NCBI GenBank assembly: GCA_963749705.1 | Contig: CAVVNQ010000015.1 | Coordinates: forward strand, 128,001 to 192,000 | Reading direction: 5' to 3' | Source of the DNA: an uncultured Chloroflexia bacterium | GTDB lineage: Bacteria > Chloroflexota > Limnocylindria > Limnocylindrales > CSP1-4 | Length of the DNA: 64,000 nt | In this document: piece after piece, positions 1 through 64,000 of the stretch | Layout: each line of letters begins with the position of its first letter | Position numbering within the stretch: the stretch's first letter is position 1 | The notes under the pieces: model-generated | Seen by the model: the letters and a program-made list of their open reading frames with translations, nothing else | What the model was told of the DNA's origin: nothing | The model's database searches: none | Made by a program: the position numbers and the translations under genes

Positions 1-699
1 CTCGAGGCCCACGCTCGGGTCGTCCCAGTGGTCGAGCAGGTCCGCGCCGTTGGGGTCCTCGAGGTGACCGAACGGGAGCGCGGTGCCGACCACGGTCACG
101 ACGTCGCCCGGCTCGAGCCTCGCCTCACGATACCGGCGGGCGTTCGATCCGCCGAGCAGGGACGCGGTCACCACGCCGCGGAGTGCCGACTCGGGATCGG
201 GACGGTGCACGGTCAGCAGCTCGGCGATCGCGGCCTCCCGGTCGCCCGCCATGCCGCTGCCGAAGACCGGCCCGGTTCGCATCTCGAGGCCGGGCGGCGT
301 CTCGCCGAACGTCCCGGTACGGTCGTCGAAGCGATCGGGGGCGTCGACCCGGGCGCCGCGCGGGAAGACCCGGATCGTTCCCGAGCCGTCCCGCACCCGG
401 AAGCCGACCCCGCGCTCCTCCTTGAACGCGTCGTCGCGGCCTCGACCCCCGGACGAGACGCTGGCTCGATACCAGACGCACTCGCGGCTCTGGAGCGGGG
501 AGCGGAGGGTCACCTCGGCGGGCTCGATCGTGCCCGAGACGAGCACCTCGCCCGCGGCCAGACCGGCGATCCGCGAGGTCGACGTATCGCCGATGCGCAC
601 GGCCGATTGGAAGCCTCCGAACCCTCGCCACAGCAGCGCGAGGCCGCCGGCGATGCCGGCGGCGGTCAGCGCGAGGAGGGATGGATCAGGGGTGGCCAC
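1..699 (-). CDS. GIDE-like domain membrane protein (3' end runs off the window)
   Basis: Manually translated open frame from GTG at 699 to the window edge. N-terminal TM (LLALTAAGIAGGLALLW), then TSRIAGLAAGEVLVSGTI, LRSPLQSRECVWYR, GFRVRDGSGTIRVFP and RYREARLEPGDVVTVVG, resembling GIDE-family proteins. Not in the ORF track because it is truncated. Confidence 0.6.
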   Translation of the reverse strand, partial: MATPDPSLLALTAAGIAGGLALLWRGFGGFQSAVRIGDTSTSRIAGLAAGEVLVSGTIEPAEVTLRSPLQSRECVWYRASVSSGGRGRDDAFKEERGVGFRVRDGSGTIRVFPRGARVDAPDRFDDRTGTFGETPPGLEMRTGPVFGSGMAGDREAAIAELLTVHRPDPESALRGVVTASLLGGSNARRYREARLEPGDVVTVVGTALPFGHLEDPNGADLLDHWDDPSVGLE

Positions 700-804
700 G
701 GGACGCGATGATGCCCTATCCGGAGTGCCAGCTGCCCGGCGTCCGGGTCCTGCGCCTCGCCGCGATCATCGGACACGCAGTGCGTCCGCTAGTTCGTGCC
801 GGGA

Positions 805-1662
805 TCAGGCCTTGAGCGGCTGGCCGGGCTCGTCCATCGGAGCGGGTTCCTCGCGACGGAGCCAGCGGCCGAGTCCTGCGAGCCCGATGGCCAGGATCGT
901 GGCTCCCGTGGTGATGCCCGCCAGGTTCTCGACCCAGTAATCGCCCCAAAGGCCGCTGTACACGAGCAGCGAACCGTCGATGCCCCGCAGCAGCGCCCAG
1001 ATCCCCGCCCCCGCGGCAAGCCCGCCCCCGAAGGCGATCGTGGGCAATCGCGGAGCGAGGTCGCGATCGAGCATGGCCAGTGCCGCCACGGCGGTTCCGA
1101 CCAGCATGAGCAGGCCCCAGCCGACGAACACGGCCGCGATGACGCTGGCCACGACGCCGGCTGCGACCAGCAATGGACCCGCCGTTCCCGCGGCGCCCAA
1201 CCCGCCGTGGCGCTGGTTGAGCGCCACCATCACGGTCATGGTCAGGATGCCGGCAGCGAACAGCGCCACGTACCCGATGCCATAGACGATCCCGGACAGG
1301 TTCCGCTCGACATCACCGCGCGGTGGCAGGAAGCCCGCCGGCCACCATGTCAGCGGGACGAGCAGCCAGCACGCGGCGCCAACCAGGGCCAGGATGCCCG
1401 CGGTCCGCGTGAACTTCGTCGGCACGATCAACCCTCCATTTGGTGCCGCGGCAAACGCAAGCGCGACGAGCTCCGGATTTCCGAAGTGGTCCAGCGCCCG
1501 CCCCTGGGCGACGTCGGTTCCGTCACCCAGAGCCTCGTATCGCTCGGCGGCGGAGATGAGGTGGTCGGCAGCCTCGGCAACGACATCGTCGACATCCGGC
1601 CGCCAGCGCATCCTGCGGCGCAGCTCGCCGAGATAGGCCTCGATCAGGACGTACCGGGCCAT
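805..1662 (-). CDS. Membrane protein with HAAS/permease-prefix-like N-terminal domain (PadR partner)
   Basis: IEAYLGELRRR..DDVVAEAADHL..ALDHFGNPELVA followed by about 6 TM helices. Start overlaps the padR 3' end. Confidence 0.75.
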   Translation of the reverse strand: MARYVLIEAYLGELRRRMRWRPDVDDVVAEAADHLISAAERYEALGDGTDVAQGRALDHFGNPELVALAFAAAPNGGLIVPTKFTRTAGILALVGAACWLLVPLTWWPAGFLPPRGDVERNLSGIVYGIGYVALFAAGILTMTVMVALNQRHGGLGAAGTAGPLLVAAGVVASVIAAVFVGWGLLMLVGTAVAALAMLDRDLAPRLPTIAFGGGLAAGAGIWALLRGIDGSLLVYSGLWGDYWVENLAGITTGATILAIGLAGLGRWLRREEPAPMDEPGQPLKA

Positions 1663-1985
1663 GTCGCACCCCGCAGGACGCCGGCGACTGCGTCGGAGAA
1701 CTGATCCCAGGCGCGACGCTCGTCCCCGAGCGCACCCCGGCCGCTTTCGGTGAGGCGATAGGTTCGCCGCCGCCTGCCCTGGACCTCCGACCACTCGCTC
1801 GACAGGTAGCCGGCCTGTTCGAGCCGGTGCAGGGCCGGGTACACGGTGCCCTCGGGGAGGTCGAACGCCTGCCCGCTGCGCTCGCGAAGCGCATCGATGA
1901 TGGCGTAGCCGTGCTTGGCGCCGTCCGCGAGCGCGGCCATCAGCAGCAGGTCCAGATGTCCCTTGAGCGCCTGTCCTCGGTCCAT
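1644..1985 (-). CDS. PadR-family transcriptional regulator
   Basis: LKGHLDLLL..HGYAI..EGTVYPALHRLEQAGYL..RRRRTYRLTESG. Confidence 0.95.
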   Translation of the reverse strand: MDRGQALKGHLDLLLMAALADGAKHGYAIIDALRERSGQAFDLPEGTVYPALHRLEQAGYLSSEWSEVQGRRRRTYRLTESGRGALGDERRAWDQFSDAVAGVLRGATWPGTS

Positions 1986-2022
1986 GCCTAGGGATCCTAT
2001 ACTAAGGTAAGCTAGGCGTCAA
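1986..2022 (-). promoter_or_regulatory. Sigma70-type promoter of padR with overlapping inverted repeat (likely autoregulatory operator)
   Basis: Minus strand TTGACG-17nt-TAGGAT-8nt-ATG. GCCTAG...CTAGGC inverted ends; AT-rich patch in GC-rich DNA. Confidence 0.7.
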
Positions 2023-2085
2023 CCGGGTGGGAAGGCTGTCAGCGACACCGTGAGGCATCCGCACGCCGGCGAGCCGGCGCCCGGG

Positions 2086-2703
2086 TCAGCCGCCGGGCGG
2101 CTGGTTCCTGCGCATCGCTCCGATCATGAGCACGACGCCCAGCCCGATCACCACGACCGGCCACAGCAGGTTCCAGTCCACGTCCACGTACTGGTCCACC
2201 AGGAACCATGCGCCGAGCAGGATGAGGACGGCCCCGAACACGATCCCGGCGTTCCCCGAGTCGACCCTGCGCGGCGTCCAGTCCGGCGCTGGCTGGGCCC
2301 CCGGACTCCAGGAGGTCCCCTCGCCGGCCTGCCAGCCCGGTACGGCACCCGGCTGCGGTGCCGACGGCGGCGGGCTTCCGGCCTGCCAGCCGGGAACGGC
2401 GCCCGTGCCGGGGTCGGGCTGCGACGATGCCGGCGGAGGGCCGCCCGCCTGCCAGCCCGAGCCGCTCGAGGGCCATACCGGCGCGGAGCCTGCCCGTGGG
2501 CGCGGCACCCATCCGACCGGTGGCAGCGGCACCACGATCATCATCACGAGATAGACGAGCACGAAGATGCCGCCCGACAGGATGGCGAGCAGGACCCACG
2601 CGATCCGTACGAGGGAAGGATCCAGGTTGAGATAGACCGCAAGCCCGCCGGCCACGCCGGCGATGACGCGGTCGCTGGGAGAGCGATAGAGCCGATCAGT
2701 CAC
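2086..2703 (-). CDS. PspC-domain protein with Pro-rich linker and C-terminal LiaF/DUF5668-like TM hairpin
   Basis: RLYRSPSDRVIAGVAGGLA..DPSLVRI; three GWQAG repeats; C-terminal G..LILLGAWFL..LWPVVVIGLG. Confidence 0.9.
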   Translation of the reverse strand: MTDRLYRSPSDRVIAGVAGGLAVYLNLDPSLVRIAWVLLAILSGGIFVLVYLVMMIVVPLPPVGWVPRPRAGSAPVWPSSGSGWQAGGPPPASSQPDPGTGAVPGWQAGSPPPSAPQPGAVPGWQAGEGTSWSPGAQPAPDWTPRRVDSGNAGIVFGAVLILLGAWFLVDQYVDVDWNLLWPVVVIGLGVVLMIGAMRRNQPPGG

Positions 2704-3673
2704 AGCCGGCCTCCGGGTTGAGGGTGATGCTGCCAGCGTTGGCGCTGGTCGCAAGATCGATGCGATTGGTCGCGGTGTCGTAGCCGGGGCTCGTCCAGGT
2801 GTGTCCGTTCCTCACCAGGCCGCGCTGGTCGAAGTTGTTCGATGACAGCGGGTTGTCGGATCCGCGCAGGCGCAGCGCGACGCCATCGGGGACGCAGACG
2901 TCGATCGAGCCCGCGTTGGCCGAGATGCTGCCGGTCAGCGAGGCGGCCGGCAGGCGCAGCTTGAGCGACCCCGCATTGGCCGAGGCATCAAGCTGGCCGA
3001 CCTGCGCGGCCTCGGACAGGTCGAGCCTGATCTCGCCGGCGTTGACACTCACCGTGATGTCCGGGACGCGTGCGTTGGCGAGGTTCAGCCGCGCCGAAGC
3101 GGCATTGATGGCGACCTTGAGCTCGGTCACCGGGTCCGTCGGGAGCGTGACGTGCCACTGGTCGCCGCGACGGGTGAACCCGATCCCGGTGCGATTTCGC
3201 GACCGGACCTGGAGGCGATCGGCGGACGACTGGACGACCGGGCCCTGCCCGTCGTTGTCGCTGCCGGCGATGACCCACCCGGTGCCGGCAGCCGTCACGA
3301 CGTCCAGCTCGCCGCAGTTGAGCTCGATGTCGACGGTCGGGCTCGTCCCCAGCGCCCCCGTCTGCGTGGAGAACGCGGTCCCCTGGGCGCCATCCCCGAA
3401 GGTGCAGTTGGCAAAGCCACCTTCGACCCCGACGCTCAGGATGCTGCCACCGATAAGGCCGAACGTGATCGAGACCACGAGTCCGCCCACGACGGCGAGC
3501 TGCGTTCGCTGGAGGACCAGCCCGAGCCCGATCCCGACCAGGATCAGCGGCCACAGCTCCCACGCCCGGCGGACGGTATCTGTATCCAGGTAGCCCGCCC
3601 GGACGGCGAGCGGAACGGCTCCCAGGACGATGAGGAACACACCCCACCGCAGCAGGCCACGGTCAATTCGCAT
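2696..3673 (-). CDS. LiaF/DUF5668-like TM region plus toast-rack (DUF4097-like) domain protein
   Basis: WGVFLIVLG..LWPLILVGIG TM motif followed by repeated xNAGSI/L beta-repeats. Overlaps the pspC start. Confidence 0.75.
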   Translation of the reverse strand: MRIDRGLLRWGVFLIVLGAVPLAVRAGYLDTDTVRRAWELWPLILVGIGLGLVLQRTQLAVVGGLVVSITFGLIGGSILSVGVEGGFANCTFGDGAQGTAFSTQTGALGTSPTVDIELNCGELDVVTAAGTGWVIAGSDNDGQGPVVQSSADRLQVRSRNRTGIGFTRRGDQWHVTLPTDPVTELKVAINAASARLNLANARVPDITVSVNAGEIRLDLSEAAQVGQLDASANAGSLKLRLPAASLTGSISANAGSIDVCVPDGVALRLRGSDNPLSSNNFDQRGLVRNGHTWTSPGYDTATNRIDLATSANAGSITLNPEAGCD

Positions 3674-3852
3674 GGTCGCACCCTCTCAACCCTCGACGCA
3701 CGCCCATCATCGCGAATCCGCGCGTCGCGCGACAGTCCCGTTGTCACCTCGATGTCACCTCCCGGTCCCGGCCGGATTGGCCATCCCTCCTCCGCGCGAC
3801 GGAGTTCGGTAGCCTTGTCGAGACCGCCGTCCGCGCGGTCGATCGAGGAGCC

Positions 3853-4524
3853 GTGATGCCGGAGCGCCGCACCGTGGACGCCGTCCTGTTCGATCTCGAC
3901 GGGGTTCTGGTGGATACCGAGCCGTGGTGGGACGAGGTGCGTCACGCGTTCGCGGTCGAGCACGGTCGGGCGTGGACCGACGCCGATCAGCGGGCGGTGA
4001 TGGGCGCCAACACCCGTCAGTGGGCGGCGATCATGCGGGAGCGTCTGGCGCTGACGGACGTCAGCGTCGACGCCATCGCGGGCGCGATCGTCGATGGCGT
4101 GCTCGCGCGGTATCGGGATGGCGCCCCCCGGGTCCTCCCCGGCGCCGTCGAGGCCGTCCGCCGGATCGCGTCGCACCGTCCTGTGGCGATCGCATCGTCG
4201 TCGCATCCCGTGCTCATCGAGGCGGCGGTCGACGCCCTCGACCTGGGCGACGTTCTCGGGGCCGCCGTGTCGTCCGATGAGGTCTCCCACGGCAAGCCCG
4301 CCCCGGACGTCTATCTGCTCGCGGGCTCGCGGCTGGGCGTCGAACCCGGGCGCTGCCTGGTCGTCGAGGACTCGCTCAACGGCGTCCGCGCCGGCAAGGC
4401 GGCGGGCATGACGGTGATCCTGGTCCCGAACCCGAGCGTGCCGCCGGCGGCCGGCGCGGAGGCGCTCGCGGATCTCGTGATCGAGCGCCTCGACGACCTC
4501 GATCCCGACGCGATCGAGCGCTGA
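3853..4524 (+). CDS. HAD-superfamily phosphatase (subfamily IA)
   Basis: FDLDGVLVDTE, ASSS, GKPAPDVY and VEDSLNGV motifs. Confidence 0.93.
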   Translation: MMPERRTVDAVLFDLDGVLVDTEPWWDEVRHAFAVEHGRAWTDADQRAVMGANTRQWAAIMRERLALTDVSVDAIAGAIVDGVLARYRDGAPRVLPGAVEAVRRIASHRPVAIASSSHPVLIEAAVDALDLGDVLGAAVSSDEVSHGKPAPDVYLLAGSRLGVEPGRCLVVEDSLNGVRAGKAAGMTVILVPNPSVPPAAGAEALADLVIERLDDLDPDAIER

Positions 4525-4555
4525 CCCGGGCGACGGCGGGCGCATACTGTCTGGC

Positions 4556-5314
4556 GTGGCCAGCCCTGCGGCGACCGGCCCCGTCCACCGGCCCTACCGC
4601 TTCCAATTCGTCCAGGTCGTCCTGACCGCGGTCGTGCGGCTCATCCTCCGGGTGCGTGTCGAGGGTCGACCGAACCTCGCGACCGGACCGGCGATCTACT
4701 GCTTCAATCACCTCAACTGGGCCGATCCGATCATCCTGCTGACCGTCCTGCCGGGGCGCCCGAGGCTGGCGATGTTCGGCCCCAAGGAGGCCGACATGCG
4801 TCGCGGCGCGCGAAACCGCCTGATCATGTGGGCGGGGTTCGGGATCCCGTACAAGCCCGACAAGCACGACCTGATCGAGATCACCCGCCGTGTGCAGCGG
4901 ATCCTCGAGGACGGATGGGTGATCGTGATCGCCGGGGAGGGCCGGATCCATCGCGGGGAGCGCGAGCTGCTGCCCCTGGCGGGCGGCACCGCCTACTTCG
5001 CGCTGCGCGCCGGCGTCCCGATCATCCCCGTCGCCATCAACGGCAGCAGCTGGCTCGGGTTCCGGCGCCTGGTCAGGATCCGGATCGGCGAGCCGATCGC
5101 CCCGGAGGGTCGGGCGACCCGCGAGCACGTGGCGGCCATCACCGCCCGGACGGAGGCGGCGCTCCGGGCCATGACCTCGGACTTCGCCGATCCGGGCGAG
5201 CCCGGCCGCTTCGGCCGATGGCTGACCGAGCTGTTCAACGACTGGCCGGAGGGTGCCCGCCCGACCCTCGGGGCAGGCGATGCCGCCGCGACGGGGCAGG
5301 GGAGCGCAGGCTGA
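4556..5314 (+). CDS. Lysophospholipid acyltransferase (PlsC family)
   Basis: NHLNWAD (HX4D), GEGRI, GVPIIPVAING. Confidence 0.85.
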   Translation: MASPAATGPVHRPYRFQFVQVVLTAVVRLILRVRVEGRPNLATGPAIYCFNHLNWADPIILLTVLPGRPRLAMFGPKEADMRRGARNRLIMWAGFGIPYKPDKHDLIEITRRVQRILEDGWVIVIAGEGRIHRGERELLPLAGGTAYFALRAGVPIIPVAINGSSWLGFRRLVRIRIGEPIAPEGRATREHVAAITARTEAALRAMTSDFADPGEPGRFGRWLTELFNDWPEGARPTLGAGDAAATGQGSAG

Positions 5315-5373
5315 CTTCCGGCTGACCCCCGGGTGTGGCATCCTGCTGCCGACGACCTGACGCAGGAGGATCC

Positions 5374-5739
5374 GTGGAAGCAACCGGCCTTTCCGCCGAC
5401 GCCAAGGAGTACCGCGCCCGCCTTGCGGAGCAATCGGACGCCCAGATCGACTCCTGGGCCGCGGAGCTGATGCGCGACATCGCCATCCGCCGCGGCGTCG
5501 TGCGCGTCGTCGAGGACTTCCGGGCCGCGGCCGGGCTCGATCCGCGGGCATTCGAACGGGTGTTCGCTTCCGGCGGCGGGCCGCCCGATGTGGTGGGACG
5601 CACCGCCGCGGGCAAGCTCATGGTCCCGGCGACGACCCTGTGGGCGCTGGTCCCGGGCATCCGGACGCAGGTCGCAGACGGCCGCGAGCGCCTGATCGCC
5701 TACCTCGTCGCCAACTTCGACGAGCTCGTCTACGTCTGA
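5374..5739 (+). CDS. Hypothetical protein
   Basis: GGAGGA RBS before GTG 5374, GC3-biased codons, co-oriented in the cluster. Confidence 0.7.
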   Translation: MEATGLSADAKEYRARLAEQSDAQIDSWAAELMRDIAIRRGVVRVVEDFRAAAGLDPRAFERVFASGGGPPDVVGRTAAGKLMVPATTLWALVPGIRTQVADGRERLIAYLVANFDELVYV

Positions 5740-5821
5740 CGAACCGGCCGGCGCGCTCGACGTCATCGAGATCGCGACCGACCTGCCGTCCATCCCGGCA
5801 GCCGCTCGCCTGGCGGGCGCA

Positions 5822-6667
5822 TTGAGGCTGGTCCACCCGTTCCCCTCGGTGCTCAACGGCGTCGTCGTGGCGCTGGTTGCGGCGGTGGCCGGGGGAGCAC
5901 CCGAGCGGGCGGCCATGCTGGGCATCTCGATGACGCTGCTGCAGTTCTCGATCGGGGCCCTCAACGACGTGACCGATATCCATCGCGATGCGGACCGCTC
6001 GCGCGACAAGCCCATCCCGGGCGGCGTCGTGTCCGAGCCCGTCGCGCGAGCCGTGGTCGCCGCGTGCGCCGCGGCAGGTCTCGGGCTTGCGCTCATCGCA
6101 GGCCCCGCGCTGCTGCTGCTGGCGGTGGTCGGCCTCGCCACGGGCGTGGTCTACGACCTGAGGGTCCGTGGGACGACCCTGTCGTGGCTCCCGATCGCGG
6201 TCGGGATCCCGCTGCTCCCCGTATACGGCTGGTTCGGGGCGACCGGGACGCTGCCTGGCGTGTTCCTCGTGCTCGTGCCGGCCGCAGCCAACGCCGGGAC
6301 CGCGCTTGCCATCGCCAACGCCATCGTCGACATGGAACACGACGAGACGGCCGGGAACGGCTCGATCGCTCTCGCGCTCGGGGCAGGCCTCGCGTCCGCG
6401 CTGGTCCTCGCCCTGCATGCCGTCGTCGCGGCGCTGGCGCTCGGGACGGCCGTGGTGCTCGGTGCCCCGGGAGGCTGGCTGGCGGCCATGCTGCTCGCCG
6501 CCGGGGCGCCGATCGCGGGGGCGTTGGTGGGGATCGGCGGCGCGGTCCGCCGCAGCCCAACGCTCCACGAGCTGGCCTGGGAGATCCAGGCACTCGGCAC
6601 CGGGCTGCTGGCGGTCGCCTGGCTGGGTGCGCTGAGCGCCTCGAGCAGTCCCATGGCGGGCGCCTGA
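5822..6667 (+). CDS. UbiA-family prenyltransferase (start uncertain, possibly ACG 5732)
   Basis: LNDVTDIHRD..KPIPGG and DMEHD aspartate motifs; multiple TM helices. Confidence 0.85.
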   Translation: MRLVHPFPSVLNGVVVALVAAVAGGAPERAAMLGISMTLLQFSIGALNDVTDIHRDADRSRDKPIPGGVVSEPVARAVVAACAAAGLGLALIAGPALLLLAVVGLATGVVYDLRVRGTTLSWLPIAVGIPLLPVYGWFGATGTLPGVFLVLVPAAANAGTALAIANAIVDMEHDETAGNGSIALALGAGLASALVLALHAVVAALALGTAVVLGAPGGWLAAMLLAAGAPIAGALVGIGGAVRRSPTLHELAWEIQALGTGLLAVAWLGALSASSSPMAGA

Positions 6668-6859
6668 GGCGTCGGGACCCGAGGCGTCGGGCCCCCGCGG
6701 CCGGGCCCGCGGGTGCGTCCGCGACGCCCGACGCCGGTCCGGTGTTGCGCGCACGCGCACACCGTCGTCCGGGGTGCGCAGGACGGATGTACCCCTAACG
6801 ACCTTCACGGCTGACTCGTTACCATGAGCACAGCCACCTTGAACCGAGGTTTTCTATTG

Positions 6860-7414
6860 ATGACTGACCTGACTCGCCGCTTCCGTGGCCTTGGGATCGC
6901 ATTCGTCGTCCTTGCGCTCTCGGCTGGCGCCGTGTTCGCCACCTCGCCGGGCCTGCCGTCCCAGGCAAACGATCACGCGAGGACGGCAGCCGACCAGACC
7001 GGGGCGGACGACGGCAGCGAGGCGCCCGAGTCGGAGGCTCCTGAGTCCGAGGCGCCCGAGTCCGAGGCGCCCGAGTCAGAGGCGCCGAAGGTCGACGCTC
7101 CGGCCTCCGACGCTGCCCCCAGCGACAACCACGGCGCTCTCGTCTCGACGGCGGCGCAGATGGACACGCCCGACGGGTTCCCGAACCACGGTGCGTTCGT
7201 GTCGTGCGTCGCCCACATGAAGGACGTGTCGGCCGTCGGGTTCGACTGGACGACCGTGACACCGGAGCTGTGCGGGATCACCACCCCCGACGCTCAGACC
7301 CAGGCGGACAGCCAGACGAAGGCAGACGCCGGCAAGGCGAAGGGCGCCGCGGGCAAGGCCAAGGGCCACGCGAAGCGAGCAGCGGCCGCAGCCCTGGCTG
7401 CCTCGCACCACTGA
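6860..7414 (+). CDS. Secreted low-complexity protein with EAPES repeats and two NHG motifs
   Basis: Signal peptide (RRFRGLGIAFVVLALSAGAVFA), GAGGT RBS, Lys/Ala-rich tail. Confidence 0.7.
   Translation: MTDLTRRFRGLGIAFVVLALSAGAVFATSPGLPSQANDHARTAADQTGADDGSEAPESEAPESEAPESEAPESEAPKVDAPASDAAPSDNHGALVSTAAQMDTPDGFPNHGAFVSCVAHMKDVSAVGFDWTTVTPELCGITTPDAQTQADSQTKADAGKAKGAAGKAKGHAKRAAAAALAASHH
7019..7087 (+). repeat. 15-bp coding tandem repeat (EAPES x~4.6)
   Basis: GAGGCNCCNGAGTCN units in tandem. Confidence 0.9.
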
Positions 7415-7454
7415 CCATGACCGGCCCTCGGGCCGGGACCCCCAGAGAATCGAT

Positions 7455-7481
7455 GAAGCCGGCGCCGATGGCGCCGGCTTC
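7455..7481. terminator. Hairpin between convergent genes
   Basis: GAAGCCGGCGCC-GAT-GGCGCCGGCTTC, perfect 12-bp stem. Confidence 0.7.
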
Positions 7482-7508
7482 GATGTTCCCGCGGGGAGCC
7501 GCTGCAAC

Positions 7509-8516
7509 CTAGCGATCGGTGTCCCCGCTGCGGACCACGGCGATGGCGTTCTCGAGCCGCAGCTTCGCGATCGTCAGGTACTTCGCGAGATTGCTCCGGT
7601 CGATGGGGCCGATCGCGTCGAGGACCTCCGGGTTGCGGAGCATGTCCAGGAAGTCCTCGACCGCCTCGTTGAGCTGCTGCTTGGCGGTGACGAGCGAGTC
7701 ATCGCGCATGGGCGTCGCGGGCCGCGTTCCGTGTCCTGCCCAGTCACCCGCCTCCGCGTCCGGGATGTCGGTGGCCGCGACATCCGGCTGGTCCGTCGTC
7801 TCGGCCGGCAGCCTGGCCGGCCGGCCCTCGATCCGCTCACGGAGCTTGACCAGGGACAGCTCGTTGCGGGCGACCTGGTCGGCCAGCCGGCGGCGCTTCT
7901 TGGGGTCCTGGACCTTCATCAGCTCGTAGGCGTGGGACAGCGTGTCCTTGCGCAAAGACACGAGCTCGCGGACCTCGGGCGGTGCGTCGGCCAGCCGGAG
8001 CCGGTTCTCGAGATATCCCTTGTCCTTGCCCAGCTTCTCGGCGAGTCTGCGGATGCTGTATCCGTGGTCCCGGATCATGCGGTCGTACATCGCCGCCTCG
8101 TCGAGCGGCGAGATGTCCTCGCGCTGGAGGTTCTCGATGATCGAGATCTCGAGCGCCGTATCGTCGTCGATGTCCTCGACCAGCGCGGGGATCGTCGGGC
8201 GCCCTGCGATCTTCGAGGCTCGCCATCGGCGTTCGCCGGCGATCAGCTGGTAGCGCCCGTCGTCGAGCGGGCGAACGAGGATCGGCTGGAGCACACCATG
8301 CTCGCGGATCGACGCGGCCAGCTCCTCGAGCGTCGCCTCGTCGAACGCGAGGCGCGGCTGCTCCGGATTGGAATCGATGTGATCCGTCTCGATCACCTTC
8401 ACGCCGGTCGACCTGCGGTTCATGTCCGGCGACAGGAGGCTGACGATCGCGGGCGGAAGCTCCCGATCCTCGGACAGTCGGCGGGCGGCGGCGGCGCGGA
8501 AATCAGGCCTGGCCAA
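7509..8516 (-). CDS. parB: ParB/Spo0J partition protein
   Basis: [34 protein letters not shown] (CTPase motif), [12 protein letters not shown]. Confidence 0.95.
7941..7962. promoter_or_regulatory. Palindromic site copy 1 (candidate parS), inside parB
   Basis: CGTGTCCTTGCGCAAAGACACG, 22-bp palindrome with 1 mismatch. Confidence 0.65.
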
Positions 8517-9279
8517 GTTCGATCACCTCCCGGGCGAGTTCGCGGTAGCTGCGAGCGGCTTCGGACGATCCGGCGTACGACGTGATGGGACGCCCGGCAA
8601 GCGGCGCCTCGCCCAGCTTCACGGTGTTGCGGATGATGGTGGTGAACACGTGGTGGTCACCCACCACTCGCAGCTCGTCGAGCATGTCCCGCGCCAGGTT
8701 GGTCCGGCCGTCGTAGAACGTCGGCAGCAGGCCCAGGATCCGGAGGTCCCGGTTGAGCTTCAGCCGGATCGCGTTGATGACCTTGACCAGGTTGTTGAGT
8801 CCCTTCATCGCGTAGAACTGCGTCTGGACGGGAATGATCACGCTGTCGGCGGCTGCCAGGCCATTGACCGTCAGGAGACCGAGGTTGGGCGGACAGTCGA
8901 TCAGCACGTAGTCGTACGGGTCGACCGCGTCGCGCATCGCCTCGCGCAGGATCTGCTCACGGCCCAACGCGGTGAACAGTTCGCCCTCGGTGCTGGCGAG
9001 GTCGATGTGCGCCGGTGCGACATCGATGCCGGCCGTCTCGGTCGCGAGGATCACCTCGGGGAGCGTCGATCGCCCGTCGGCGAGGACATCGGCCATGGAT
9101 CGCTGGACGGTGTTGAGGTTGACGCCCAGCCCCGCGGTGAGGTTCGCCTGCGGATCCATGTCGATCAGGAGCACTCGGCAGCCCTCCTCGGCCAGCGCTC
9201 CCGCAAGGTTGATCGCGGTCGTTGTCTTGCCAACGCCACCCTTCTGGTTGGCGATCGCGATCACGTGCGACAAGGACAT
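8503..9279 (-). CDS. parA: ParA/Soj-family ATPase
   Basis: [12 protein letters not shown] deviant Walker [17 protein letters not shown]; overlaps the parB start. Confidence 0.95.
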
Positions 9280-9371
9280 CACCTCGAAATGGAACAGCTG
9301 CGGCGCGGGGCCGGATTGCAGCGGGGGTGGTGCGAATGCTACCGCGAGGGCGTCGCCCTGCGGACGCGAGG

Positions 9372-9413
9372 TTGTCCACACAATGACCCAGTTGTGCACC
9401 GTTCTGTGGATAT
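9372..9413. promoter_or_regulatory. DnaA-box cluster upstream of parA
   Basis: TTGTCCACA (9372-9380), degenerate TTGTGCACC (9392-9400), TGTGGATAT (9405-9413, reverse orientation). Confidence 0.6.
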
Positions 9414-9581
9414 CCGTGGCCCGCGCATGCGCCACGGGCGCGGGTCGAAATGCACCTGTAACACCTCGTTGATCCAGCGCGAACAATGATGGGCCCATCG
9501 ACGGCAATGCCCGTGACGCGGGTCGACGCTGCCCAGGCCGCGAGCCGCGCGTGCCCGAGGCCTATGATTGGGGCGTCCCGC

Positions 9582-9599
9582 CGTCTTTGCGCAAGGACG
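9582..9599. promoter_or_regulatory. Palindromic site copy 2 (candidate parS)
   Basis: CGTCTTTGCGCAAGGACG, intergenic between parA and pccB. Confidence 0.65.
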
Positions 9600-9630
9600 C
9601 GCGTTCACGCCATCGGAGGAGTCCAGCGAC

Positions 9631-11184
9631 GTGCCCAACAACGCGGATCGGATCGCCCGGCTCGAGCGGATGCGCGCGGAGGCGCTCCAGGGTGGCGGCC
9701 CGGTGCGGATCGAGCGACAGCATGCCTGGGGAAAGCTGACGGCCCGGGAGCGGCTCGACCTGTTGCTCGACGCCGGCTCGTTCGTCGAGATGGATGCGTT
9801 CGTGATGCCGCGCGCCACGGCGACGGGTCTCGATCGCCAGCAGTTTCTGGGCGATGGGGTGGTCACCGGTCACGGCACGATCGACGGACGACTGGTGTTC
9901 GTGTTCAGCCAGGACTTCACGGTGTTCGGTGGGTCGCTGTCGGAGGCGTACGCCGAGAAGATCTGCAAGGTCATGGATCTCGCGATGAAGGTGGGCGCAC
10001 CGGTCATCGGGCTCAACGACTCCGGCGGTGCGAGGATCCAGGAGGGCGTCGCGTCGCTCGGTGGCTACGCCGAGATCTTCCTGCGCAACGTGATGGCATC
10101 CGGGGTGGTGCCCCAGATCTCCGTCATCCTAGGCCCGTGCGCGGGCGGTGCCGTCTACTCGCCCGCGATGACCGACTTCACCGTGATGGTGGAGGGGACG
10201 AGCTACATGTTCGTGACCGGTCCCAACGTGGTCAAGGCGGTCACCCACGAAGAGGTCGACTCCGAGGCGCTGGGCGGCGCCGCGGTGCACACGGGTCGCA
10301 GCGGGGTCGCGCACCTCGCGGCACGCGACGAGGCGGAGGCGATGGACTACGCCCGCCGAGTCCTCGCATATCTGCCGCAGAACAACCTGTCGGATCCGCC
10401 GCGCGCGGAAGCGAGCGATCCGCGCAACCGCATGGACCCGGAGCTCGATGCGGTGGTCCCGGACGAGCCCTCGAGGCCGTACGACATGCACGAGGTCCTG
10501 CGCCGTGTCGTCGACGACGGTGACTTCCTCGAGATCCAGCCGGCATGGGCGGGCAACATCATCGTCGGGTTCGCGCGGCTGGGCGGCCGGCCGGCCGGGA
10601 TCGTTGCGCAGCAGCCCGCCGTCCTTGCCGGCGCCCTGGACATCGACGCGTCGAACAAGGCCGCGCAATTCGTCCGGACGTGTGATGCGTTCAACGTGCC
10701 GCTGGTCACGTTCGTCGACGTGCCGGGGTTCCTGCCGGGCGTCGGCCAGGAGCACAACGGGATCATCAAGCACGGAGCCAAGCTGCTGTACGCGTACTGC
10801 GAGGCGACGGTCCCCAAGGTGACCGTCATCACGCGCAAGGCGTACGGCGGCGCCTACGACGTCATGAGCAGCAAGCACATCCGCGGCGACATGAACTTCG
10901 CGTGGCCGACGGCGGAGATCGCGGTGATGGGCGCCGAGGGCGCGGTCAACATCATCTTCAAGGACTCGATCGCGGGAGCGGACGATCCCGCGGCCGAGCG
11001 CAGTCGGCTGGTGGCGGAGTATGAGGACGAGTTCTCCAACCCGTACATCGCCGCGGGTCGCGGGTACATTGACGAGGTGATCCTTCCGCACGAGACGCGA
11101 CCGCGCCTGATCCGGGCGCTCGAGGTCCTCGCCGACAAGCGCGACACCAACCCGAAGAAGAAGCATGGCAACATCCCGCTCTGA
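9631..11184 (+). CDS. pccB: Acyl-CoA (propionyl-CoA) carboxylase carboxyltransferase subunit
   Basis: [46 protein letters not shown] terminus; GGAGGA RBS. Confidence 0.92.
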
Positions 11185-11196
11185 CGACGACGCGGT

Positions 11197-11212
11197 GTCG
11201 TTGCGCAAAGAC
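11197..11212. promoter_or_regulatory. Palindromic site copy 3 (candidate parS)
   Basis: GTCGTTGCGCAAAGAC in the 48-bp gap after pccB. Confidence 0.6.
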
Positions 11213-11232
11213 GCCCGCGCCGGGTCCGCCCG

Positions 11233-12828
11233 ATGACCGGCCGCGAGACGCCGTTTCGTCGCGTCCTGATCGCCAACCGCGGCGAGATCGCGGTCCGCAT
11301 CATCCGGGCCTGCCACGAGATGGGGATCGAGGCTGTCGCGGTGTACAGCGACGCCGACACGACGGCGGCCCACGTCCGTCTCGCCGACGTCGCGGTCCGG
11401 ATCGGGCCACCCGCGCCGACGGAGAGCTACCTCCGGATCGATGCCGTGGTCCAGGCGGCGATCGACACGGGCGCCGAGGCGATCCATCCCGGGTACGGCT
11501 TCCTCGCCGAGCGCGCGGCGTTCGCGCGCGCCGTCGAGGACGCGGGCCTCGTGTTCGTGGGCCCCGCGTCGGCCACCATCGAGGCCCTGGGCGACAAGCT
11601 CCACGCCCGACGGCTGGCGGCCAGGATCGATGTGCCGTCAGTGCCCGGGACCCTCGAGCCCGCTCCCGTCGATCGCCCGGACCAGGTCGCGGACATCGTC
11701 GCCACCGCGCGGACCATCGGCTTTCCGCTGCTGGTCAAGGCGGCCGCCGGCGGGGGAGGGCGGGGGATGCGTCGGGTCCTTCATGCCGACGATCTTGCCG
11801 CGGCGCTCGTCTCCGGGTCGCGCGAGGCTGCATCCGCGTTCGGTGACGGGTCCGTCTACCTGGAGCGCGAGATCCTCCCGGCGCGACATGTCGAGGTTCA
11901 GCTGCTCGGCGACGCCCACGGCAACGTCGTCGCGCTGGGAGAGCGCGACTGCTCGCTCCAGCGGCGTCACCAGAAGCTCGTGGAGGAGGCCCCCGCGCCC
12001 GGCCTGACCCCGGATCAGCGCCGGGAGCTGCACGAGCGCGCCGTGCGCCTGGCCCGCGCGGCCGACCTGCGCAACGCTGCCACCTGCGAGTTCCTGTATG
12101 ACACCGACGGTCGGTTCTGGTTCCTCGAGGTCAACACGCGGCTCCAGGTGGAGCACGGCGTGACCGAGCTCGTCACCGGCGTCGACATCGTTCGCGAGCA
12201 GCTCTGGATCGCCGCGGGCCGGCCCCTGTCGCCCGAGGTGGTTGCGGCCGGCGAGCGCGCGGCAGCGCCATCGAGCCACGCGATCGAGGTCCGGATCGCG
12301 GCCGAGGATCCGTCACGAGCGTTCGCCCCAACGCCCGGCCGGATCGGGCGGTGGGTGATGCCTGCCGGGCCCGGGATCCGGGTCGACACGGGGATCGAGG
12401 CTGACGACCTCGTGCCCCCGGACTACGACAACCTGATCGCCAAGCTGATGGTCCACGCGAACGATCGTGACGCGGCGATCGACCGGCTTGGACGGGCGCT
12501 GGACGAGACGGAGATCGGTGGCGTGCAGACGACGCTGCCCTTCCACCGGTTCGTCGCGCACAGCGACGCCTTCCGCGACGGCGAGCTGTCGACGGGTTGG
12601 GTGGACGGGCACTGGGACGGCGAGGCGGCCCGCGCGCAGGCAGCTCGAGTCGCGCTGCGCGCCGCGGGCCTGGCCGCGATCGCGGGTGACCTGGATGGCG
12701 TGGCACCGGTTGCAGCATCCCGCGCCCCGCTTGGTGCGGATGGCGCGCTCGCCGCCGAGTCTGCTGACGGCGCACGGGCGTGGCGTCGGTCGGGCCGCGC
12801 GCATGGGGTCGATCGATGGCCGAGCTGA
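11233..12828 (+). CDS. Biotin carboxylase subunit
   Basis: LIANRGEIAVR, IHPGYGFLAE, GGGGRGMR, RDCSLQRRHQK, EVNTRLQVEH. Confidence 0.93.
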   Translation: MTGRETPFRRVLIANRGEIAVRIIRACHEMGIEAVAVYSDADTTAAHVRLADVAVRIGPPAPTESYLRIDAVVQAAIDTGAEAIHPGYGFLAERAAFARAVEDAGLVFVGPASATIEALGDKLHARRLAARIDVPSVPGTLEPAPVDRPDQVADIVATARTIGFPLLVKAAAGGGGRGMRRVLHADDLAAALVSGSREAASAFGDGSVYLEREILPARHVEVQLLGDAHGNVVALGERDCSLQRRHQKLVEEAPAPGLTPDQRRELHERAVRLARAADLRNAATCEFLYDTDGRFWFLEVNTRLQVEHGVTELVTGVDIVREQLWIAAGRPLSPEVVAAGERAAAPSSHAIEVRIAAEDPSRAFAPTPGRIGRWVMPAGPGIRVDTGIEADDLVPPDYDNLIAKLMVHANDRDAAIDRLGRALDETEIGGVQTTLPFHRFVAHSDAFRDGELSTGWVDGHWDGEAARAQAARVALRAAGLAAIAGDLDGVAPVAASRAPLGADGALAAESADGARAWRRSGRAHGVDRWPS

Positions 12829-13544
12829 CCACGGCTGTGCCCACCGATGGCCATGACCGGAGCGAGGACGCCGCGGCGGTGGCTGCGCCCGTGGCCGACG
12901 ATCCCCGGGCGGTCCGCGTCCGGCTCGCACCTGGATCGCAGCTCGGCGACGAGCCGGTGCTCCGCGTCGCGCCGGCGGCCGAGGTCCTCCAGCCGTCGAA
13001 CCCGACCGTCGGCGTCGGTCCGCTCGGTGGGGCCGCAGCTCCGGCCGCCGAGCCGGAGGGCGGGACTGTCCGTGCGCAAAGACACCCGCTGCTGGACGGC
13101 CAGGCCACTGATGCCGCGCTCCAGACCCTCGGGCGGGGACGGCTCATCCTCGACGAGGCCGGTCGTCGCACCCGCGTGGTGCTCGAGCCATACCGGGCCG
13201 CGCCGGGCCGCGTCGTGGTCCGGGAGGTCCTGGTCGACGGCTTCCGGTTCGAGGTGGAGCTGGAGCCCGAGCGGATCGCCGCCCTCCGCGAGCGGGCGAC
13301 CAAGGGCCGCGAGTCGAGCGCCCACCGCGGGCCGCTCGAGGTCCGGGCGATCATCCCGGGCAAGGTCGTGGCCGTGTCCGTGGGCCCCGGCGACGAGGTC
13401 ACGGCGGGCCAGCAGCTGCTGGTGGTCGAGGCGATGAAGATGCAGAACGAGCTGCGGGCGCCGCGGGATGGCACGATCGACCGGGTCGCGGTTGCGCAGG
13501 GCGTCAACATCGAGGTCGGCGACCTGCTGATGGTCATCAGCTGA
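12816..13544 (+). CDS. Biotin carboxyl carrier protein with N-terminal extension
   Basis: C-terminal EAMKMQNE biotinylation motif. Confidence 0.88.
13068..13083. promoter_or_regulatory. Palindromic site copy 4 (candidate parS), inside the biotin carrier gene
   Basis: GTCCGTGCGCAAAGAC (2 mismatches to consensus), flanked by T and A. Confidence 0.5.
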
Positions 13545-13555
13545 CGGAGGTATCG

Positions 13556-15226
13556 GTGAGCGACGAGGCAACGGCGGATCCGGCGGTCGAGCGCTGGCGT
13601 GCCACGACGCGCGCCCGCGCGCTGGCCGCGTCGCCGGAGCACGGGCGGTTCGCGACGACCTCGGAGATCCCGATCGCCGACGTCTACACCCCCGCCGACG
13701 TCGATGACCTGGATCCCGCCCGGGACCTGGGCCTGCCGGGCGAGTACCCGTTCACGCGCGGCGTCCAGCCGACCATGTACCGATCGCGGCTGTGGACGAT
13801 GCGCCAGTACGCCGGGTTCGCGACGGCGGCCGAGACCAACGAGCGGTTCCGGTACCTGCTGTCGCAGGGGCAGACGGGGCTGTCCGTCGCGTTCGACCTG
13901 CCAACCCAGATGGGCTACGACGCCGATGCCCCGGAGGCCGAGGGCGAGGTCGGCCGGGTGGGCGTCCCGGTCTCGTCGCTCGCCGACATGGAGGTCCTGT
14001 TCGCCGGCATCCCGTTGGGCGAGGTCAGCACCTCGATGACGATCAATGCCACGGCTCCCATCCTGCTCGCGCTGTACGTCGCGGCGGCGGAGAAGCAGGG
14101 GGTCGCGCGGGCGGCCGTGTCGGGGACCACCCAGAACGACATCCTCAAGGAGTACATCGCCCGCGGCACCTGGATCTACCCGCCTCGGGTATCGATGCGG
14201 CTGGTCACCGACGTGTTCGAGTTCGCCACCCGCGAACTGCCCCGCTGGAACACGATCAGCATCTCCGGGTACCACATGCGCGAGGCCGGGGCGACCGCCG
14301 CCCAGGAGCTGGCGTTCACGCTTGCCGACGGCATCGCCTACGTCGAGGCGGCGCTGTCCCGCGGGCTCGCCGTGGACGACGTCGCGCCCCGGCTGTCGTT
14401 CTTCTTCGCAGCGTGGTCGGAGCTGTTCGAGGAGGTCGCGAAGTTCCGGGCCGCGCGCCGGATGTGGGCGCGGATCATGAAGGAGCGGTTCGGCGCATCG
14501 AACGCTCGTTCGATGATGTGCCGGTTCCATACGCAGACGGCCGGGTCCTCGCTGACCGCCCAGTCGATCGACAACAACGTGGTCCGCACCACGCTCCAGG
14601 CCCTCGCCGCCGTCCTCGGGGGAACCCAGAGCCTGCACACGAACTCGCGCGACGAGGCGCTCGCGCTGCCGACGGCCGAGGCCGCGCGGCTCGCGCTCCG
14701 GACGCAGCAGATCATCGCCCACGAGGCGGGCGTGACCGAGACCCCGGACCCGCTGGCGGGGTCGTACTTCGTGGAGTCGCTGACCAGCGAGCTCGAGGCG
14801 GCCGCGTCCGCCTACCTCGACGAGATCGACGCGATGGGCGGCACGCTCTCGGCGATCGAGGGCGGCTTCCAGCAGCGGCAGATCCAGGAGTCGGCCTACC
14901 GGGTCCAGCGGGAGATCGAGCGTGGCGACCGCATCGTGGTCGGCGTCAACCGGTACCGGGACGAGGACACGCCGACGCGACCGGCGCTCCAGCGGATCGA
15001 CCCGGACGGCGAGCGGCGCCAGGTTGCCGGGATCCGCGCGGTTCGCGACGGGCGCGATCCCGCTGCCTGGGACCGGGCCATGCGCCGCCTCGAGGACGAG
15101 GCCCGCGGGGAGGCCAACCTGCTGCCCGCGATCATCGAGGCCGTCGCGGCCTACGCCACCGTGGGCGAGATCGCCGACCGCCTGCGGACGACCTGGGGCG
15201 TCCATCGCGAGCTGATCACGGTCTGA
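13556..15226 (+). CDS. Methylmalonyl-CoA mutase, substrate-binding large subunit (no B12-binding domain)
   Basis: [50 protein letters not shown]. Confidence 0.92.
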
Positions 15227-15238
15227 GGAGGCCCTCGC

Positions 15239-15721
15239 ATGCCGGATCTGCCGGATTCCACACACCTGCCCGCCGCGATCGGCCGGCTGGGGCGGGTCCA
15301 TCACGTCGCGGTCATCGTGTCGGACCTGGACCGGGCGCTCGGCTTCTGGCGCGATGCGCTTGGCCTGCCGGTCGAGCTGGTGCTGCCGATCGAGACCGAC
15401 GGCGTCACCATCGCGTTCCTGCCGGTGGGGGAGTCGAAGGTCGAGCTGGTGATGCCGACCGACGATACGACGGGCGTGGCGCGCTTCCTGGCCAGCAAGG
15501 GCGAGGGGTTCCACCACGTGTGCTTCGAGGTCGCGAACCTCGCCGAGACGCTGCTGCGGCTGGAGGTCGACGGCATCGAGCTGATCGACAGCGCCCCCCG
15601 GAAGGGTGCCGAGGGGCCGGTCGCCTTCCTCCATCCCAGGTCGTGCCACGGCGTGCTGGTCGAACTGATCGAGGCGCCCGGCGGTCCCTCCTGGCCGATC
15701 CTCGGCTATCCGCCCGCCTGA
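15239..15721 (+). CDS. mce: Methylmalonyl-CoA epimerase
   Basis: VOC fold HHVAV..VEL..GEGFHHVCFEV..FLHP..GVLVELIE, next to the mutase. Confidence 0.9.
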   Translation: MPDLPDSTHLPAAIGRLGRVHHVAVIVSDLDRALGFWRDALGLPVELVLPIETDGVTIAFLPVGESKVELVMPTDDTTGVARFLASKGEGFHHVCFEVANLAETLLRLEVDGIELIDSAPRKGAEGPVAFLHPRSCHGVLVELIEAPGGPSWPILGYPPA

Positions 15722-15835
15722 GCTCCTCCGGCAGCGTGCCGGCCCTTGCTCCCGAGCGCCGGCTGAGATAGTCGGGCCGGGGCCATCACCCGGCGGCGGG
15801 AGCGGGCAACCCGCTCGACGTCCGGCCCCGGGCGT

Positions 15836-16306
15836 TCAGAACGCCCAGGCGAACACCACGTCCCGGGCGCCGGCAGAGGCGCGGGCGAACAGGACGATCC
15901 GGCCCGTGAGATCGCGGATCCACGGCTTCTCTTCGCGCGGCAGCAGCCCCAGCTCCTCTTCGAGCAGGTCGATCCAGCGACCCGCGAGCGGAGCGATCTG
16001 ATCGTCGGTGACCAGGGCGACCGTCTCGACCCACTGGCGATCGACCCGCTCCACGATCCGCTCGGTCATGTCGTCGGCGCCATCGAGGTCCGAGCGCGCG
16101 TCGAGGAAGTCGACCGGCAGGTCTGATTCGGTCACCGCCCGAACCGCCTCCGAGAACAGGTCCAGCCAGGTTGGATCGAGCCCGCCGCCGAGCGGGAGGT
16201 GGGCGTCGAACCGTGCCGGGTCGTCGAACGCGGCGACATCGTCGATCGAGAGCGTCAGGACGACATCGCGGGCGTCGCCCGCGACCAGGTCCATGAGACT
16301 GCCCAT
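15836..16306 (-). CDS. Hypothetical acidic protein
   Basis: Protein-like composition and GC3 bias; downstream of sucD on the same strand. Confidence 0.6.
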   Translation of the reverse strand: MGSLMDLVAGDARDVVLTLSIDDVAAFDDPARFDAHLPLGGGLDPTWLDLFSEAVRAVTESDLPVDFLDARSDLDGADDMTERIVERVDRQWVETVALVTDDQIAPLAGRWIDLLEEELGLLPREEKPWIRDLTGRIVLFARASAGARDVVFAWAF

Positions 16307-16385
16307 CTGCGCCGGAGCGCCGATCCTCCTTCCGGTGTGGCACTCCGGGATCCGGTGCGCCTCACGCCAAAGTCTACCCGCGCGG

Positions 16386-17270
16386 TCAGCCCCGGTAGCC
16401 CGCCTCGCGGAGCAGCGCCGGCAGCTCGGTCGGGGAGCCGGCGACCCGGAACCCCGCAGCCTCGAGCGCCGTGACCTTGGATGCGGCCGTGCCGCGGCCG
16501 CCCGAGATGATCGCGCCGGCGTGACCCATCCGCTTGCCCTCGGGGGCGGTGCGGCCGGCGATGAACGCGACCTTGGGGACGTCGGCCATGTGCTCCGCGG
16601 CCCAGGCCGCCGCCTCCTCCTCCGCCGAGCCGCCGATCTCGCCGATGAGGACGAGCGCCTCGGTCTCCGGATCCGCGGCGAACAGGCGGAGCACGTCGAG
16701 GAACTGGCTCCCGATCACGGGATCGCCGCCGATGCCCACGCACGTGGATTGCCCCAGCCCGGCATCGGTCATGGCCTGGACGGCCTCGTACGTGAGCGTC
16801 CCGGAGCGCGACACGACGCCCACCCGGCCTTCGAGGTGGATCGAGCCCGGGATGATCCCGACCTTGGCCCGTCCGGGCGATGTGGCGCCCGGGCAGTTGG
16901 GGCCGATCAGCCGGGCACCGGCGCGCTGGACGACCTCGACCACGGGCACCATGTCCAGCGCCGGGATCCCCTCGGTGATGCAGAAGATCGTGCTGATCCC
17001 TGCGTCCACGGCCTCGAGCACCGAGTCGGGCGCACCGGCCGCGGGCACGAAGATGCACGACGTGTTGGCGCCGGTCTCGCGCACGGCGTCGGCCACCGTG
17101 TTGAACACGGGCACGCGCCCGTCGAGCGCGGTCTGCCCGCCCTTGCCGGGTGTCATGCCGGCCACGATGTTCGTTCCGTACTCGAGCATCGCCGCGCTGT
17201 GGAAGCCGCCCTCGCGACCGGTGATGCCGTGGACGACGAGCCGTGTCTCGTTTCCGATCAGGATGCTCAC
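16386..17270 (-). CDS. sucD: Succinyl-CoA synthetase alpha subunit
   Basis: [33 protein letters not shown] (phospho-His). Confidence 0.96.
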
Positions 17271-18451
17271 GCCGCCACCCCCTTCGCCGCCGCGACGGCC
17301 TTGGCCGCTGCTTCGTCCAGGCTGACGGCCGTCTCGAACCGGGCGGCGCGCAGCAGCTCCGCCGCCTCGTCCGCGTTGGTGCCGACGATGCGCACCACCA
17401 TCGGGACGTCGCGCACCTGCTGGGCGCGGGCGTCGATCAGGCCATGCGCGACCTCGTCGCCGCGGGTGATGCCGCCGAAGATGTTGACCAGGATCGCCTT
17501 GACATTGGCATCGGCGAGGATGAGCCGCATCGCGGCCGCGACACGGTCCGCCTTGGCGCCACCGCCGATGTCCAGGAAGTTGGCCGGCTCGCCGCCCGCC
17601 CGATGGACGAGGTCCATGGTCGTCATCGCCAGCCCGGCGCCGTTGACCATGCACCCGATGTCGCCCTCGAGCTTGATGAACGTGAGGTCGTACCGGCGCG
17701 CCTCGACGTCGGTCGGATCCTCCGCGTCGAGGTCCCGCAGCTGCTCCAGCTGGGGGTGACGGGGGAGCGCCGAGTCATCGACCGTGATCTTGGCGTCGAG
17801 GCACACCAGCCGGTCGACCTGCGTGCCGTCGGCGTTGTGCTCGCGGATGACCGCCAGCGGGTTGATCTCCACCAGGTCCGCGTCGTAGGCGAGCATCGTC
17901 TTGAGCAAGCCCTTGGCGATGGCCGCGCCGGCCTTCCACTGGGCGCCGAACCCGATCGAGAACGCCAGCCGCCGTGCCGCGTGGTCGGGCAGGCCGAGCA
18001 GCGGGTCGACGTGCTGGTAGACGATCGCGCCGGGATTGTCGACGGCGACCTGCTCGATCTCGACCCCGCCCTCGGCGGAGCCGATGAACATCAGCTGGCG
18101 GGTGGCTCGATCGAGGACGACCGAGAGGTAGTACTCCTTGACGATCTCCGCTGCCGGCCCGACCAGCACGCGCCGGACCGGGAGCCCCTTGATCTCGAGC
18201 GCGAAGATCTGCGCCGCGACGTCCTCGGCCTCGTCCGCGGTGGCGGCCAGCCGCACGCCGCCTGCCTTGCCGCGTCCGCCGACCAGCACCTGGGCCTTGA
18301 TGACGACCTTGCCGGTGGCGTTGGCCGGGTCGTCGAGGAATCGAACGGCCGCCGCTCGGGCCTGGGTGGGCGTCCTCGCCACCTCCCAGGCCGGAACCGG
18401 CAGGCCCTGGGCGACGAGCAGCGACTTCGCGTCGGCTTCGTGGATCTTCAC
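17267..18451 (-). CDS. sucC: Succinyl-CoA synthetase beta subunit
   Basis: [44 protein letters not shown]. Confidence 0.96.
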
Positions 18452-18693
18452 GCGACGGGCAAGACCTCCTGGCAAACACGGGTGGGCGGAGCCCGATCAT
18501 AGCGGCCGGGCTCCCGGGTCGCTGAGACGAACGGACCCGTCGATGGGCGCCATCCGGCCCCATCGCGGCGCAGCGTCGAACGCGGCCGTTCGGCCCGGTC
18601 ATCGGGCGCCCGTCAGAACGACGGGCGGAATGGCCTGCTGAGCGGGGGCCCGAAGTCAGCGCCCGACCGGTTCCACCCGGCTAGAATGCCTGC

Positions 18694-19716
18694 ATGCCCC
18701 ACCGAGTCACCCTCATCCCCGGCGACGGCATCGGGCCGGAGCTGGCGGAGGCAACACGTCGTGTCCTCGATGCCTCGGGCGTCGCATTCGAATGGGAGGT
18801 CCAGCACGCCGGCGAGGCCGTGATGGCCCAGTACGGCACGCCGTTGCCGGAGCACGTGCTGGAGTCGATCCGCCGCAACAAGGTCGCGCTCAAGGGTCCC
18901 ATCACGACCCCCGTCGGCGCCGGCTTCCGGAGCGTCAATGTCGCGCTGCGCCAGACCCTCGGCCTGTACGCGAACCTCCGCCCGGCACGGTCGATCAAGG
19001 GCCTCGTGACGCGCTACGAGGACGTGGACCTGATCATCGTCCGTGAGAACACCGAGGACCTGTACGCGGGCATCGAGCACATGGTCGGCCGGGACGCCGC
19101 GGAGAGCATCAAGATCATCACCCGCGAGGCGTCCGAGCGGATCGCCCGGTTCGCGTTCGAGTACGCCGTGGCCAACCGCCGCCACAAGGTCACCGCGGTT
19201 CACAAGGCCAACATCATGAAGTTCTCGGACGGGCTGTTCCTCGAGAGCTGCCGCACGATCGCCGCGGACTACGCCGGGAAGATCGAGTTCGAGGATCGGA
19301 TCGTCGACAACATGTGCATGCAGCTGGTCCAGAAGCCGGAGCTGTACGACGTGATGGTGCTGCCGAACCTGTACGGCGACATCGTCAGCGACCTGTGCGC
19401 CGGCCTCGTCGGCGGGCTGGGGGTCGCGCCCGGGGCCAACATCGGCCTCGAGGCTTCGGTGTTCGAGCCCGTGCACGGCTCGGCGCCCAAGTACGCCGGC
19501 CTGAACAAGGCCAACCCGACGGCGCTGATGCTGTCGGGGGTCCTCATGCTGCGCCACCTTGGCGAGCAGGCCGCCGCAGAGCGCGTCGAGACGGCGCTGC
19601 GCGCGGTCATCGCCGAGGGCAGGCACGTCACCTACGACCTCGGCGGCGACGCTGGAACCAGCGGCTTCGCCGACGCGATCATCGAGCGGCTCGGCACGTC
19701 CGTGGCCGCCTCCTGA
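18694..19716 (+). CDS. icd: Isocitrate dehydrogenase (IDH/IPMDH family)
   Basis: [48 protein letters not shown]; TCA-cycle context. Confidence 0.85.
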
Positions 19717-19751
19717 CCCGGCTTCGGCCGGGTCACAGCAACGGAGGCTCC

Positions 19752-20135
19752 ATGCTCCTGCGGTATCGGGGCAGCGAAGGGATGCTCGCCTGGGCGTTCC
19801 ACCGCATCTCGGGAATCGCCATCTGGCTGTTCATCCTGCTCCACGTCCTCGACATCTGGCTGGTGGGCGCGAACCCCGGGCTGTACGACGAGGTGCTGCA
19901 GATCTACGCGAGCCCGGGCGGTCGCGTCATGGAGTCGCTGCTCGGCGCCGCGCTCCTGTACCACGCGCTCAACGGCCTGCGGATCATCATCATGGACTTC
20001 TGGCCGGCGATGACGAACTACCACAAGCAGCTGTGGTACGCGAACTGGGTGCTGTTCGCGGTCATCGGGCTGCCGATCCTGGTCCAGATCATGGCCCCGG
20101 CCTTCGGGTTCGCGGCACCATTCAGGTTCCAGTGA
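19752..20135 (+). CDS. sdhC: Succinate dehydrogenase cytochrome b subunit
   Basis: HRISG, HVLD, YHALNGLRII; first gene of the sdh operon. Confidence 0.9.
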   Translation: MLLRYRGSEGMLAWAFHRISGIAIWLFILLHVLDIWLVGANPGLYDEVLQIYASPGGRVMESLLGAALLYHALNGLRIIIMDFWPAMTNYHKQLWYANWVLFAVIGLPILVQIMAPAFGFAAPFRFQ

Positions 20136-20527
20136 TGTCCTACAACGTCACGCGCTCCGGTCGTGCCCGGCCCCAGGGAGGCGGCTGGGAGCTCGTCATC
20201 TGGTACCTGATGCGGCTTACCGGCCTGGGCCTGTTCGTCACCGCGCTCGGCCACTACATCATCGTCCACTTCCTGTTCGACCCGTCCGAGCAGACGGCCA
20301 AGTGGATCACCGACGAGCGGTGGGGGAACATCGCCTGGCGGACCGTCGACTGGCTGATGCTCACGTTCGTCGTGTTCCACGCGTTCATGGGGCTGCGGAC
20401 GGTGGTCCAGGACTACACCACCGGCGGTGTGCGAACGCTGCTCACGATGGGCCTCTACCTGGGCGCGATCGTGCTGTTCGCGATGGGCACCATCGTCGTC
20501 GCCACGCTCCAGTTCCCGACACCATGA
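20135..20527 (+). CDS. sdhD: Succinate dehydrogenase membrane anchor subunit
   Basis: WYLMRLTG, HAFMGLRTVVQDY; TGATG coupling to sdhC. Confidence 0.88.
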   Translation: MSYNVTRSGRARPQGGGWELVIWYLMRLTGLGLFVTALGHYIIVHFLFDPSEQTAKWITDERWGNIAWRTVDWLMLTFVVFHAFMGLRTVVQDYTTGGVRTLLTMGLYLGAIVLFAMGTIVVATLQFPTP

Positions 20528-22272
20528 TCCGCGACCACGAAGCCCTGATCGTCGGCGCCGGCGGCGCCGGACTGTGGGCCGCGCTCGAGCTCGCCCGGGC
20601 GGGCGTCGACTCCGCGGTGCTCACCAAGCTGTACCCGACCCGCTCCCATACCGGCGCCGCCCAGGGCGGCGTGTGTGCCGCCCTGGGCAACCAGGAGGAG
20701 GACCACTGGGAGTGGCACATGTTCGACACCATCAAGGGTGGCGACTACCTCGTCGACCAGGACGCCGCCGAGGTCCTCGCGCGCGAGGCGATCGAGACGG
20801 TGATCGAGCTCGAGCACATGGGCCTGCCGTTCAACCGCACCGCGGACGGGAAGATCGACCAGCGGCGGTTCGGCGGCCACACCCGGAACTACGGGGAGGC
20901 CGCGGTCAAGCGCGCCTGCTTCGCGGCCGATCGAACCGGCCACATGATCCTCCAGACCCTGTACCAGCAGTGCCTCAAGCACGGGGTCAAGTTCTACGAC
21001 GAATACCACGTCGTCGACCTGATCACCGAGGGCGGCGAGCTGGGCGAGGGCGGGCGAGCCGCGGGGGTCGTCGCGTACCGGATCGCCGACGGAGAGCTGG
21101 TCACCCTGCGGTCGAAGGCCGTGCTGCTCGCGACCGGCGGGTTCGGACGCATGTTCCGCGTCACCTCGAACGCCTGGAGCCTCACCGGCGACGGCGTCTC
21201 GCTCGCGTACCGACACGGCGTCCCGATGCAGGACATGGAGTTCTACCAGTTCCACCCGACCGGGATCGTGGGAATCGGCATCCTGCTGTCCGAGGCGGCC
21301 CGCGGCGAGGGCGCGTACCTCCTCGACAACGACGGCTTCCGGTTCATGGAGCGGTACGCCCCCAAGCTGATGGAGCTGGCGCCGCGCGACATGGTCAGCC
21401 GCGCGATCTACCAGGAGATCCGCGCCGGGCGCGGCATCGACGGCAAGGACTACGTCTACCTCGACGTCCGCCACCTCGGCCGCAAGGTCATCGACGAGAA
21501 GCTGCCGGACATCACCGACTTCGTCCGCGTCTACCAGGGCGTCGAGCCATACACCGAGCCGATCCCGATCCAGCCCACCGCGCACTACGCGATGGGTGGC
21601 ATCCCGACCAACCTGCTCACCCAGGTGACCCGCGACGCTGCCAGCACAGTCGTGCCGGGGCTGTACGCCGCGGGCGAGGCCGCCTGCGTGTCCGTCCACG
21701 GCGCGAATCGCCTGGGAACGAACTCGCTCGTCGACCTGCTCGTGTTCGGGCGCCGGGCCGGGCGGCAGATGACCCTGGACGTCAAGGGGCTCGGGGTCCC
21801 GGAGATCTCGCCCGACGTGATGGAGCCGGTACGCGCCGAGATCGAGGCGATCCGCGGCCGCGCCAAGGGCGAGCGCAAGGAAGCGATCCGGACCGAGCTC
21901 GCGGACGTGATGATGGACGACGCCGGTGTCTACCGGGACGCCGAGGGCCTGGAGCGGGCGCGAGCCAAGGTGGCCGACCTCCGGGGCCGCTACGACGCCG
22001 TGTCCATCGACGACAAGGGGACGACGTTCAACACGGACCTGCTCGAGGCGCGCGAGGTGGGCTACCTGCTCGACTGCGCGGAGACGATGGTGGCGGCGTG
22101 CATCAATCGCAAGGAGAGCCGCGGTGCGCACAGCCGGGAGGACTATCCGGAACGCGACGACGTGAACTTCCTCAGCCATTCGCTCGCGACGATGGGCGCA
22201 GACGGGGCGGTCGAGCTGGCCTACAAGCCGGTCACGATCACCAAGTTCCAGCCCAAGCCGCGTGTCTACTAG
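20524..22272 (+). CDS. sdhA: Succinate dehydrogenase flavoprotein
   Basis: GAGGAG, RSHTGAAQGG, QFHPTG, HYAMGGI, HGANRLGTNS, ESRGAH. Confidence 0.96.
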   Translation: MIRDHEALIVGAGGAGLWAALELARAGVDSAVLTKLYPTRSHTGAAQGGVCAALGNQEEDHWEWHMFDTIKGGDYLVDQDAAEVLAREAIETVIELEHMGLPFNRTADGKIDQRRFGGHTRNYGEAAVKRACFAADRTGHMILQTLYQQCLKHGVKFYDEYHVVDLITEGGELGEGGRAAGVVAYRIADGELVTLRSKAVLLATGGFGRMFRVTSNAWSLTGDGVSLAYRHGVPMQDMEFYQFHPTGIVGIGILLSEAARGEGAYLLDNDGFRFMERYAPKLMELAPRDMVSRAIYQEIRAGRGIDGKDYVYLDVRHLGRKVIDEKLPDITDFVRVYQGVEPYTEPIPIQPTAHYAMGGIPTNLLTQVTRDAASTVVPGLYAAGEAACVSVHGANRLGTNSLVDLLVFGRRAGRQMTLDVKGLGVPEISPDVMEPVRAEIEAIRGRAKGERKEAIRTELADVMMDDAGVYRDAEGLERARAKVADLRGRYDAVSIDDKGTTFNTDLLEAREVGYLLDCAETMVAACINRKESRGAHSREDYPERDDVNFLSHSLATMGADGAVELAYKPVTITKFQPKPRVY

Positions 22273-22288
22273 GGCGGGGGAGCGACCG

Positions 22289-22990
22289 ATGATCGTCGAG
22301 CTGCGGATCCTCCGCTACGACCCCGAGCGGGACGCCAGGCCGCACGAGGAGGTCTACAAGGTCGAGGCCGGGCCGATGGACCGCGTCCTCGACCTGCTGC
22401 ACAAGGTCAAGTACGAGCAGGACGGCAGCCTGACCTTCCGCCGGTCGTGCGGACACGGTGTGTGCGGGTCGGATGCGATGCTGATCAACGGCCGCAACCG
22501 GCTCGCCTGCAAGATCCGCGTCGACCAGCTCGGCGGTCGCAGGATCACCGTGGCACCGCTGCCCGGCCTGCCCGTGATGAAGGATCTCGTCGTCGACATG
22601 GACGCCTTCTTCGCGAAGTTCCGGAGCGTCCAGCCCTACCTCATCGCCGCGGAGCCCGCGACGGAGCGCGAGCGTCGCCAGTCGGCGGCCGACCGGGCCC
22701 GCTACGACGACACCACCAAGTGCATCCTGTGCGCGGCGTGCACGTCCTCGTGCCCGTCGTTCTGGGCGCAGCCGGGATACGTCGGGCCGGCCGCGATCGT
22801 CAACGCCCACCGGTTCATCTTCGACACCCGTGACGAGGCCGCCGAGGAGCGACTGGAGATCCTGGCCGACAGCGATGGCGTCTGGCGCTGCCGGACGATC
22901 TTCAACTGCACCGATGCGTGCCCGCGCGGCATCCACATCACGCAGGCGATCCTCGAGGTGTCCTCGGCGATCGTGGGGCGACACGCCTGA
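22289..22990 (+). CDS. sdhB: Succinate dehydrogenase iron-sulfur subunit
   Basis: RRSCGHGVCGSD, CILCAACTSSCP, CRTIFNCTDACP. Confidence 0.96.
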   Translation: MIVELRILRYDPERDARPHEEVYKVEAGPMDRVLDLLHKVKYEQDGSLTFRRSCGHGVCGSDAMLINGRNRLACKIRVDQLGGRRITVAPLPGLPVMKDLVVDMDAFFAKFRSVQPYLIAAEPATERERRQSAADRARYDDTTKCILCAACTSSCPSFWAQPGYVGPAAIVNAHRFIFDTRDEAAEERLEILADSDGVWRCRTIFNCTDACPRGIHITQAILEVSSAIVGRHA

Positions 22991-23484
22991 GCGAGGCGCC
23001 GCTGCCGGTCTACCCGCACGTCGTCATCCGCACCGACGGCGCTGCGCGGGGCAATCCCGGGCCGGCCTCGCTCGGTGCGGCGCTGTTCGATGCGTCCCGC
23101 CCGGACGCGAAGGATCCGGCCGCGGCGCCGGATGCGACGATCTCCGAGGCGCTCGGCCACCAGACCAACAATGTCGCCGAGTGGACCGGCGTCGTCCGCG
23201 CGCTCGACCTTGCTCTGCGGCTGGGCGCACGACGGGTCGACCTGTTCCTCGATTCCAAGCTGATCGTGGAGCAGCTCCACGGCCGCTGGCGGGTCAAGGA
23301 TGCCAAGCTCCAGCCGCTGTGGGCACAGGCGACTGCGACGCTGGGTCGCCTCGAGGGCTGGTCCGCGACGCACGTGCCGCGGGCCCAGAACTCGACGGCG
23401 GACCGGCTCGCAAACGAGGCGCTCGACCGGGTGGCCGCCGGCGGTCCGATGCGCATCGCTCGGGCCCGCAGGGTGGGTGACTGA
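22987..23484 (+). CDS. rnhA: Ribonuclease HI (probable CTG start)
   Basis: TDGAARGNPGPA, TNNVAEW, DSKLIVEQ, HVPRAQNSTADRLAN. Confidence 0.88.
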   Translation: MSEAPLPVYPHVVIRTDGAARGNPGPASLGAALFDASRPDAKDPAAAPDATISEALGHQTNNVAEWTGVVRALDLALRLGARRVDLFLDSKLIVEQLHGRWRVKDAKLQPLWAQATATLGRLEGWSATHVPRAQNSTADRLANEALDRVAAGGPMRIARARRVGD

Positions 23485-23494
23485 GGGCGCTGCT

Positions 23495-23753
23495 CGGGCG
23501 GGTCCCGGACCCGACGCACGTTGCCCGAGGACCGGCCTCACCTGCCACGCCGTCGACGCCACGAGCCGCCGACTCACGCCGCGAGTCACTGCGCCCACCC
23601 GGCTGGCGCCTCGCCGTCGCGAAGCCCGTCCGGAACGTCGACACGCAGCTTGGGCCTCGCCTCTGACGCGCTCGGTGAGTCACGGGGTCGTGGGCGCGAC
23701 GCGGCGCCGGTCGGGCGCGGGCGGGTCCCGGACCCGACGCACGTTGCCCGAGG
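23495..23753. repeat. Two identical 36-bp direct repeats (23495-23530, 23718-23753) around a 187-bp fold-back segment
   Basis: CGGGCGGGTCCCGGACCCGACGCACGTTGCCCGAGG occurs twice exactly. Confidence 0.9.
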
Positions 23754-23785
23754 GGTTTCGTCCACCCACCGCGTACAATCCGCGA

Positions 23786-24132
23786 GCCAGCGAGACGGCC
23801 GGATGGTCGCGCGGCTGCCGGGCAACCGTCAGCCGTGAGGAAAGTCCGAGCTCCTCAGCGCGGGGTAGCGGGTAACGCCCGTCCGCCGTGAGGCGAGGAC
23901 CAGTGCCACAGTGACGATGCCGGCCATCGAGGCCGGAGTGAAACGCGGCAAACTCTACCCGGAGCAAGGCCAAATAGGAGGGCGCAACCCCGGTTCGCCG
24001 GGGGGAGAGGTGCGCTGCCCAGCCCTCGGGTCGGCTGCATGAGCCGTCGGGCAACCGGCGGCCTCAGATGGATGACCGTCGCCGCGGCGCGAGTCGCGGT
24101 ACAGAACTCGGCTTACAGGCCGCCTCGCTGGC
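23786..24132 (+). ncRNA. rnpB: RNase P RNA
   Basis: GAGGAAAGTCC, CGGCAAACTCTACCCGGAGCAAGGCCAAATAGG and CAGAACTCGGCTTA conserved blocks. P1 pairing GCCAGCGAG/CTCGCTGGC. TACAAT -10 at 23774-23779. Confidence 0.95.
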
Positions 24133-24219
24133 ACAACCGCGGTCCTGGCTGTGGTGACATCCGCGCCTGCTGAGGCAGGGGCCTGCTCCACGGCCGCCGA
24201 TCCGGCTACCATCGTCGGA

Positions 24220-25470
24220 GTGCAGGAGCCCGCTGCGACCCACGATCCCGCGCCGTTTCGGTTGCGGCCGCTGATCCTGACCGTCTACCTGCCCACGTTC
24301 CTGCTGGCGTTTGGCCAGGGCGCGGTGCTTCCGATCATCCCGCTGTTCGCCAGCGACCTCGGCGCCAGCGTCGCCGTCGCGGGGCTCGTGTTCGCGATGC
24401 GCGGCCTCGGATCGATGGTGTTCGACGTTCCCGCGGGCGTCCTGGCATCACGGTTCGGGGATCGGCGAACGCTGATCGCCGGCGCGCTCGTGATCGCGGT
24501 CGTCGGGCTGGGCTCGGCCACGAGCCGGTCCGTTGCGCAGCTCGCCCTGTTCACGTTCCTGTTCGGGGCCGGGAACTCGGTGTTCCAGGTCGGCCGGCTC
24601 GCCTACATCTCGGAGATCACCCCCATCGGCCAGCGCGGCCGCGTGATCACGCTGCTGGCGGGCCTCGACCGGGTCGCGCTGTTCGCCTCGCCGATCGTGG
24701 GCGGGCTCGTGGCCGCGACCTTCGGTTTGGCGGCGCCGTTCCTGGTCCAGGCCGCCGCCGGTGCGTCGGCTGCCGTGCTGATCTGGTTCGTCGTCCGGGA
24801 CAACGTCGTCGTTCCCCTCGCATCCGGCCACCGCGTGTACCGGCGCGTGGGAAGCACGCTCTCCCGCAATCGCCGCAGCTTCCTGACCTGGGGCGTGGCC
24901 GTCATCACCCTCCAGGTGATCCGCGGCGGGCGCCAGGTCCTGATCCCGCTGTGGGGCGCCGGGATCGGGCTCGACGTCGTGGCGATCGGTCTCGTGGTCG
25001 GGCTCTCGGCCGGCATCGACATGCTGCTGTTCTACCCGGTAGGGCACGTGATGGACCGCTTCGGACGGAAGTGGGTCGCCACGCCGAGCCTGGTCGTGCT
25101 CTCGATCGGGGTCGCGCTCATCCCGCTCGCGGGAACGTTCGAGGCGCTGCTGCTGGTCGGGCTCATCACCGGCCTGGGCAACGGGCTGGGGACCGGGATC
25201 GTGATGACGCTCGGCGCGGATCTCTCGCCGCCGATCGGTCGCGGCGAGTTCCTGGGAGTGTGGCGCCTGATCGCGGACGTCGGGACCGCGGGCGGACCGT
25301 TCGTGATCGCCGCCATCGCACACGTGCTCACGCTTGGCGCCGCGTCGCTCGCCGTCGGCGGCGTGGGGCTTGCCGGCGCGCTGTTCCTTACCGTCGCCGC
25401 GCGCGAGACCCTGACGTCACCGCAGCCTGCCGCCGTGCACGCCGGGCTCGGCGGCTCGTCGGGACGTTGA
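24220..25470 (+). CDS. MFS transporter
   Basis: About 12 TM helices, motif A-like GVLASRFGDR and GHVMDRFGRK; TACCAT 7 nt before GTG. Confidence 0.9.
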   Translation: MQEPAATHDPAPFRLRPLILTVYLPTFLLAFGQGAVLPIIPLFASDLGASVAVAGLVFAMRGLGSMVFDVPAGVLASRFGDRRTLIAGALVIAVVGLGSATSRSVAQLALFTFLFGAGNSVFQVGRLAYISEITPIGQRGRVITLLAGLDRVALFASPIVGGLVAATFGLAAPFLVQAAAGASAAVLIWFVVRDNVVVPLASGHRVYRRVGSTLSRNRRSFLTWGVAVITLQVIRGGRQVLIPLWGAGIGLDVVAIGLVVGLSAGIDMLLFYPVGHVMDRFGRKWVATPSLVVLSIGVALIPLAGTFEALLLVGLITGLGNGLGTGIVMTLGADLSPPIGRGEFLGVWRLIADVGTAGGPFVIAAIAHVLTLGAASLAVGGVGLAGALFLTVAARETLTSPQPAAVHAGLGGSSGR

Positions 25471-25509
25471 TGCCACGCGGGGAACGTGACCGTTTCCGGT
25501 GGTCCGGGC

Positions 25510-25767
25510 TCAGTCCTCGTCGGGCCGGAAGATGTGCGCCGCGGTGCACGCGTTGCAGATCGGCATCGAAGAGTCCAGGTCTCCGAGCGGGATCGGCAGC
25601 CGGCGGTCCGGGTACAGGCACTCCACCTCGTAGACCCGTTCCCGCGCACGGTCGAGCGAGATCAGGCGCCGATACGTGCAGCGCCGGATCCGATGCGGCG
25701 CGAGGCGCGACGGATCGTTCTCGTGGGACGCGACTTCGGCGACGGGAGCGGTGGTGGGGAGCGCCAT
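25510..25767 (-). CDS. Small 4-Cys hypothetical protein (85 aa), possible Zn-binding
   Basis: RRCTYRR..VECLYP..ICNAC..FRPDED; GC3-biased codons; divergent from the LysM gene. Confidence 0.6.
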   Translation of the reverse strand: MALPTTAPVAEVASHENDPSRLAPHRIRRCTYRRLISLDRARERVYEVECLYPDRRLPIPLGDLDSSMPICNACTAAHIFRPDED

Positions 25768-25956
25768 GAGCGGCAGGGCCGGTTTCTCCGCGGTGTCGGA
25801 TCGAGGACGAGCTCGCCGATGTGTCAAACGACGGTGGAGGTGCAGCCTAGCACCCCGGATTCCGTACCGACAATGCGCAGGAGGTACTAGACTCGCCCGC
25901 ATCGGGGGCTTGCGTTGTCGCGTCACCTGGAGGGGCAGGACCTGAAGGACGACTGG

Positions 25957-26811
25957 ATGTCTGCCGCGGAGGGCGGTGACATCGCCGACGAGCCTCGGAC
26001 CGCAACCGACGGGCGCGCCACCACGCGTCCCGCCCTGCCCCTGTTCGATGACGCGGCACGCTCGCCCGACCCGGGTGTCTGCCCGTTCTTCCGGCGCGAG
26101 GTCGACGGCAAGCTGTTCGCCCCGCTCGATGAGCCGGACGACGGCAACCGGTGCGTCGCGATCGGCGGCCCGCGGCCCCAGTCGGTTCGCCAGCAGGAGC
26201 TCGTCTGCCTGCATCCGGCGCATGCGGACTGTCCCCGCTATCTGCGTGGGGCAATGCTCCTCGCAGAGCCCCCGCCGAGGGCGACACCGGCCGTGCCCCG
26301 CGCAACGCTGGCTGCCCTTCTGGTCCTGGTGCTGAGCGCCGGGATCTCGTTCGGGTTCGTCGTGCAACGCGGTGGGATCGACCTGCCGGCCACGGGCGCC
26401 GGTGCCTCGCCGACCGGGCTCGCGATCATCGCGTCTCCGACACCTGCAGCAACGCCCGGCCCGACCGGCGTGCCGGCATCGCCATCCGAGAGCCTCGTGC
26501 CCGCGCCGGAAGCCACGGCCAGCCCCACCCCCGCCCCCACGCCGGTCCCGACCGTCGAGCCGACGCCGAGCCCGACCGCCGCCCCGACGGCGACCCCGCA
26601 GCCCACCAGTGATCGCTACGCCCTGCTGACGCCGTGCACTGACCAGGCGGACTGCTACACGTACACCGTCCGGGCCGGCGACAACCTGTTCAGCATCGCC
26701 AACTACTTCGGCGTGCCGCTGGACACGGTCTACGCCTGGAACCCGAAGTACGCGAACGGCGCGGGCCTGCGGGCGGGCGACCAGATCCGGATGCCACCGC
26801 CCACCCGGTAG
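25957..26811 (+). CDS. Membrane-anchored LysM protein with N-terminal Cys/His cluster and Pro/Thr linker
   Basis: CPFF..NRC..CLHPAHADCPRY, one TM helix, PT-rich linker, YTVRAGDNLFSIA..L..WNP..LRAGDQIRMP. Confidence 0.88.
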   Translation: MSAAEGGDIADEPRTATDGRATTRPALPLFDDAARSPDPGVCPFFRREVDGKLFAPLDEPDDGNRCVAIGGPRPQSVRQQELVCLHPAHADCPRYLRGAMLLAEPPPRATPAVPRATLAALLVLVLSAGISFGFVVQRGGIDLPATGAGASPTGLAIIASPTPAATPGPTGVPASPSESLVPAPEATASPTPAPTPVPTVEPTPSPTAAPTATPQPTSDRYALLTPCTDQADCYTYTVRAGDNLFSIANYFGVPLDTVYAWNPKYANGAGLRAGDQIRMPPPTR

Positions 26812-26910
26812 CCCGCGACGACCTGCGGGCGCGGCCACACGGCGAACATCGTCTCGCTCAGGCCGCCGGCGCGACCCGGACTCCGACCACCATCCCCTGC
26901 AATTCGGCCA

Positions 26911-26972
26911 TTGACGGCCGCCCCACGCGCGCTAGAATGCCCAGAAGTGGCGCAAAGTGGTGGAAAGTGGGG
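26911..26972 (+). promoter_or_regulatory. dcw promoter with three MraZ-binding GTGG repeats
   Basis: TTGACG-16nt-TAGAAT, then AAGTGG repeated three times with 10-bp period (26945-26970). Confidence 0.85.
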
Positions 26973-27031
26973 AATGCCCCGCGGTTGATCGATCCACCCG
27001 TCGCCGCGAGGGACGTCAGGAGCTGGGATCG

Positions 27032-27460
27032 GTGTTCACCGGCGAGTACCGGCACGCGGTCGACGACAAGGGACGGATCGCCGTCCCGTCGCGATTCCGC
27101 GCGCAGCTCGACGGTGGGGCCGTGGTCGCAAGGTGGCTCGACACCTGTCTTGCGATCTTCCCCAGGAGCGCATGGGAGGAGCTGGCGACCAAAGTCGGCA
27201 GCCTGCCCATGACCGACCCCAACGCCCGGCTGCTGCAGCGACAGCTGTTCGCGGGTGCCTTCGAGACGGAGCTCGACCGCCAGGGTCGGGTGCTCGTTCC
27301 GCAGGGGCTGCGCTCGTTCGCCGGCCTCGAGGCCGACGCGATGGTGCTCGGATCCCGGGATCACGCCGAGATCTGGGCGCCGGACCGATGGGCGGATTAC
27401 AGCCGCAGCCTCGAGGACCCGGACGCGTTCGCGCAGGCGATCGCCGGGCTGGGGATCTGA
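27032..27460 (+). CDS. mraZ: Transcriptional regulator MraZ
   Basis: FTGEYRHAVDDKGRIAVP and LDRQGRVLVP duplicated motifs. Confidence 0.96.
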   Translation: MFTGEYRHAVDDKGRIAVPSRFRAQLDGGAVVARWLDTCLAIFPRSAWEELATKVGSLPMTDPNARLLQRQLFAGAFETELDRQGRVLVPQGLRSFAGLEADAMVLGSRDHAEIWAPDRWADYSRSLEDPDAFAQAIAGLGI

Positions 27461-27521
27461 CGTCGCACCAAATGCGCTTCCAGGGTCCGCTCGGGATCCG
27501 CAATCGACACGTGGAGGAGTG

Positions 27522-28466
27522 ATGGAGGAAGGGCACTTGCCGGTCATGCCGGACGAGGTCCTCGGGACGCTCGCCCCCAGGCCCGGCAGCCTCCAGATCG
27601 ACGCGACGGTCGGCGGCGGTGGGCACACCGAGCGGATCCTGGAGGCCGCCAGCCCCGACGGCCGGGTCCTCGGGCTCGATGCCGACGGGGCGGCGATCGA
27701 GCGCGTCCGGCTGCGACTCGCCCGCTTCGGCGATCGGCTGGTGCTCCGGCGCGCGAACTTCCGCGAGCTTGCGACGATCGCCCCCGAGGCCGGGTTCGGC
27801 GCCGTCGACGGCATGCTGTTCGACCTCGGATTGTCGTCGTTCCAGCTGGCCGACCGCGAGCGTGGCTTCGGCTTCCGCGCCGGCGGCCCCCTCGACATGC
27901 GGTTCGATGCGACGCGCGGGGTCCCGGCGGCGGAGCTGCTCGCGACCCTCGATGCGGACGAGCTCGCCGCCCTGTTCCGTCGCTACGGCGAGGAGCCTGC
28001 GGCGTGGAAGATCGCCAGGGCGATCGTGGCGGCGAGGGCGACCGCGCCGATCCGGACCGCGGAAGAGCTGGCCGGGCTGATCGAGCGCGTCTCGCCCCCA
28101 AACCCACGCCAGCGCCGGCGGACCCATCCCGCCACGCGCACGTTCCAGGCGCTGCGGATCGCGGTCAACGAGGAGCTGGACGCGCTGAGCGACGGCCTCG
28201 CCGCGGCGGTGGACCTGCTGCGCCCCGGCGGACGGCTGGTCGTCCTGTCCTATCACTCGCTCGAGGACAGGATCGTCAAGCGCGCGTTCAACGCCGAGCG
28301 ACGGGGCTGCATCTGCCCGCCCCAGGCCCCGGTGTGCGTCTGCGGCCGGGCGCCGCGGCTGCGCCTGGTGACACGGCCGTCCATGACCCCGACCGATGTC
28401 GAGATCGATGCCAACCCACGATCCCGCAGCGCGCGCCTCCGGGCCGCCGAGCGGCTGGCCGCCTGA
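27522..28466 (+). CDS. rsmH: 16S rRNA m4C1402 methyltransferase
   Basis: HLPVM, DATVGGGGH, DLGLSSFQL, PLDMR, FQALRIAVN, YHSLEDRIVK. Confidence 0.96.
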   Translation: MEEGHLPVMPDEVLGTLAPRPGSLQIDATVGGGGHTERILEAASPDGRVLGLDADGAAIERVRLRLARFGDRLVLRRANFRELATIAPEAGFGAVDGMLFDLGLSSFQLADRERGFGFRAGGPLDMRFDATRGVPAAELLATLDADELAALFRRYGEEPAAWKIARAIVAARATAPIRTAEELAGLIERVSPPNPRQRRRTHPATRTFQALRIAVNEELDALSDGLAAAVDLLRPGGRLVVLSYHSLEDRIVKRAFNAERRGCICPPQAPVCVCGRAPRLRLVTRPSMTPTDVEIDANPRSRSARLRAAERLAA

Positions 28467-28570
28467 GCGCGAGGAGGATCGATCGAGGCAGACCACCGAC
28501 GCCGCCCCTCGCGCCCCGTCGATCCCGCCGGCCCACGTGGCCGCGGCCCCGCCCACGGAGGAGGAGTCCC

Positions 28571-28768
28571 GTGAGCAAGCGCCACCAGTCCAATCGCCGC
28601 AAGTCCTACGGACGTCGCCAGCACGAGCTCGCCGAGCGGCGGGTCCATCGTGACGACCCCGAGGCGCTCGACACCCAGATGAGCGAGACCGTGCCGCCCA
28701 CCATGGGCGACCGGTTCATCGCGCTCGATGCCGGCGTGCCGCTGCTGCTCTACACCATGGCCGATTGA
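28571..28768 (+). CDS. Small basic hypothetical protein (65 aa) in the dcw operon
   Basis: Strong GGAGGAGGAG RBS before GTG; MSKRHQSNRRKSYGRRQHE...; stop 2 nt before the ftsL-like ATG. Confidence 0.65.
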   Translation: MSKRHQSNRRKSYGRRQHELAERRVHRDDPEALDTQMSETVPPTMGDRFIALDAGVPLLLYTMAD

Positions 28769-28770
28769 CG

Positions 28771-29154
28771 ATGGCCGTCTACCAGGGAGCCCGGCAGCGA
28801 ACCGTCGTCCTGCCGCGCCGTCCGCGCGTCGCGGTCGGAGCCCCCGCCCTGCCGCGGCGCCGGGTTCGAGCGGCGGTCAGGGCGCGTCGCGGGCCGTCGC
28901 GGATGGCGATCCTGCTGGGCGCGATCGTGATCGCGTTTGCCGCGGCGTTCTTCTCCCTGTCACAGGACATCCGGGTGTCCGCGACCGGGTACGAGGTCGA
29001 CCGGCTGACCAGCGAGCACGACCGCTACGATGCACAGGCCGCCGACCTGCTCAACGAGCTCAACCGGCTGGGCAAGGCTCCGGCCATCCGCAAGCTTGCG
29101 ATCCAGGCCGGGCTTGGCCCGCTTCCCGAGCCGCTCGTCATCCCCGCGCGCTGA
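28771..29154 (+). CDS. FtsL-like cell division protein
   Basis: Basic N-terminus, single TM, coiled coil, IRKLA..GL; located between rsmH and the PBP gene. Confidence 0.7.
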   Translation: MAVYQGARQRTVVLPRRPRVAVGAPALPRRRVRAAVRARRGPSRMAILLGAIVIAFAAAFFSLSQDIRVSATGYEVDRLTSEHDRYDAQAADLLNELNRLGKAPAIRKLAIQAGLGPLPEPLVIPAR

Positions 29155-29170
29155 CGCGGACGACCGCCAG

Positions 29171-31000
29171 ATGCTCGGCCGGACCGATTCCCGAACTCGC
29201 GCCGTCGTCCTGCTGATCGCCTTCGTGGTGATCGCGGGCAGCGTCGGGGTGCGACTTGCCTACTGGCAGGTAGTCCGGCGGGACGAGCTTGCGACCCTGG
29301 CCCAGCAGCAGACGTCGCTGCGATACGAGATCCCAGCCGAGCGCGGGGCGATCTACGACCGGACCGGGACGGTCGTGCTGGCCACGACCGTGAGCCGCGA
29401 CCTCCTGGCCGCCAACCCCGTCATGCTGACGCTCAAGCGACGCGCGGAGGTGGCGCACAACCTGATCCAGGTGCTCGGCCTGGACGGTGCCGCGGCGGCG
29501 AACCTGTTCCAGCGCATGACCTCGGACAGCAAGTACACGGTGCTGGCGAGGGAGATCGAGCCCGCGATGTCGGACCGGATCCGTGCCATGAGCAAGGGCG
29601 ACAAGCCGGCGCTGTCGGGCCTCGTCCTGACGCCCGAGCCGATGCGGGTCTACCCCCAGCCCGGCGGTGGTCCCAACACGAGCCTGGCCGCGCACGTCCT
29701 GGGGTTCGTGAACCGTGAGGGGCAGGGGCAGTACGGGATCGAGCAGTACTACCAGGATGACCTCGCCGGCATGCCGCGGGTCGTGGCCGCGCAGCACGAC
29801 GCCTACGGCAACACGATTCCCGACACCTCGGTCGTGCTCGACTCCGGCGTGCCCGGGCAGGACCTGACGCTGACCATCGATGCCACCCTCCAGGTCGCGG
29901 TCGAGCAGGAGCTGCTGGCTGCCTGGATCGCCGATCGAGCCAAGCGAGCATCGGCCGTGGTCATGGATCCCTACACGGGCGAGGTGTACGCGTACGCGAG
30001 CTACCCGTCCTACGACGCGAACGACTACAGCGCGATCGCGGCCGAGGATCCGGGACGGTTCATCGACCCGATCGTGTCCACGGTCTATGAGCCCGGCAGC
30101 GTGTTCAAGATGCTGACGGCGATCGCGGCGCTGGGGGATGGCCACGTGACCATCAACACCAAGTTCAAGGACACCGGCACCCTGCGGCTGGATGGCGGCA
30201 AGACCCAGGTCGACGACGCCGACCACAAGCCGATGGGCTGGCTCACGTTCCAGGACGCGGTGGCCTACTCGCGCAATGTCGTGCTGGCCAGGGTCGGGCT
30301 CGGGCTGGGCAAGACGACGGCCGCCGCATCGCAGGTCCTGTACGACACCTGGCGGTCGATGGGCTTCGGGTCCACCACGGGCATCGACGTCGCCAACGAG
30401 GTCGGGGGCCTGGTCAACGACCCGGCCGCCAGGGTATGGCGCCAGATCGACCTCGCCAACGGGGCGTTCGGGCAGGGCGTCGCCGTGACGCCGATCCAGC
30501 TCGCCCAGGCCTATGCGGCGATGGTCAACGGCGGGACGCTCGTCCGGCCTCGCGTCGTCAAGGCGATCGGCCAGACGGTGACCGAGCCGGTCAGCGAAGG
30601 CCGCGTGATCTCACCCCAGCTGTCGACCACCCTCACCAACCTGATGCGCCACGTCGTGACCTCGGTCAACTTCTATCGCACCCGGACGGTCATCCCCGGC
30701 TTCGATGTGGGCGGCAAGACCGGCACCGCCCAGATCTGGGACTCGGCGAAGGGCGCCTGGAAGGTCAACATGTTCAACTACAGCTTCATCGGCTACATCG
30801 GTCGGGAGCAGGGGCACCCGGACCTCGTGATTGCGGTCCGGATCGAGGAGGGCACGCCCACGGTGGTCCGCCTCGGGCATCTCGAGATGCCGGTCATGTC
30901 GTTCGAGCTGTTCCGGAGGATCGCGCACGACGCGATCACCACCCCGGATCTCGTTCCCGAGCGCACCTCCACACCGGTCACCGCCGCGGTCAACCCGTGA
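29171..31000 (+). CDS. ftsI: Class B penicillin-binding protein (FtsI)
   Basis: RGAIYDR, RVYP, GIEQ, EPGSVFK (SxxK), SRN, KTGT. Confidence 0.9.
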   Translation: MLGRTDSRTRAVVLLIAFVVIAGSVGVRLAYWQVVRRDELATLAQQQTSLRYEIPAERGAIYDRTGTVVLATTVSRDLLAANPVMLTLKRRAEVAHNLIQVLGLDGAAAANLFQRMTSDSKYTVLAREIEPAMSDRIRAMSKGDKPALSGLVLTPEPMRVYPQPGGGPNTSLAAHVLGFVNREGQGQYGIEQYYQDDLAGMPRVVAAQHDAYGNTIPDTSVVLDSGVPGQDLTLTIDATLQVAVEQELLAAWIADRAKRASAVVMDPYTGEVYAYASYPSYDANDYSAIAAEDPGRFIDPIVSTVYEPGSVFKMLTAIAALGDGHVTINTKFKDTGTLRLDGGKTQVDDADHKPMGWLTFQDAVAYSRNVVLARVGLGLGKTTAAASQVLYDTWRSMGFGSTTGIDVANEVGGLVNDPAARVWRQIDLANGAFGQGVAVTPIQLAQAYAAMVNGGTLVRPRVVKAIGQTVTEPVSEGRVISPQLSTTLTNLMRHVVTSVNFYRTRTVIPGFDVGGKTGTAQIWDSAKGAWKVNMFNYSFIGYIGREQGHPDLVIAVRIEEGTPTVVRLGHLEMPVMSFELFRRIAHDAITTPDLVPERTSTPVTAAVNP

Positions 31001-31026
31001 GCGGCGCCTGTGCGACACTCGCCGGC

Positions 31027-32598
31027 GTGACGGACCAGGGACGGTCGCCGCTCCCCGAACCGGCCGCTCGCCACGCGGGCAACAGCCCCGATGGGCCCGT
31101 CGTTCCGGGCGCGGCAGCCGCGGGCGGGATGCCGGCAATGACCGAGGACGACATCGTTGCCGCGACCGGCGGCACGCTCCTGCACCGGGGCTCGCGGGCA
31201 GTCCGCGGCGCCGCCGTGGACTCGCGGCTGGTCGCGCCCGGCGAGCTGTTCGTCGCCCTGGCGGGGGAGCGCACGGACGGGCATCGCTACCTCGCCGAGG
31301 CGTCGCGGGCCGGTGCCGCGGCCATCCTCGTCGGGCGCCGCCCTGCGCTGGACGCCGGCGAGCCGCCGCACGACACGCTGGGCGACGTGAGCGTCGTGCT
31401 GGTGCCCGATCCACTGCGAGCGCTGCAAGGGGTTGCCGCGGCCTGGCGCACGCGCTTCGCACCGCTGGTGGTCGGGATCACCGGCAGCATCGCCAAGACG
31501 TCGACCAAGGAGGCCGTCGCGGCCGTGCTGTCCGGGCGGTTCAGGACGCTGCGAAGCGAGGGCAACCAGAACAACGAGATCGGCCTGCCACTGACGATCC
31601 TGCGCCTCGGCCCCGAGCACGAGGCCGCGGTGCTCGAGATGGGGATGTACGTGGGCGGCGAGATCCGGGACCTGGCCGCGATCGCGCGGCCGTCGATCGG
31701 CGTCGTCACCGCGGTCCAGCCTGTCCACCTGTCGCGGATCGGGTCGATCGACGCGATCGAGGATGCCAAGGCCGAGCTCGTGGAGGCACTGCCCGCGGCC
31801 GCCGATGGCGGGGTCGCGGTGCTCAATGCCGATGACCCGCGGGTGCGGCGGATGGCGGATCGGACGGCGGCGTGGCCGTTGACCTACGGGTTCGCCGACG
31901 ATGCCGACGTGCGCGCTGTCGACGTCGAGTCGCTCGGCCTCGGCGGCATGCGCTTCCGGCTGGTCGCGCCGGGTGGCGAGCGCCTCGCAACGACGTCCGG
32001 CCTCGGCCGGATGGCGGTCCACAACGCGCTCGCGGCAGCCGCGGTCGGCCTCGCCGCCGGGATGACGCCCGACCAGATCCTGCCCGGGCTCGCCCAGCCG
32101 GGCGGCGCGCCGCATCGCACCTCGGTGATCCGTGTCGGCGACGTGGTGGTCATCGATGATGCCTACAACGCCTCGCCGGGATCGGTGACGGCCGCGCTCG
32201 ACCTGCTGGCGGGGCTGCCGGGTCGCCGGGTCGCCATCCTGGGCCAGATGCTCGAGCTGGGCGCGGCATCCGCCGCCGGCCATCGCGCGGTGGGCGCCGC
32301 CGCCGCGGCCGCCGTCGACCTGCTGATCGTCGCCGCCGGGCAGGCCGGTGGCGGGGCGGCCGCCATCGTCGACGGCGCCCTCGAGGCGGGCATGCCGGCG
32401 GACCGCGTCGTCGCCGCCGCGGATCGCGACCAGGCGACCACCGAGGCGACGTCCCGCGTCAGGGCCGGTGACGTCGTCCTGGTCAAGGCCTCCCGGGGCC
32501 TGGGGCTCCAGGAACGGGAGCGCAGCCGGCTCGGCGTCGGCCTGGAGGTGCTGATCGAGGCCCTGGTGGCCCCGCCGGACGCGGATCGCGCGCGATGA
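31027..32598 (+). CDS. murF: UDP-MurNAc-tripeptide D-Ala-D-Ala ligase (start uncertain, 30997-31138)
   Basis: DSR, ITGSIAKTSTKE, NNEIGLP, LEMGM, DDAYNASP, LVKASRG. Confidence 0.93.
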   Translation: MTDQGRSPLPEPAARHAGNSPDGPVVPGAAAAGGMPAMTEDDIVAATGGTLLHRGSRAVRGAAVDSRLVAPGELFVALAGERTDGHRYLAEASRAGAAAILVGRRPALDAGEPPHDTLGDVSVVLVPDPLRALQGVAAAWRTRFAPLVVGITGSIAKTSTKEAVAAVLSGRFRTLRSEGNQNNEIGLPLTILRLGPEHEAAVLEMGMYVGGEIRDLAAIARPSIGVVTAVQPVHLSRIGSIDAIEDAKAELVEALPAAADGGVAVLNADDPRVRRMADRTAAWPLTYGFADDADVRAVDVESLGLGGMRFRLVAPGGERLATTSGLGRMAVHNALAAAAVGLAAGMTPDQILPGLAQPGGAPHRTSVIRVGDVVVIDDAYNASPGSVTAALDLLAGLPGRRVAILGQMLELGAASAAGHRAVGAAAAAAVDLLIVAAGQAGGGAAAIVDGALEAGMPADRVVAAADRDQATTEATSRVRAGDVVLVKASRGLGLQERERSRLGVGLEVLIEALVAPPDADRAR

Positions 32599-33575
32599 CG
32601 CTGGAGCTGATCCAGGGCCTGCTCCTGGCGTTCGCGCTGGTCGTGATCCTGATGCCGCCGTACATCCGGCTGCTCCGCCACGTCGGGTTCGCCAAGCAGA
32701 TCCGCGAGGAGGGCCCCCAGAGCCACATGGTGAAGTGGGGGACGCCGACCATGGGCGGCCTGCTCATCATCGCGGTGGTCGTCGTGATCTTCGTCGTGCT
32801 CCGCTGGCCGGTCGAAGGTGGGGTCATCGCACCACTTGCGACGCTCGGGTTCGTGGGCGTGCTGGGCGCGGTCGATGACTACCTGAACGCGCGGACCGGG
32901 GACGGCATCCGCGCTCGCCAGAAGCTCATCTGGCAGACGGTCGTGGCCGTCGCGGCCGCCTGGCAGATCCACGACACGTACGCGCTGTCCGGGTTCCGGG
33001 TGCCGTTCGTGGGCGACGTGACCATCGACCCCACGCTGTACGTCGTGTTCGCGGCGTTTGCGATCGTGGCGGCATCGAACGGCGTCAACATCACGGACGG
33101 GCTCGACGGGCTGGCCGGGGGCACGCTCGTGTTCGCGTTCGCCTCGTTCCTGATCATCGCCCTGCTCAACGAGCCGGTCCAGCCCAACATCGCGTTCCTG
33201 TGCGCGCTGATCATCGGCGCGCTGCTCGGGTTCCTGTGGTTCAACGTCCACCCGGCCCAGGTGTTCATGGGGGACTCGGGGTCGCTTGCGCTGGGGGCGA
33301 CCCTGGCGGTCATCGCCCTGATCACCGGCCAGATCCTGGTGCTGCCGCTGATCGGGCTGATCTTCGTGCTCGAGACGGCGTCGGACATCATCCAGATCGG
33401 CTTCTTCAAGCTGTCGGGTGGCCGGCGCGTGTTCCGGATGGCGCCCCTCCACCACCATTTCGAGCTGGGCGGCTGGGACGAGGAGAAGATCACGCTCCGG
33501 TTCTGGATCATCGGAATCCTGGCCGGCCTGCTCGGCGTCACCCTGTTCCTGGCCTCGATCAATGGGCTCAGCTGA
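32595..33575 (+). CDS. mraY: Phospho-MurNAc-pentapeptide transferase
   Basis: GTPTMGG, DDY, NITDGLDGL, FMGDSGS, MAPLHHHFE. Confidence 0.96.
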   Translation: MTLELIQGLLLAFALVVILMPPYIRLLRHVGFAKQIREEGPQSHMVKWGTPTMGGLLIIAVVVVIFVVLRWPVEGGVIAPLATLGFVGVLGAVDDYLNARTGDGIRARQKLIWQTVVAVAAAWQIHDTYALSGFRVPFVGDVTIDPTLYVVFAAFAIVAASNGVNITDGLDGLAGGTLVFAFASFLIIALLNEPVQPNIAFLCALIIGALLGFLWFNVHPAQVFMGDSGSLALGATLAVIALITGQILVLPLIGLIFVLETASDIIQIGFFKLSGGRRVFRMAPLHHHFELGGWDEEKITLRFWIIGILAGLLGVTLFLASINGLS

Positions 33576-33576
33576 G

Positions 33577-35139
33577 ATGACCGCGGCACGGCCGCTCGAC
33601 CTCGACGCCCTCACCCTTGACGGCGTGCGCGCGGGGGCGCTCGACGGTCGTCCGGTGACCGTGCTCGGGCTGGCCCGCAGCGGGATCGCCCTGGCCCGGT
33701 TCCTGGTCGACGCCGGCGCTCGGGTGAGCGTCTACGACGCACGGCCCGCCGCGGACCTGGCCGCCGCGATCGAGCAGCTGGGCGACCGGCCGATCACGCT
33801 CCGGCTTGGGCCGGACGTGGACCCAGCGACCACCTGGGCCGACGCTGCGCTGGTCGCGACATCGCCCTCGATCACGCCCGACTTCCCGACCACGGAGCCG
33901 CGACTGCGGGCCCAGCTGCGCGCGCTGGTGGCCGCTCGCGCCGCCGGCGATCCCAACGCTCCTGCCCTGGTGAGCGAGGCGGACCTGTTCCTCCGGCTGT
34001 GTCCCGCGCCGACCATCGGCATCACGGGGACCAAGGGCAAGACCACCACGGCGTCGCTCGCGCACGCGATCCTCGCGGCCGACCCGCTGCACCCCGCGGT
34101 CCTGGGCGGGAACATCGGCGTCCCGCTCGTCGAACGCCTGCCGGAGCTGACCGCGGACCATCGCGTGGTCGTGGAGCTGTCCGAGCTCCAGCTGCCCACG
34201 CTGTCGCGCGGGACGACGATCGCGGTGTACACCAACGTGACCTCGGACCACCTCGACCGCCACGGCTCGCTGGAGGCGTATCGACGGGTGAAGCGCCGGC
34301 TGGCCGAGCTGGTCGACCCGGACGGTGCGCTCGTCCTGAACCTGGGCGATCCGGTCGTGGGCGGATACGCAGGGCTGGGGACCGCGCCCGCGGTCCTGTA
34401 CCGCGACGACCGGCCCGTGCCCGGTGGCCTGGGCGTCGTGGACGACTGGATCGTGGCGGCGTCGGTCGAGCGGCTGCCGCTCGCGGGAGGCGGCGTGGCC
34501 GCGACCGGACCCGGCGGCGGGATCATGCCGGTGGACGAGCTCGCCATCCCCGGACGCCACAACGTGTCCAACGCCCTGGCCGCGATCGCGGTCGGGCTCC
34601 TGTTCGGGGTCGCGCCCGATGCCGTCCGCCGCGCGGCCGCGGGCTTCACCGGCGTCGAGCACCGGCTCCAGCCGGTCGCGCTCATCGGGGCCGTTCGCTT
34701 CGTCAACAATTCGCAGGGCACCCAGCCCGACGCGGTGATCGCGGCGCTGCGGGCGTTCCCGCCACCGGTCGTCCTGATCGCGGGCGGCCGCGACAAGGGG
34801 GTCGACCTGCACGATCTCGCCCCGGTGGTGGCCGAGCGCGCCGTCGCCGCCGTCCTGATCGGCGAGAGCGGGGATGCGCTCGAGGGGCTGTTCCGCGGCG
34901 CGGGCCTGGCTCGGACCGCACGCGCGGGGTCGATGGACGAGGCGGTCGCCGCGGCCCATGGCTTCGCACTCGAGGCGCTCCGCGGAACGCGCGAGGGGAC
35001 CGTTGCCACGGTCGTCCTCAGCCCCGCGGCGGCATCGTTCGACATGTTCGACGACTACGCGGCCCGTGGCCGCGCGTTCGTCGCGGCCGTCTCGCGCCTC
35101 GCGCACGGCGACCATCCCGACAGCGGGAGATCCGGATGA
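33577..35139 (+). CDS. murD: UDP-MurNAc-L-Ala D-Glu ligase
   Basis: GLARSG, ITGTKGKTTT, GGNIG, ELS, DHLDRH, GGRDKG, SPAAASFDMF. Confidence 0.92.
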   Translation: MTAARPLDLDALTLDGVRAGALDGRPVTVLGLARSGIALARFLVDAGARVSVYDARPAADLAAAIEQLGDRPITLRLGPDVDPATTWADAALVATSPSITPDFPTTEPRLRAQLRALVAARAAGDPNAPALVSEADLFLRLCPAPTIGITGTKGKTTTASLAHAILAADPLHPAVLGGNIGVPLVERLPELTADHRVVVELSELQLPTLSRGTTIAVYTNVTSDHLDRHGSLEAYRRVKRRLAELVDPDGALVLNLGDPVVGGYAGLGTAPAVLYRDDRPVPGGLGVVDDWIVAASVERLPLAGGGVAATGPGGGIMPVDELAIPGRHNVSNALAAIAVGLLFGVAPDAVRRAAAGFTGVEHRLQPVALIGAVRFVNNSQGTQPDAVIAALRAFPPPVVLIAGGRDKGVDLHDLAPVVAERAVAAVLIGESGDALEGLFRGAGLARTARAGSMDEAVAAAHGFALEALRGTREGTVATVVLSPAAASFDMFDDYAARGRAFVAAVSRLAHGDHPDSGRSG

Positions 35140-36410
35140 GCACCACGCTGCCCCTGCCCCTGTCCCGAACCGCGACCCGGGTCCGGTCGCCGGGCGTCCT
35201 CCAGCGCGAGCGGCACGAGCCGGAGTACGGGATCCTGGTCGCCATCGTCGCGCTGGCCGCGATCGGGATCCTGATGGTCTACTCGTCGTCCGCCATGAAG
35301 AACTACCTCGTGCACGACGATACGTTCAGGATCGTGGGACCCCAGATCCAGTGGGCGGCCCTGGGCATGATCGCGATGCTGGTCATGATGCGGGTCGACT
35401 ATCGCTGGCTGCGGGTGGTCTCGATCCCGATGTTCATCGCCGCGATCGTCGCCCTGCTGCTGGTGTTCGTCCCGGCGCTCAATGTCGTGGTCGGCGGGTC
35501 CGCGCGCTGGCTGAGGATCGGGCCCCTGCCCGCGGTCCACCCGGCCGAGTTCATGAAGCTCGCGCTGGTGGTCTACCTGGCCCACCTGTTCGCCACGCGG
35601 GGCGGGGAGGTGCACAGCCTGTGGAAGGGCACGGTGCCGTTCCTGGTGATCACGGGGCCCGTCGTCGCGCTGGTGCTGCTCGAGCCTGACCTCGGCACCT
35701 CCACCGTCCTCGGCCTGACCGCGTTCACGATGTTCTTCCTCGCCGGCGCGAGCTTCGTCCACCTGATCGCGCTGGGCGGGGCCGCCGTTCCCCTGGTCAC
35801 CCTCATGTTCCTCAAGGGCTACCAGATGGAACGCATCAACGCGTGGCTCAACCCGTGGGCCGACGCCGCCGGCAATGGGTTTCACAGCGTCCAGGGCTAC
35901 TTCGCGCTGGCCCTCGGCGGCATCCTGGGCGCCGGGCTGGGCGAGAGCCGGCTGGCGGGCGGCCTGTTCCTCCCCAATGCGTCCAACGACTTCATCTTCG
36001 CGATCATCGGCGAGGAGTTCGGGCTGCTCGGAGCGGGCCTCGTGATCGTGCTGTTCCTCGCCTTCGGCTACCTGGGAATCCGCACGTCGCTCGGGGCGCC
36101 CGACACCTTCGGTGCCCTGCTCGCGGCCGGGATCACCACCTGGATCTGCCTCCAGGCGTTCATCAACATGGCGGTCGTGGTCGGGCTGGTCCCGGTCACC
36201 GGAATCCCGCTGCCGTTCGTGTCCGCGGGAGGCTCATCGCTCATCATCAGCTTTGCGGCGGTGGGCATCCTGCTCTCGGTGTCGCGGGAAACGGTCGAGA
36301 AAGGAACCTGGAACGATGCGCCTGCTGATCGCGGGCGGCGGCACGGGCGGGCACATCTACCCGGCTCTCGCCGTCGTCCGGTCGCTCCGCGCACGACCCG
36401 ACGCGCCTGA
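35136..36410 (+). CDS. ftsW: SEDS glycosyltransferase FtsW
   Basis: MVYSSS, GSARWL, PAEFMK, EPDLGT, DFIFAIIGEE, TGIPLPFVSAGGSS. Confidence 0.94.
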   Translation: MSTTLPLPLSRTATRVRSPGVLQRERHEPEYGILVAIVALAAIGILMVYSSSAMKNYLVHDDTFRIVGPQIQWAALGMIAMLVMMRVDYRWLRVVSIPMFIAAIVALLLVFVPALNVVVGGSARWLRIGPLPAVHPAEFMKLALVVYLAHLFATRGGEVHSLWKGTVPFLVITGPVVALVLLEPDLGTSTVLGLTAFTMFFLAGASFVHLIALGGAAVPLVTLMFLKGYQMERINAWLNPWADAAGNGFHSVQGYFALALGGILGAGLGESRLAGGLFLPNASNDFIFAIIGEEFGLLGAGLVIVLFLAFGYLGIRTSLGAPDTFGALLAAGITTWICLQAFINMAVVVGLVPVTGIPLPFVSAGGSSLIISFAAVGILLSVSRETVEKGTWNDAPADRGRRHGRAHLPGSRRRPVAPRTTRRA

Positions 36411-37464
36411 GGTCGAGTGGCTGGGGGGCCACCGCGGGCTCGAGGCGTCGCTCGTCCCGGCGTCGGGGCTCCCGCTGCGCCGGCTGCTGCTTCGCTCGCT
36501 GCGGTCCGCGGGACGTGACGTCCACCTGGTCCTGGATCCGGTTCGCCTCGGCCTGTCCATTCCGCAGGCGCTCGCGCTGCTCATCGCGCGCCGCCCCGCG
36601 GCCGTGTTCACGACCGGGGGGTACGTGGCGATCCCGACGCTGCTGGCCGCGAGCCTGCTGCGGATCCCCAGCGTCCTGTGGGACGGCAACGTGATCCCGG
36701 GGCGCAGCGTACGGTTCGTGGCGCGGTTCGCGACGGTCGTGACCGTGAGCCACGCGGAGACCGCGGATGGGCTCGCGCACCCCCGGTCGTTCGTGACCGG
36801 GACGCCGATCCGGCCGACGGCCGGTGTGGACATCGACGACGCGCGTGGCCGCTTCGGCGCCCGACCCGGCGAGCGGATCCTGCTCGTGTTCGGCGGCTCG
36901 CAGGCGGTCCGCCGGCTCAACGACGCGGTGCTCGAGGGCCTCCCGCGGCTGGTGACCGCCGTCCGCGTCGTCCACGTGACCGGCGATGCGGGCTACGGTG
37001 CCGCGGTTGCCGCGCGCGACCGGCTGCCCGAGGACGCGCGTGACCGGTACCGCCCCTTCCCGTTCCTGTCCGAGGACATGACCGCGGCGCTCGCGGCCGC
37101 CGACCTCGCGGTCGTTCGAGCGGGTGCCTCGACGCTCGCCGAGGCGGCGGCCTTCGCACTCCCGCTGGTCATCGTCCCGTACCCGCACGCGTCGGGCCAC
37201 CAGCGCCTCAACGCGGAGGCGTATGCGAGGTCCGGGGCGGCGATCCTGGTCGAGGACGAGGCCCTGGATGCGGACCGCCTGGTCGAGGCGGCCGGCCTGC
37301 TTGCCGATCCCGCCCGGCACGCGGCGATGTCGGCCGCGGCCCGTGAGCTCGCTCGACCCGCTGCGGCCGAGGCCGTGGCCGATCTCGTGCTCGCCGTCGC
37401 ATCGGGCGATCCGCTGCCCGGCGGCGCCGAGATCGAGGCGATCGCTCGCGGGGCCCGCCCGTGA
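36316..37464 (+). CDS. murG: MurG GlcNAc transferase
   Basis: GGGTGGHIYP, TGGYVA, GGSQA, RAGASTLAE, HQRLNA. Confidence 0.94.
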   Translation: MRLLIAGGGTGGHIYPALAVVRSLRARPDAPEVEWLGGHRGLEASLVPASGLPLRRLLLRSLRSAGRDVHLVLDPVRLGLSIPQALALLIARRPAAVFTTGGYVAIPTLLAASLLRIPSVLWDGNVIPGRSVRFVARFATVVTVSHAETADGLAHPRSFVTGTPIRPTAGVDIDDARGRFGARPGERILLVFGGSQAVRRLNDAVLEGLPRLVTAVRVVHVTGDAGYGAAVAARDRLPEDARDRYRPFPFLSEDMTAALAAADLAVVRAGASTLAEAAAFALPLVIVPYPHASGHQRLNAEAYARSGAAILVEDEALDADRLVEAAGLLADPARHAAMSAAARELARPAAAEAVADLVLAVASGDPLPGGAEIEAIARGARP

Positions 37465-38474
37465 CCGCGGGGTTCGATGCGTTTGCCCTCGGCACGGAGA
37501 TCCAGCGCCGGATCGGCGTCAAGACGGTGCGCGACGAACCGCTCGCGCGGTTCACCACGATGCGGGTCGGCGGACCGGCCGACCTGTTCGCCGTCGCCCA
37601 CAACCTGTTCGAGCTGCGGGCGCTGGTCAAGTTCTCGCGTGCGCGCGCGATCCCCTTATTCATCCTCGGCCGGGGCAGCAACCTGGTGATCGCCGACGCC
37701 GGGATCCGCGGCCTGGTCGTCCAGGCGCGCGCGGAGGCGGCCCGGGTGGACGGCGACCGCTACCTCGCCGACGCGGGCGTCCCGATGGCCCGGGCCGCCA
37801 CCGAGACCCAGCGAGCGGGGCTCGCCGGGCTCGAGTACGGGCTGGCGATCCCGGGCACGGTCGGGGGCGCGGTGTGGGCCAATGCGGGCGCGCACGAGAG
37901 CGACACGGCCCACGTGCTCGAGTCGGCCACCGTGCTGCTGGCCGACGGCAGCGAGGTCGTCCTGCCCGCAGCCGAGCTCGGATTCTCCTATCGCCACAGC
38001 CGGTTCAAGGCGCAGGCGACGGACACCCCGGGTTCGTCCGGCGCCTCCCCCGTTCCCGACGCGGCCGGGATGACCGGAGGTCCCGCCGAGATCGTGATGT
38101 CGGCAACCTTCCACCTCGAGGCAGCGGACGCCGACGCGATCCGTGCCCGCCTGGACGAGATCCGTCGATGGCGCCGGGATCACCAGCCGCTGGGCATCCC
38201 GTCGGCGGGCAGCGTGTTCCGCAACCCGCCGGGCAATTCCGCGGGACGGCTCGTGGATGCCCTGGGCCTCAAGGGATATCGGGTCGGCGGTGCCTCGGTC
38301 TCCGAGAAGCACGCCAACTTCATCGTCAACGACCGGAAGGGCACGGCCGCCGATGTTCGCCGCGTCGCCGAGCATGTGCGCGCCCAGGTTCGCGCCCGCC
38401 ACGGGCTCGAGCTCGCGTACGAGGTCGAGTTCGTCGGCGACTGGTCGGGCTGGACGGGGGAGGATCGCGGCTGA
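37461..38474 (+). CDS. murB: UDP-GlcNAc-enolpyruvate reductase
   Basis: RVGGPA, GRGSNL, IPGTVGGAVWANAGA, SAGSVFRNP, SEKHANF. Confidence 0.95.
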   Translation: MTAGFDAFALGTEIQRRIGVKTVRDEPLARFTTMRVGGPADLFAVAHNLFELRALVKFSRARAIPLFILGRGSNLVIADAGIRGLVVQARAEAARVDGDRYLADAGVPMARAATETQRAGLAGLEYGLAIPGTVGGAVWANAGAHESDTAHVLESATVLLADGSEVVLPAAELGFSYRHSRFKAQATDTPGSSGASPVPDAAGMTGGPAEIVMSATFHLEAADADAIRARLDEIRRWRRDHQPLGIPSAGSVFRNPPGNSAGRLVDALGLKGYRVGGASVSEKHANFIVNDRKGTAADVRRVAEHVRAQVRARHGLELAYEVEFVGDWSGWTGEDRG

Positions 38475-39613
38475 TGAGCGCACCCCCGATCGGCCATGAT
38501 CCCGGCGCGACGGCGATCGCCGTCGTGTTCGGCGGACCGTCCGCGGAGCACGACGTGTCGATCGTGTCGGGGACGGCGATCGGCGATTCGCTGCGCGCCG
38601 CCGGCTACCCCCTCGACCAGTGGCTGATCGCCCTGGACGGGGGCTGGTGGCACCTGCCAGGGGACCATCGCCGCGAGGATCGGCCACCGGCCGCGTACGA
38701 CGACCCGGCCGCCATGGGGGCGACGGGACCCATCGCCGCGGGCGAGGCGCTTGACGGTCTGGCCGCGCGACTGCCGTCGCCGATCGTGTTCCTCGCGCTC
38801 CACGGCCCGTTCGGCGAGGACGGCACCGTGCAGGCCATGTGCGAGGCGGCGGGGCTCGCGTACACGGGCGCCGGCGTCGCGGCGTCCGCGATCGGCATGG
38901 ACAAGGCGCTGTTCAAGCGGCTGGTGCGGGGCATCGGGCTGCCGGTGGTCGATTGGCGCGAGATCCGGTCCACCCGCTGGACGCGCGATCCGGGATCGGT
39001 CCTCGCCGAGCTCGAGGCGTTCGCCGCGGGGACCGGCGACCCGAGGCTGATGATCAAGCCGGCCTCGCTCGGCAGCTCGGTCGGGATGACCCTGGCCCAC
39101 GGACCCGAGGAGCGTGCCGCGGCGCTGGAGCTCGCGTTCCGGTTCGACGAGGTCGCGCTGGCCGAGCGCTACCTGGTGGGCGCGCGCGACCTCGAGGTAT
39201 CGGTCCTGGGCAACGATCCCGACCGCATCGAGATCTACGGCCCGGGCGAGATCATGGCCGGCCACGAGTTCTACGACTACGCCTCGAAGTACACGCCGGG
39301 GCTGTCTCAGACCACGCGCGCCGAGGTCACGCCGATGCAGCGCGCGACGCTGCTCAAGCTGGCCCGGGACACCTATCGGGCCGTCGGCTGCCAGGGCTTT
39401 GCGCGGATCGACTTCCTGCTGGCCGGCGAGGAGCTCGTGGTGTCCGAGATCAACACGATCCCCGGGTTCACGCCGATCAGCCTGTTCCCGACGCTCCCGT
39501 CCGAGGCCGGCTACGACTTCGGCGCCGTGTGCGGCCGGATCGTCGACCTCGCGATCGAGCGCCATGCGGGCCGCGTCCGGCACCGGCTGGAAGCGGTCGA
39601 CCTGCCGCGATGA
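38474..39613 (+). CDS. ddl: D-Ala-D-Ala ligase
   Basis: GGPSAEHDVS, LHGPFGEDG, GSSVG, FYDYASKY, EINTIPGFT. Confidence 0.95.
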   Translation: MSAPPIGHDPGATAIAVVFGGPSAEHDVSIVSGTAIGDSLRAAGYPLDQWLIALDGGWWHLPGDHRREDRPPAAYDDPAAMGATGPIAAGEALDGLAARLPSPIVFLALHGPFGEDGTVQAMCEAAGLAYTGAGVAASAIGMDKALFKRLVRGIGLPVVDWREIRSTRWTRDPGSVLAELEAFAAGTGDPRLMIKPASLGSSVGMTLAHGPEERAAALELAFRFDEVALAERYLVGARDLEVSVLGNDPDRIEIYGPGEIMAGHEFYDYASKYTPGLSQTTRAEVTPMQRATLLKLARDTYRAVGCQGFARIDFLLAGEELVVSEINTIPGFTPISLFPTLPSEAGYDFGAVCGRIVDLAIERHAGRVRHRLEAVDLPR

Positions 39614-40536
39614 CCGGGCCGCGCCGATCCGGTGGACGAGGATCGCCGATGGGCCGGCAGGTGCGGCGGCCGTCGGCGCTGCGACCCGGCGCCCACCCCG
39701 GAGGCCGGCCGCGGCAGACCCGCCGGGTGCGCAGGTCCTCCGCGGGCCTGACACCGACGCGGGCCGGCGCGCTGCTGGTGATGCTCGCGGCGATGGCCGG
39801 CATCTTCGGCGCCGCGACGTCGGATGCGTTCGCGATCAGCCGCACCGAGCTCAGTGGTGCGACGTGGACCCCGGCGGGCGAGCTGGAGGCGGCCCTCGCG
39901 ATCCCTCCCGGCCAGAACCTGTTCGCCGTCAGCACCAGCGAGCTGGCGCGGCGGGTCGAGGCCATTCCAGCGGTCCGGACCGCCCGGGTCGAGGTCGCGC
40001 TGCCCGACACGCTCCGGGTCACGGTCAGCGAACGCGTCGCGCTGCTGGTCTGGAAGGCGGGCCCCCGCGAGCTCCTCGTTGACGGCACCGGGTTCCTGTT
40101 CGGCGAGCTGCCCGACGCCGGCCCGTCCGACGCCGGCCCGTCCGGCGCCCGGCTGCCGGTGGTCGACGACCAACGCCTCGGGTCGGCCCACCTGGACGTG
40201 GGCGACACGCTCGATGCCGTGTCGCTCGACGCCGCCCTCCGGATCGGCTCGCTGACCCCGGCCGACGTCGGCAGCTCGGCATCGCGCCTGGCCATCCGGG
40301 TCGACGACACGGACGGGTTCACGGTCACCGCCGAGCCAGTCGGCTGGACCGCGGTGTTCGGGTTCTACACGCCGACCCTGCGGACGACCGACCTCATCCC
40401 GGGCCAGGTGCGGCTGCTCCGGAGCCTCCTCCTGGGTCGCGAGGACACGGTCCTGCGGATCGTCCTCGCCGACGACCACAGCGGGACGTACGTCCCGCGC
40501 CCGACGCCCTCCCCGTCGTCGACGGCCAGGCCGTGA
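39610..40536 (+). CDS. ftsQ: FtsQ/DivIB-like protein
   Basis: Basic N-terminus, one TM, POTRA-like LPDTLRVTVSER; position after ddl. Confidence 0.8.
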   Translation: MTGPRRSGGRGSPMGRQVRRPSALRPGAHPGGRPRQTRRVRRSSAGLTPTRAGALLVMLAAMAGIFGAATSDAFAISRTELSGATWTPAGELEAALAIPPGQNLFAVSTSELARRVEAIPAVRTARVEVALPDTLRVTVSERVALLVWKAGPRELLVDGTGFLFGELPDAGPSDAGPSGARLPVVDDQRLGSAHLDVGDTLDAVSLDAALRIGSLTPADVGSSASRLAIRVDDTDGFTVTAEPVGWTAVFGFYTPTLRTTDLIPGQVRLLRSLLLGREDTVLRIVLADDHSGTYVPRPTPSPSSTARP

Positions 40537-40630
40537 GCGGCTGGAACCGCGCCGCACCGGCGACGCGTCCGATCGGGCGGGGGTCTGGTAGCGTTACGGG
40601 AACGTACTTCCGGCCGGAGGCTGCCCGCTC

Positions 40631-40954
40631 GTGCTCCTGCCCCTCGTGGGTCTCCTCGTCGGCGTGCTGGCGGGGCTCATCCTCAATGTCAACGTCAGCT
40701 TCGAGTTCTCGCGGTACTCCGCCGTCGCGATCCTCGCCGCGCTCGATTCCGTGCTCGGCGCGGTGCGCGCGGAGCTCGACGGTGTCTACGACAATCGGAT
40801 CTTCATCAGCGGCTTCGTCACCAACGCGATCGTGGCCGTGCTGCTCACCTTCATCGGGGACCGGTTGAGCCTCGATCTCTACCTCGTCGCGCTCATCAAC
40901 TTCGGGTTCCGGATCTTCAACAACGTTGCGCTCATCCGGCGACACTTCATCTAG
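40631..40954 (+). CDS. sbp: Small basic protein (DUF1290)
   Basis: YSAVAILAALDSVLG..FISGF..LTFIGDRL..RIFNN..IRR. Confidence 0.88.
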   Translation: MLLPLVGLLVGVLAGLILNVNVSFEFSRYSAVAILAALDSVLGAVRAELDGVYDNRIFISGFVTNAIVAVLLTFIGDRLSLDLYLVALINFGFRIFNNVALIRRHFI

Positions 40955-41011
40955 CGACATGCCGAGGCTCGCAGACCGCGAGCCGTCACGACAGCGAGGG
41001 ACGACAGGCAG

Positions 41012-42241
41012 GTGGAACGGGAAGCGGTTCTCGTCGGCATCGACGTCGGCACGTCCAAGGTCTGCGCGCTGATCGGCGAGATCAGCCGGGATGGCCGCCT
41101 GACGATCATGGGCCACGGCACCGTGCCGTCGTCCGGCCTCAAGAAGGGCGTCGTCGTCAACATCGACCAGACCGTGCGGTCCATCGCCGACGCGGTCGAG
41201 CGATCGGAGCGCCTGTCGGGCTGGAAGATCGACCGCGCGTTCGTGGGCGTCGGCGGCGGCAACGTCGAGAGCCTCAACTCGACGGGTCAGGTGGCGGTCA
41301 CCGCCCACCATCGCGAGGTCACCCGCGAGGACATCAACCGCGCGATCGAGGTCGCCCGTGCGGTCTCGATCCCGTCCAATCGCGAGGTCCTGCACGTCCA
41401 GCGCCGCGACTTCACCGTCGACGGCCAGGAGGGGGTCAAGGACCCGCTCGGCATGAGTGCCCTGCGGCTCGAGGTCGAGGCCCACATCGTGTCCGCCTCC
41501 GCGACGGCGGTCCAGAACCTGAGCAAGTGCGTCCAGGCGGCCGGCGTGAAGATCGACGAGCTCGTCGTCGACGCCCTGGCATCGGCGGAGGCCGTCCTGA
41601 CCGAGACCGAGAAGGAGCTGGGCGTCGCGGTCGCGGACATCGGGGCGGGCACCATCGACCTCGCCCTGTTCGCGGACGGCTCGCCGCTCCACACCTCGGT
41701 GCTGCCCGTCGGTGGCAACAACGTGACCAACGACATCGCGATCGGGATCAAGACCACGCTCCAGATCGCGGAGGAGCTCAAGATCCGTCACGGCACCTGC
41801 GACCTGCGGGAGCTCGAGGACGAGCAGATCGGGGTCTCCGTCCTCGGCGAGGAGGCGGGCCGGACGATCAGCCGCGAGGAGCTGTGCCGGATCATCGAGG
41901 CGCGGATGCGCGAGACGTTCGAGCTGCTGCACGCGGAGATGACCCGCAGCGGTCACGGCATGCTTCCGGCCGGCATCATCCTCACCGGTGGCGGCGCCCA
42001 GCTCGCGGGCACCGCCGAGCTCGGCCGCGACGTGCTCCAGATGCCCGTTCGCGTGGCGGGTCCGTCGGGGATCGGCGGGCTCGTCGACACGATCCAGGAT
42101 CCTTCATACGCGACCGCCGTGGGGCTCCTTCGCTGGGGCGCGGCGACGCTGACGATGGACGAGCCCGCGCGCTACGAGTCGGCCCCCGGCGGGGGCGGGC
42201 TGGGCCGGATCCGGGACGCGATCCGCAGCATCTTCCCGTAG
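41012..42241 (+). CDS. ftsA: Cell division protein FtsA
   Basis: GIDVGTSKV, DIGAGT, VGGNNVTNDI, LTGGGA, YATAVGL. Confidence 0.96.
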   Translation: MEREAVLVGIDVGTSKVCALIGEISRDGRLTIMGHGTVPSSGLKKGVVVNIDQTVRSIADAVERSERLSGWKIDRAFVGVGGGNVESLNSTGQVAVTAHHREVTREDINRAIEVARAVSIPSNREVLHVQRRDFTVDGQEGVKDPLGMSALRLEVEAHIVSASATAVQNLSKCVQAAGVKIDELVVDALASAEAVLTETEKELGVAVADIGAGTIDLALFADGSPLHTSVLPVGGNNVTNDIAIGIKTTLQIAEELKIRHGTCDLRELEDEQIGVSVLGEEAGRTISREELCRIIEARMRETFELLHAEMTRSGHGMLPAGIILTGGGAQLAGTAELGRDVLQMPVRVAGPSGIGGLVDTIQDPSYATAVGLLRWGAATLTMDEPARYESAPGGGGLGRIRDAIRSIFP

Positions 42242-42251
42242 GCCGGGCGCG

Positions 42252-42665
42252 ATGCGCACGGTCGAGCTCGAGGTCCGGACCGGGCGGGACCGGGGCCTCA
42301 CGGATCTGACCCCGGCGTGCGCCCGGTTCGCCGCCGATGCCTCGGACGGCGCCGACGGGCTGCTGTCGGTGTTCGTGCCCCATGCCACGGCCGGTCTGGT
42401 GATCCTCGAGCTCGGGGCCGGGTCCGAGGAGGACGCGATGCGCGCGCTCGACCGGCTGCTGCCTCGAGACGACCGCTGGACGCACCGCCACGGGTCGCCG
42501 GGTCACGGGGCCGACCACGTCCTGCCGCTGCTGGCGGCGCCGTCGCTGACCATCCCGGTGATCGCGGGCTCGCTCGCGCTGGGGACGTGGCAGTCCGTCG
42601 CGTTGCTGGACCCCAACGCCGACAACGCGACGCGGCACGTGCGGCTGAGCTTCATCGGCGGGTAG
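42252..42665 (+). CDS. YjbQ/UPF0047 family protein
   Basis: VPHATAG, HRHGSPGHGADH, LGTWQSV. Confidence 0.88.
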   Translation: MRTVELEVRTGRDRGLTDLTPACARFAADASDGADGLLSVFVPHATAGLVILELGAGSEEDAMRALDRLLPRDDRWTHRHGSPGHGADHVLPLLAAPSLTIPVIAGSLALGTWQSVALLDPNADNATRHVRLSFIGG

Positions 42666-42878
42666 AGCGGCGACGTTCGCTCGCCGTTCGGGGCGTGGCC
42701 GCCGGACGGTAGACCGGCCCGATCGCGGGAAGTCCGTGGCTCACGCGGGCACATCCGCGGGTATACTCCGGCCAAGCCCGAGGGACCCGAAGCGGCGCCG
42801 GAAACCGGGACCGGCACCACGGGGACGAGCGGTAACCCGTCCTGTCGCCATACCCCGCGCCACCTAGGAGAGCGCCCG

Positions 42879-44117
42879 ATGCCGCTGCGTTCGGATTCCG
42901 AGAACTTCGCCCTCATCCGCGTCATCGGTGTCGGTGGCGGCGGGAGCAACGCCGTGAACCGGATGATCCGGGCCGAGATGATGGGCGTGGAGTTCATCGC
43001 CTGCAACACGGATGCGCAGGCGCTGCTCCAGTCGGACGCCCCGCACAAGATCCGGATCGGCGACAAGATCACCCGCGGCCTGGGGGCCGGCGGCGACGCG
43101 GCGATCGGGCAGCGGGCGGCGGAGGAGGATCGCGACAAGATCGCCGAAGCCATCGCGGACTCCGACATGGTGTTCATCACCGCGGGCCTGGGCGGCGGGA
43201 CCGGATCGGGTGCCGCACCCGTGGTCGCCGAGATCGCCAAGGAGCAGGGAGCGCTCACGATCGGCGTCGTCACCAAGCCGTTCAGCTTCGAGGGCAGCCG
43301 GCGCAAGCTCGTTGCGGAGCGGGCCGCCGAGGAGCTCAAGGCCAAGGTCGACACCCTGATCACGATCCCCAACGATCGCCTGCGCGACGTGGTCCAGAAG
43401 AACACCTCGATCGTCGACGCGTTCCGCGTCGTCGATGACGTGCTGCGCCAGGGCGTGGCTGGGATCAGCGACATCATCACCGTGCCCGGGCTGATCAACC
43501 TCGACTTCGCCGACGTGCGGGCGATCATGAAGGATGCCGGCTCGGCCCTGATGGGCATCGGCCGCGCCGCGGGCGAGAACCGGGCGCTCGAGGCCGCGCG
43601 CGAAGCGGTGGCCAGCCCGCTGCTCGAGATCAACATCGCCGGCGCGCAGGGCATCCTGTTCAACATCACCGGGTCCTCGAACCTCACCCTGTGGGAGGTC
43701 ACCGAGGCTGCCGAGGAGATCCGGGCCGCCGCGGACCCGGAGGCCAACATCATCTTCGGCACCAGCTTCAACGAGCGCCTGGGCGAAGAGGTGATGATCA
43801 CGGTCATCGCAACCGGCTTCGACGGGCGCCGTCGCCCGGAGGGCGCACGCGCCGCCGCGTCCGAGCGGACGACGTCGGCGGTCGGCGTGCGTTCGGCACC
43901 GGCCGCCGCCGCGGGCGCGACCATCCCGTCGAGGGACTACCTCGAGGATCTCGAGCGCCAGCGGACCGAGACCGACGATCGCCCGCCGGCGCCGACCCGC
44001 GACGAGGGCCTGGCCGCGCTGGTCCGCCCCGAGCGGACCGTCGGCGACCAGCCGGCGCGCCGTCCCTCGTACGACGCGGAGGATCTCGAGATCCCGAGCT
44101 TCCTGCGCCGGCGCTGA
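42879..44117 (+). CDS. ftsZ: Cell division protein FtsZ
   Basis: [27 protein letters not shown]-terminal [10 protein letters not shown]; own -10 TATACT at 42762. Confidence 0.98.
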
Positions 44118-44142
44118 ACCCACGCCGGCCGCAGCCGCGGCC

Positions 44143-44883
44143 GTGATGCACGAGGCGGACGATCCCCGCGAGGTCGAGGCGTTCGCGCGCGCCCGGGCGG
44201 CGGTCGAGGCGCGGATCGACGCCGCCGCGAAGCGGGCCGGCCGCGATCCGGCTTCGGTCCGGCTGGTCGCCGTGTCCAAGACCGTCCCGGCCGCGCGGGT
44301 TCGGGCGGCCGTGGCCGCCGGCCTCGATGTCCTGGGTGAGAACCGGGTCCAGGAGGCGGCCGCCAAGATCCCCGACGTTCCGGGGGCGTCGTGGCACCTG
44401 GTCGGGCCGCTCCAGGGGAACAAGGCCCGCCGAGCCGTCCAGCTGTTCGACGTGATCCAGTCGCTCGACGGTCTCGACCTCGCCCGGAGGCTCGACCGTC
44501 TCGCGGGGGAGATGCGCCCCGGCAGGCCACTGCCCGTGCTGCTCCAGGTCAACGTCGCCGGAGACGTCGCGAAGGCCGGGTTCAGCCCGGCCGGGGTGGC
44601 CGAGGCCCTGCCGGCATTGTCGGGTCTCGCCAACCTGCGTCTCGACGGCCTGATGACCATCGGTCGCCTGGTCACCGATCCGCAGGACGCCCGACCCACG
44701 TTCGTCGCCCTCCGGACGCTGTCGGACCGCCTGCGCTCGGAGTCGCCGGCGCTCGGGCCGGCCCTGTCGATGGGCATGAGCGATGACTTCGAGGTTGCCG
44801 TCGAGGAGGGTGCCACGATCGTCCGGGTCGGGCGCGCCCTGTTCGGTGATCGTCCACCGGCCGGTGCCGGCACCGGCGGGTGA
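44143..44883 (+). CDS. yggS: PLP homeostasis protein YggS
   Basis: LVAVSKT, GENRVQE, HLVGPLQGNK, LSMGMSDDF, VRVGRALFG. Confidence 0.94.
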   Translation: MMHEADDPREVEAFARARAAVEARIDAAAKRAGRDPASVRLVAVSKTVPAARVRAAVAAGLDVLGENRVQEAAAKIPDVPGASWHLVGPLQGNKARRAVQLFDVIQSLDGLDLARRLDRLAGEMRPGRPLPVLLQVNVAGDVAKAGFSPAGVAEALPALSGLANLRLDGLMTIGRLVTDPQDARPTFVALRTLSDRLRSESPALGPALSMGMSDDFEVAVEEGATIVRVGRALFGDRPPAGAGTGG

Positions 44884-44934
44884 GGCCCGCGGTGACGAGC
44901 CGCGATGCCCGGCTACCGCTGCTAGATTCGCCGC

Positions 44935-45180
44935 ATGGCCCTGTTCATCCGGACGTTCCTGGGTCTGCTGCTCGCGACCCTGTGGCTGCTCGTGCTCGGC
45001 CGGATCCTCATCAGCTGGGTCGACCCGGCGGGTCGGACGCAGGTTGGCGCGTTCCTGATCCGGGCCACCGAGCCCATCCTGGCCCCGGTTCGCCGGGCGC
45101 TGCCCCCGGCGGGCATGTTCGACTTCTCGAGCCTGCTCGTGCTGCTCGTCCTGGGCGCCCTGTGGCGCGCGATCCTGTAG
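44935..45180 (+). CDS. yggT: YggT/YlmG membrane protein
   Basis: RILISW..TEPILAPVRR..P..FDFS. Confidence 0.9.
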   Translation: MALFIRTFLGLLLATLWLLVLGRILISWVDPAGRTQVGAFLIRATEPILAPVRRALPPAGMFDFSSLLVLLVLGALWRAIL

Positions 45181-45185
45181 CCCGG

Positions 45186-45467
45186 ATGCCGTCCGCGGAC
45201 GTCCGGTTCGCGGTGCGGCTGACGCCCCGGGGCGGAGCGGATCGCGTCGAGGGCGTGGTCGATGGCGTGCTTCGCGCCCGGGTCGCGGCCCCCGCCGTCG
45301 ACGGCGCGGCGAACGAGGCGCTGCTGCGGCTGCTCGCCCGGGAGCTCGACCTGCCGCGCGCGGACGTCCGGATCGTGGCCGGCGCCACCGCGCGTCGCAA
45401 GATCGTGGCGGTGGCCGGCATCGCCGCCGACCGCCTGCGGCATCGCTGGCCCGGCCTGGCCGGCTGA
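45186..45467 (+). CDS. DUF167 (YggU) family protein
   Basis: VRLTPRG..RVAAPAVDGAANEALLRLLA..IVAGATARRK. Confidence 0.88.
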   Translation: MPSADVRFAVRLTPRGGADRVEGVVDGVLRARVAAPAVDGAANEALLRLLARELDLPRADVRIVAGATARRKIVAVAGIAADRLRHRWPGLAG

Positions 45468-45529
45468 CTCGCCGCGCAGCCGCGCGAGCGGTCCGCCGGC
45501 GGTAGAATGCTGGTCCCTTGGGGCCCTCC

Positions 45530-45606
<77 letters not shown>

Positions 45607-45750
45607 CCGATCCGGCCCCGGTCGACCCTGGATCGCACGTCAGGATCCGGGTGCGCGCGCGTCACACCGCCGCATACCGGCCCGTCGCAACCGTGACGGA
45701 CTCCCCGCAACGCGGTCTCCTCCCCGCGGTTCGTGGAGCCTCGGCAGATG

Positions 45751-45781
45751 CGAAGCCTCCTGGACGATCCAGGAGGCTTCG
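45751..45781. terminator. Hairpin downstream of acnA
   Basis: CGAAGCCTCCTGGA-CGA-TCCAGGAGGCTTCG, perfect 14-bp stem. Confidence 0.75.
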
Positions 45782-45804
45782 TGCCGTGACAGCCCGGGCG
45801 AGCG

Positions 45805-48477
45805 CTACTCGGCCGCGAGGCGGCGGAGGACGGCGGGCAGGATCCCTCCCTGGCGGAGGTAGTCGACGTCGATCGGCCCATCGAGACGCGCGATCACCTC
45901 GAACCGCTGCTCGCGCCCGTCGTCGGACCGTGCGATGACGGTCACCACCTGGCGCGGCGACAGACCGGCAAGCCCGGCGATGGCATACGTCTCGCGTCCG
46001 GTCAGCCCCAGCGACGCCGCGCTGTCACCGGGCTGGAACTGGAGGGGAAGCACGCCCATCCCGACAAGGTTCGAACGGTGGATCCGCTCGTAGCTTTCGG
46101 CGATCACGGCTCGAACGCCCAGCAGCGCCGTGCCCTTGGCAGCCCAGTCCCGGGAGGATCCCGAGCCGTACTCGCGACCCGCGATCACGATCAGCGGCAC
46201 GCCCTCGTCGCGGTAGCGCATCGCGGCGTCGTAGATGAATGCCTCGTCGCCGTCGGGCAGGTGCACGGTGTACGGGCCTTCCCTGCCACCCGCCAGCTGG
46301 TTGCGCAGACGGATGTTGCCGAACGTGCCGCGCATCATCACCTCGTGGTGGCCGCGGCGAGCGCCGAACGAGTTGAAGTCGAGCGGCGCGACGCCATGCT
46401 CCTGGAGCCAGCGACCGGCCGGCGCCCAGGCCGGGATCGAGCCCGCCGGGCTGATGTGGTCGGTCGTCACCGAGTCGCCCAGCAGCGCGAGGACCCGCGC
46501 ACCCTCGATGTCGGCGAGCGGCGCCGGCTCCGCGGTCAGCCCCTCGAAGAACGGCGGGTTGGCGACGTAGGTCGAGTCCGCGTCCCACGCGTACCGGTCA
46601 CCGGTCGGGATCGGCAGCGCGCGCCAGCGATCGTCGCCATCGAACACCACGGCGTAGGTCTCGCGGAACAGCTCGGGATCGATGGACCGGCCGATCACCT
46701 CCCGGATCTCGTCCGGGCCCGGCCAGATCTCGGCCAGCATCACCGGGCGACCGTCGCTGCCGGTGCCCAGCGGCTCGGTCGTGAGGTCGACGTCGACCCG
46801 CCCGGCGAGCGCGAACGCGACGACCAGCGGCGGCGAGGCGAGGTACGAGGCGCGTACCAGCGGATGGATCCGGCCCTCGAAGTTGCGATTGCCCGAGAGC
46901 ACGGCGGCCACCACGAGCTCATCGCCCTCGACCGCTGATGCCACGGCGGTGTCGAGCGGTCCGGAGTTGCCGATGCACGTCGTGCAGCCGTACCCGGCGA
47001 GGGCGAACCCGAGGTCCGCGAGCGGCGCCATCAGCCCGGCGCGCTCGAGATAGCCCGTGACCGCCCTGGACCCCGGTGCGAGCGACGTCTTGACCGTGGG
47101 CGCCACGGTGAGCCCCCGCGCGACCGCGTTCCGCGCGAGCAGGCCCGCACCGACCATCACCGTCGGGTTCGAGGTGTTGGTGCAGGACGTGATGGCCGCG
47201 ATCGCAACCGAGCCGTGGCCGAGCGTCGCGGTTCGGCCGTCCGCCTCGATCTGCCTCGGCGCGACGCCGACGGTGTCCGGATAGGCGGCCCGGAAGTTGT
47301 CGCCGAGTCCGGCAAGCGGGACGCGATCCTGCGGGCGGCGGGGGCCCGCAAGCGATGGCTCGACGGTGGCCAGGTCCAGCTCCAGCAGGGCGTCGAACTC
47401 GGGCCCGTCGCCCGGCTCGCGCCACAGGCCCTGCGCCTTGGCATATCGCTCGACGAGCTCCACGCGCTCCTCGGAGCGGCCCGTGAGCCGCAGGTAGCGG
47501 AGCGTCTCGTCGTCGATCGGGAACAGCGTTGACGTCGCCCCGAACTCGGGGCTCATGTTGGAGATGGTCGCGCGATCCGCGAGCGCGAGCCCGGCGAGCC
47601 CGTCGCCGGCGAACTCCACGAACGCCCCCACGACGCCGAACGAGCGCAGCATCTGGGTGATGGTCAGCACCAGGTCGGTCGCCGTGGCGGCCGTGGGCAG
47701 CTGACCCGTCAGCCGCACGCCGACGATCCGGGGCATCGGCAGGTACAGGGGCTGGCCCAGCAGCACCGCCTCGGCCTCGATCCCGCCGACGCCGTAGCCG
47801 AGCACGCCCAGCCCGTTGACCATCGTCGTGTGCGAGTCGGTCCCCACCAGCGTGTCCGGGAACGCGACGCGGCCCGCCTCATCCTCGCGATCGGCGACCA
47901 CCGTGGCCAGGAACTCGAGGTTGACCTGGTGGATGATCCCGGTCCCGGGAGGCACGACGCGCAGGTCGCGGAACGCGGTCTGGGCCCATCGCAGGAGCTG
48001 GTATCGCTCCCCGTTGCGCTCGTACTCGCGCTCGACGTTGAGGGCGAACGCGCCGGCCCCGCCCCAGGCGTCGACCTGGACCGAGTGGTCGATGATCAGG
48101 TCGGCTGGCACCAGCGGGTTCACGCGGGCCGGATCGCCGCCCAGCGCCGCCATGGCGTCACGCATCGCCGCGAGATCGACGACGGCCGGGACACCGGTGA
48201 AGTCCTGGAGGACGACCCGGGCGGGCATGAACGGGATCTCGGCCTCGCCGGCCCCGCCCGGGCGCCACCCGGCGAGCGCGGCGACATCATCCTCGCGGAC
48301 GACGCCGCGTCCGCAGTTGCGCAGGGCGTTCTCGAGCAGGATCTTGAGGGTCACCGGCGCGCGGCCCGGGTCCACGCCGAGGGCGAGGCCGGAGGTGCCC
48401 AGGGCGGACAGCCGGTAGTGATCGGGGAGGCCGGCGCCGAGGGGGGCGCGCGAGCCGAACGTGTTGGTCGTGGGCAC
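45805..48477 (-). CDS. acnA: Aconitate hydratase A
   Basis: QDFTGVP, DHSVQVD, GTDSHT, ITSCTNTSN, GCTTCIGNSG, TTDHISPAG, GSSRDWAAKG. Confidence 0.96.
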   Translation of the reverse strand: MPTTNTFGSRAPLGAGLPDHYRLSALGTSGLALGVDPGRAPVTLKILLENALRNCGRGVVREDDVAALAGWRPGGAGEAEIPFMPARVVLQDFTGVPAVVDLAAMRDAMAALGGDPARVNPLVPADLIIDHSVQVDAWGGAGAFALNVEREYERNGERYQLLRWAQTAFRDLRVVPPGTGIIHQVNLEFLATVVADREDEAGRVAFPDTLVGTDSHTTMVNGLGVLGYGVGGIEAEAVLLGQPLYLPMPRIVGVRLTGQLPTAATATDLVLTITQMLRSFGVVGAFVEFAGDGLAGLALADRATISNMSPEFGATSTLFPIDDETLRYLRLTGRSEERVELVERYAKAQGLWREPGDGPEFDALLELDLATVEPSLAGPRRPQDRVPLAGLGDNFRAAYPDTVGVAPRQIEADGRTATLGHGSVAIAAITSCTNTSNPTVMVGAGLLARNAVARGLTVAPTVKTSLAPGSRAVTGYLERAGLMAPLADLGFALAGYGCTTCIGNSGPLDTAVASAVEGDELVVAAVLSGNRNFEGRIHPLVRASYLASPPLVVAFALAGRVDVDLTTEPLGTGSDGRPVMLAEIWPGPDEIREVIGRSIDPELFRETYAVVFDGDDRWRALPIPTGDRYAWDADSTYVANPPFFEGLTAEPAPLADIEGARVLALLGDSVTTDHISPAGSIPAWAPAGRWLQEHGVAPLDFNSFGARRGHHEVMMRGTFGNIRLRNQLAGGREGPYTVHLPDGDEAFIYDAAMRYRDEGVPLIVIAGREYGSGSSRDWAAKGTALLGVRAVIAESYERIHRSNLVGMGVLPLQFQPGDSAASLGLTGRETYAIAGLAGLSPRQVVTVIARSDDGREQRFEVIARLDGPIDVDYLRQGGILPAVLRRLAAE

Positions 48478-48594
48478 GTGCTCAATCTCCACTGTGGGGA
48501 TCGGGCGATGAGGGTGCGCCCTCGGACCGCTCGCTTACACTCGTCGCGTGCAAGCCTACAACACCGGCGGCGTCCCGGTCAGCAAGCCAGATCG

Positions 48595-49668
48595 ATGAGA
48601 GCCTGGGACGAGACCGAGGGCGCCATCCGCCGCGCGGCCGAGCGCAGGGCGGCCGACCAGGACGAGGCGATGCACGAGCTCGGCGAGCGCGGGATCGACC
48701 TGGATCCCGCCCCCAGCCGTCATGGCGAGCCGACGCACCGCCACGGTGACCTGGAGCACGCGAGCGACCACACGCACCCGCACGCCCACTCGGGCCCCGG
48801 CGAGCGTCCGGTAACCGGGATCATCGGGGCAGGCGCGGTCGGGACGGCCCTGGGGATCGCGCTCGACCGGGCGGGATGGCCGATCCGCGCGGTCGCCTCG
48901 CGCGATGCGGGCCGGCGTGCCCGATTCCGGGAGCACGTGCCCGGGGCTCGCGGGTTCGCCGAGGCCACGGCCCTGGTGGACGATGTCGAGCTGGTGATCC
49001 TGGCAGTGCCCGATGACGTCGTCGCGGCGGTCGCGGCATCGCTGCGGCTGTATGCGGGCCAGGCGATGGTCCACACCAGCGGCCTGCTGGGCGCCGACGT
49101 CCTGGCGCCGGCGATGGCCGCGGGCACCCAGGTCGGCGCATTCCATCCGCTGGTCGCGTTCGCGGACCTCGAGCGCGCCCTGGCGGCGCTCCATGGCGCG
49201 ACGATCGCGATCGAGGGGGACGACGAGCTGGCCGCGCACCTGGCCGACATGGCGGATGCGATCGGTGGCGTCGCCGTCCGGATCCCGCCCGGAGCCAAGG
49301 CTGCGTACCACGCGGCGGCGGTGCTCTCGGCCGGCGGCGTGGTGGCGCTCATGGACACCATCCGCGGCGTCGCCGCGGCGCTGGGGCTGGACGAGGCGGG
49401 CACGATGCAGATCTATCTCCCGCTGCTCGAGCAGACGGTGGCCAACGCGCGCGCGCTGGGGATCGCGGCGGCCCTGACGGGCCCGGCCACGCGGGGGGAC
49501 GCGGGCACGATCGCCGCGCACCTCGAAGCGCTGCGTTCCGGGGCCCCGGACACGCTGCCCGTCTACCGGGCGCTGATGGAGCGATCGGTGGGGATCGCAA
49601 CCGGTCGTGGCTCGCTGTCACCGGAAGCCGCCGAACGGCTCCGGGTCGCACTTGCAGGGAACCCTTGA
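48595..49668 (+). CDS. Rossmann-like plus DUF2520 oxidoreductase with His-rich N-terminal segment
   Basis: IIGAGAVG, AVPDD, HTSG, FHPL, YHAAA, LTGPATRGD..TIAAHL. Confidence 0.85.
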   Translation: MRAWDETEGAIRRAAERRAADQDEAMHELGERGIDLDPAPSRHGEPTHRHGDLEHASDHTHPHAHSGPGERPVTGIIGAGAVGTALGIALDRAGWPIRAVASRDAGRRARFREHVPGARGFAEATALVDDVELVILAVPDDVVAAVAASLRLYAGQAMVHTSGLLGADVLAPAMAAGTQVGAFHPLVAFADLERALAALHGATIAIEGDDELAAHLADMADAIGGVAVRIPPGAKAAYHAAAVLSAGGVVALMDTIRGVAAALGLDEAGTMQIYLPLLEQTVANARALGIAAALTGPATRGDAGTIAAHLEALRSGAPDTLPVYRALMERSVGIATGRGSLSPEAAERLRVALAGNP

Positions 49669-49685
49669 CGAGGTACGATGCGGAT

Positions 49686-50003
49686 ATGCAGCACAGCATC
49701 GCCGCGCGGCACGCGGCATGGCCGGCGCGCTTCGTCCATCCGTCGACCCGGGCCCGTGAACGACGTCTCGGCCTCCGCTCCGCGGCGGCGTTCGTGACCG
49801 CCCCGGCGCGTCGCACGGTGCTGCGTCGGCCCGATGTCGGACCGCTCACCGCGCTCCGTGCCCCGTGGCGCTCGCTGACCGTCGCGCCCCGACGCGTCGC
49901 GACCAGCGGTCGCCCGAAGCCGGCGACGTCGATGCTGTGGACCAGCTCGAGCCGGGCCGGGAGCCCGCACCGCCCGTCCGTGGCGCCCGCGTGGCCCGCC
50001 TGA
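49686..50003 (+). CDS. Possible Arg/Ala-rich leader ORF (105 aa)
   Basis: TTGCAG-16nt-TACGAT-6nt-ATG; stop overlaps the NUDIX start; no recognisable domain. Confidence 0.35.
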   Translation: MQHSIAARHAAWPARFVHPSTRARERRLGLRSAAAFVTAPARRTVLRRPDVGPLTALRAPWRSLTVAPRRVATSGRPKPATSMLWTSSSRAGSPHRPSVAPAWPA

Positions 50004-50485
50004 AGCACGCCGTCGCCACCTCTGCCGGGGGCATCGTCATCCGCTTCCAGAACGGGACCCCGCAGCTTGTCGTGGGCCGTCGCCGCCGGGAGCGGGACGG
50101 CGTCACCTGGACGCTGCCCAAGGGCACGCCGATCCCCCGGGAGACGCGCGAGGAGACGGCCCTGCGCGAGGTCCGCGAGGAGACCGGCCTCCAGGTCCGG
50201 ATCGTCCGCCCCTTCGACTCCATCGAATACCGGTTCGTCCAGGGTGGCACGCGGATCCACAAGACCGTCCACTACTTCCTGATGGAGCCCACGGGTGGCG
50301 ATCTCGCCCGTCACGACCACGAGTTCGACGAGGTGCGCTGGATCGGTCTGGCCGACGCGCCGGAGACGCTGACCTTCGAGACGGAGCGCACGCTGGTCGC
50401 CCGTGCCGCCGAGGCCGTCGCTGCGGGCGAGTTCCCGGGCGATCCATCCCATGGCGATCCATCCGGTGGGGGCTCTGGCGCGTGA
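49991..50485 (+). CDS. NUDIX hydrolase
   Basis: SAGGIV, LPKG..ETREETALREVREETG Nudix box, IHKTVHYFLM. Confidence 0.9.
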   Translation: MARLKHAVATSAGGIVIRFQNGTPQLVVGRRRRERDGVTWTLPKGTPIPRETREETALREVREETGLQVRIVRPFDSIEYRFVQGGTRIHKTVHYFLMEPTGGDLARHDHEFDEVRWIGLADAPETLTFETERTLVARAAEAVAAGEFPGDPSHGDPSGGGSGA

Positions 50486-51591
50486 ACGACACGACGGCGC
50501 CGCTGCCGACCCCGCTGCTCGACCGACACGAGGCGCTGGGCGCACGGATCGTGGACTTTGCCGGCTGGCTGATGCCGATCCAGTACGCGGGCATCCTGGA
50601 GGAGCACCGCGCGGTCAGGGCCGCCGCCGGCCTGTTCGACCTGTCGCACATGGGCGAGCTCCTGATCGAGGGTCCGGAGGCCGGGGCAGCCCTGGCGGCG
50701 GCGCTGGTGACGGATCCGCCGGCGCTCGCGGTCGGGCGCGCCCAGTACTCGATGATCTGCGCCCCCGACGGCGGCGTCATCGACGATCTCATCGTCTATC
50801 GCCTGGCCGACGACCAGTTCATGGTCGTCGCCAATGCCTCGAACGCGCGCGTCGTCTCGGACGCGCTGACCGAGCGGCTCAGCGGACGCAAGGCCGTGCT
50901 CGACGACCAGTCGCTGGCGACCGGGCTGGTGGCGGTCCAGGGCCCGCGGTCGATCGACATCGTCGGCGGCCTGACCGACATCGACCTCGGCGCGATCCAC
51001 TACTACGGGATCACGGACGGGGTCGTGGCCGGTGTCCAGGCGCAGGTCGCCCGCACCGGCTATACCGGCGAAGACGGCTTCGAGCTGTTCGTCGAGGCGG
51101 ACCGGGCCGGGCCGCTGTGGGACGCGCTGCTCGAGGCCGGGGCGCCCGCGGGTCTCGTGCCCGTCGGGCTCGGGGCGCGCGACACCCTGCGGCTCGAGGC
51201 CGGGATGCCGCTGTACGGCAACGAGCTGGATCGCGCCACCAACCCGTACGAGGCGGGCCTGGGGCGCGTGGTCAAGCTCGACAAGCCCGGCGACTTTGTC
51301 GGACGGGCGGCGCTCGAGAAGGTGTCCCGCGATGGACCGGCGAAGCGGCTCGTGGGTCTCGTCCTCCGCGACCGTGGCATCGCCCGCCACGGATACCCGG
51401 TGCTCAACGCGACCGAGCGCACCGGCACCGTCACCTCGGGCACGATGTCGCCGACGCTCGGCACCGCGATCGCGATGGCGTATGTCAACCCCGCCGACGC
51501 CGAACCCGGTACGATGCTGGCCGTCGAGGTTCGCGGCACGCGCGTCGCCGCCGAGGTCACGCCGCTCCCGTTCTACAAGCGTCCGGCCTGA
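50482..51591 (+). CDS. gcvT: Glycine cleavage system T protein
   Basis: FAGWLMP, FDLSHMG, RTGYTGEDGFE, GLGARDTLRLEAG. Confidence 0.96.
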   Translation: MNDTTAPLPTPLLDRHEALGARIVDFAGWLMPIQYAGILEEHRAVRAAAGLFDLSHMGELLIEGPEAGAALAAALVTDPPALAVGRAQYSMICAPDGGVIDDLIVYRLADDQFMVVANASNARVVSDALTERLSGRKAVLDDQSLATGLVAVQGPRSIDIVGGLTDIDLGAIHYYGITDGVVAGVQAQVARTGYTGEDGFELFVEADRAGPLWDALLEAGAPAGLVPVGLGARDTLRLEAGMPLYGNELDRATNPYEAGLGRVVKLDKPGDFVGRAALEKVSRDGPAKRLVGLVLRDRGIARHGYPVLNATERTGTVTSGTMSPTLGTAIAMAYVNPADAEPGTMLAVEVRGTRVAAEVTPLPFYKRPA

Positions 51592-51681
51592 AGCCCGAGG
51601 GCAGCATCAGTCCGGACTGCGAGCCATCGCGACCAACCCGCGGTCGGAGCCGTGGTGAACAGCATCGGAGGAACCGGTTCC

Positions 51682-52062
51682 ATGGTCCCCGCTGATCTGC
51701 GCTATACCAAGGACCACGAGTGGGTTCGTCTCGAGGGGGACGAGGCCACCGTGGGCATCACGCAGTTCGCCGCCGACCAGCTCGGCGACATCGTGTACGT
51801 CGAGCTGCCGAACGTCGGGCGGGCGGTCGACCAGTTCGCGACCTTCGGGGTGGTGGAGTCGGTGAAGGCGGTGAGCGACCTGTTCGCGCCCGTCGCCGGC
51901 GAGGTCACCGGCGCCAACGACGAGCTAGGCGGCCAACCGGAGCTGGTCAACAGCGACCCGTACGGCGCCGGCTGGATGGTGCGCCTGCGGCTCGCCGATC
52001 CGGCCCAGGCCGACGTGCTCCTCGACGCCGCCGCCTACGAGCAGCTCGTCGCCGAGAGCTGA
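51682..52062 (+). CDS. gcvH: Glycine cleavage system H protein
   Basis: [26 protein letters not shown] (lipoyl-Lys), DPYGAGW. Confidence 0.97.
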
Positions 52063-52067
52063 TCGAG

Positions 52068-53456
52068 ATGCCGTACGGCCCGCATGCGGCCGACGATCGA
52101 GCCCGGATGCTCGAGACGATCGGCATCACCTCCGTCGACGAGCTGTTCGACGACATCCCGGAACCGCTTCGTGCGAGCCCACTCCGGCTCGACCCCCCCG
52201 AGCCGGAGCTCGAGCTGAGCGCCCGGCTGGTCGCGCTCGCCGGGCGCAACCGGGTGGACCTGGCGAGCTTCCTGGGTGCCGGCGCCTACCGCCACTGGAC
52301 GCCCGCCGCCGTTGACCAGCTGCTGCTCCGCGGCGAGTGGTACACGGCCTACACGCCGTACCAGCCGGAGGTCAGCCAGGGCACGCTCCAGAGCATCTAC
52401 GAGTACCAGTCGCTCCTGGCCGAGCTCACGGGGCTCGACGTGGTCTCCGCGTCGCACTACGACGGCGGCGCGGCCACCGCGGAGGCGGCCCTGATGGCCT
52501 GCCGCGCCACGCGGCGCGAACGGATCCTGGTCTCCAGGGGCGTCCATCCCCACTACCGCGAGACGCTCGAGACGTACGCGGCGGGAGCCGGGCTCGCTGC
52601 CGAGGAGATCCCGCTGGTGGCGACCGGCCCGCTCGCCGGCACGACCGACCTCGAGGCGCTCGCGCGCCTCCTCGCGGACCCGGGCGGCCCCGTCGCCGGC
52701 GTGGTCGTCGCGCAGCCCAACGTGCTTGGGCTGCTGGAGGCGATGCCCGAGGTCGGGCGGATCGCGCACGAGGCGGGCGCGCTGTTCGTGAGCGTGATCG
52801 AGCCGGTATCCCTGGCCGTGCTCGCGCCACCGGCCGAGTACGGGGCGGACATCGCGGCCGGTGAGGGCCAGCCGCTCGGGATCCCGCTCCAGTACGGCGG
52901 TCCGTACCTGGGGATCGTGGCATGCACGGATGCGCTGGTGCGCCAGATCCCGGGCCGGCTCGTCGGCCAGACCACGGACCTCGCCGGGCGCCGCGCGTTC
53001 GTGATGACGATGCGCGCACGGGAGCAGGACATCCGCCGCGAGAAGGCGGCCAGCAACATCTGCACCAACCAGGCGCTGCTCGCCCTGGCGGCCAGCATCT
53101 ACCTGGCGACGATCGGCCCCCACGGGCTCCGTGACGTTGCCTCGCTGGGCGCGGCTCGTGCCGCGGACCTCGAGGCCGCGCTGGCCGTGGCAGGCGCCCC
53201 GCGGATGCACCCCGGGCCGTACCTCAACGAGTTCGTGGTCAGGGTTCCCGACGCCGCCGGCGTCCACGAGCGGCTGCTCGAGCGGGGGGTGCTCGCCGGC
53301 ATCCCGACGAGCCGGCTGATGCCCGACGAGGGATCGATCGCCGACGGCCTGCTGGTGTGTGCCACCGAGGTGACCACGTCGGCGGAGATCGAGCAATTTG
53401 CCGCGGTGCTGCGCGAGGAGCTCGCCCGCGCCACGACACCGGGAGGCGTGCGGTGA
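52068..53456 (+). CDS. gcvPA: Glycine dehydrogenase subunit 1
   Basis: FLGAGAY, YTAYTPYQPEVSQG, REQDIRREKAASNICTNQ. Confidence 0.95.
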   Translation: MPYGPHAADDRARMLETIGITSVDELFDDIPEPLRASPLRLDPPEPELELSARLVALAGRNRVDLASFLGAGAYRHWTPAAVDQLLLRGEWYTAYTPYQPEVSQGTLQSIYEYQSLLAELTGLDVVSASHYDGGAATAEAALMACRATRRERILVSRGVHPHYRETLETYAAGAGLAAEEIPLVATGPLAGTTDLEALARLLADPGGPVAGVVVAQPNVLGLLEAMPEVGRIAHEAGALFVSVIEPVSLAVLAPPAEYGADIAAGEGQPLGIPLQYGGPYLGIVACTDALVRQIPGRLVGQTTDLAGRRAFVMTMRAREQDIRREKAASNICTNQALLALAASIYLATIGPHGLRDVASLGAARAADLEAALAVAGAPRMHPGPYLNEFVVRVPDAAGVHERLLERGVLAGIPTSRLMPDEGSIADGLLVCATEVTTSAEIEQFAAVLREELARATTPGGVR

Positions 53457-54952
53457 CGGTCGTCGGAGAGCGGCTCCAGCCGACCCTGTTCGAGCGCAGC
53501 CGGCCGGGTCGTGGTGGCGGCAAGATCCCGCATCCGCCCAAGGACGCGCTGGACCGGATCCCGACCGCGGCCCTTCGCTCGGTACCCGCCGCGCTGCCCG
53601 AGCTCGCGGAGCCGGAGGTGGTGCGCCACTACGTCAACCTCAGCCAGCTCAACTACTCGATCGACACGGGCTTCTACCCGCTCGGCTCGTGCACCATGAA
53701 GTTCAACCCCAAGCTCAACGAATGGGCCGCGCGCCTGCCCGGCTTTGCGGGTCTGCACCCCATGGCGCCCGACGCCGTCGCCCAGGGAACGCTCCAGCTC
53801 CTGTTCGAGCTCGAGGGCCTGCTGGCCGAGATCAGCGGCATGGATGCGGTCACGCTCCAGCCGGCCGCGGGAGCCCAGGGCGAGCTGACCGGGATCCTGA
53901 TGATCCGCGCCTACCACCGCTCCCGCGGCGACCTTGCGCGGACCGAGGTGCTGGTACCGGACTCGTCGCACGGCACGAACCCCGCAACGGCATCGATGGC
54001 CGGGTTCCGCACCGTCACCATCCCGTCCGCCCCCGACGGCGGCGTCGATCTCGACGCGTTCGGCGCAGCGCTGGGGCCGAAGACCGCCGCGATCATGATC
54101 ACGAATCCGTCCACGCTGGGACTGTTCGAGCGGCGGATCGGCGACCTGCTCGAGGCGACCCACGCCGCCGGTGCGCTGGCGTACATGGACGGCGCGAACC
54201 TCAACGCCATCCTGGGCCGGTTCAAGCCCGGCGAAGCCGGCTTCGACGTGATGCACTTCAACGTCCACAAGACGTTCTCCACGCCCCATGGCGGCGGCGG
54301 CCCGGGTGCGGGGCCCGTCGGGGTCCGCTCGTTGCTGGAGCCGTTCCTGCCCGCGCCTCGCGTGCTGCGCGCCGACGACGGGTCCTACCGGCTCGAGCCG
54401 CCCGGAGAACGTCCGCTCTCGATCGGGCGAATGCGGTCGTTCGTGGGCAGCACGGGGGTGCTCGTGCGGGCCTACGCGTACATCCGGGCCCACGGCGCCG
54501 CCGGCCTGTGCGAGGTGTCCGACGACGCGGTGCTCGCGGCGAACTACCTCAAGCAGCGCCTTTCGGGCGCCTACCACGTCCCATTCGCCCGACACTGCAA
54601 GCACGAGTTCGTGGCTTCGGCCGGCGAGATCAAGCGCCGGACCGGGGTTCGCACCCTGGACATCGCCAAGCGCCTGATCGACAAGGGCTATCACCCGCCG
54701 ACGATCTACTTCCCGCTGACGGTCGAGGAGGCGATGCTGATCGAGCCGACCGAGACCGAATCGCTGGAGACCCTCGATGCGTTCACCGACGCGCTGCTGG
54801 AGATCGCGCGGGAGGCTGACGAGCACCCGGACCTCGTGACCGGAGCGCCGCACGACGCGCCGGTGCGGCGTCTTGACGAGGCGCTGGCCGCGCGCCAGCC
54901 CAATCTCCGCTCGCGTGGGATGACCGGCGCCCAGACGCCCTGCCCGGACTAG
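53453..54952 (+). CDS. gcvPB: Glycine dehydrogenase subunit 2
   Basis: PLGSCTMK, QPAAGAQGE, HGTNPA, NVHKTFSTPHGGGGPG, EPTETES. Confidence 0.95.
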   Translation: MTVVGERLQPTLFERSRPGRGGGKIPHPPKDALDRIPTAALRSVPAALPELAEPEVVRHYVNLSQLNYSIDTGFYPLGSCTMKFNPKLNEWAARLPGFAGLHPMAPDAVAQGTLQLLFELEGLLAEISGMDAVTLQPAAGAQGELTGILMIRAYHRSRGDLARTEVLVPDSSHGTNPATASMAGFRTVTIPSAPDGGVDLDAFGAALGPKTAAIMITNPSTLGLFERRIGDLLEATHAAGALAYMDGANLNAILGRFKPGEAGFDVMHFNVHKTFSTPHGGGGPGAGPVGVRSLLEPFLPAPRVLRADDGSYRLEPPGERPLSIGRMRSFVGSTGVLVRAYAYIRAHGAAGLCEVSDDAVLAANYLKQRLSGAYHVPFARHCKHEFVASAGEIKRRTGVRTLDIAKRLIDKGYHPPTIYFPLTVEEAMLIEPTETESLETLDAFTDALLEIAREADEHPDLVTGAPHDAPVRRLDEALAARQPNLRSRGMTGAQTPCPD

Positions 54953-55059
54953 CAGCGGGGCAATCCGCCGCCTGCGGGACCCGGGGCCGAGGAGGGGAGC
55001 ATTTCCCTGCGCGTCGCGCACCCGCTTGACACCTGAAACGATCTGCTATCCTCGCGGCC

Positions 55060-55989
55060 ATGGTCGGCCGAAGCCTTCGTCAGATCATCTGGGCACGTCT
55101 GCGGCGGGATCGAGTCGCCATGGTGTGCCTTGTTGTGCTGATCCTGTTCTACGGGACGGCGATCATCGGTCCGATCATCGCGGGCATGGTCGGCATCGAC
55201 CCCTACAAGTTCGACCCTGCGGCGATCAGTGACACGGGCGGCAAGCCCATCGCCGACTGGGGCGGGATCACCGCCGCGCACCCGCTGGGCGTCGAGTGGG
55301 GGACCGGCCGTGACATCTTCGCCCAGCTCCTGTACGGCCTCCGGATCTCGCTGATCATCTCGACCAGCGCGACGGCCATGACGGTGTTCCTCGGCACGAC
55401 CATCGGGATCATCGCCGGGTACACCGGCGGGCTCACGGACAACCTGGTCGGACGGCTGATGGACCTCGTCCTCGCGTTCCCGACCCTGCTGATCATTCTG
55501 GCCCTGTCCGGGGTCATGACCCAGCGTCTCACCGATCTCGGGGTGCCTGCAGGCAACGCTTCCCGGATCCTGTACCTGATCCTCGTGATGAGCGTGTTCG
55601 GCTGGCCGTACCTCGCCCGCATCGTGCGCGGCCAGGTGCTCAGCTTCCGCGAGCGAGAGTTCGTCGAAGCCGCCGTGGCGATGGGGTCGAGCAAGCGTCG
55701 GATCCTGTTCACCGAGATCCTGCCCAACCTGTGGGCACCGATCCTGGTGTACGCGACCCTGACCCTGCCGGCGTACATCGGCCTCGAGGCCGCCCTGTCG
55801 TTCCTCGGTGTCGGCGTCATCCCGCCGGACACGACGTTCGGCGCGATGCTCGCCAACTCGGTGACCTATTTCAACGTGGTTCCCACGTACCTGTTCATCC
55901 CCGGGACCCTGCTGGTCATCCTGGTCGTGTCGTTCAACCTGTTTGGCGACGCGCTCCGGGATGCCATGGATCCGAAGGGCGTTCACTGA
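55060..55989 (+). CDS. Oligopeptide ABC permease (OppC-like)
   Basis: HPLG..GRDIF, REFVEAAVAMG (EAA motif), LPN, NLFGDALRDAMDPK. Confidence 0.92.
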   Translation: MVGRSLRQIIWARLRRDRVAMVCLVVLILFYGTAIIGPIIAGMVGIDPYKFDPAAISDTGGKPIADWGGITAAHPLGVEWGTGRDIFAQLLYGLRISLIISTSATAMTVFLGTTIGIIAGYTGGLTDNLVGRLMDLVLAFPTLLIILALSGVMTQRLTDLGVPAGNASRILYLILVMSVFGWPYLARIVRGQVLSFREREFVEAAVAMGSSKRRILFTEILPNLWAPILVYATLTLPAYIGLEAALSFLGVGVIPPDTTFGAMLANSVTYFNVVPTYLFIPGTLLVILVVSFNLFGDALRDAMDPKGVH

Positions 55990-56113
55990 AACGGTAGCCG
56001 ACGCCTCAGCGGGAACCGACCCGCCGGCGTTCTTCAAACGCGCGTAATTCTCGCGCGTGTACCATCATCGGCATGCGCCGGATGATTCCGGCAAGACCTT
56101 GGAGGAGGAAACA

Positions 56114-57961
56114 ATGGTCAGATCCGAATCGCGTGGGCTGCGCGCCTTGACGCTCGGCGTCGTGGCGACGGTCGCGCTGGCGGCCTGCGGGGGTTCGACC
56201 CCCACCACGGCTCCGCCGGCGTCGACGGCCCCCGGCTCGTCGGCGACGGCGGAAAGCGCTGCTCCGTCCTCGGAGATCCCGACCGGCGGCACCGTGTACC
56301 TGCTGACGCAGGCCGAGCAGTGGGATCAGGTCGATCCCCAGCGCGCCTACACCGGCGAGGACCTCGCGTTCTTCTCGGCGACGATCTACCGGTCGCTGAC
56401 GGCGTACACCTATTCCGCTGACAACCCCACGGCCTCCGGCCTCCAGCCGGACCTGGCGACCGACACCGGCACGCCGAGCGACGGTGCCAAGACCTGGACG
56501 TTCACGCTCCGTGATGGCGTGAAGTGGCAGGACGGTTCGCCGATCACGTGTGCTGACGTCGCCTACGGCGTGTCGCGCACGTTCGCGAACGACGTCATCA
56601 ACCAGGGCCCGACGTACGCCGTCGCGTACCTCGACATCCCGGCCAACCCGGTCACGGACAAGAGCGACCCCAACAGCGTCTACCTGTCCGCGTACTACGG
56701 TCCCTACAACGGCACCGGCCAGGACCTGTTCGACAAGGCGGTCTCCTGCTCCGCCGACAACAAGACGATCACGTTCCACCTGAAGCAGCCGGTCGCGGAC
56801 TTCAACTACACCGTGACCCTCGGCTTCTCGCCCGTCCCGAAGGCCGCCGACACCGGCGAGTCCTACGGCGTCGCCGCTCCGCCGATGTCCTCGGGCCCGT
56901 ACAAGATCGACAGCTACACCACCGGCAACGGCGGCAAGATGCTGATGTCCAGGAATGAGAACTGGGATGCAGCAAGCGACCCGTACCGGCACCCGTACCC
57001 GGACAACTGGGAAGTCGACTTCGGCATCGACCCGAAGGTCATCGACCAGCGGCTGATCCAGAGCTCGGGCAATGACCAGTACGCCCTCCAGTACGGCGGG
57101 ATGCAGCCCGAGAACCTGGCGACCGTGTTCGCTGATGCCAACACCGTCAACGACCAGTACACCGGCCGCGCCGTCAGCGCGTACGACATCTACTCGCGCT
57201 ACTTCTGGATCAACGTCCAGAAGGTCAAGAACGTCAAGATCCGCCAGGCGATGGCCGTCGCCCTCGACCGCAGCGGGCTCCGCAAGGCGTCCGGCGGCGA
57301 CTTCTACGGCGACTACGCCGACGGCACCATCAAGCCGAACATCGGCGCGGACTACGCCGACACCGGCGTCTGGACCACCATGTTCGGACAGGCGATCCCC
57401 GACACCGGCGACGCCACCCTTGCCAAGCAGCTGATCGCCGACTCCGGCGAGGCTGCACCGACCCTCACCTTCAACTATGCCGACACCCCCACCTACGGCA
57501 AGTGGGCGGCGATCGTGCAGGCGTCGCTCCAGGCGGCCGGCTTCACGGTCAACCTCGCGCCGCTGCCCCCGGGCTCGTACTACAGCACCGTCTTCGATCC
57601 CGAGAAGGCAGGCGACTTCGGTGTCGGTGGCTGGGGCCCTGACTGGCCGAATGCCTCGACCGTCATCCCGCCCCTGTTCACGCAGGAGGGCGGCTGGGAC
57701 CTGTCCCAGGTCGACGACGCAGCGTTCAACACCGAGGTCAAGGCCGCACAGGCCGAGACCGACCGCGCAAAGCAGTCGACGATGTGGCAGGCCCTGGACA
57801 AGGAGACCATCCAGAACATGTGGGTCATCCCCACGTTCTTCGGCCTCAAGCAGGGCATGATGGGCACCAAGCTGGGGACCACGCAGGGACCCAACGGCGG
57901 CCTGTACGACTGGGGCCCCTACAGCTCCAACCCGTACGGCGACATGTACGTCAAGCCGTAG
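56114..57961 (+). CDS. Oligopeptide ABC substrate-binding lipoprotein (family 5)
   Basis: Lipobox LAAC, PDLATD..WTFTLRDGVKWQDG..ADV, SSGPYKI, IRQAM..ALDR; GGAGGAGG RBS. Confidence 0.92.
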   Translation: MVRSESRGLRALTLGVVATVALAACGGSTPTTAPPASTAPGSSATAESAAPSSEIPTGGTVYLLTQAEQWDQVDPQRAYTGEDLAFFSATIYRSLTAYTYSADNPTASGLQPDLATDTGTPSDGAKTWTFTLRDGVKWQDGSPITCADVAYGVSRTFANDVINQGPTYAVAYLDIPANPVTDKSDPNSVYLSAYYGPYNGTGQDLFDKAVSCSADNKTITFHLKQPVADFNYTVTLGFSPVPKAADTGESYGVAAPPMSSGPYKIDSYTTGNGGKMLMSRNENWDAASDPYRHPYPDNWEVDFGIDPKVIDQRLIQSSGNDQYALQYGGMQPENLATVFADANTVNDQYTGRAVSAYDIYSRYFWINVQKVKNVKIRQAMAVALDRSGLRKASGGDFYGDYADGTIKPNIGADYADTGVWTTMFGQAIPDTGDATLAKQLIADSGEAAPTLTFNYADTPTYGKWAAIVQASLQAAGFTVNLAPLPPGSYYSTVFDPEKAGDFGVGGWGPDWPNASTVIPPLFTQEGGWDLSQVDDAAFNTEVKAAQAETDRAKQSTMWQALDKETIQNMWVIPTFFGLKQGMMGTKLGTTQGPNGGLYDWGPYSSNPYGDMYVKP

Positions 57962-57980
57962 GCATCGAGTCGTAACAATC

Positions 57981-58020
57981 CCCAGGGGGGCGGCAACGCC
58001 GCCCCCCTGGGACACCTTTT
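57981..58020 (+). terminator. Strong intra-operon hairpin after the SBP gene
   Basis: CCCAGGGGGGCGGC-AAC-GCCGCCCCCCTGGG, then ACACCTTTT. Confidence 0.75.
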
Positions 58021-58041
58021 GCCTTAAGGAGGAACTCGCGG

Positions 58042-59033
58042 GTGACGGCCTACCTGATCCGCCGCGTGCTGGGCATGATCATGCTCCTGTTCCTCCTCAC
58101 GATCACCGTCTTCTTCCTGTTCAACCTCCTGCCCGGTGACCCGGCTCGCCTGACCTGCGGCAAGGCATGCAGCCCGGCGATCATCGAGGCGAACCGCCAC
58201 CGGCTTGGCTACGACGAGCCGATCCTGGTCCAGTACGAGAAGTTCGTGACCGGGATCTTCTTCGGGCGGGTGTACTCCGCCGACTCGCCCCAGCCGATCG
58301 ACTGCACCGCTCCGTGCCTCGGGTATTCGTTCACCCGCCACGAGCTGGTGACATCCCTGATCGCCCGGTCTGCCCCGGTGACGTTCTGGCTCGCGACCGG
58401 CGCCTTCCTGATGTGGATCATCGGGGGCATATCGTTGGGGATCTTCTCGGCGCTCAACCATGGACGGTGGCCGGACCGGCTGGTGATGACGATCTCGCTG
58501 ATCGGCTACTCGCTGCCGTCGTTCTTCATCGGCCTGGTGCTGATCTTCTTCATCATCCTCAAGCTCGGCTGGTTACCATTCCCGTCGTACGTGTCCCCGT
58601 TCGACAACCCGTTCCAGTTCCTGCAGACGATGATCCTGCCCTGGATCGTCCTCGCGACCTTGAACGCGGCGTTCTACATGCGCCTCACGCGCAACCAGGT
58701 GCTCGAGGTGTTCGGCGACGACTTTGTCCGAACCGCCCGCGCGAAGGGCCTCCCGGAACGCACCGTGGTGGTCAAGCACGCACTGCGGGCGGGTCTCACG
58801 CCGATCGTCACGGCTGCGGGCCTTGACCTGGCCTACCTGCTGGGCGGAGCCATCATCTCGGAGAACATCTTCAGCCTGCCGGGACTCGGCTCGCTCGCGG
58901 TCACGTCGGTCCTCACCTCGGACCTGCCGGTGATCGTCGGGATCACGACGCTCACGGCGACGATCATCATCGTCGCGAACCTGGTCGTCGACCTGCTGTA
59001 CGCGGTCGTCGACCCGCGCGTGAGGATCGCCTG

Positions 59034-59034
<1 letters not shown>
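58042..59034 (+). CDS. Oligopeptide ABC permease (OppB-like)
   Basis: YLIRR, LPGDPA, DFVRTARAKGL, KHALR, DLLYAVVDPRVR. Confidence 0.93.
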
Positions 59035-61126
<2,092 letters not shown>

Positions 61127-61198
61127 CGGGTCGGGCGGCGCCGAGCGGTTCCGTCAGGTCAGCGCCGAGCGGTTCGGCCGCGCGATCCCGTCGGGCGG

Positions 61199-62917
61199 TC
61201 AGCCGCCCCCCGCGGTGCCACCGAACAGGGCGTCCCAGGCCGAAAACGCGCCGGCGCGCCGCGCGGCACGGACCGCGCTGTTCGCGTCCCACTGGGCGAC
61301 GAAGGTCGCGAGCACGTCACCCGCGTCGAGCGTCGTTCCATCCTGGAACGTCACCCCCTTGCGCAGCGTGCACGTCCACACGCTCGCGTCGCTGCCGGCC
61401 GTGCACCGCGTCGCCAGCCCGGGGACGACGTCCATCGTGCCCGGAGCAAACCGGTACAGCGGCTCGGTGATCAGCGAGCAGGCGCGGTACGCATCGGGTG
61501 ACGAGGCGTCGGCGCAGTAGGCGCCGCCGGGGTCGGTCGCCTGCATGAACACCAGCTGCGGTCGGTCGCCCGGCGTGAACGAGCCGAGCGGATCGATCCC
61601 GAGCGGTGACGCGACCACGCCGGTCACGTCCGAGCGGAACGCGGTCACGCTGCCCGGATGCGCGAGCGGGATCAGGGGGACCAGGCTCCGGATCGCGTCA
61701 TTTGCCCGCTTGAGCCCCGCCTGGCGTGCCGCCGGGTCCACGCTCGACGCGATCGACGCCAGCGACGTCGCCACGGTCGGGGCACGTCGCGCGGGGGTGG
61801 CCGCGGTTCCCGGTCCGAGGACTGCGCCGATCGCATCGGTCGCGTCGACGACGCCGTCGGTCGTGCCGCCCAGGTAGAGGCCGTCGATGCCGCCGTCGGC
61901 GATCCGCGCGGCCAACGTCGCCGCATCCATCACGTCGATCTCCGTCGACAACCCGAGGCTGTCGAGCAGCTCGGCCTGGAGCGCGAGCGCCACCGCTCGC
62001 GGGTCGGGGAGGCCGGGGACGGGCCGGTCGGGCACGTGGAGCGGATACGTCGCGCGAAGGTCGAAGGATGTCGCCGCGAGGTCCGCCGCCGCGGCGGGCC
62101 CGTTGTACGGGTACCAGTCGTCTCCCACGCAGGCGCCGGCGAGCTGGCACGGCGCGAGGTGGGTGGCCACCGTCGAGCCGGCGGGAAACGCACTCTCGAC
62201 GAGGGCGTTGCGGTCGATCGCGCCCGCGATCGCCTGCCGGACGCGAACGTCATCGAAGGCGGGATCGCTGCCGAACGCGAGGTACGCCGTCGACAGCCCG
62301 GCCCGCGGGACCATCGCGACCTCCGGCAGCGTGTCGAGGTCGTCGATCTGGGCCGGGCCGGGTGCGTCGATCCCGTCGACCGAGGCCGCCTTGAGCTCCG
62401 CGGCCCGCTGCGCCGGATCGGCGTTCCAGCGAAGGATCACGGTGGGCGTGTACGTGCCGGGAGCTGCGCCGTCCCCGGTCGCCGCGGCGAGGACCGCGTC
62501 GCCGCCCTCGTCCCAGCGCTCGATGCGGTAGGGCCCCGTGCCGGCGATCGAGCGTGCGGCACCGGGATCCGCGCCCAGCCGTTCGATGGTCGCTGAATCG
62601 AGGATCCCCAGCGCCGGGCTGGCGATCCGGGCGAGGAACGACCCGTCCGGGGCGCACAGCCGGAACCTGACCGTCAGCGCGTTGACCGCCTCGATCCGTC
62701 CGATGCGGCCGGTGTACCCGGGGGCGTCGCAGGCAGAACCGGCCGCAGGCCAGCTCGATGGGGAGAATGGGTTGTCAGTGACCGCCACCGTGGGTGTGGG
62801 CGAGGCGCCGTCGATCCGGCTTGTCGGTGACGCCGACGGCTCGGGCTCCGTCGCGCACGCCCCGACGAGGGCCGCGACGACCAGGAGAGCCGGCAGCGCG
62901 CGGCTCGCACGGGACAC
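61199..62917 (-). CDS. Family-5 ABC substrate-binding lipoprotein, circularly permuted
   Basis: Lipobox VGAC; GTGPYRI and VRVRQAIAGAIDR in the middle; PGLA..WTCTLRKGVTFQDG..DAGDV at the C-terminus. Confidence 0.85.
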   Translation of the reverse strand: MSRASRALPALLVVAALVGACATEPEPSASPTSRIDGASPTPTVAVTDNPFSPSSWPAAGSACDAPGYTGRIGRIEAVNALTVRFRLCAPDGSFLARIASPALGILDSATIERLGADPGAARSIAGTGPYRIERWDEGGDAVLAAATGDGAAPGTYTPTVILRWNADPAQRAAELKAASVDGIDAPGPAQIDDLDTLPEVAMVPRAGLSTAYLAFGSDPAFDDVRVRQAIAGAIDRNALVESAFPAGSTVATHLAPCQLAGACVGDDWYPYNGPAAAADLAATSFDLRATYPLHVPDRPVPGLPDPRAVALALQAELLDSLGLSTEIDVMDAATLAARIADGGIDGLYLGGTTDGVVDATDAIGAVLGPGTAATPARRAPTVATSLASIASSVDPAARQAGLKRANDAIRSLVPLIPLAHPGSVTAFRSDVTGVVASPLGIDPLGSFTPGDRPQLVFMQATDPGGAYCADASSPDAYRACSLITEPLYRFAPGTMDVVPGLATRCTAGSDASVWTCTLRKGVTFQDGTTLDAGDVLATFVAQWDANSAVRAARRAGAFSAWDALFGGTAGGG

Positions 62918-63159
62918 GCGGGGTTGCCTCCCGAACTGATCTCGATGAACACGCCGGTGGCGCCGGACCAGGTCGGCCGTCCGGGAGTCTCGGCGTGGCG
63001 ATCAGCCTAGCACCGTGGGCAGACCACGCCGGCGAGCGACCGGACGGGGTCCGCGGCCGCCGCAGCTCGACGGCGAGATCGCGCTGGTCGCTTCGACCCG
63101 GGCCGCGGTTTGGCCCACCGGCGGGTCGGTCCGCCGCCGGCGTGACTTAGACTCGCAGC

Positions 63160-64000
63160 GTGCAGCCACTCCGCATCGCCCTGGCCCAGATCGCCCCGCG
63201 CCTCGGGGATCTCGACGCGAACCTGGAGCAGCACCGGGACCTGGTGCATGACGCCCGGGCCGGTGGTGCCGGGCTGGTCGTGTTCCCGGAGCTGGGGCTC
63301 ACGGGCTACCTGCTCCAGGACCTCGCGTCCGAGGTGGCGATGCGCCTCGACGACCCGCGGCTCGCGACGCTGGTTGCGGCCACGACCGACGGCCCGTCGG
63401 CGATCATCTCGTTCGTCGAGGAGTCGGGCGACCATCGCCTGTTCATCGCGGCGGCGCTGGTCGAGGCCGGCGAGATCCGCCACGTCCACCGCAAGGCCCA
63501 CCTGCCGACCTACGGCCTGTTCGATGAGCGCCGGTTCTTTGCCCCCGGCAACGCGCTGCGCGCGGTGCCCTCGACGCTGGGGGTGGGTCTCGGGCTTGCG
63601 GTGTGCGAGGACTTCTGGCATCTGTCAACGGCGCAGCTGCTGGCGCTCGACGGTGCACAGATCCTGGTCAACGTGTCGTCGTCGCCGGGCCGCGACCTGG
63701 CGGCATCCAACGAGGTCGGGCTGGGAACGGCGACATCGTGGCGGACGCTGATGCGGACCTATGCGCAGCTCACGACGTCGTTCGTGGTGTTCTGCAACCG
63801 CGTCGGGGTCGACGAGTCGTTCTCGTTCTGGGGCGGGTCGGAGGTGATCGGGCCAAACGGTGCGGTCGTGTTCTCGGCGCCGATGTTCGAGGAGGGCCTG
63901 TTCTACGCCGACGTGGACCTGGCCGAGGTGCGACGCGAGCGGATCACGCTGCCGCTGCTGCGCGACGAGCGGCCGGAACTGGTCGCCAGGGAATGGCGCC
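63160..64000 (+). CDS. Nitrilase/carbon-nitrogen hydrolase family protein (3' end runs off the window)
   Basis: Manually translated: RIALAQ, FPELGLTGY, HRKAHLPTYGLFDE, VCEDFW (E-K-C triad), NRVG..FWGGS; TAGACT 6 nt before GTG. Confidence 0.88.
   Translation, partial: MQPLRIALAQIAPRLGDLDANLEQHRDLVHDARAGGAGLVVFPELGLTGYLLQDLASEVAMRLDDPRLATLVAATTDGPSAIISFVEESGDHRLFIAAALVEAGEIRHVHRKAHLPTYGLFDERRFFAPGNALRAVPSTLGVGLGLAVCEDFWHLSTAQLLALDGAQILVNVSSSPGRDLAASNEVGLGTATSWRTLMRTYAQLTTSFVVFCNRVGVDESFSFWGGSEVIGPNGAVVFSAPMFEEGLFYADVDLAEVRRERITLPLLRDERPELVAREWR

Follow-up and report, generated by a model that had tools for sequence, protein, structure and literature searches.

The locus described here raises the question of which DNA sites are served by a ParA and ParB pair (ParA2 and ParB2) whose genes lie among near-copies of a 16-bp palindrome. 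The pair is encoded in a 64-kb window, meaning the whole stretch of DNA that was analysed, from an uncultured member of Candidatus Limnocylindria, and a first-pass annotation had proposed the palindromes as a lineage-specific centromere for this ParB. That proposal is supported by the clustering of the motif at the locus and by its co-occurrence with ParB2, whereby ParB2 would bind and segregate the sites. The locus is probably a second, lineage-specific ParABS (ParA2, ParB2 and parS2) on the main chromosome of this class, separate from and orthogonal to ParA1, ParB1 and canonical parS.

Four palindromic sites and selection on their DNA

A scan of the window at up to three mismatches returned exactly four matches to GTCTTTGCGCAAAGAC, at the same coordinates and with the same sequences as the palindromes first picked out by eye, and agreed with the accompanying remark that no further copy is present (Table 1). 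The cluster spans 5.2 kb, with 0.11 matches expected by chance and four matches in 0 of 100 shuffles. In the entire 3,595,848-base assembly these are the sole copies at up to two mismatches, all at the parAB2 locus rather than scattered, and a scan at three mismatches added one unrelated match on contig C8. A position matrix of 309 distinct sites extends the motif to 18 bp (Y-GTC-YT-TGCGCA-AR-GAC-R).

Table 1. Coordinates of parS2 sites, genes and candidate promoter elements within the window
Feature	Position	Strand	Description or basis
parB2	7509..8516	-	ParB/Spo0J-family protein, 335 aa
parS2 site 1, GTCCTTGCGCAAAGAC	7944..7959	.	within parB2
parA2	8503..9279	-	Soj-type ParA ATPase, 258 aa
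GTAGCATTC (as read on - strand)	9335..9343	-	putative -10 of parA2-parB2 promoter; 13-row gap alignment
DnaA box TTGTCCACA	9372..9380	+	upstream of parA2
DnaA box TTGTGCACC, 2 mismatches	9392..9400	+	upstream of parA2
DnaA box ATATCCACA	9405..9413	-	upstream of parA2
TATGAT	9563..9568	+	putative -10 of pcc operon promoter; gap alignment
parS2 site 2, GTCTTTGCGCAAGGAC	9583..9598	.	parA2-pccB gap
pccB	9631..11184	+	Pfam/NCBIfam
parS2 site 3, GTCGTTGCGCAAAGAC	11197..11212	.	pccB-biotin carboxylase gap, 48 nt
Biotin carboxylase	11233..12828	+	Pfam/NCBIfam
Biotin carboxyl carrier ORF	12780..13544	+	contains site 4; Pfam/NCBIfam
parS2 site 4, GTCCGTGCGCAAAGAC	13068..13083	.	variable N-terminal part of the carrier ORF
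Methylmalonyl-CoA mutase	13556..15226	+	Pfam/NCBIfam
Candidate methylmalonyl-CoA epimerase, glyoxalase fold	15239..15721	+	Pfam/NCBIfam

Two of the sites are read through as codons, site 1 as G TCT TTG CGC AAG GAC on the coding strand, encoding (V)SLRKD, and site 4 as GTC CGT GCG CAA AGA C. The impression that such codons are rare here is now backed by measurement across the 956 long open reading frames of the genome, in which TCT makes up 1.1% of serine, TTG 2.8% of leucine, AAA 1.7% of lysine and AGA 0.7% of arginine codons. Among 80 distinct parB2 sequences, GTG (80/80), CGC (79/80) and GAC (80/80) are essentially fixed within the motif, and serine is encoded by TCT (45) or TCC (34) and never by the common TCG or AGC. 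The leucine codon is TTG in 69/75 (92%, against 2.8% genome-wide) and the lysine codon AAA in 34/77. These rare codons, set against the free variation of the codons flanking the motif, show that site 1 is under selection on the DNA.

Each of the four copies is in a transcribed region, and folding of a 16-nt palindrome could give a 6-bp stem with a GCGC loop, so they could conceivably be RNA hairpins that serve the processing or stability of the parAB2 and pcc transcripts. This is extremely improbable, as sense-strand pairing at the sole variable stem positions (4/13 and 5/12) never exceeds the expectation under independent variation, the observed/expected values for positions 4/13 being 0.54/0.74, 0.49/0.59, 0.80/0.82 and 0.29/0.30 in slots 1 to 4. 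In slots 1, 2 and 4 a C-A mismatch is seen more often than any other state, and no Rfam family matches at the palindromes.

ParA2, ParB2 and neighbouring genes

ParB2 is laid out as a short N-terminal helix, a ParB/Srx domain carrying the invariant motifs GERRWRA and ENLQRED, a helix-turn-helix domain and, beyond a disordered linker, a C-terminal helical hairpin that belongs to no family. It matches Pfam ParB_N (E 1.8e-34) and HTH_ParB (E 4.5e-18), and its closest solved structures are Noc, Spo0J and ParB (E 1e-35 to 1e-40), with KorB at 4e-18. The AlphaFold model has a mean pLDDT of 78, with residues 1-36 and 235-266 below 50; from about residue 271 the last seven 10-residue blocks average 65-92, staying at no less than 80 as far as residue ~330. 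ParA2, whose gene overlaps parB2 by 14 nt, carries the deviant Walker A motif KGGVGKTT and matches Pfam AAA_31 (E 9.5e-63), and its closest solved structures are a ParA (8ray, 4e-62) followed by the Thermus and Helicobacter Soj proteins (1e-50 to 1e-55), with plasmid P1 ParA at 1e-13. The open frame of parA2 reaches 9507 (ORF 8503-9507); the alignment with orthologues begins at the ATG at 9279, which is preceded by GAGGTG and is very probably the true start. With Walker A, GERRWRA and ENLQRED intact, the two proteins are, on sequence grounds, a complete Soj/Spo0J-type pair.

The initial gene calls (parB, the parA frame, pccB, biotin carboxylase and biotin carrier) are confirmed by Pfam or NCBIfam matches. 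The block at 9631..15721 on the forward strand is interleaved with sites 2-4, and its order is identical in families f1 and f3. The wider neighbourhood encodes a HAD hydrolase, an acyltransferase, a UbiA prenyltransferase and a secreted protein with repeats. The RNase P RNA, a core gene, is also located within the window.

The orthodox ParABS beside dnaA

The first-pass annotation had seen no canonical parS, and indeed none lies in the window; two copies with one mismatch each occur elsewhere, at C3:241168 and C3:241305. On the same contig, yidC, dnaA, dnaN and recF occupy C3:185.5-192.5 kb; the gap between dnaA and dnaN contains three DnaA boxes, and gyrB, parB1, parA1 and the two canonical parS lie ~50 kb from this group. 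LGRGLDALIP and GERRVRA are present in ParB1, as is the usual C-terminal domain. The canonical parS partner is a separate, orthodox ParAB1 beside dnaA, on a different contig from the parAB2 locus in this assembly; with this origin ParABS present in the genome, the parAB2 locus is a second one.

In six other assemblies parB2 and dnaA share one contig, at distances of 0.76-1.78 Mb (G074 0.77, G062 0.76, G323 1.43, G001 1.49 and G292 1.78 Mb, and 1.33 Mb in G006, a single contig of 3.62 Mb), relative to dnaA alone, GC skew and gene-strand bias being too weak here to locate origin or terminus independently. The second ParABS is therefore on the same chromosome and far from the origin.

Distribution of ParB2 and its motif

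Orthologues of ParB2 were found in all 33 sampled genomes of the class (Candidatus Limnocylindria in the record titles), scoring 316-562 bits, and in none of 268 other Chloroflexota, in which scores were at most 202 bits; within the class, 23/24 genomes of the genus and 16/16 of family f2 carry it. The ParB2 sequences form a single clade (SH-aLRT 94), within which the three families recovered for ParB1 appear again, and a long branch (support 99) parts them from ParB1 and other Chloroflexota ParBs. By this distribution and phylogeny, ParB2 is class-wide, vertically inherited and not a recent duplicate of ParB1. Strong purifying selection is evident on both proteins and on the sites across the class.

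The motif follows ParB2 in relatives. At up to one mismatch it is present in 16/16 genomes of f1 and 13/15 of f3, i.e. 29/31 ParB2-bearing genomes, against 7/268 other Chloroflexota, all without ParB2 and with single scattered copies. For six genomes with fully listed matches at up to two mismatches, 16/16 lie within ~5 kb of parB2. Among loci reaching each slot, occupancy at up to three mismatches is 79/79, 73/73, 65/66 and 35/60 for sites 1 to 4, and 253/261 sites lie between -4.9 and +1.1 kb from the parB2 start. Family f3, with ParB2 at 53% identity, uses the same three slots, with that of site 3 filled in 8/8 loci. Operators are typically palindromes of such a length (16-18 bp) close to a promoter, and site 2 is promoter-proximal, so an unrelated transcription factor encoded elsewhere might own the motif, its proximity to parAB2 being incidental. 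Such an arrangement is very unlikely, given that all copies in a genome lie at the parAB2 locus, one of them within parB2 wherever that slot is reached, that the motif is restricted to ParB2-bearing genomes, and that no other DNA-binding protein gene is kept at the locus across f1, f3 and f2.

Losses within the class separate the motif from its metabolic neighbours. In genus g5 a full-length PccB-type carboxyltransferase was found in 0/3 genomes by a search with a positive control in G000, yet two sites remain, the first within parB2 and the other in the gap that precedes the mutase gene; conversely, the second PccB-like gene of the present genome, on contig C17, has no motif copy. The motif thus stays with parAB2 independently of the pcc genes, contrary to what a metabolic operator of propionate or biotin genes, an alternative that had been raised at the outset, would predict. 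In family f2, which has small genomes, the motif has decayed: the gap retains a half-site and a single copy with 4 mismatches, parB2 contains no site, and the rest of the genome has no cluster. Here 8/14 examined loci are without parA2 while parB2 is intact, and hence ParB2 must have a ParA-independent role.

Promoter elements and alternative functions

With the DnaA-box consensus TTRTCCACA, which in this genome singles out the dnaA-dnaN gap as well, three boxes were identified upstream of parA2, that at 9372 being one of only 7 exact matches in the genome. Within 330 nt upstream of parA2, at least one box is present in 93/101 related loci and at least two in 89/101. In a 13-row alignment of the gap, GTAGCATTC is invariant or nearly so, and TATGAT or TATCAT occurs in 13/13 loci, 14-16 nt before site 2 in 12 of them (14 nt here); a sigma-70 scan gave no consensus match at either candidate promoter. 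A pcc -10 at TATGAT would put site 2 at transcript positions of roughly +8 to +23. Site 2 precedes the pccB start codon by 32 nt in this genome (median 32, range 13-65 in f1) and lies 111-368 nt from the parA2 start across loci; in f3 it is immediately upstream of TATACT, followed by a tRNA-Met gene and pccB.

This operator-like placement of site 2, with three of the four sites within the pcc operon, counts against partition, and because site 2 adjoins the pcc promoter a KorB-like role deserves weight. ParB2 might mainly be a transcriptional regulator that loads at the palindromes to silence or time the divergent propionyl-CoA carboxylase (pcc)/methylmalonyl-CoA mutase operon and its own operon, with ParA2 as cofactor in the manner of IncC for KorB and segregation of no importance. 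ParB-family regulators are known from KorB and from V. cholerae ParB2 on rctA, as given in the cited accounts (PMC7022226, PMC3688505, PMC3141006), and parB2 divergently adjoins the mutase-epimerase genes in all three families, even where parA2 is missing. This reading is nonetheless unlikely. Both proteins are Soj/Spo0J-type and not KorB-type, Pfam KorB scoring below its cut-off; the best-conserved site lies within parB2, ~1.3 kb downstream of any promoter and kept by rare codons; the distance to pccB differs by family (~30 nt in f1 against ~127 nt in f3); and the C17 PccB-like gene lacks a site. Mutase adjacency in g5 and f2 is not independent evidence of linkage, since it follows automatically from deletion of the intervening pcc genes, and a metabolic regulator would not usually retain its own Walker ATPase partner in nearly all genomes.

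The conserved DnaA boxes, the length of the ParB2 branch and the distinct parS, which is typical of secondary replicons and resembles that of Burkholderia chromosome II, would also fit an ancient fusion, in the class ancestor, of a secondary replicon to the main chromosome. The locus would then be the partition module of that replicon, perhaps its origin too, and now either a relic kept for local reasons or part of an active second DnaA-dependent origin. Natural fused dicentric chromosomes are described for V. cholerae and Agrobacterium in the cited accounts (PMC12219848, 10.1101/2025.02.23.639760). This history is decidedly improbable, with no replication-initiator, plasmid or mobile gene among the annotated neighbours, proteins of chromosomal Soj/Spo0J type, no compared plasmid ParB above 43% identity, just two or three DnaA boxes with no evident AT-rich unwinding element, and the RNase P RNA in the same window; class-wide purifying selection argues against a mere relic.

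A proposed model and comparison with known systems

The favoured reading, with moderate confidence, is a system for partition or clamp loading that is orthogonal to ParABS1 and inherited vertically. A diverged helix-turn-helix would let ParB2 dimers bind the 16-18 bp palindromes (YGTCYTTGCGCAARGACR), where they would shut into CTP-dependent clamps and then spread across the ~6 kb in which the two to four sites are found. A single partition complex would then form at a fixed mid-replichore place, about one-third of the chromosome from dnaA, and the Soj-type ATPase ParA2 would act on it through the short N-terminal helix of ParB2. The conserved boxes in the promoter region suggest that parA2-parB2 expression is probably tied to the replication initiator, and, as a secondary activity, the complex probably lowers, or sets the timing of, transcription from its own operon and the adjacent one. 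Beyond the first-pass annotation, the analysis adds the second system on the same chromosome, the class-wide conservation, the DnaA boxes at the locus and the position of site 2 beside the pcc promoter.

Unlike nearly all chromosomal parS, the parAB2 locus is not origin-proximal, a position that, like the decay of the motif and the loss of parA2 in f2, counts against the favoured reading. The diverged helix-turn-helix of ParB2 differs from that of ParB1 (GKARATVANTLRLL). Like known parS, parS2 is palindromic over 16 bp and has CG at its centre, here within a TGCGCA core. The mention in the first-pass annotation of a TGCGCA-centred parS for Burkholderia chromosome 2 proved correct, a review table giving gTTTATGCGCATAAAc with six sites (PMC7022226), and parS2 equals the Burkholderia cenocepacia chromosome II parS at 12/16 positions (PMC7022226, PMC5450999).

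Palindromic sites and gene content of a probable second partition locus

A scan of the window with GTCTTTGCGCAAAGAC, allowing up to three mismatches, returned exactly four matches, at the same positions and with the same sequences as the palindromes listed in the first-pass annotation, which had reported no further full copy (chance expectation 0.11; none of 100 shuffles reached four). That annotation had also asked for a scan of the whole assembly (G000; 3,595,848 bases in 22 contigs, approximately 71% G+C, with the window at C15:128001-192000), in which copies with at most two mismatches were confined to these four, a single cluster spanning 5.2 kb around parA2 and parB2, and the only addition at three mismatches was a single unrelated match on contig C8. 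In a matrix built from 309 distinct sites of related loci, the element is 18 bp long, Y-GTC-YT-TGCGCA-AR-GAC-R, with soft positions only at 4-5 and 12-13. It is identical to the canonical parS, TGTTTCACGTGAAACA, at 6 of 16 positions and differs from it at 10; the canonical sequence, reported as unseen in the window, is confined in G000 to the locus of the orthodox system, parA1-parB1. Judged by its sequence the element is parS-like in form, and is referred to as parS2. A reading of the palindromes as RNA hairpins was rejected on site variation.

Features of the probable second partition locus and of the remainder of the window
Feature	Position	Strand	Remarks
Acyltransferase	4556-5314	+	
Small unknown protein	5335-5739	+	
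UbiA prenyltransferase	5822-6667	+	
parB2	7509-8516	-	ParB_N, HTH_ParB
Palindromic site 1	7944		inside parB2
parA2, open reading frame	8503-9507	-	AAA_31, E 9.5e-63
parA2, gene	8503-9279	-	start used by orthologues
GTAGCATTC	9335-9343	-	conserved across the genus
DnaA box TTGTCCACA	9372		one of only seven exact TTRTCCACA in G000
DnaA box TTGTGCACC	9392		
DnaA box ATATCCACA	9405		inverted
TATGAT	9563-9568		conserved across the genus
Palindromic site 2	9583		parA2-pccB gap
pccB, biotin carboxylase, methylmalonyl-CoA mutase, glyoxalase-fold protein		+	beyond parA2
Palindromic site 3	11197		
Biotin carboxyl carrier	12780-13544	+	frame between carboxylase and mutase
Palindromic site 4	13068		inside the carrier frame
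RNase P RNA, class A	23791-24131		183.6 bits
tRNA gene	45530-45603		

The overlapping parA2 and parB2 genes form one operon, divergent from the propionyl-CoA carboxylase (pcc) operon. Alignments of ParA orthologues begin at the ATG at 9279, preceded by GAGGTG, and the gene was therefore delimited from there, leaving a parA2-pccB gap of approximately 350 bp; the open frame runs 76 codons upstream of this start, which all orthologues use, and automatic annotation could over-extend parA2 across the DnaA boxes. ParA2 carries the deviant Walker A motif of the Soj type (KGGxGK[ST], present as KGGVGKTT) and matches Soj structures with E values of 1e-50 to 1e-62, compared with approximately 1e-13 for P1 ParA, while ParB2 matches the Noc, Spo0J and ParB structures at 1e-35 to 1e-40, compared with 4e-18 for KorB; by sequence, both proteins belong to the chromosomal Soj/Spo0J class. 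In the ParB/Srx N-terminal domain, the CTP-binding motif GxRRxRA, present as GERRWRA, and the ENxxRxxL motif, present as ENLQRED, were invariant in all 28 ParB2 orthologues, and the HTH domain was present. Identity to ParB1 is 43% over the N-terminal and HTH domains, with an N-terminus (...IVSLLSP) and an HTH sequence unlike those of ParB1. An AlphaFold model predicts the C-terminal domain to be a helical hairpin with no family match (the last seven 10-residue blocks, from approximately residue 271, average 65-92, and at least 80 up to approximately residue 330), disorder at residues 1-36 and in the linker 235-266, and possibly a short arginine-rich helix at residues 6-15, modelled at low confidence.

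Downstream of parB2 are genes for a HAD hydrolase, an acyltransferase, a small unknown protein, a UbiA prenyltransferase and a secreted repeat protein, and no replication or mobility genes were found among these neighbours. Two minus-strand ORFs in the same region (5618-6808 and 4376-5551), considered as conserved unknowns, were discarded as antisense artefacts of a high-GC genome (GC3 0.74 and 0.66, arginine-rich), the real genes being those for the acyltransferase and the UbiA prenyltransferase on the plus strand. The ORF at 12847-13437 was likewise discarded as the carrier gene, being in the wrong frame. The true carrier frame overlaps the carboxylase end by 49 nt and its first approximately 150 residues are of low complexity; where the gene truly begins is uncertain, and a start downstream of site 4 is possible. 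Site 4 sits in the variable N-terminal part of the carrier on the codons CGT, CAA and AGA. Elsewhere in the window, the RNase P RNA and tRNA genes belong to the core gene set, which fits an assignment of the window to the main chromosome.

The motif follows ParB2

Within the genus, 23 of 24 genomes hold three to six copies of the motif with at most two mismatches, compared with none or one for a reversed control pattern, and the copies listed lie no more than a few kb from parB2 on its own contig, apart from a few strays. Scattering of the motif across the genome, named in the first-pass annotation among the findings that would refute a centromere reading, was not seen in the six genomes with complete listings, in which all 16 copies lay at the locus. 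At one mismatch or fewer, the co-occurrence with the ParB2 clade that the annotation had proposed to check held in two of the three families (f1 to f3) of the class Ca. Limnocylindria, with copies in all 16 genomes of f1, to which G000 belongs, in 13 of 15 of f3 and in neither of the two of f2; among other Chloroflexota it was found in 7 of 268, as single scattered copies. Slot occupancy was counted at 80 public loci with up to three mismatches, among those loci that reach each slot, and the slot was filled inside parB2 (79 of 79), in the parA2-pccB gap (73 of 73), in the pccB-carboxylase gap (65 of 66) and after the carboxylase (35 of 60). Across 1.1 Mb of locus sequence, 253 of 261 sites fall in the interval from -4.9 to +1.1 kb relative to the start of parB2. 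Loci of f3, where ParB2 is only 53% identical, have two or all of the first three slots filled: both gap slots at 8 of 8 loci and the parB2 slot at 7 of 8. The locus is probably an orthogonal second ParABS.

The suggestion that rare codons at the intragenic copies reflect selection on the DNA was borne out by codon counts at site 1, which encodes the ParB2 residues (V)SLRKD, in 80 distinct parB2 orthologues with f2 left out. The codons GTG and GAC are present in 80 of 80 and CGC in 79 of 80; serine is encoded by TCT (45) or TCC (34) and never by TCG or AGC, which together account for 74% of serine codons genome-wide. Leucine is encoded by TTG in 69 of 75 (2.8% genome-wide) and lysine by AAA in 34 of 77 (1.7% genome-wide), while the codons flanking the site vary freely. 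Nearly every site-1 sequence contains exactly one perfect half-site, the pairs at positions 4/13 being C4/A13 (36) or T4/G13 (34) as opposed to T/A (7) or C/G (2), a pattern expected where the demands of a dimeric DNA-binding protein compete with coding constraints. Together with the co-occurrence of motif and ParB2, this selection on the DNA is indirect support for ParB2 as a specific binder of parS2 that may load as a CTP-dependent clamp.

Promoter-proximal site 2 and DnaA boxes

An association of the motif with propionate or biotin genes, as a metabolic operator, had been named as an alternative to a centromere. Genus g5 has no PccB-type carboxyltransferase in any of three genomes (93-94% complete), and there parB2-parA2 face the mutase gene and keep two sites, in parB2 and in the gap, which are the sole copies in those genomes. 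G000 itself has two such carboxyltransferases, the second being a full-length gene at C17:13276-14715 (517 bits), near which the G000 scan found no copy of the palindrome. Both observations indicate that the motif stays with parAB2 and not with pcc. The adjacency of the mutase gene in g5 and f2 results from deletion of the intervening genes and is not independent evidence of functional linkage.

A regulatory side to the sites is nonetheless plausible. In f1, site 2 is positioned 13-65 nt (median 32) before the pccB start, and TATGAT is conserved 14-16 nt upstream of it in 12 of 13 aligned loci; in f3, TATACT directly follows site 2 and is followed in turn by a tRNA-Met gene and pccB. This tRNA-Met (CAT) gene, at L130:8745-8820 and likewise in the f3 loci L131-L137, is crowded into approximately 260 bp together with a DnaA box, the palindrome, TATACT and a further DnaA box. 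TATGAT and GTAGCATTC read like candidate -10 elements of the two divergent operons, and a sigma-70 consensus scan found no promoter. One of the two main rivals to an orthogonal second ParABS is accordingly that ParB2 is a KorB-like regulator, for which the closeness of site 2 to TATGAT and the pccB start argues; most parS2 sites, however, are away from promoters, and we regard this explanation as unlikely.

DnaA boxes (at most one mismatch, within 330 nt upstream of parA2) were counted at 101 related loci with parA2, of which 93 have at least one and 89 at least two, compared with an expectation of approximately 0.03. They form a pair or trio approximately 95-130 nt upstream (related loci L035-L141), typically at approximately -95 and -128 from the parA2 start codon, and were not found in the five f2 loci with enough upstream sequence. 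The 9-mers were compared with the DnaA-box consensus, the relevance of which is supported by the cluster of matches in the dnaA-dnaN gap. Their arrangement suggests DnaA control of the parA2-parB2 promoter, an origin-like element being less likely.

The orthodox system and chromosomal position

By tblastn, G000 contains exactly two ParB genes and two close ParA genes. The orthodox pair, parA1-parB1, is on contig C3 beside gyrB, with canonical parS sites of one mismatch each at C3:241168 and C3:241305, just upstream of parA1, and with yidC, dnaA, dnaN and a recF-like gene approximately 50 kb away; the dnaA-dnaN gap holds three DnaA boxes with at most one mismatch. ParB1 has the motifs LGRGLDALIP, GERRVRA and ENVQRADL and the usual C-terminal domain, and canonical parS adjoins dnaA in all five genomes checked.

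The origin was taken as dnaA together with the DnaA-box cluster and parS1. In the single-contig genome G006 (3,624,741 bases), dnaA is at 1,072,196, parB1 at 1,028,680 and parB2 at 3,365,627, the shorter arc between dnaA and parB2 being 1.33 Mb, or 37% of the chromosome. Where the two genes share a contig in other genomes, they are 0.76 Mb (G062), 0.77 Mb (G074, contig of 2.24 Mb), 1.43 Mb (G323), 1.49 Mb (G001) and 1.78 Mb (G292) apart. The locus is thus not origin-proximal in any of the six shared-contig assemblies, with parB2 0.76-1.78 Mb from dnaA, roughly 35-42% of the chromosome in all six when genome sizes are rounded. GC skew and gene-strand bias in the G000 contigs were too weak to confirm the origin or locate the terminus: skew is almost flat on C3, C15 and others (approximately 0.01 absolute), with no strand-bias switch even at dnaA, and compositional origin mapping fails in this lineage. 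G006 also has two identical-scoring IstB-like (IS21 helper) matches, at C1:1270622 and 3344547, which are probably IS copies; one is approximately 21 kb from parB2.

Distribution and descent of ParB2

Within the genus, a ParB2 orthologue with 76-97% identity was found in all but one of the 24 genomes, the lone exception being 68% complete, and all 16 f2 genomes (1.0-1.4 Mb) have one at approximately 50% identity. A second, weaker match of 38-47% identity, taken as ParB1, was present in 36 of the 40 genomes with a match, the remaining four (G008, G012, G021 and G037) having the ParB2-type match only. A ParB2 profile scored 316-562 bits in all 33 class genomes sampled (16 f1 including G000, 2 f2 and 15 f3) and no more than 202 bits in the 268 other Chloroflexota sampled, which include one genome flagged unpublished (G184). 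A reference-genome scan identified 566 loci encoding a relative, the best 80 of which are 69-97% identical, and a protein homologue search returned close relatives only (80-95% identity).

In a tree of 33 ParB cores, with two rows left out, ParB2 forms one clade (SH-aLRT 94) that splits into f3, f2 and f1, the three families of ParB1, while ParB1 groups with other Chloroflexota ParBs across a long branch with support of 99. A recent plasmid origin of ParB2 is unsupported, no plasmid ParB exceeding 43% identity. Together, the class-restricted profile scores, the family-congruent tree and this ceiling on plasmid identity indicate that ParB2 is old, vertically inherited and confined to the class. 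The other main rival, that the locus is a fused-replicon module or a second origin, is improbable, since neither a second initiator at the locus nor a close plasmid relative was seen. The highest score outside the class (202 bits) came from a ParB-like gene at G064:C452 (L151), which in the tree falls with ParB2, at the end of a very long branch, and may be another non-canonical ParB. Literature searches turned up no publication on ParB in Limnocylindria, nor any describing two ParABS systems naturally conserved on one chromosome, although such papers may exist.

Family f2 forms a natural series. Six of 14 loci keep parA2, with a ParB2 starting MAKPDFRAAA and a gap containing GTCTTCGCACACGGAC, which is a degenerate site, and TGTCTTTG, which is a conserved half-site; the other eight (L027-L034) have lost parA2, their ParB2 starts MPKGK or MPKGR, and no recognisable site was found. 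Relaxed patterns and a palindrome search across f2 returned only a 4-mismatch copy and the half-site, both in the parA2-mutase gap of parA2-bearing genomes, and the conserved 2-mismatch matches in ileS and near dprA/topA equal the control rate and are therefore attributed to chance. GERRWRA and ENLQRE are kept at 14 of 14 loci, and from those without parA2 it seems that ParB2 has some ParA-independent role.

Proposed role and significance

A more tentative proposal than an orthogonal second ParABS, which we consider possible but doubtful, is that chromosomes of the class are naturally and stably dicentric, with the ordinary system at the origin and a DnaA-controlled parAB2 marking a fixed mid-replichore locus approximately 35-42% of the chromosome from dnaA. 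There it would segregate or organise the chromosome arm, for example as a second SMC-loading or anchoring point, or alternatively would serve as a positional landmark or cell-cycle timer; in a bolder form of this proposal, the DnaA boxes of parA2 would be part of a second replication origin. Chromosomal parS is held to be near-universal in sequence and origin-proximal. A complete second ParABS with a private centromere would break both rules, having been kept away from the origin, on the same chromosome, through the history of the class. If so, these lineages would offer a natural experiment on ParB-parS divergence and insulation in one cell, similar to Noc but with a ParA partner, and would show the effect of a second centromere on chromosome organisation, with f2 adding a natural series of loci that retain an intact parB2 as parA2 and the sites decay. 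Pairs of ParB and parS from Burkholderia already serve for DNA labelling, and ParB2 with its 16-18 bp site is a candidate orthogonal pair for this purpose and for plasmid stabilisation.

Comparison with known systems

The second system shares with canonical chromosomal ParABS a Soj-type ParA, a Spo0J-type ParB with CTP-binding motifs, overlapping genes, and several 16-bp palindromes around parAB, one of them inside parB. Origin-proximal parS is the chromosomal rule, as stated in review passages and generally understood. The second system differs from canonical ParABS in the parS2 sequence, in its distance of 0.76-1.78 Mb from dnaA and in the N-terminal peptide and C-terminal domain of ParB2, and in that an orthodox system is present on the same chromosome.

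In site sequence there is a resemblance to Burkholderia. The TGCGCA-centred parS of Burkholderia chromosome 2, mentioned in the first-pass annotation, appears as gTTTATGCGCATAAAc in a review table (PMC7022226), and parS2 is identical to this B. cenocepacia chromosome II site at 12 of 16 positions. Bsr-type (Burkholderiales secondary replicon) parS is described in PMC5450999 as a palindrome of 16 bp whose 5' arm is T-rich and whose 6-bp core contains 2C/2G/1A/1T with a central CG, a description that fits parS2 with its core TGCGCA. The B. cenocepacia chromosome II system also coexists with a canonical system in one cell (PMC7022226, PMC5450999), presumably insulated from it, but it is carried on a separate replicon of plasmid ancestry whereas parAB2 is on the main chromosome. 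The Bsr likeness of parAB2 is accordingly one of site sequence and not of secondary-replicon location, as no second replicon and no close plasmid relative were found for parAB2, with Burkholderia plasmid ParB matches approximately 30% identical.

Noc, the nucleoid occlusion protein of Firmicutes and the closest solved relative of ParB2 by sequence (E 1.4e-40), is likewise a ParB paralogue restricted to its lineage, acting on the main chromosome with an altered DNA specificity. However, Noc lacks a ParA partner and its NBS sites are dispersed around the chromosome, whereas parB2 has an adjacent ParA2 and one tight cluster of sites; ParB2 was rejected as a Noc on these grounds and on its TIGR04285 score (188 bits, cut-off 315 bits). 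KorB/IncC, with its OB operators on IncP plasmids, similarly combines a ParB-family protein, palindromic sites at promoters and an adjacent ParA-type partner, and could by analogy serve as a model for site 2 with its promoter-proximal position. In contrast to those plasmid systems, parAB2 is chromosomal and its relation to KorB distant (E 4e-18), and ParB2 was rejected as a KorB-type repressor, scoring 20 bits against the Pfam KorB cut-off of 22.3 bits with one of four sites at a promoter; no KorA-like gene was found at the locus.

The fused dicentric chromosomes of Vibrio cholerae and Agrobacterium also carry two different ParABS systems on one DNA molecule, and V. cholerae ParB2 is described as having regulatory side functions also. 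No second initiator was seen at the parAB2 locus. Those fusions are recent, strain-level events that have kept a second initiator and origin, whereas the arrangement described here is conserved class-wide.
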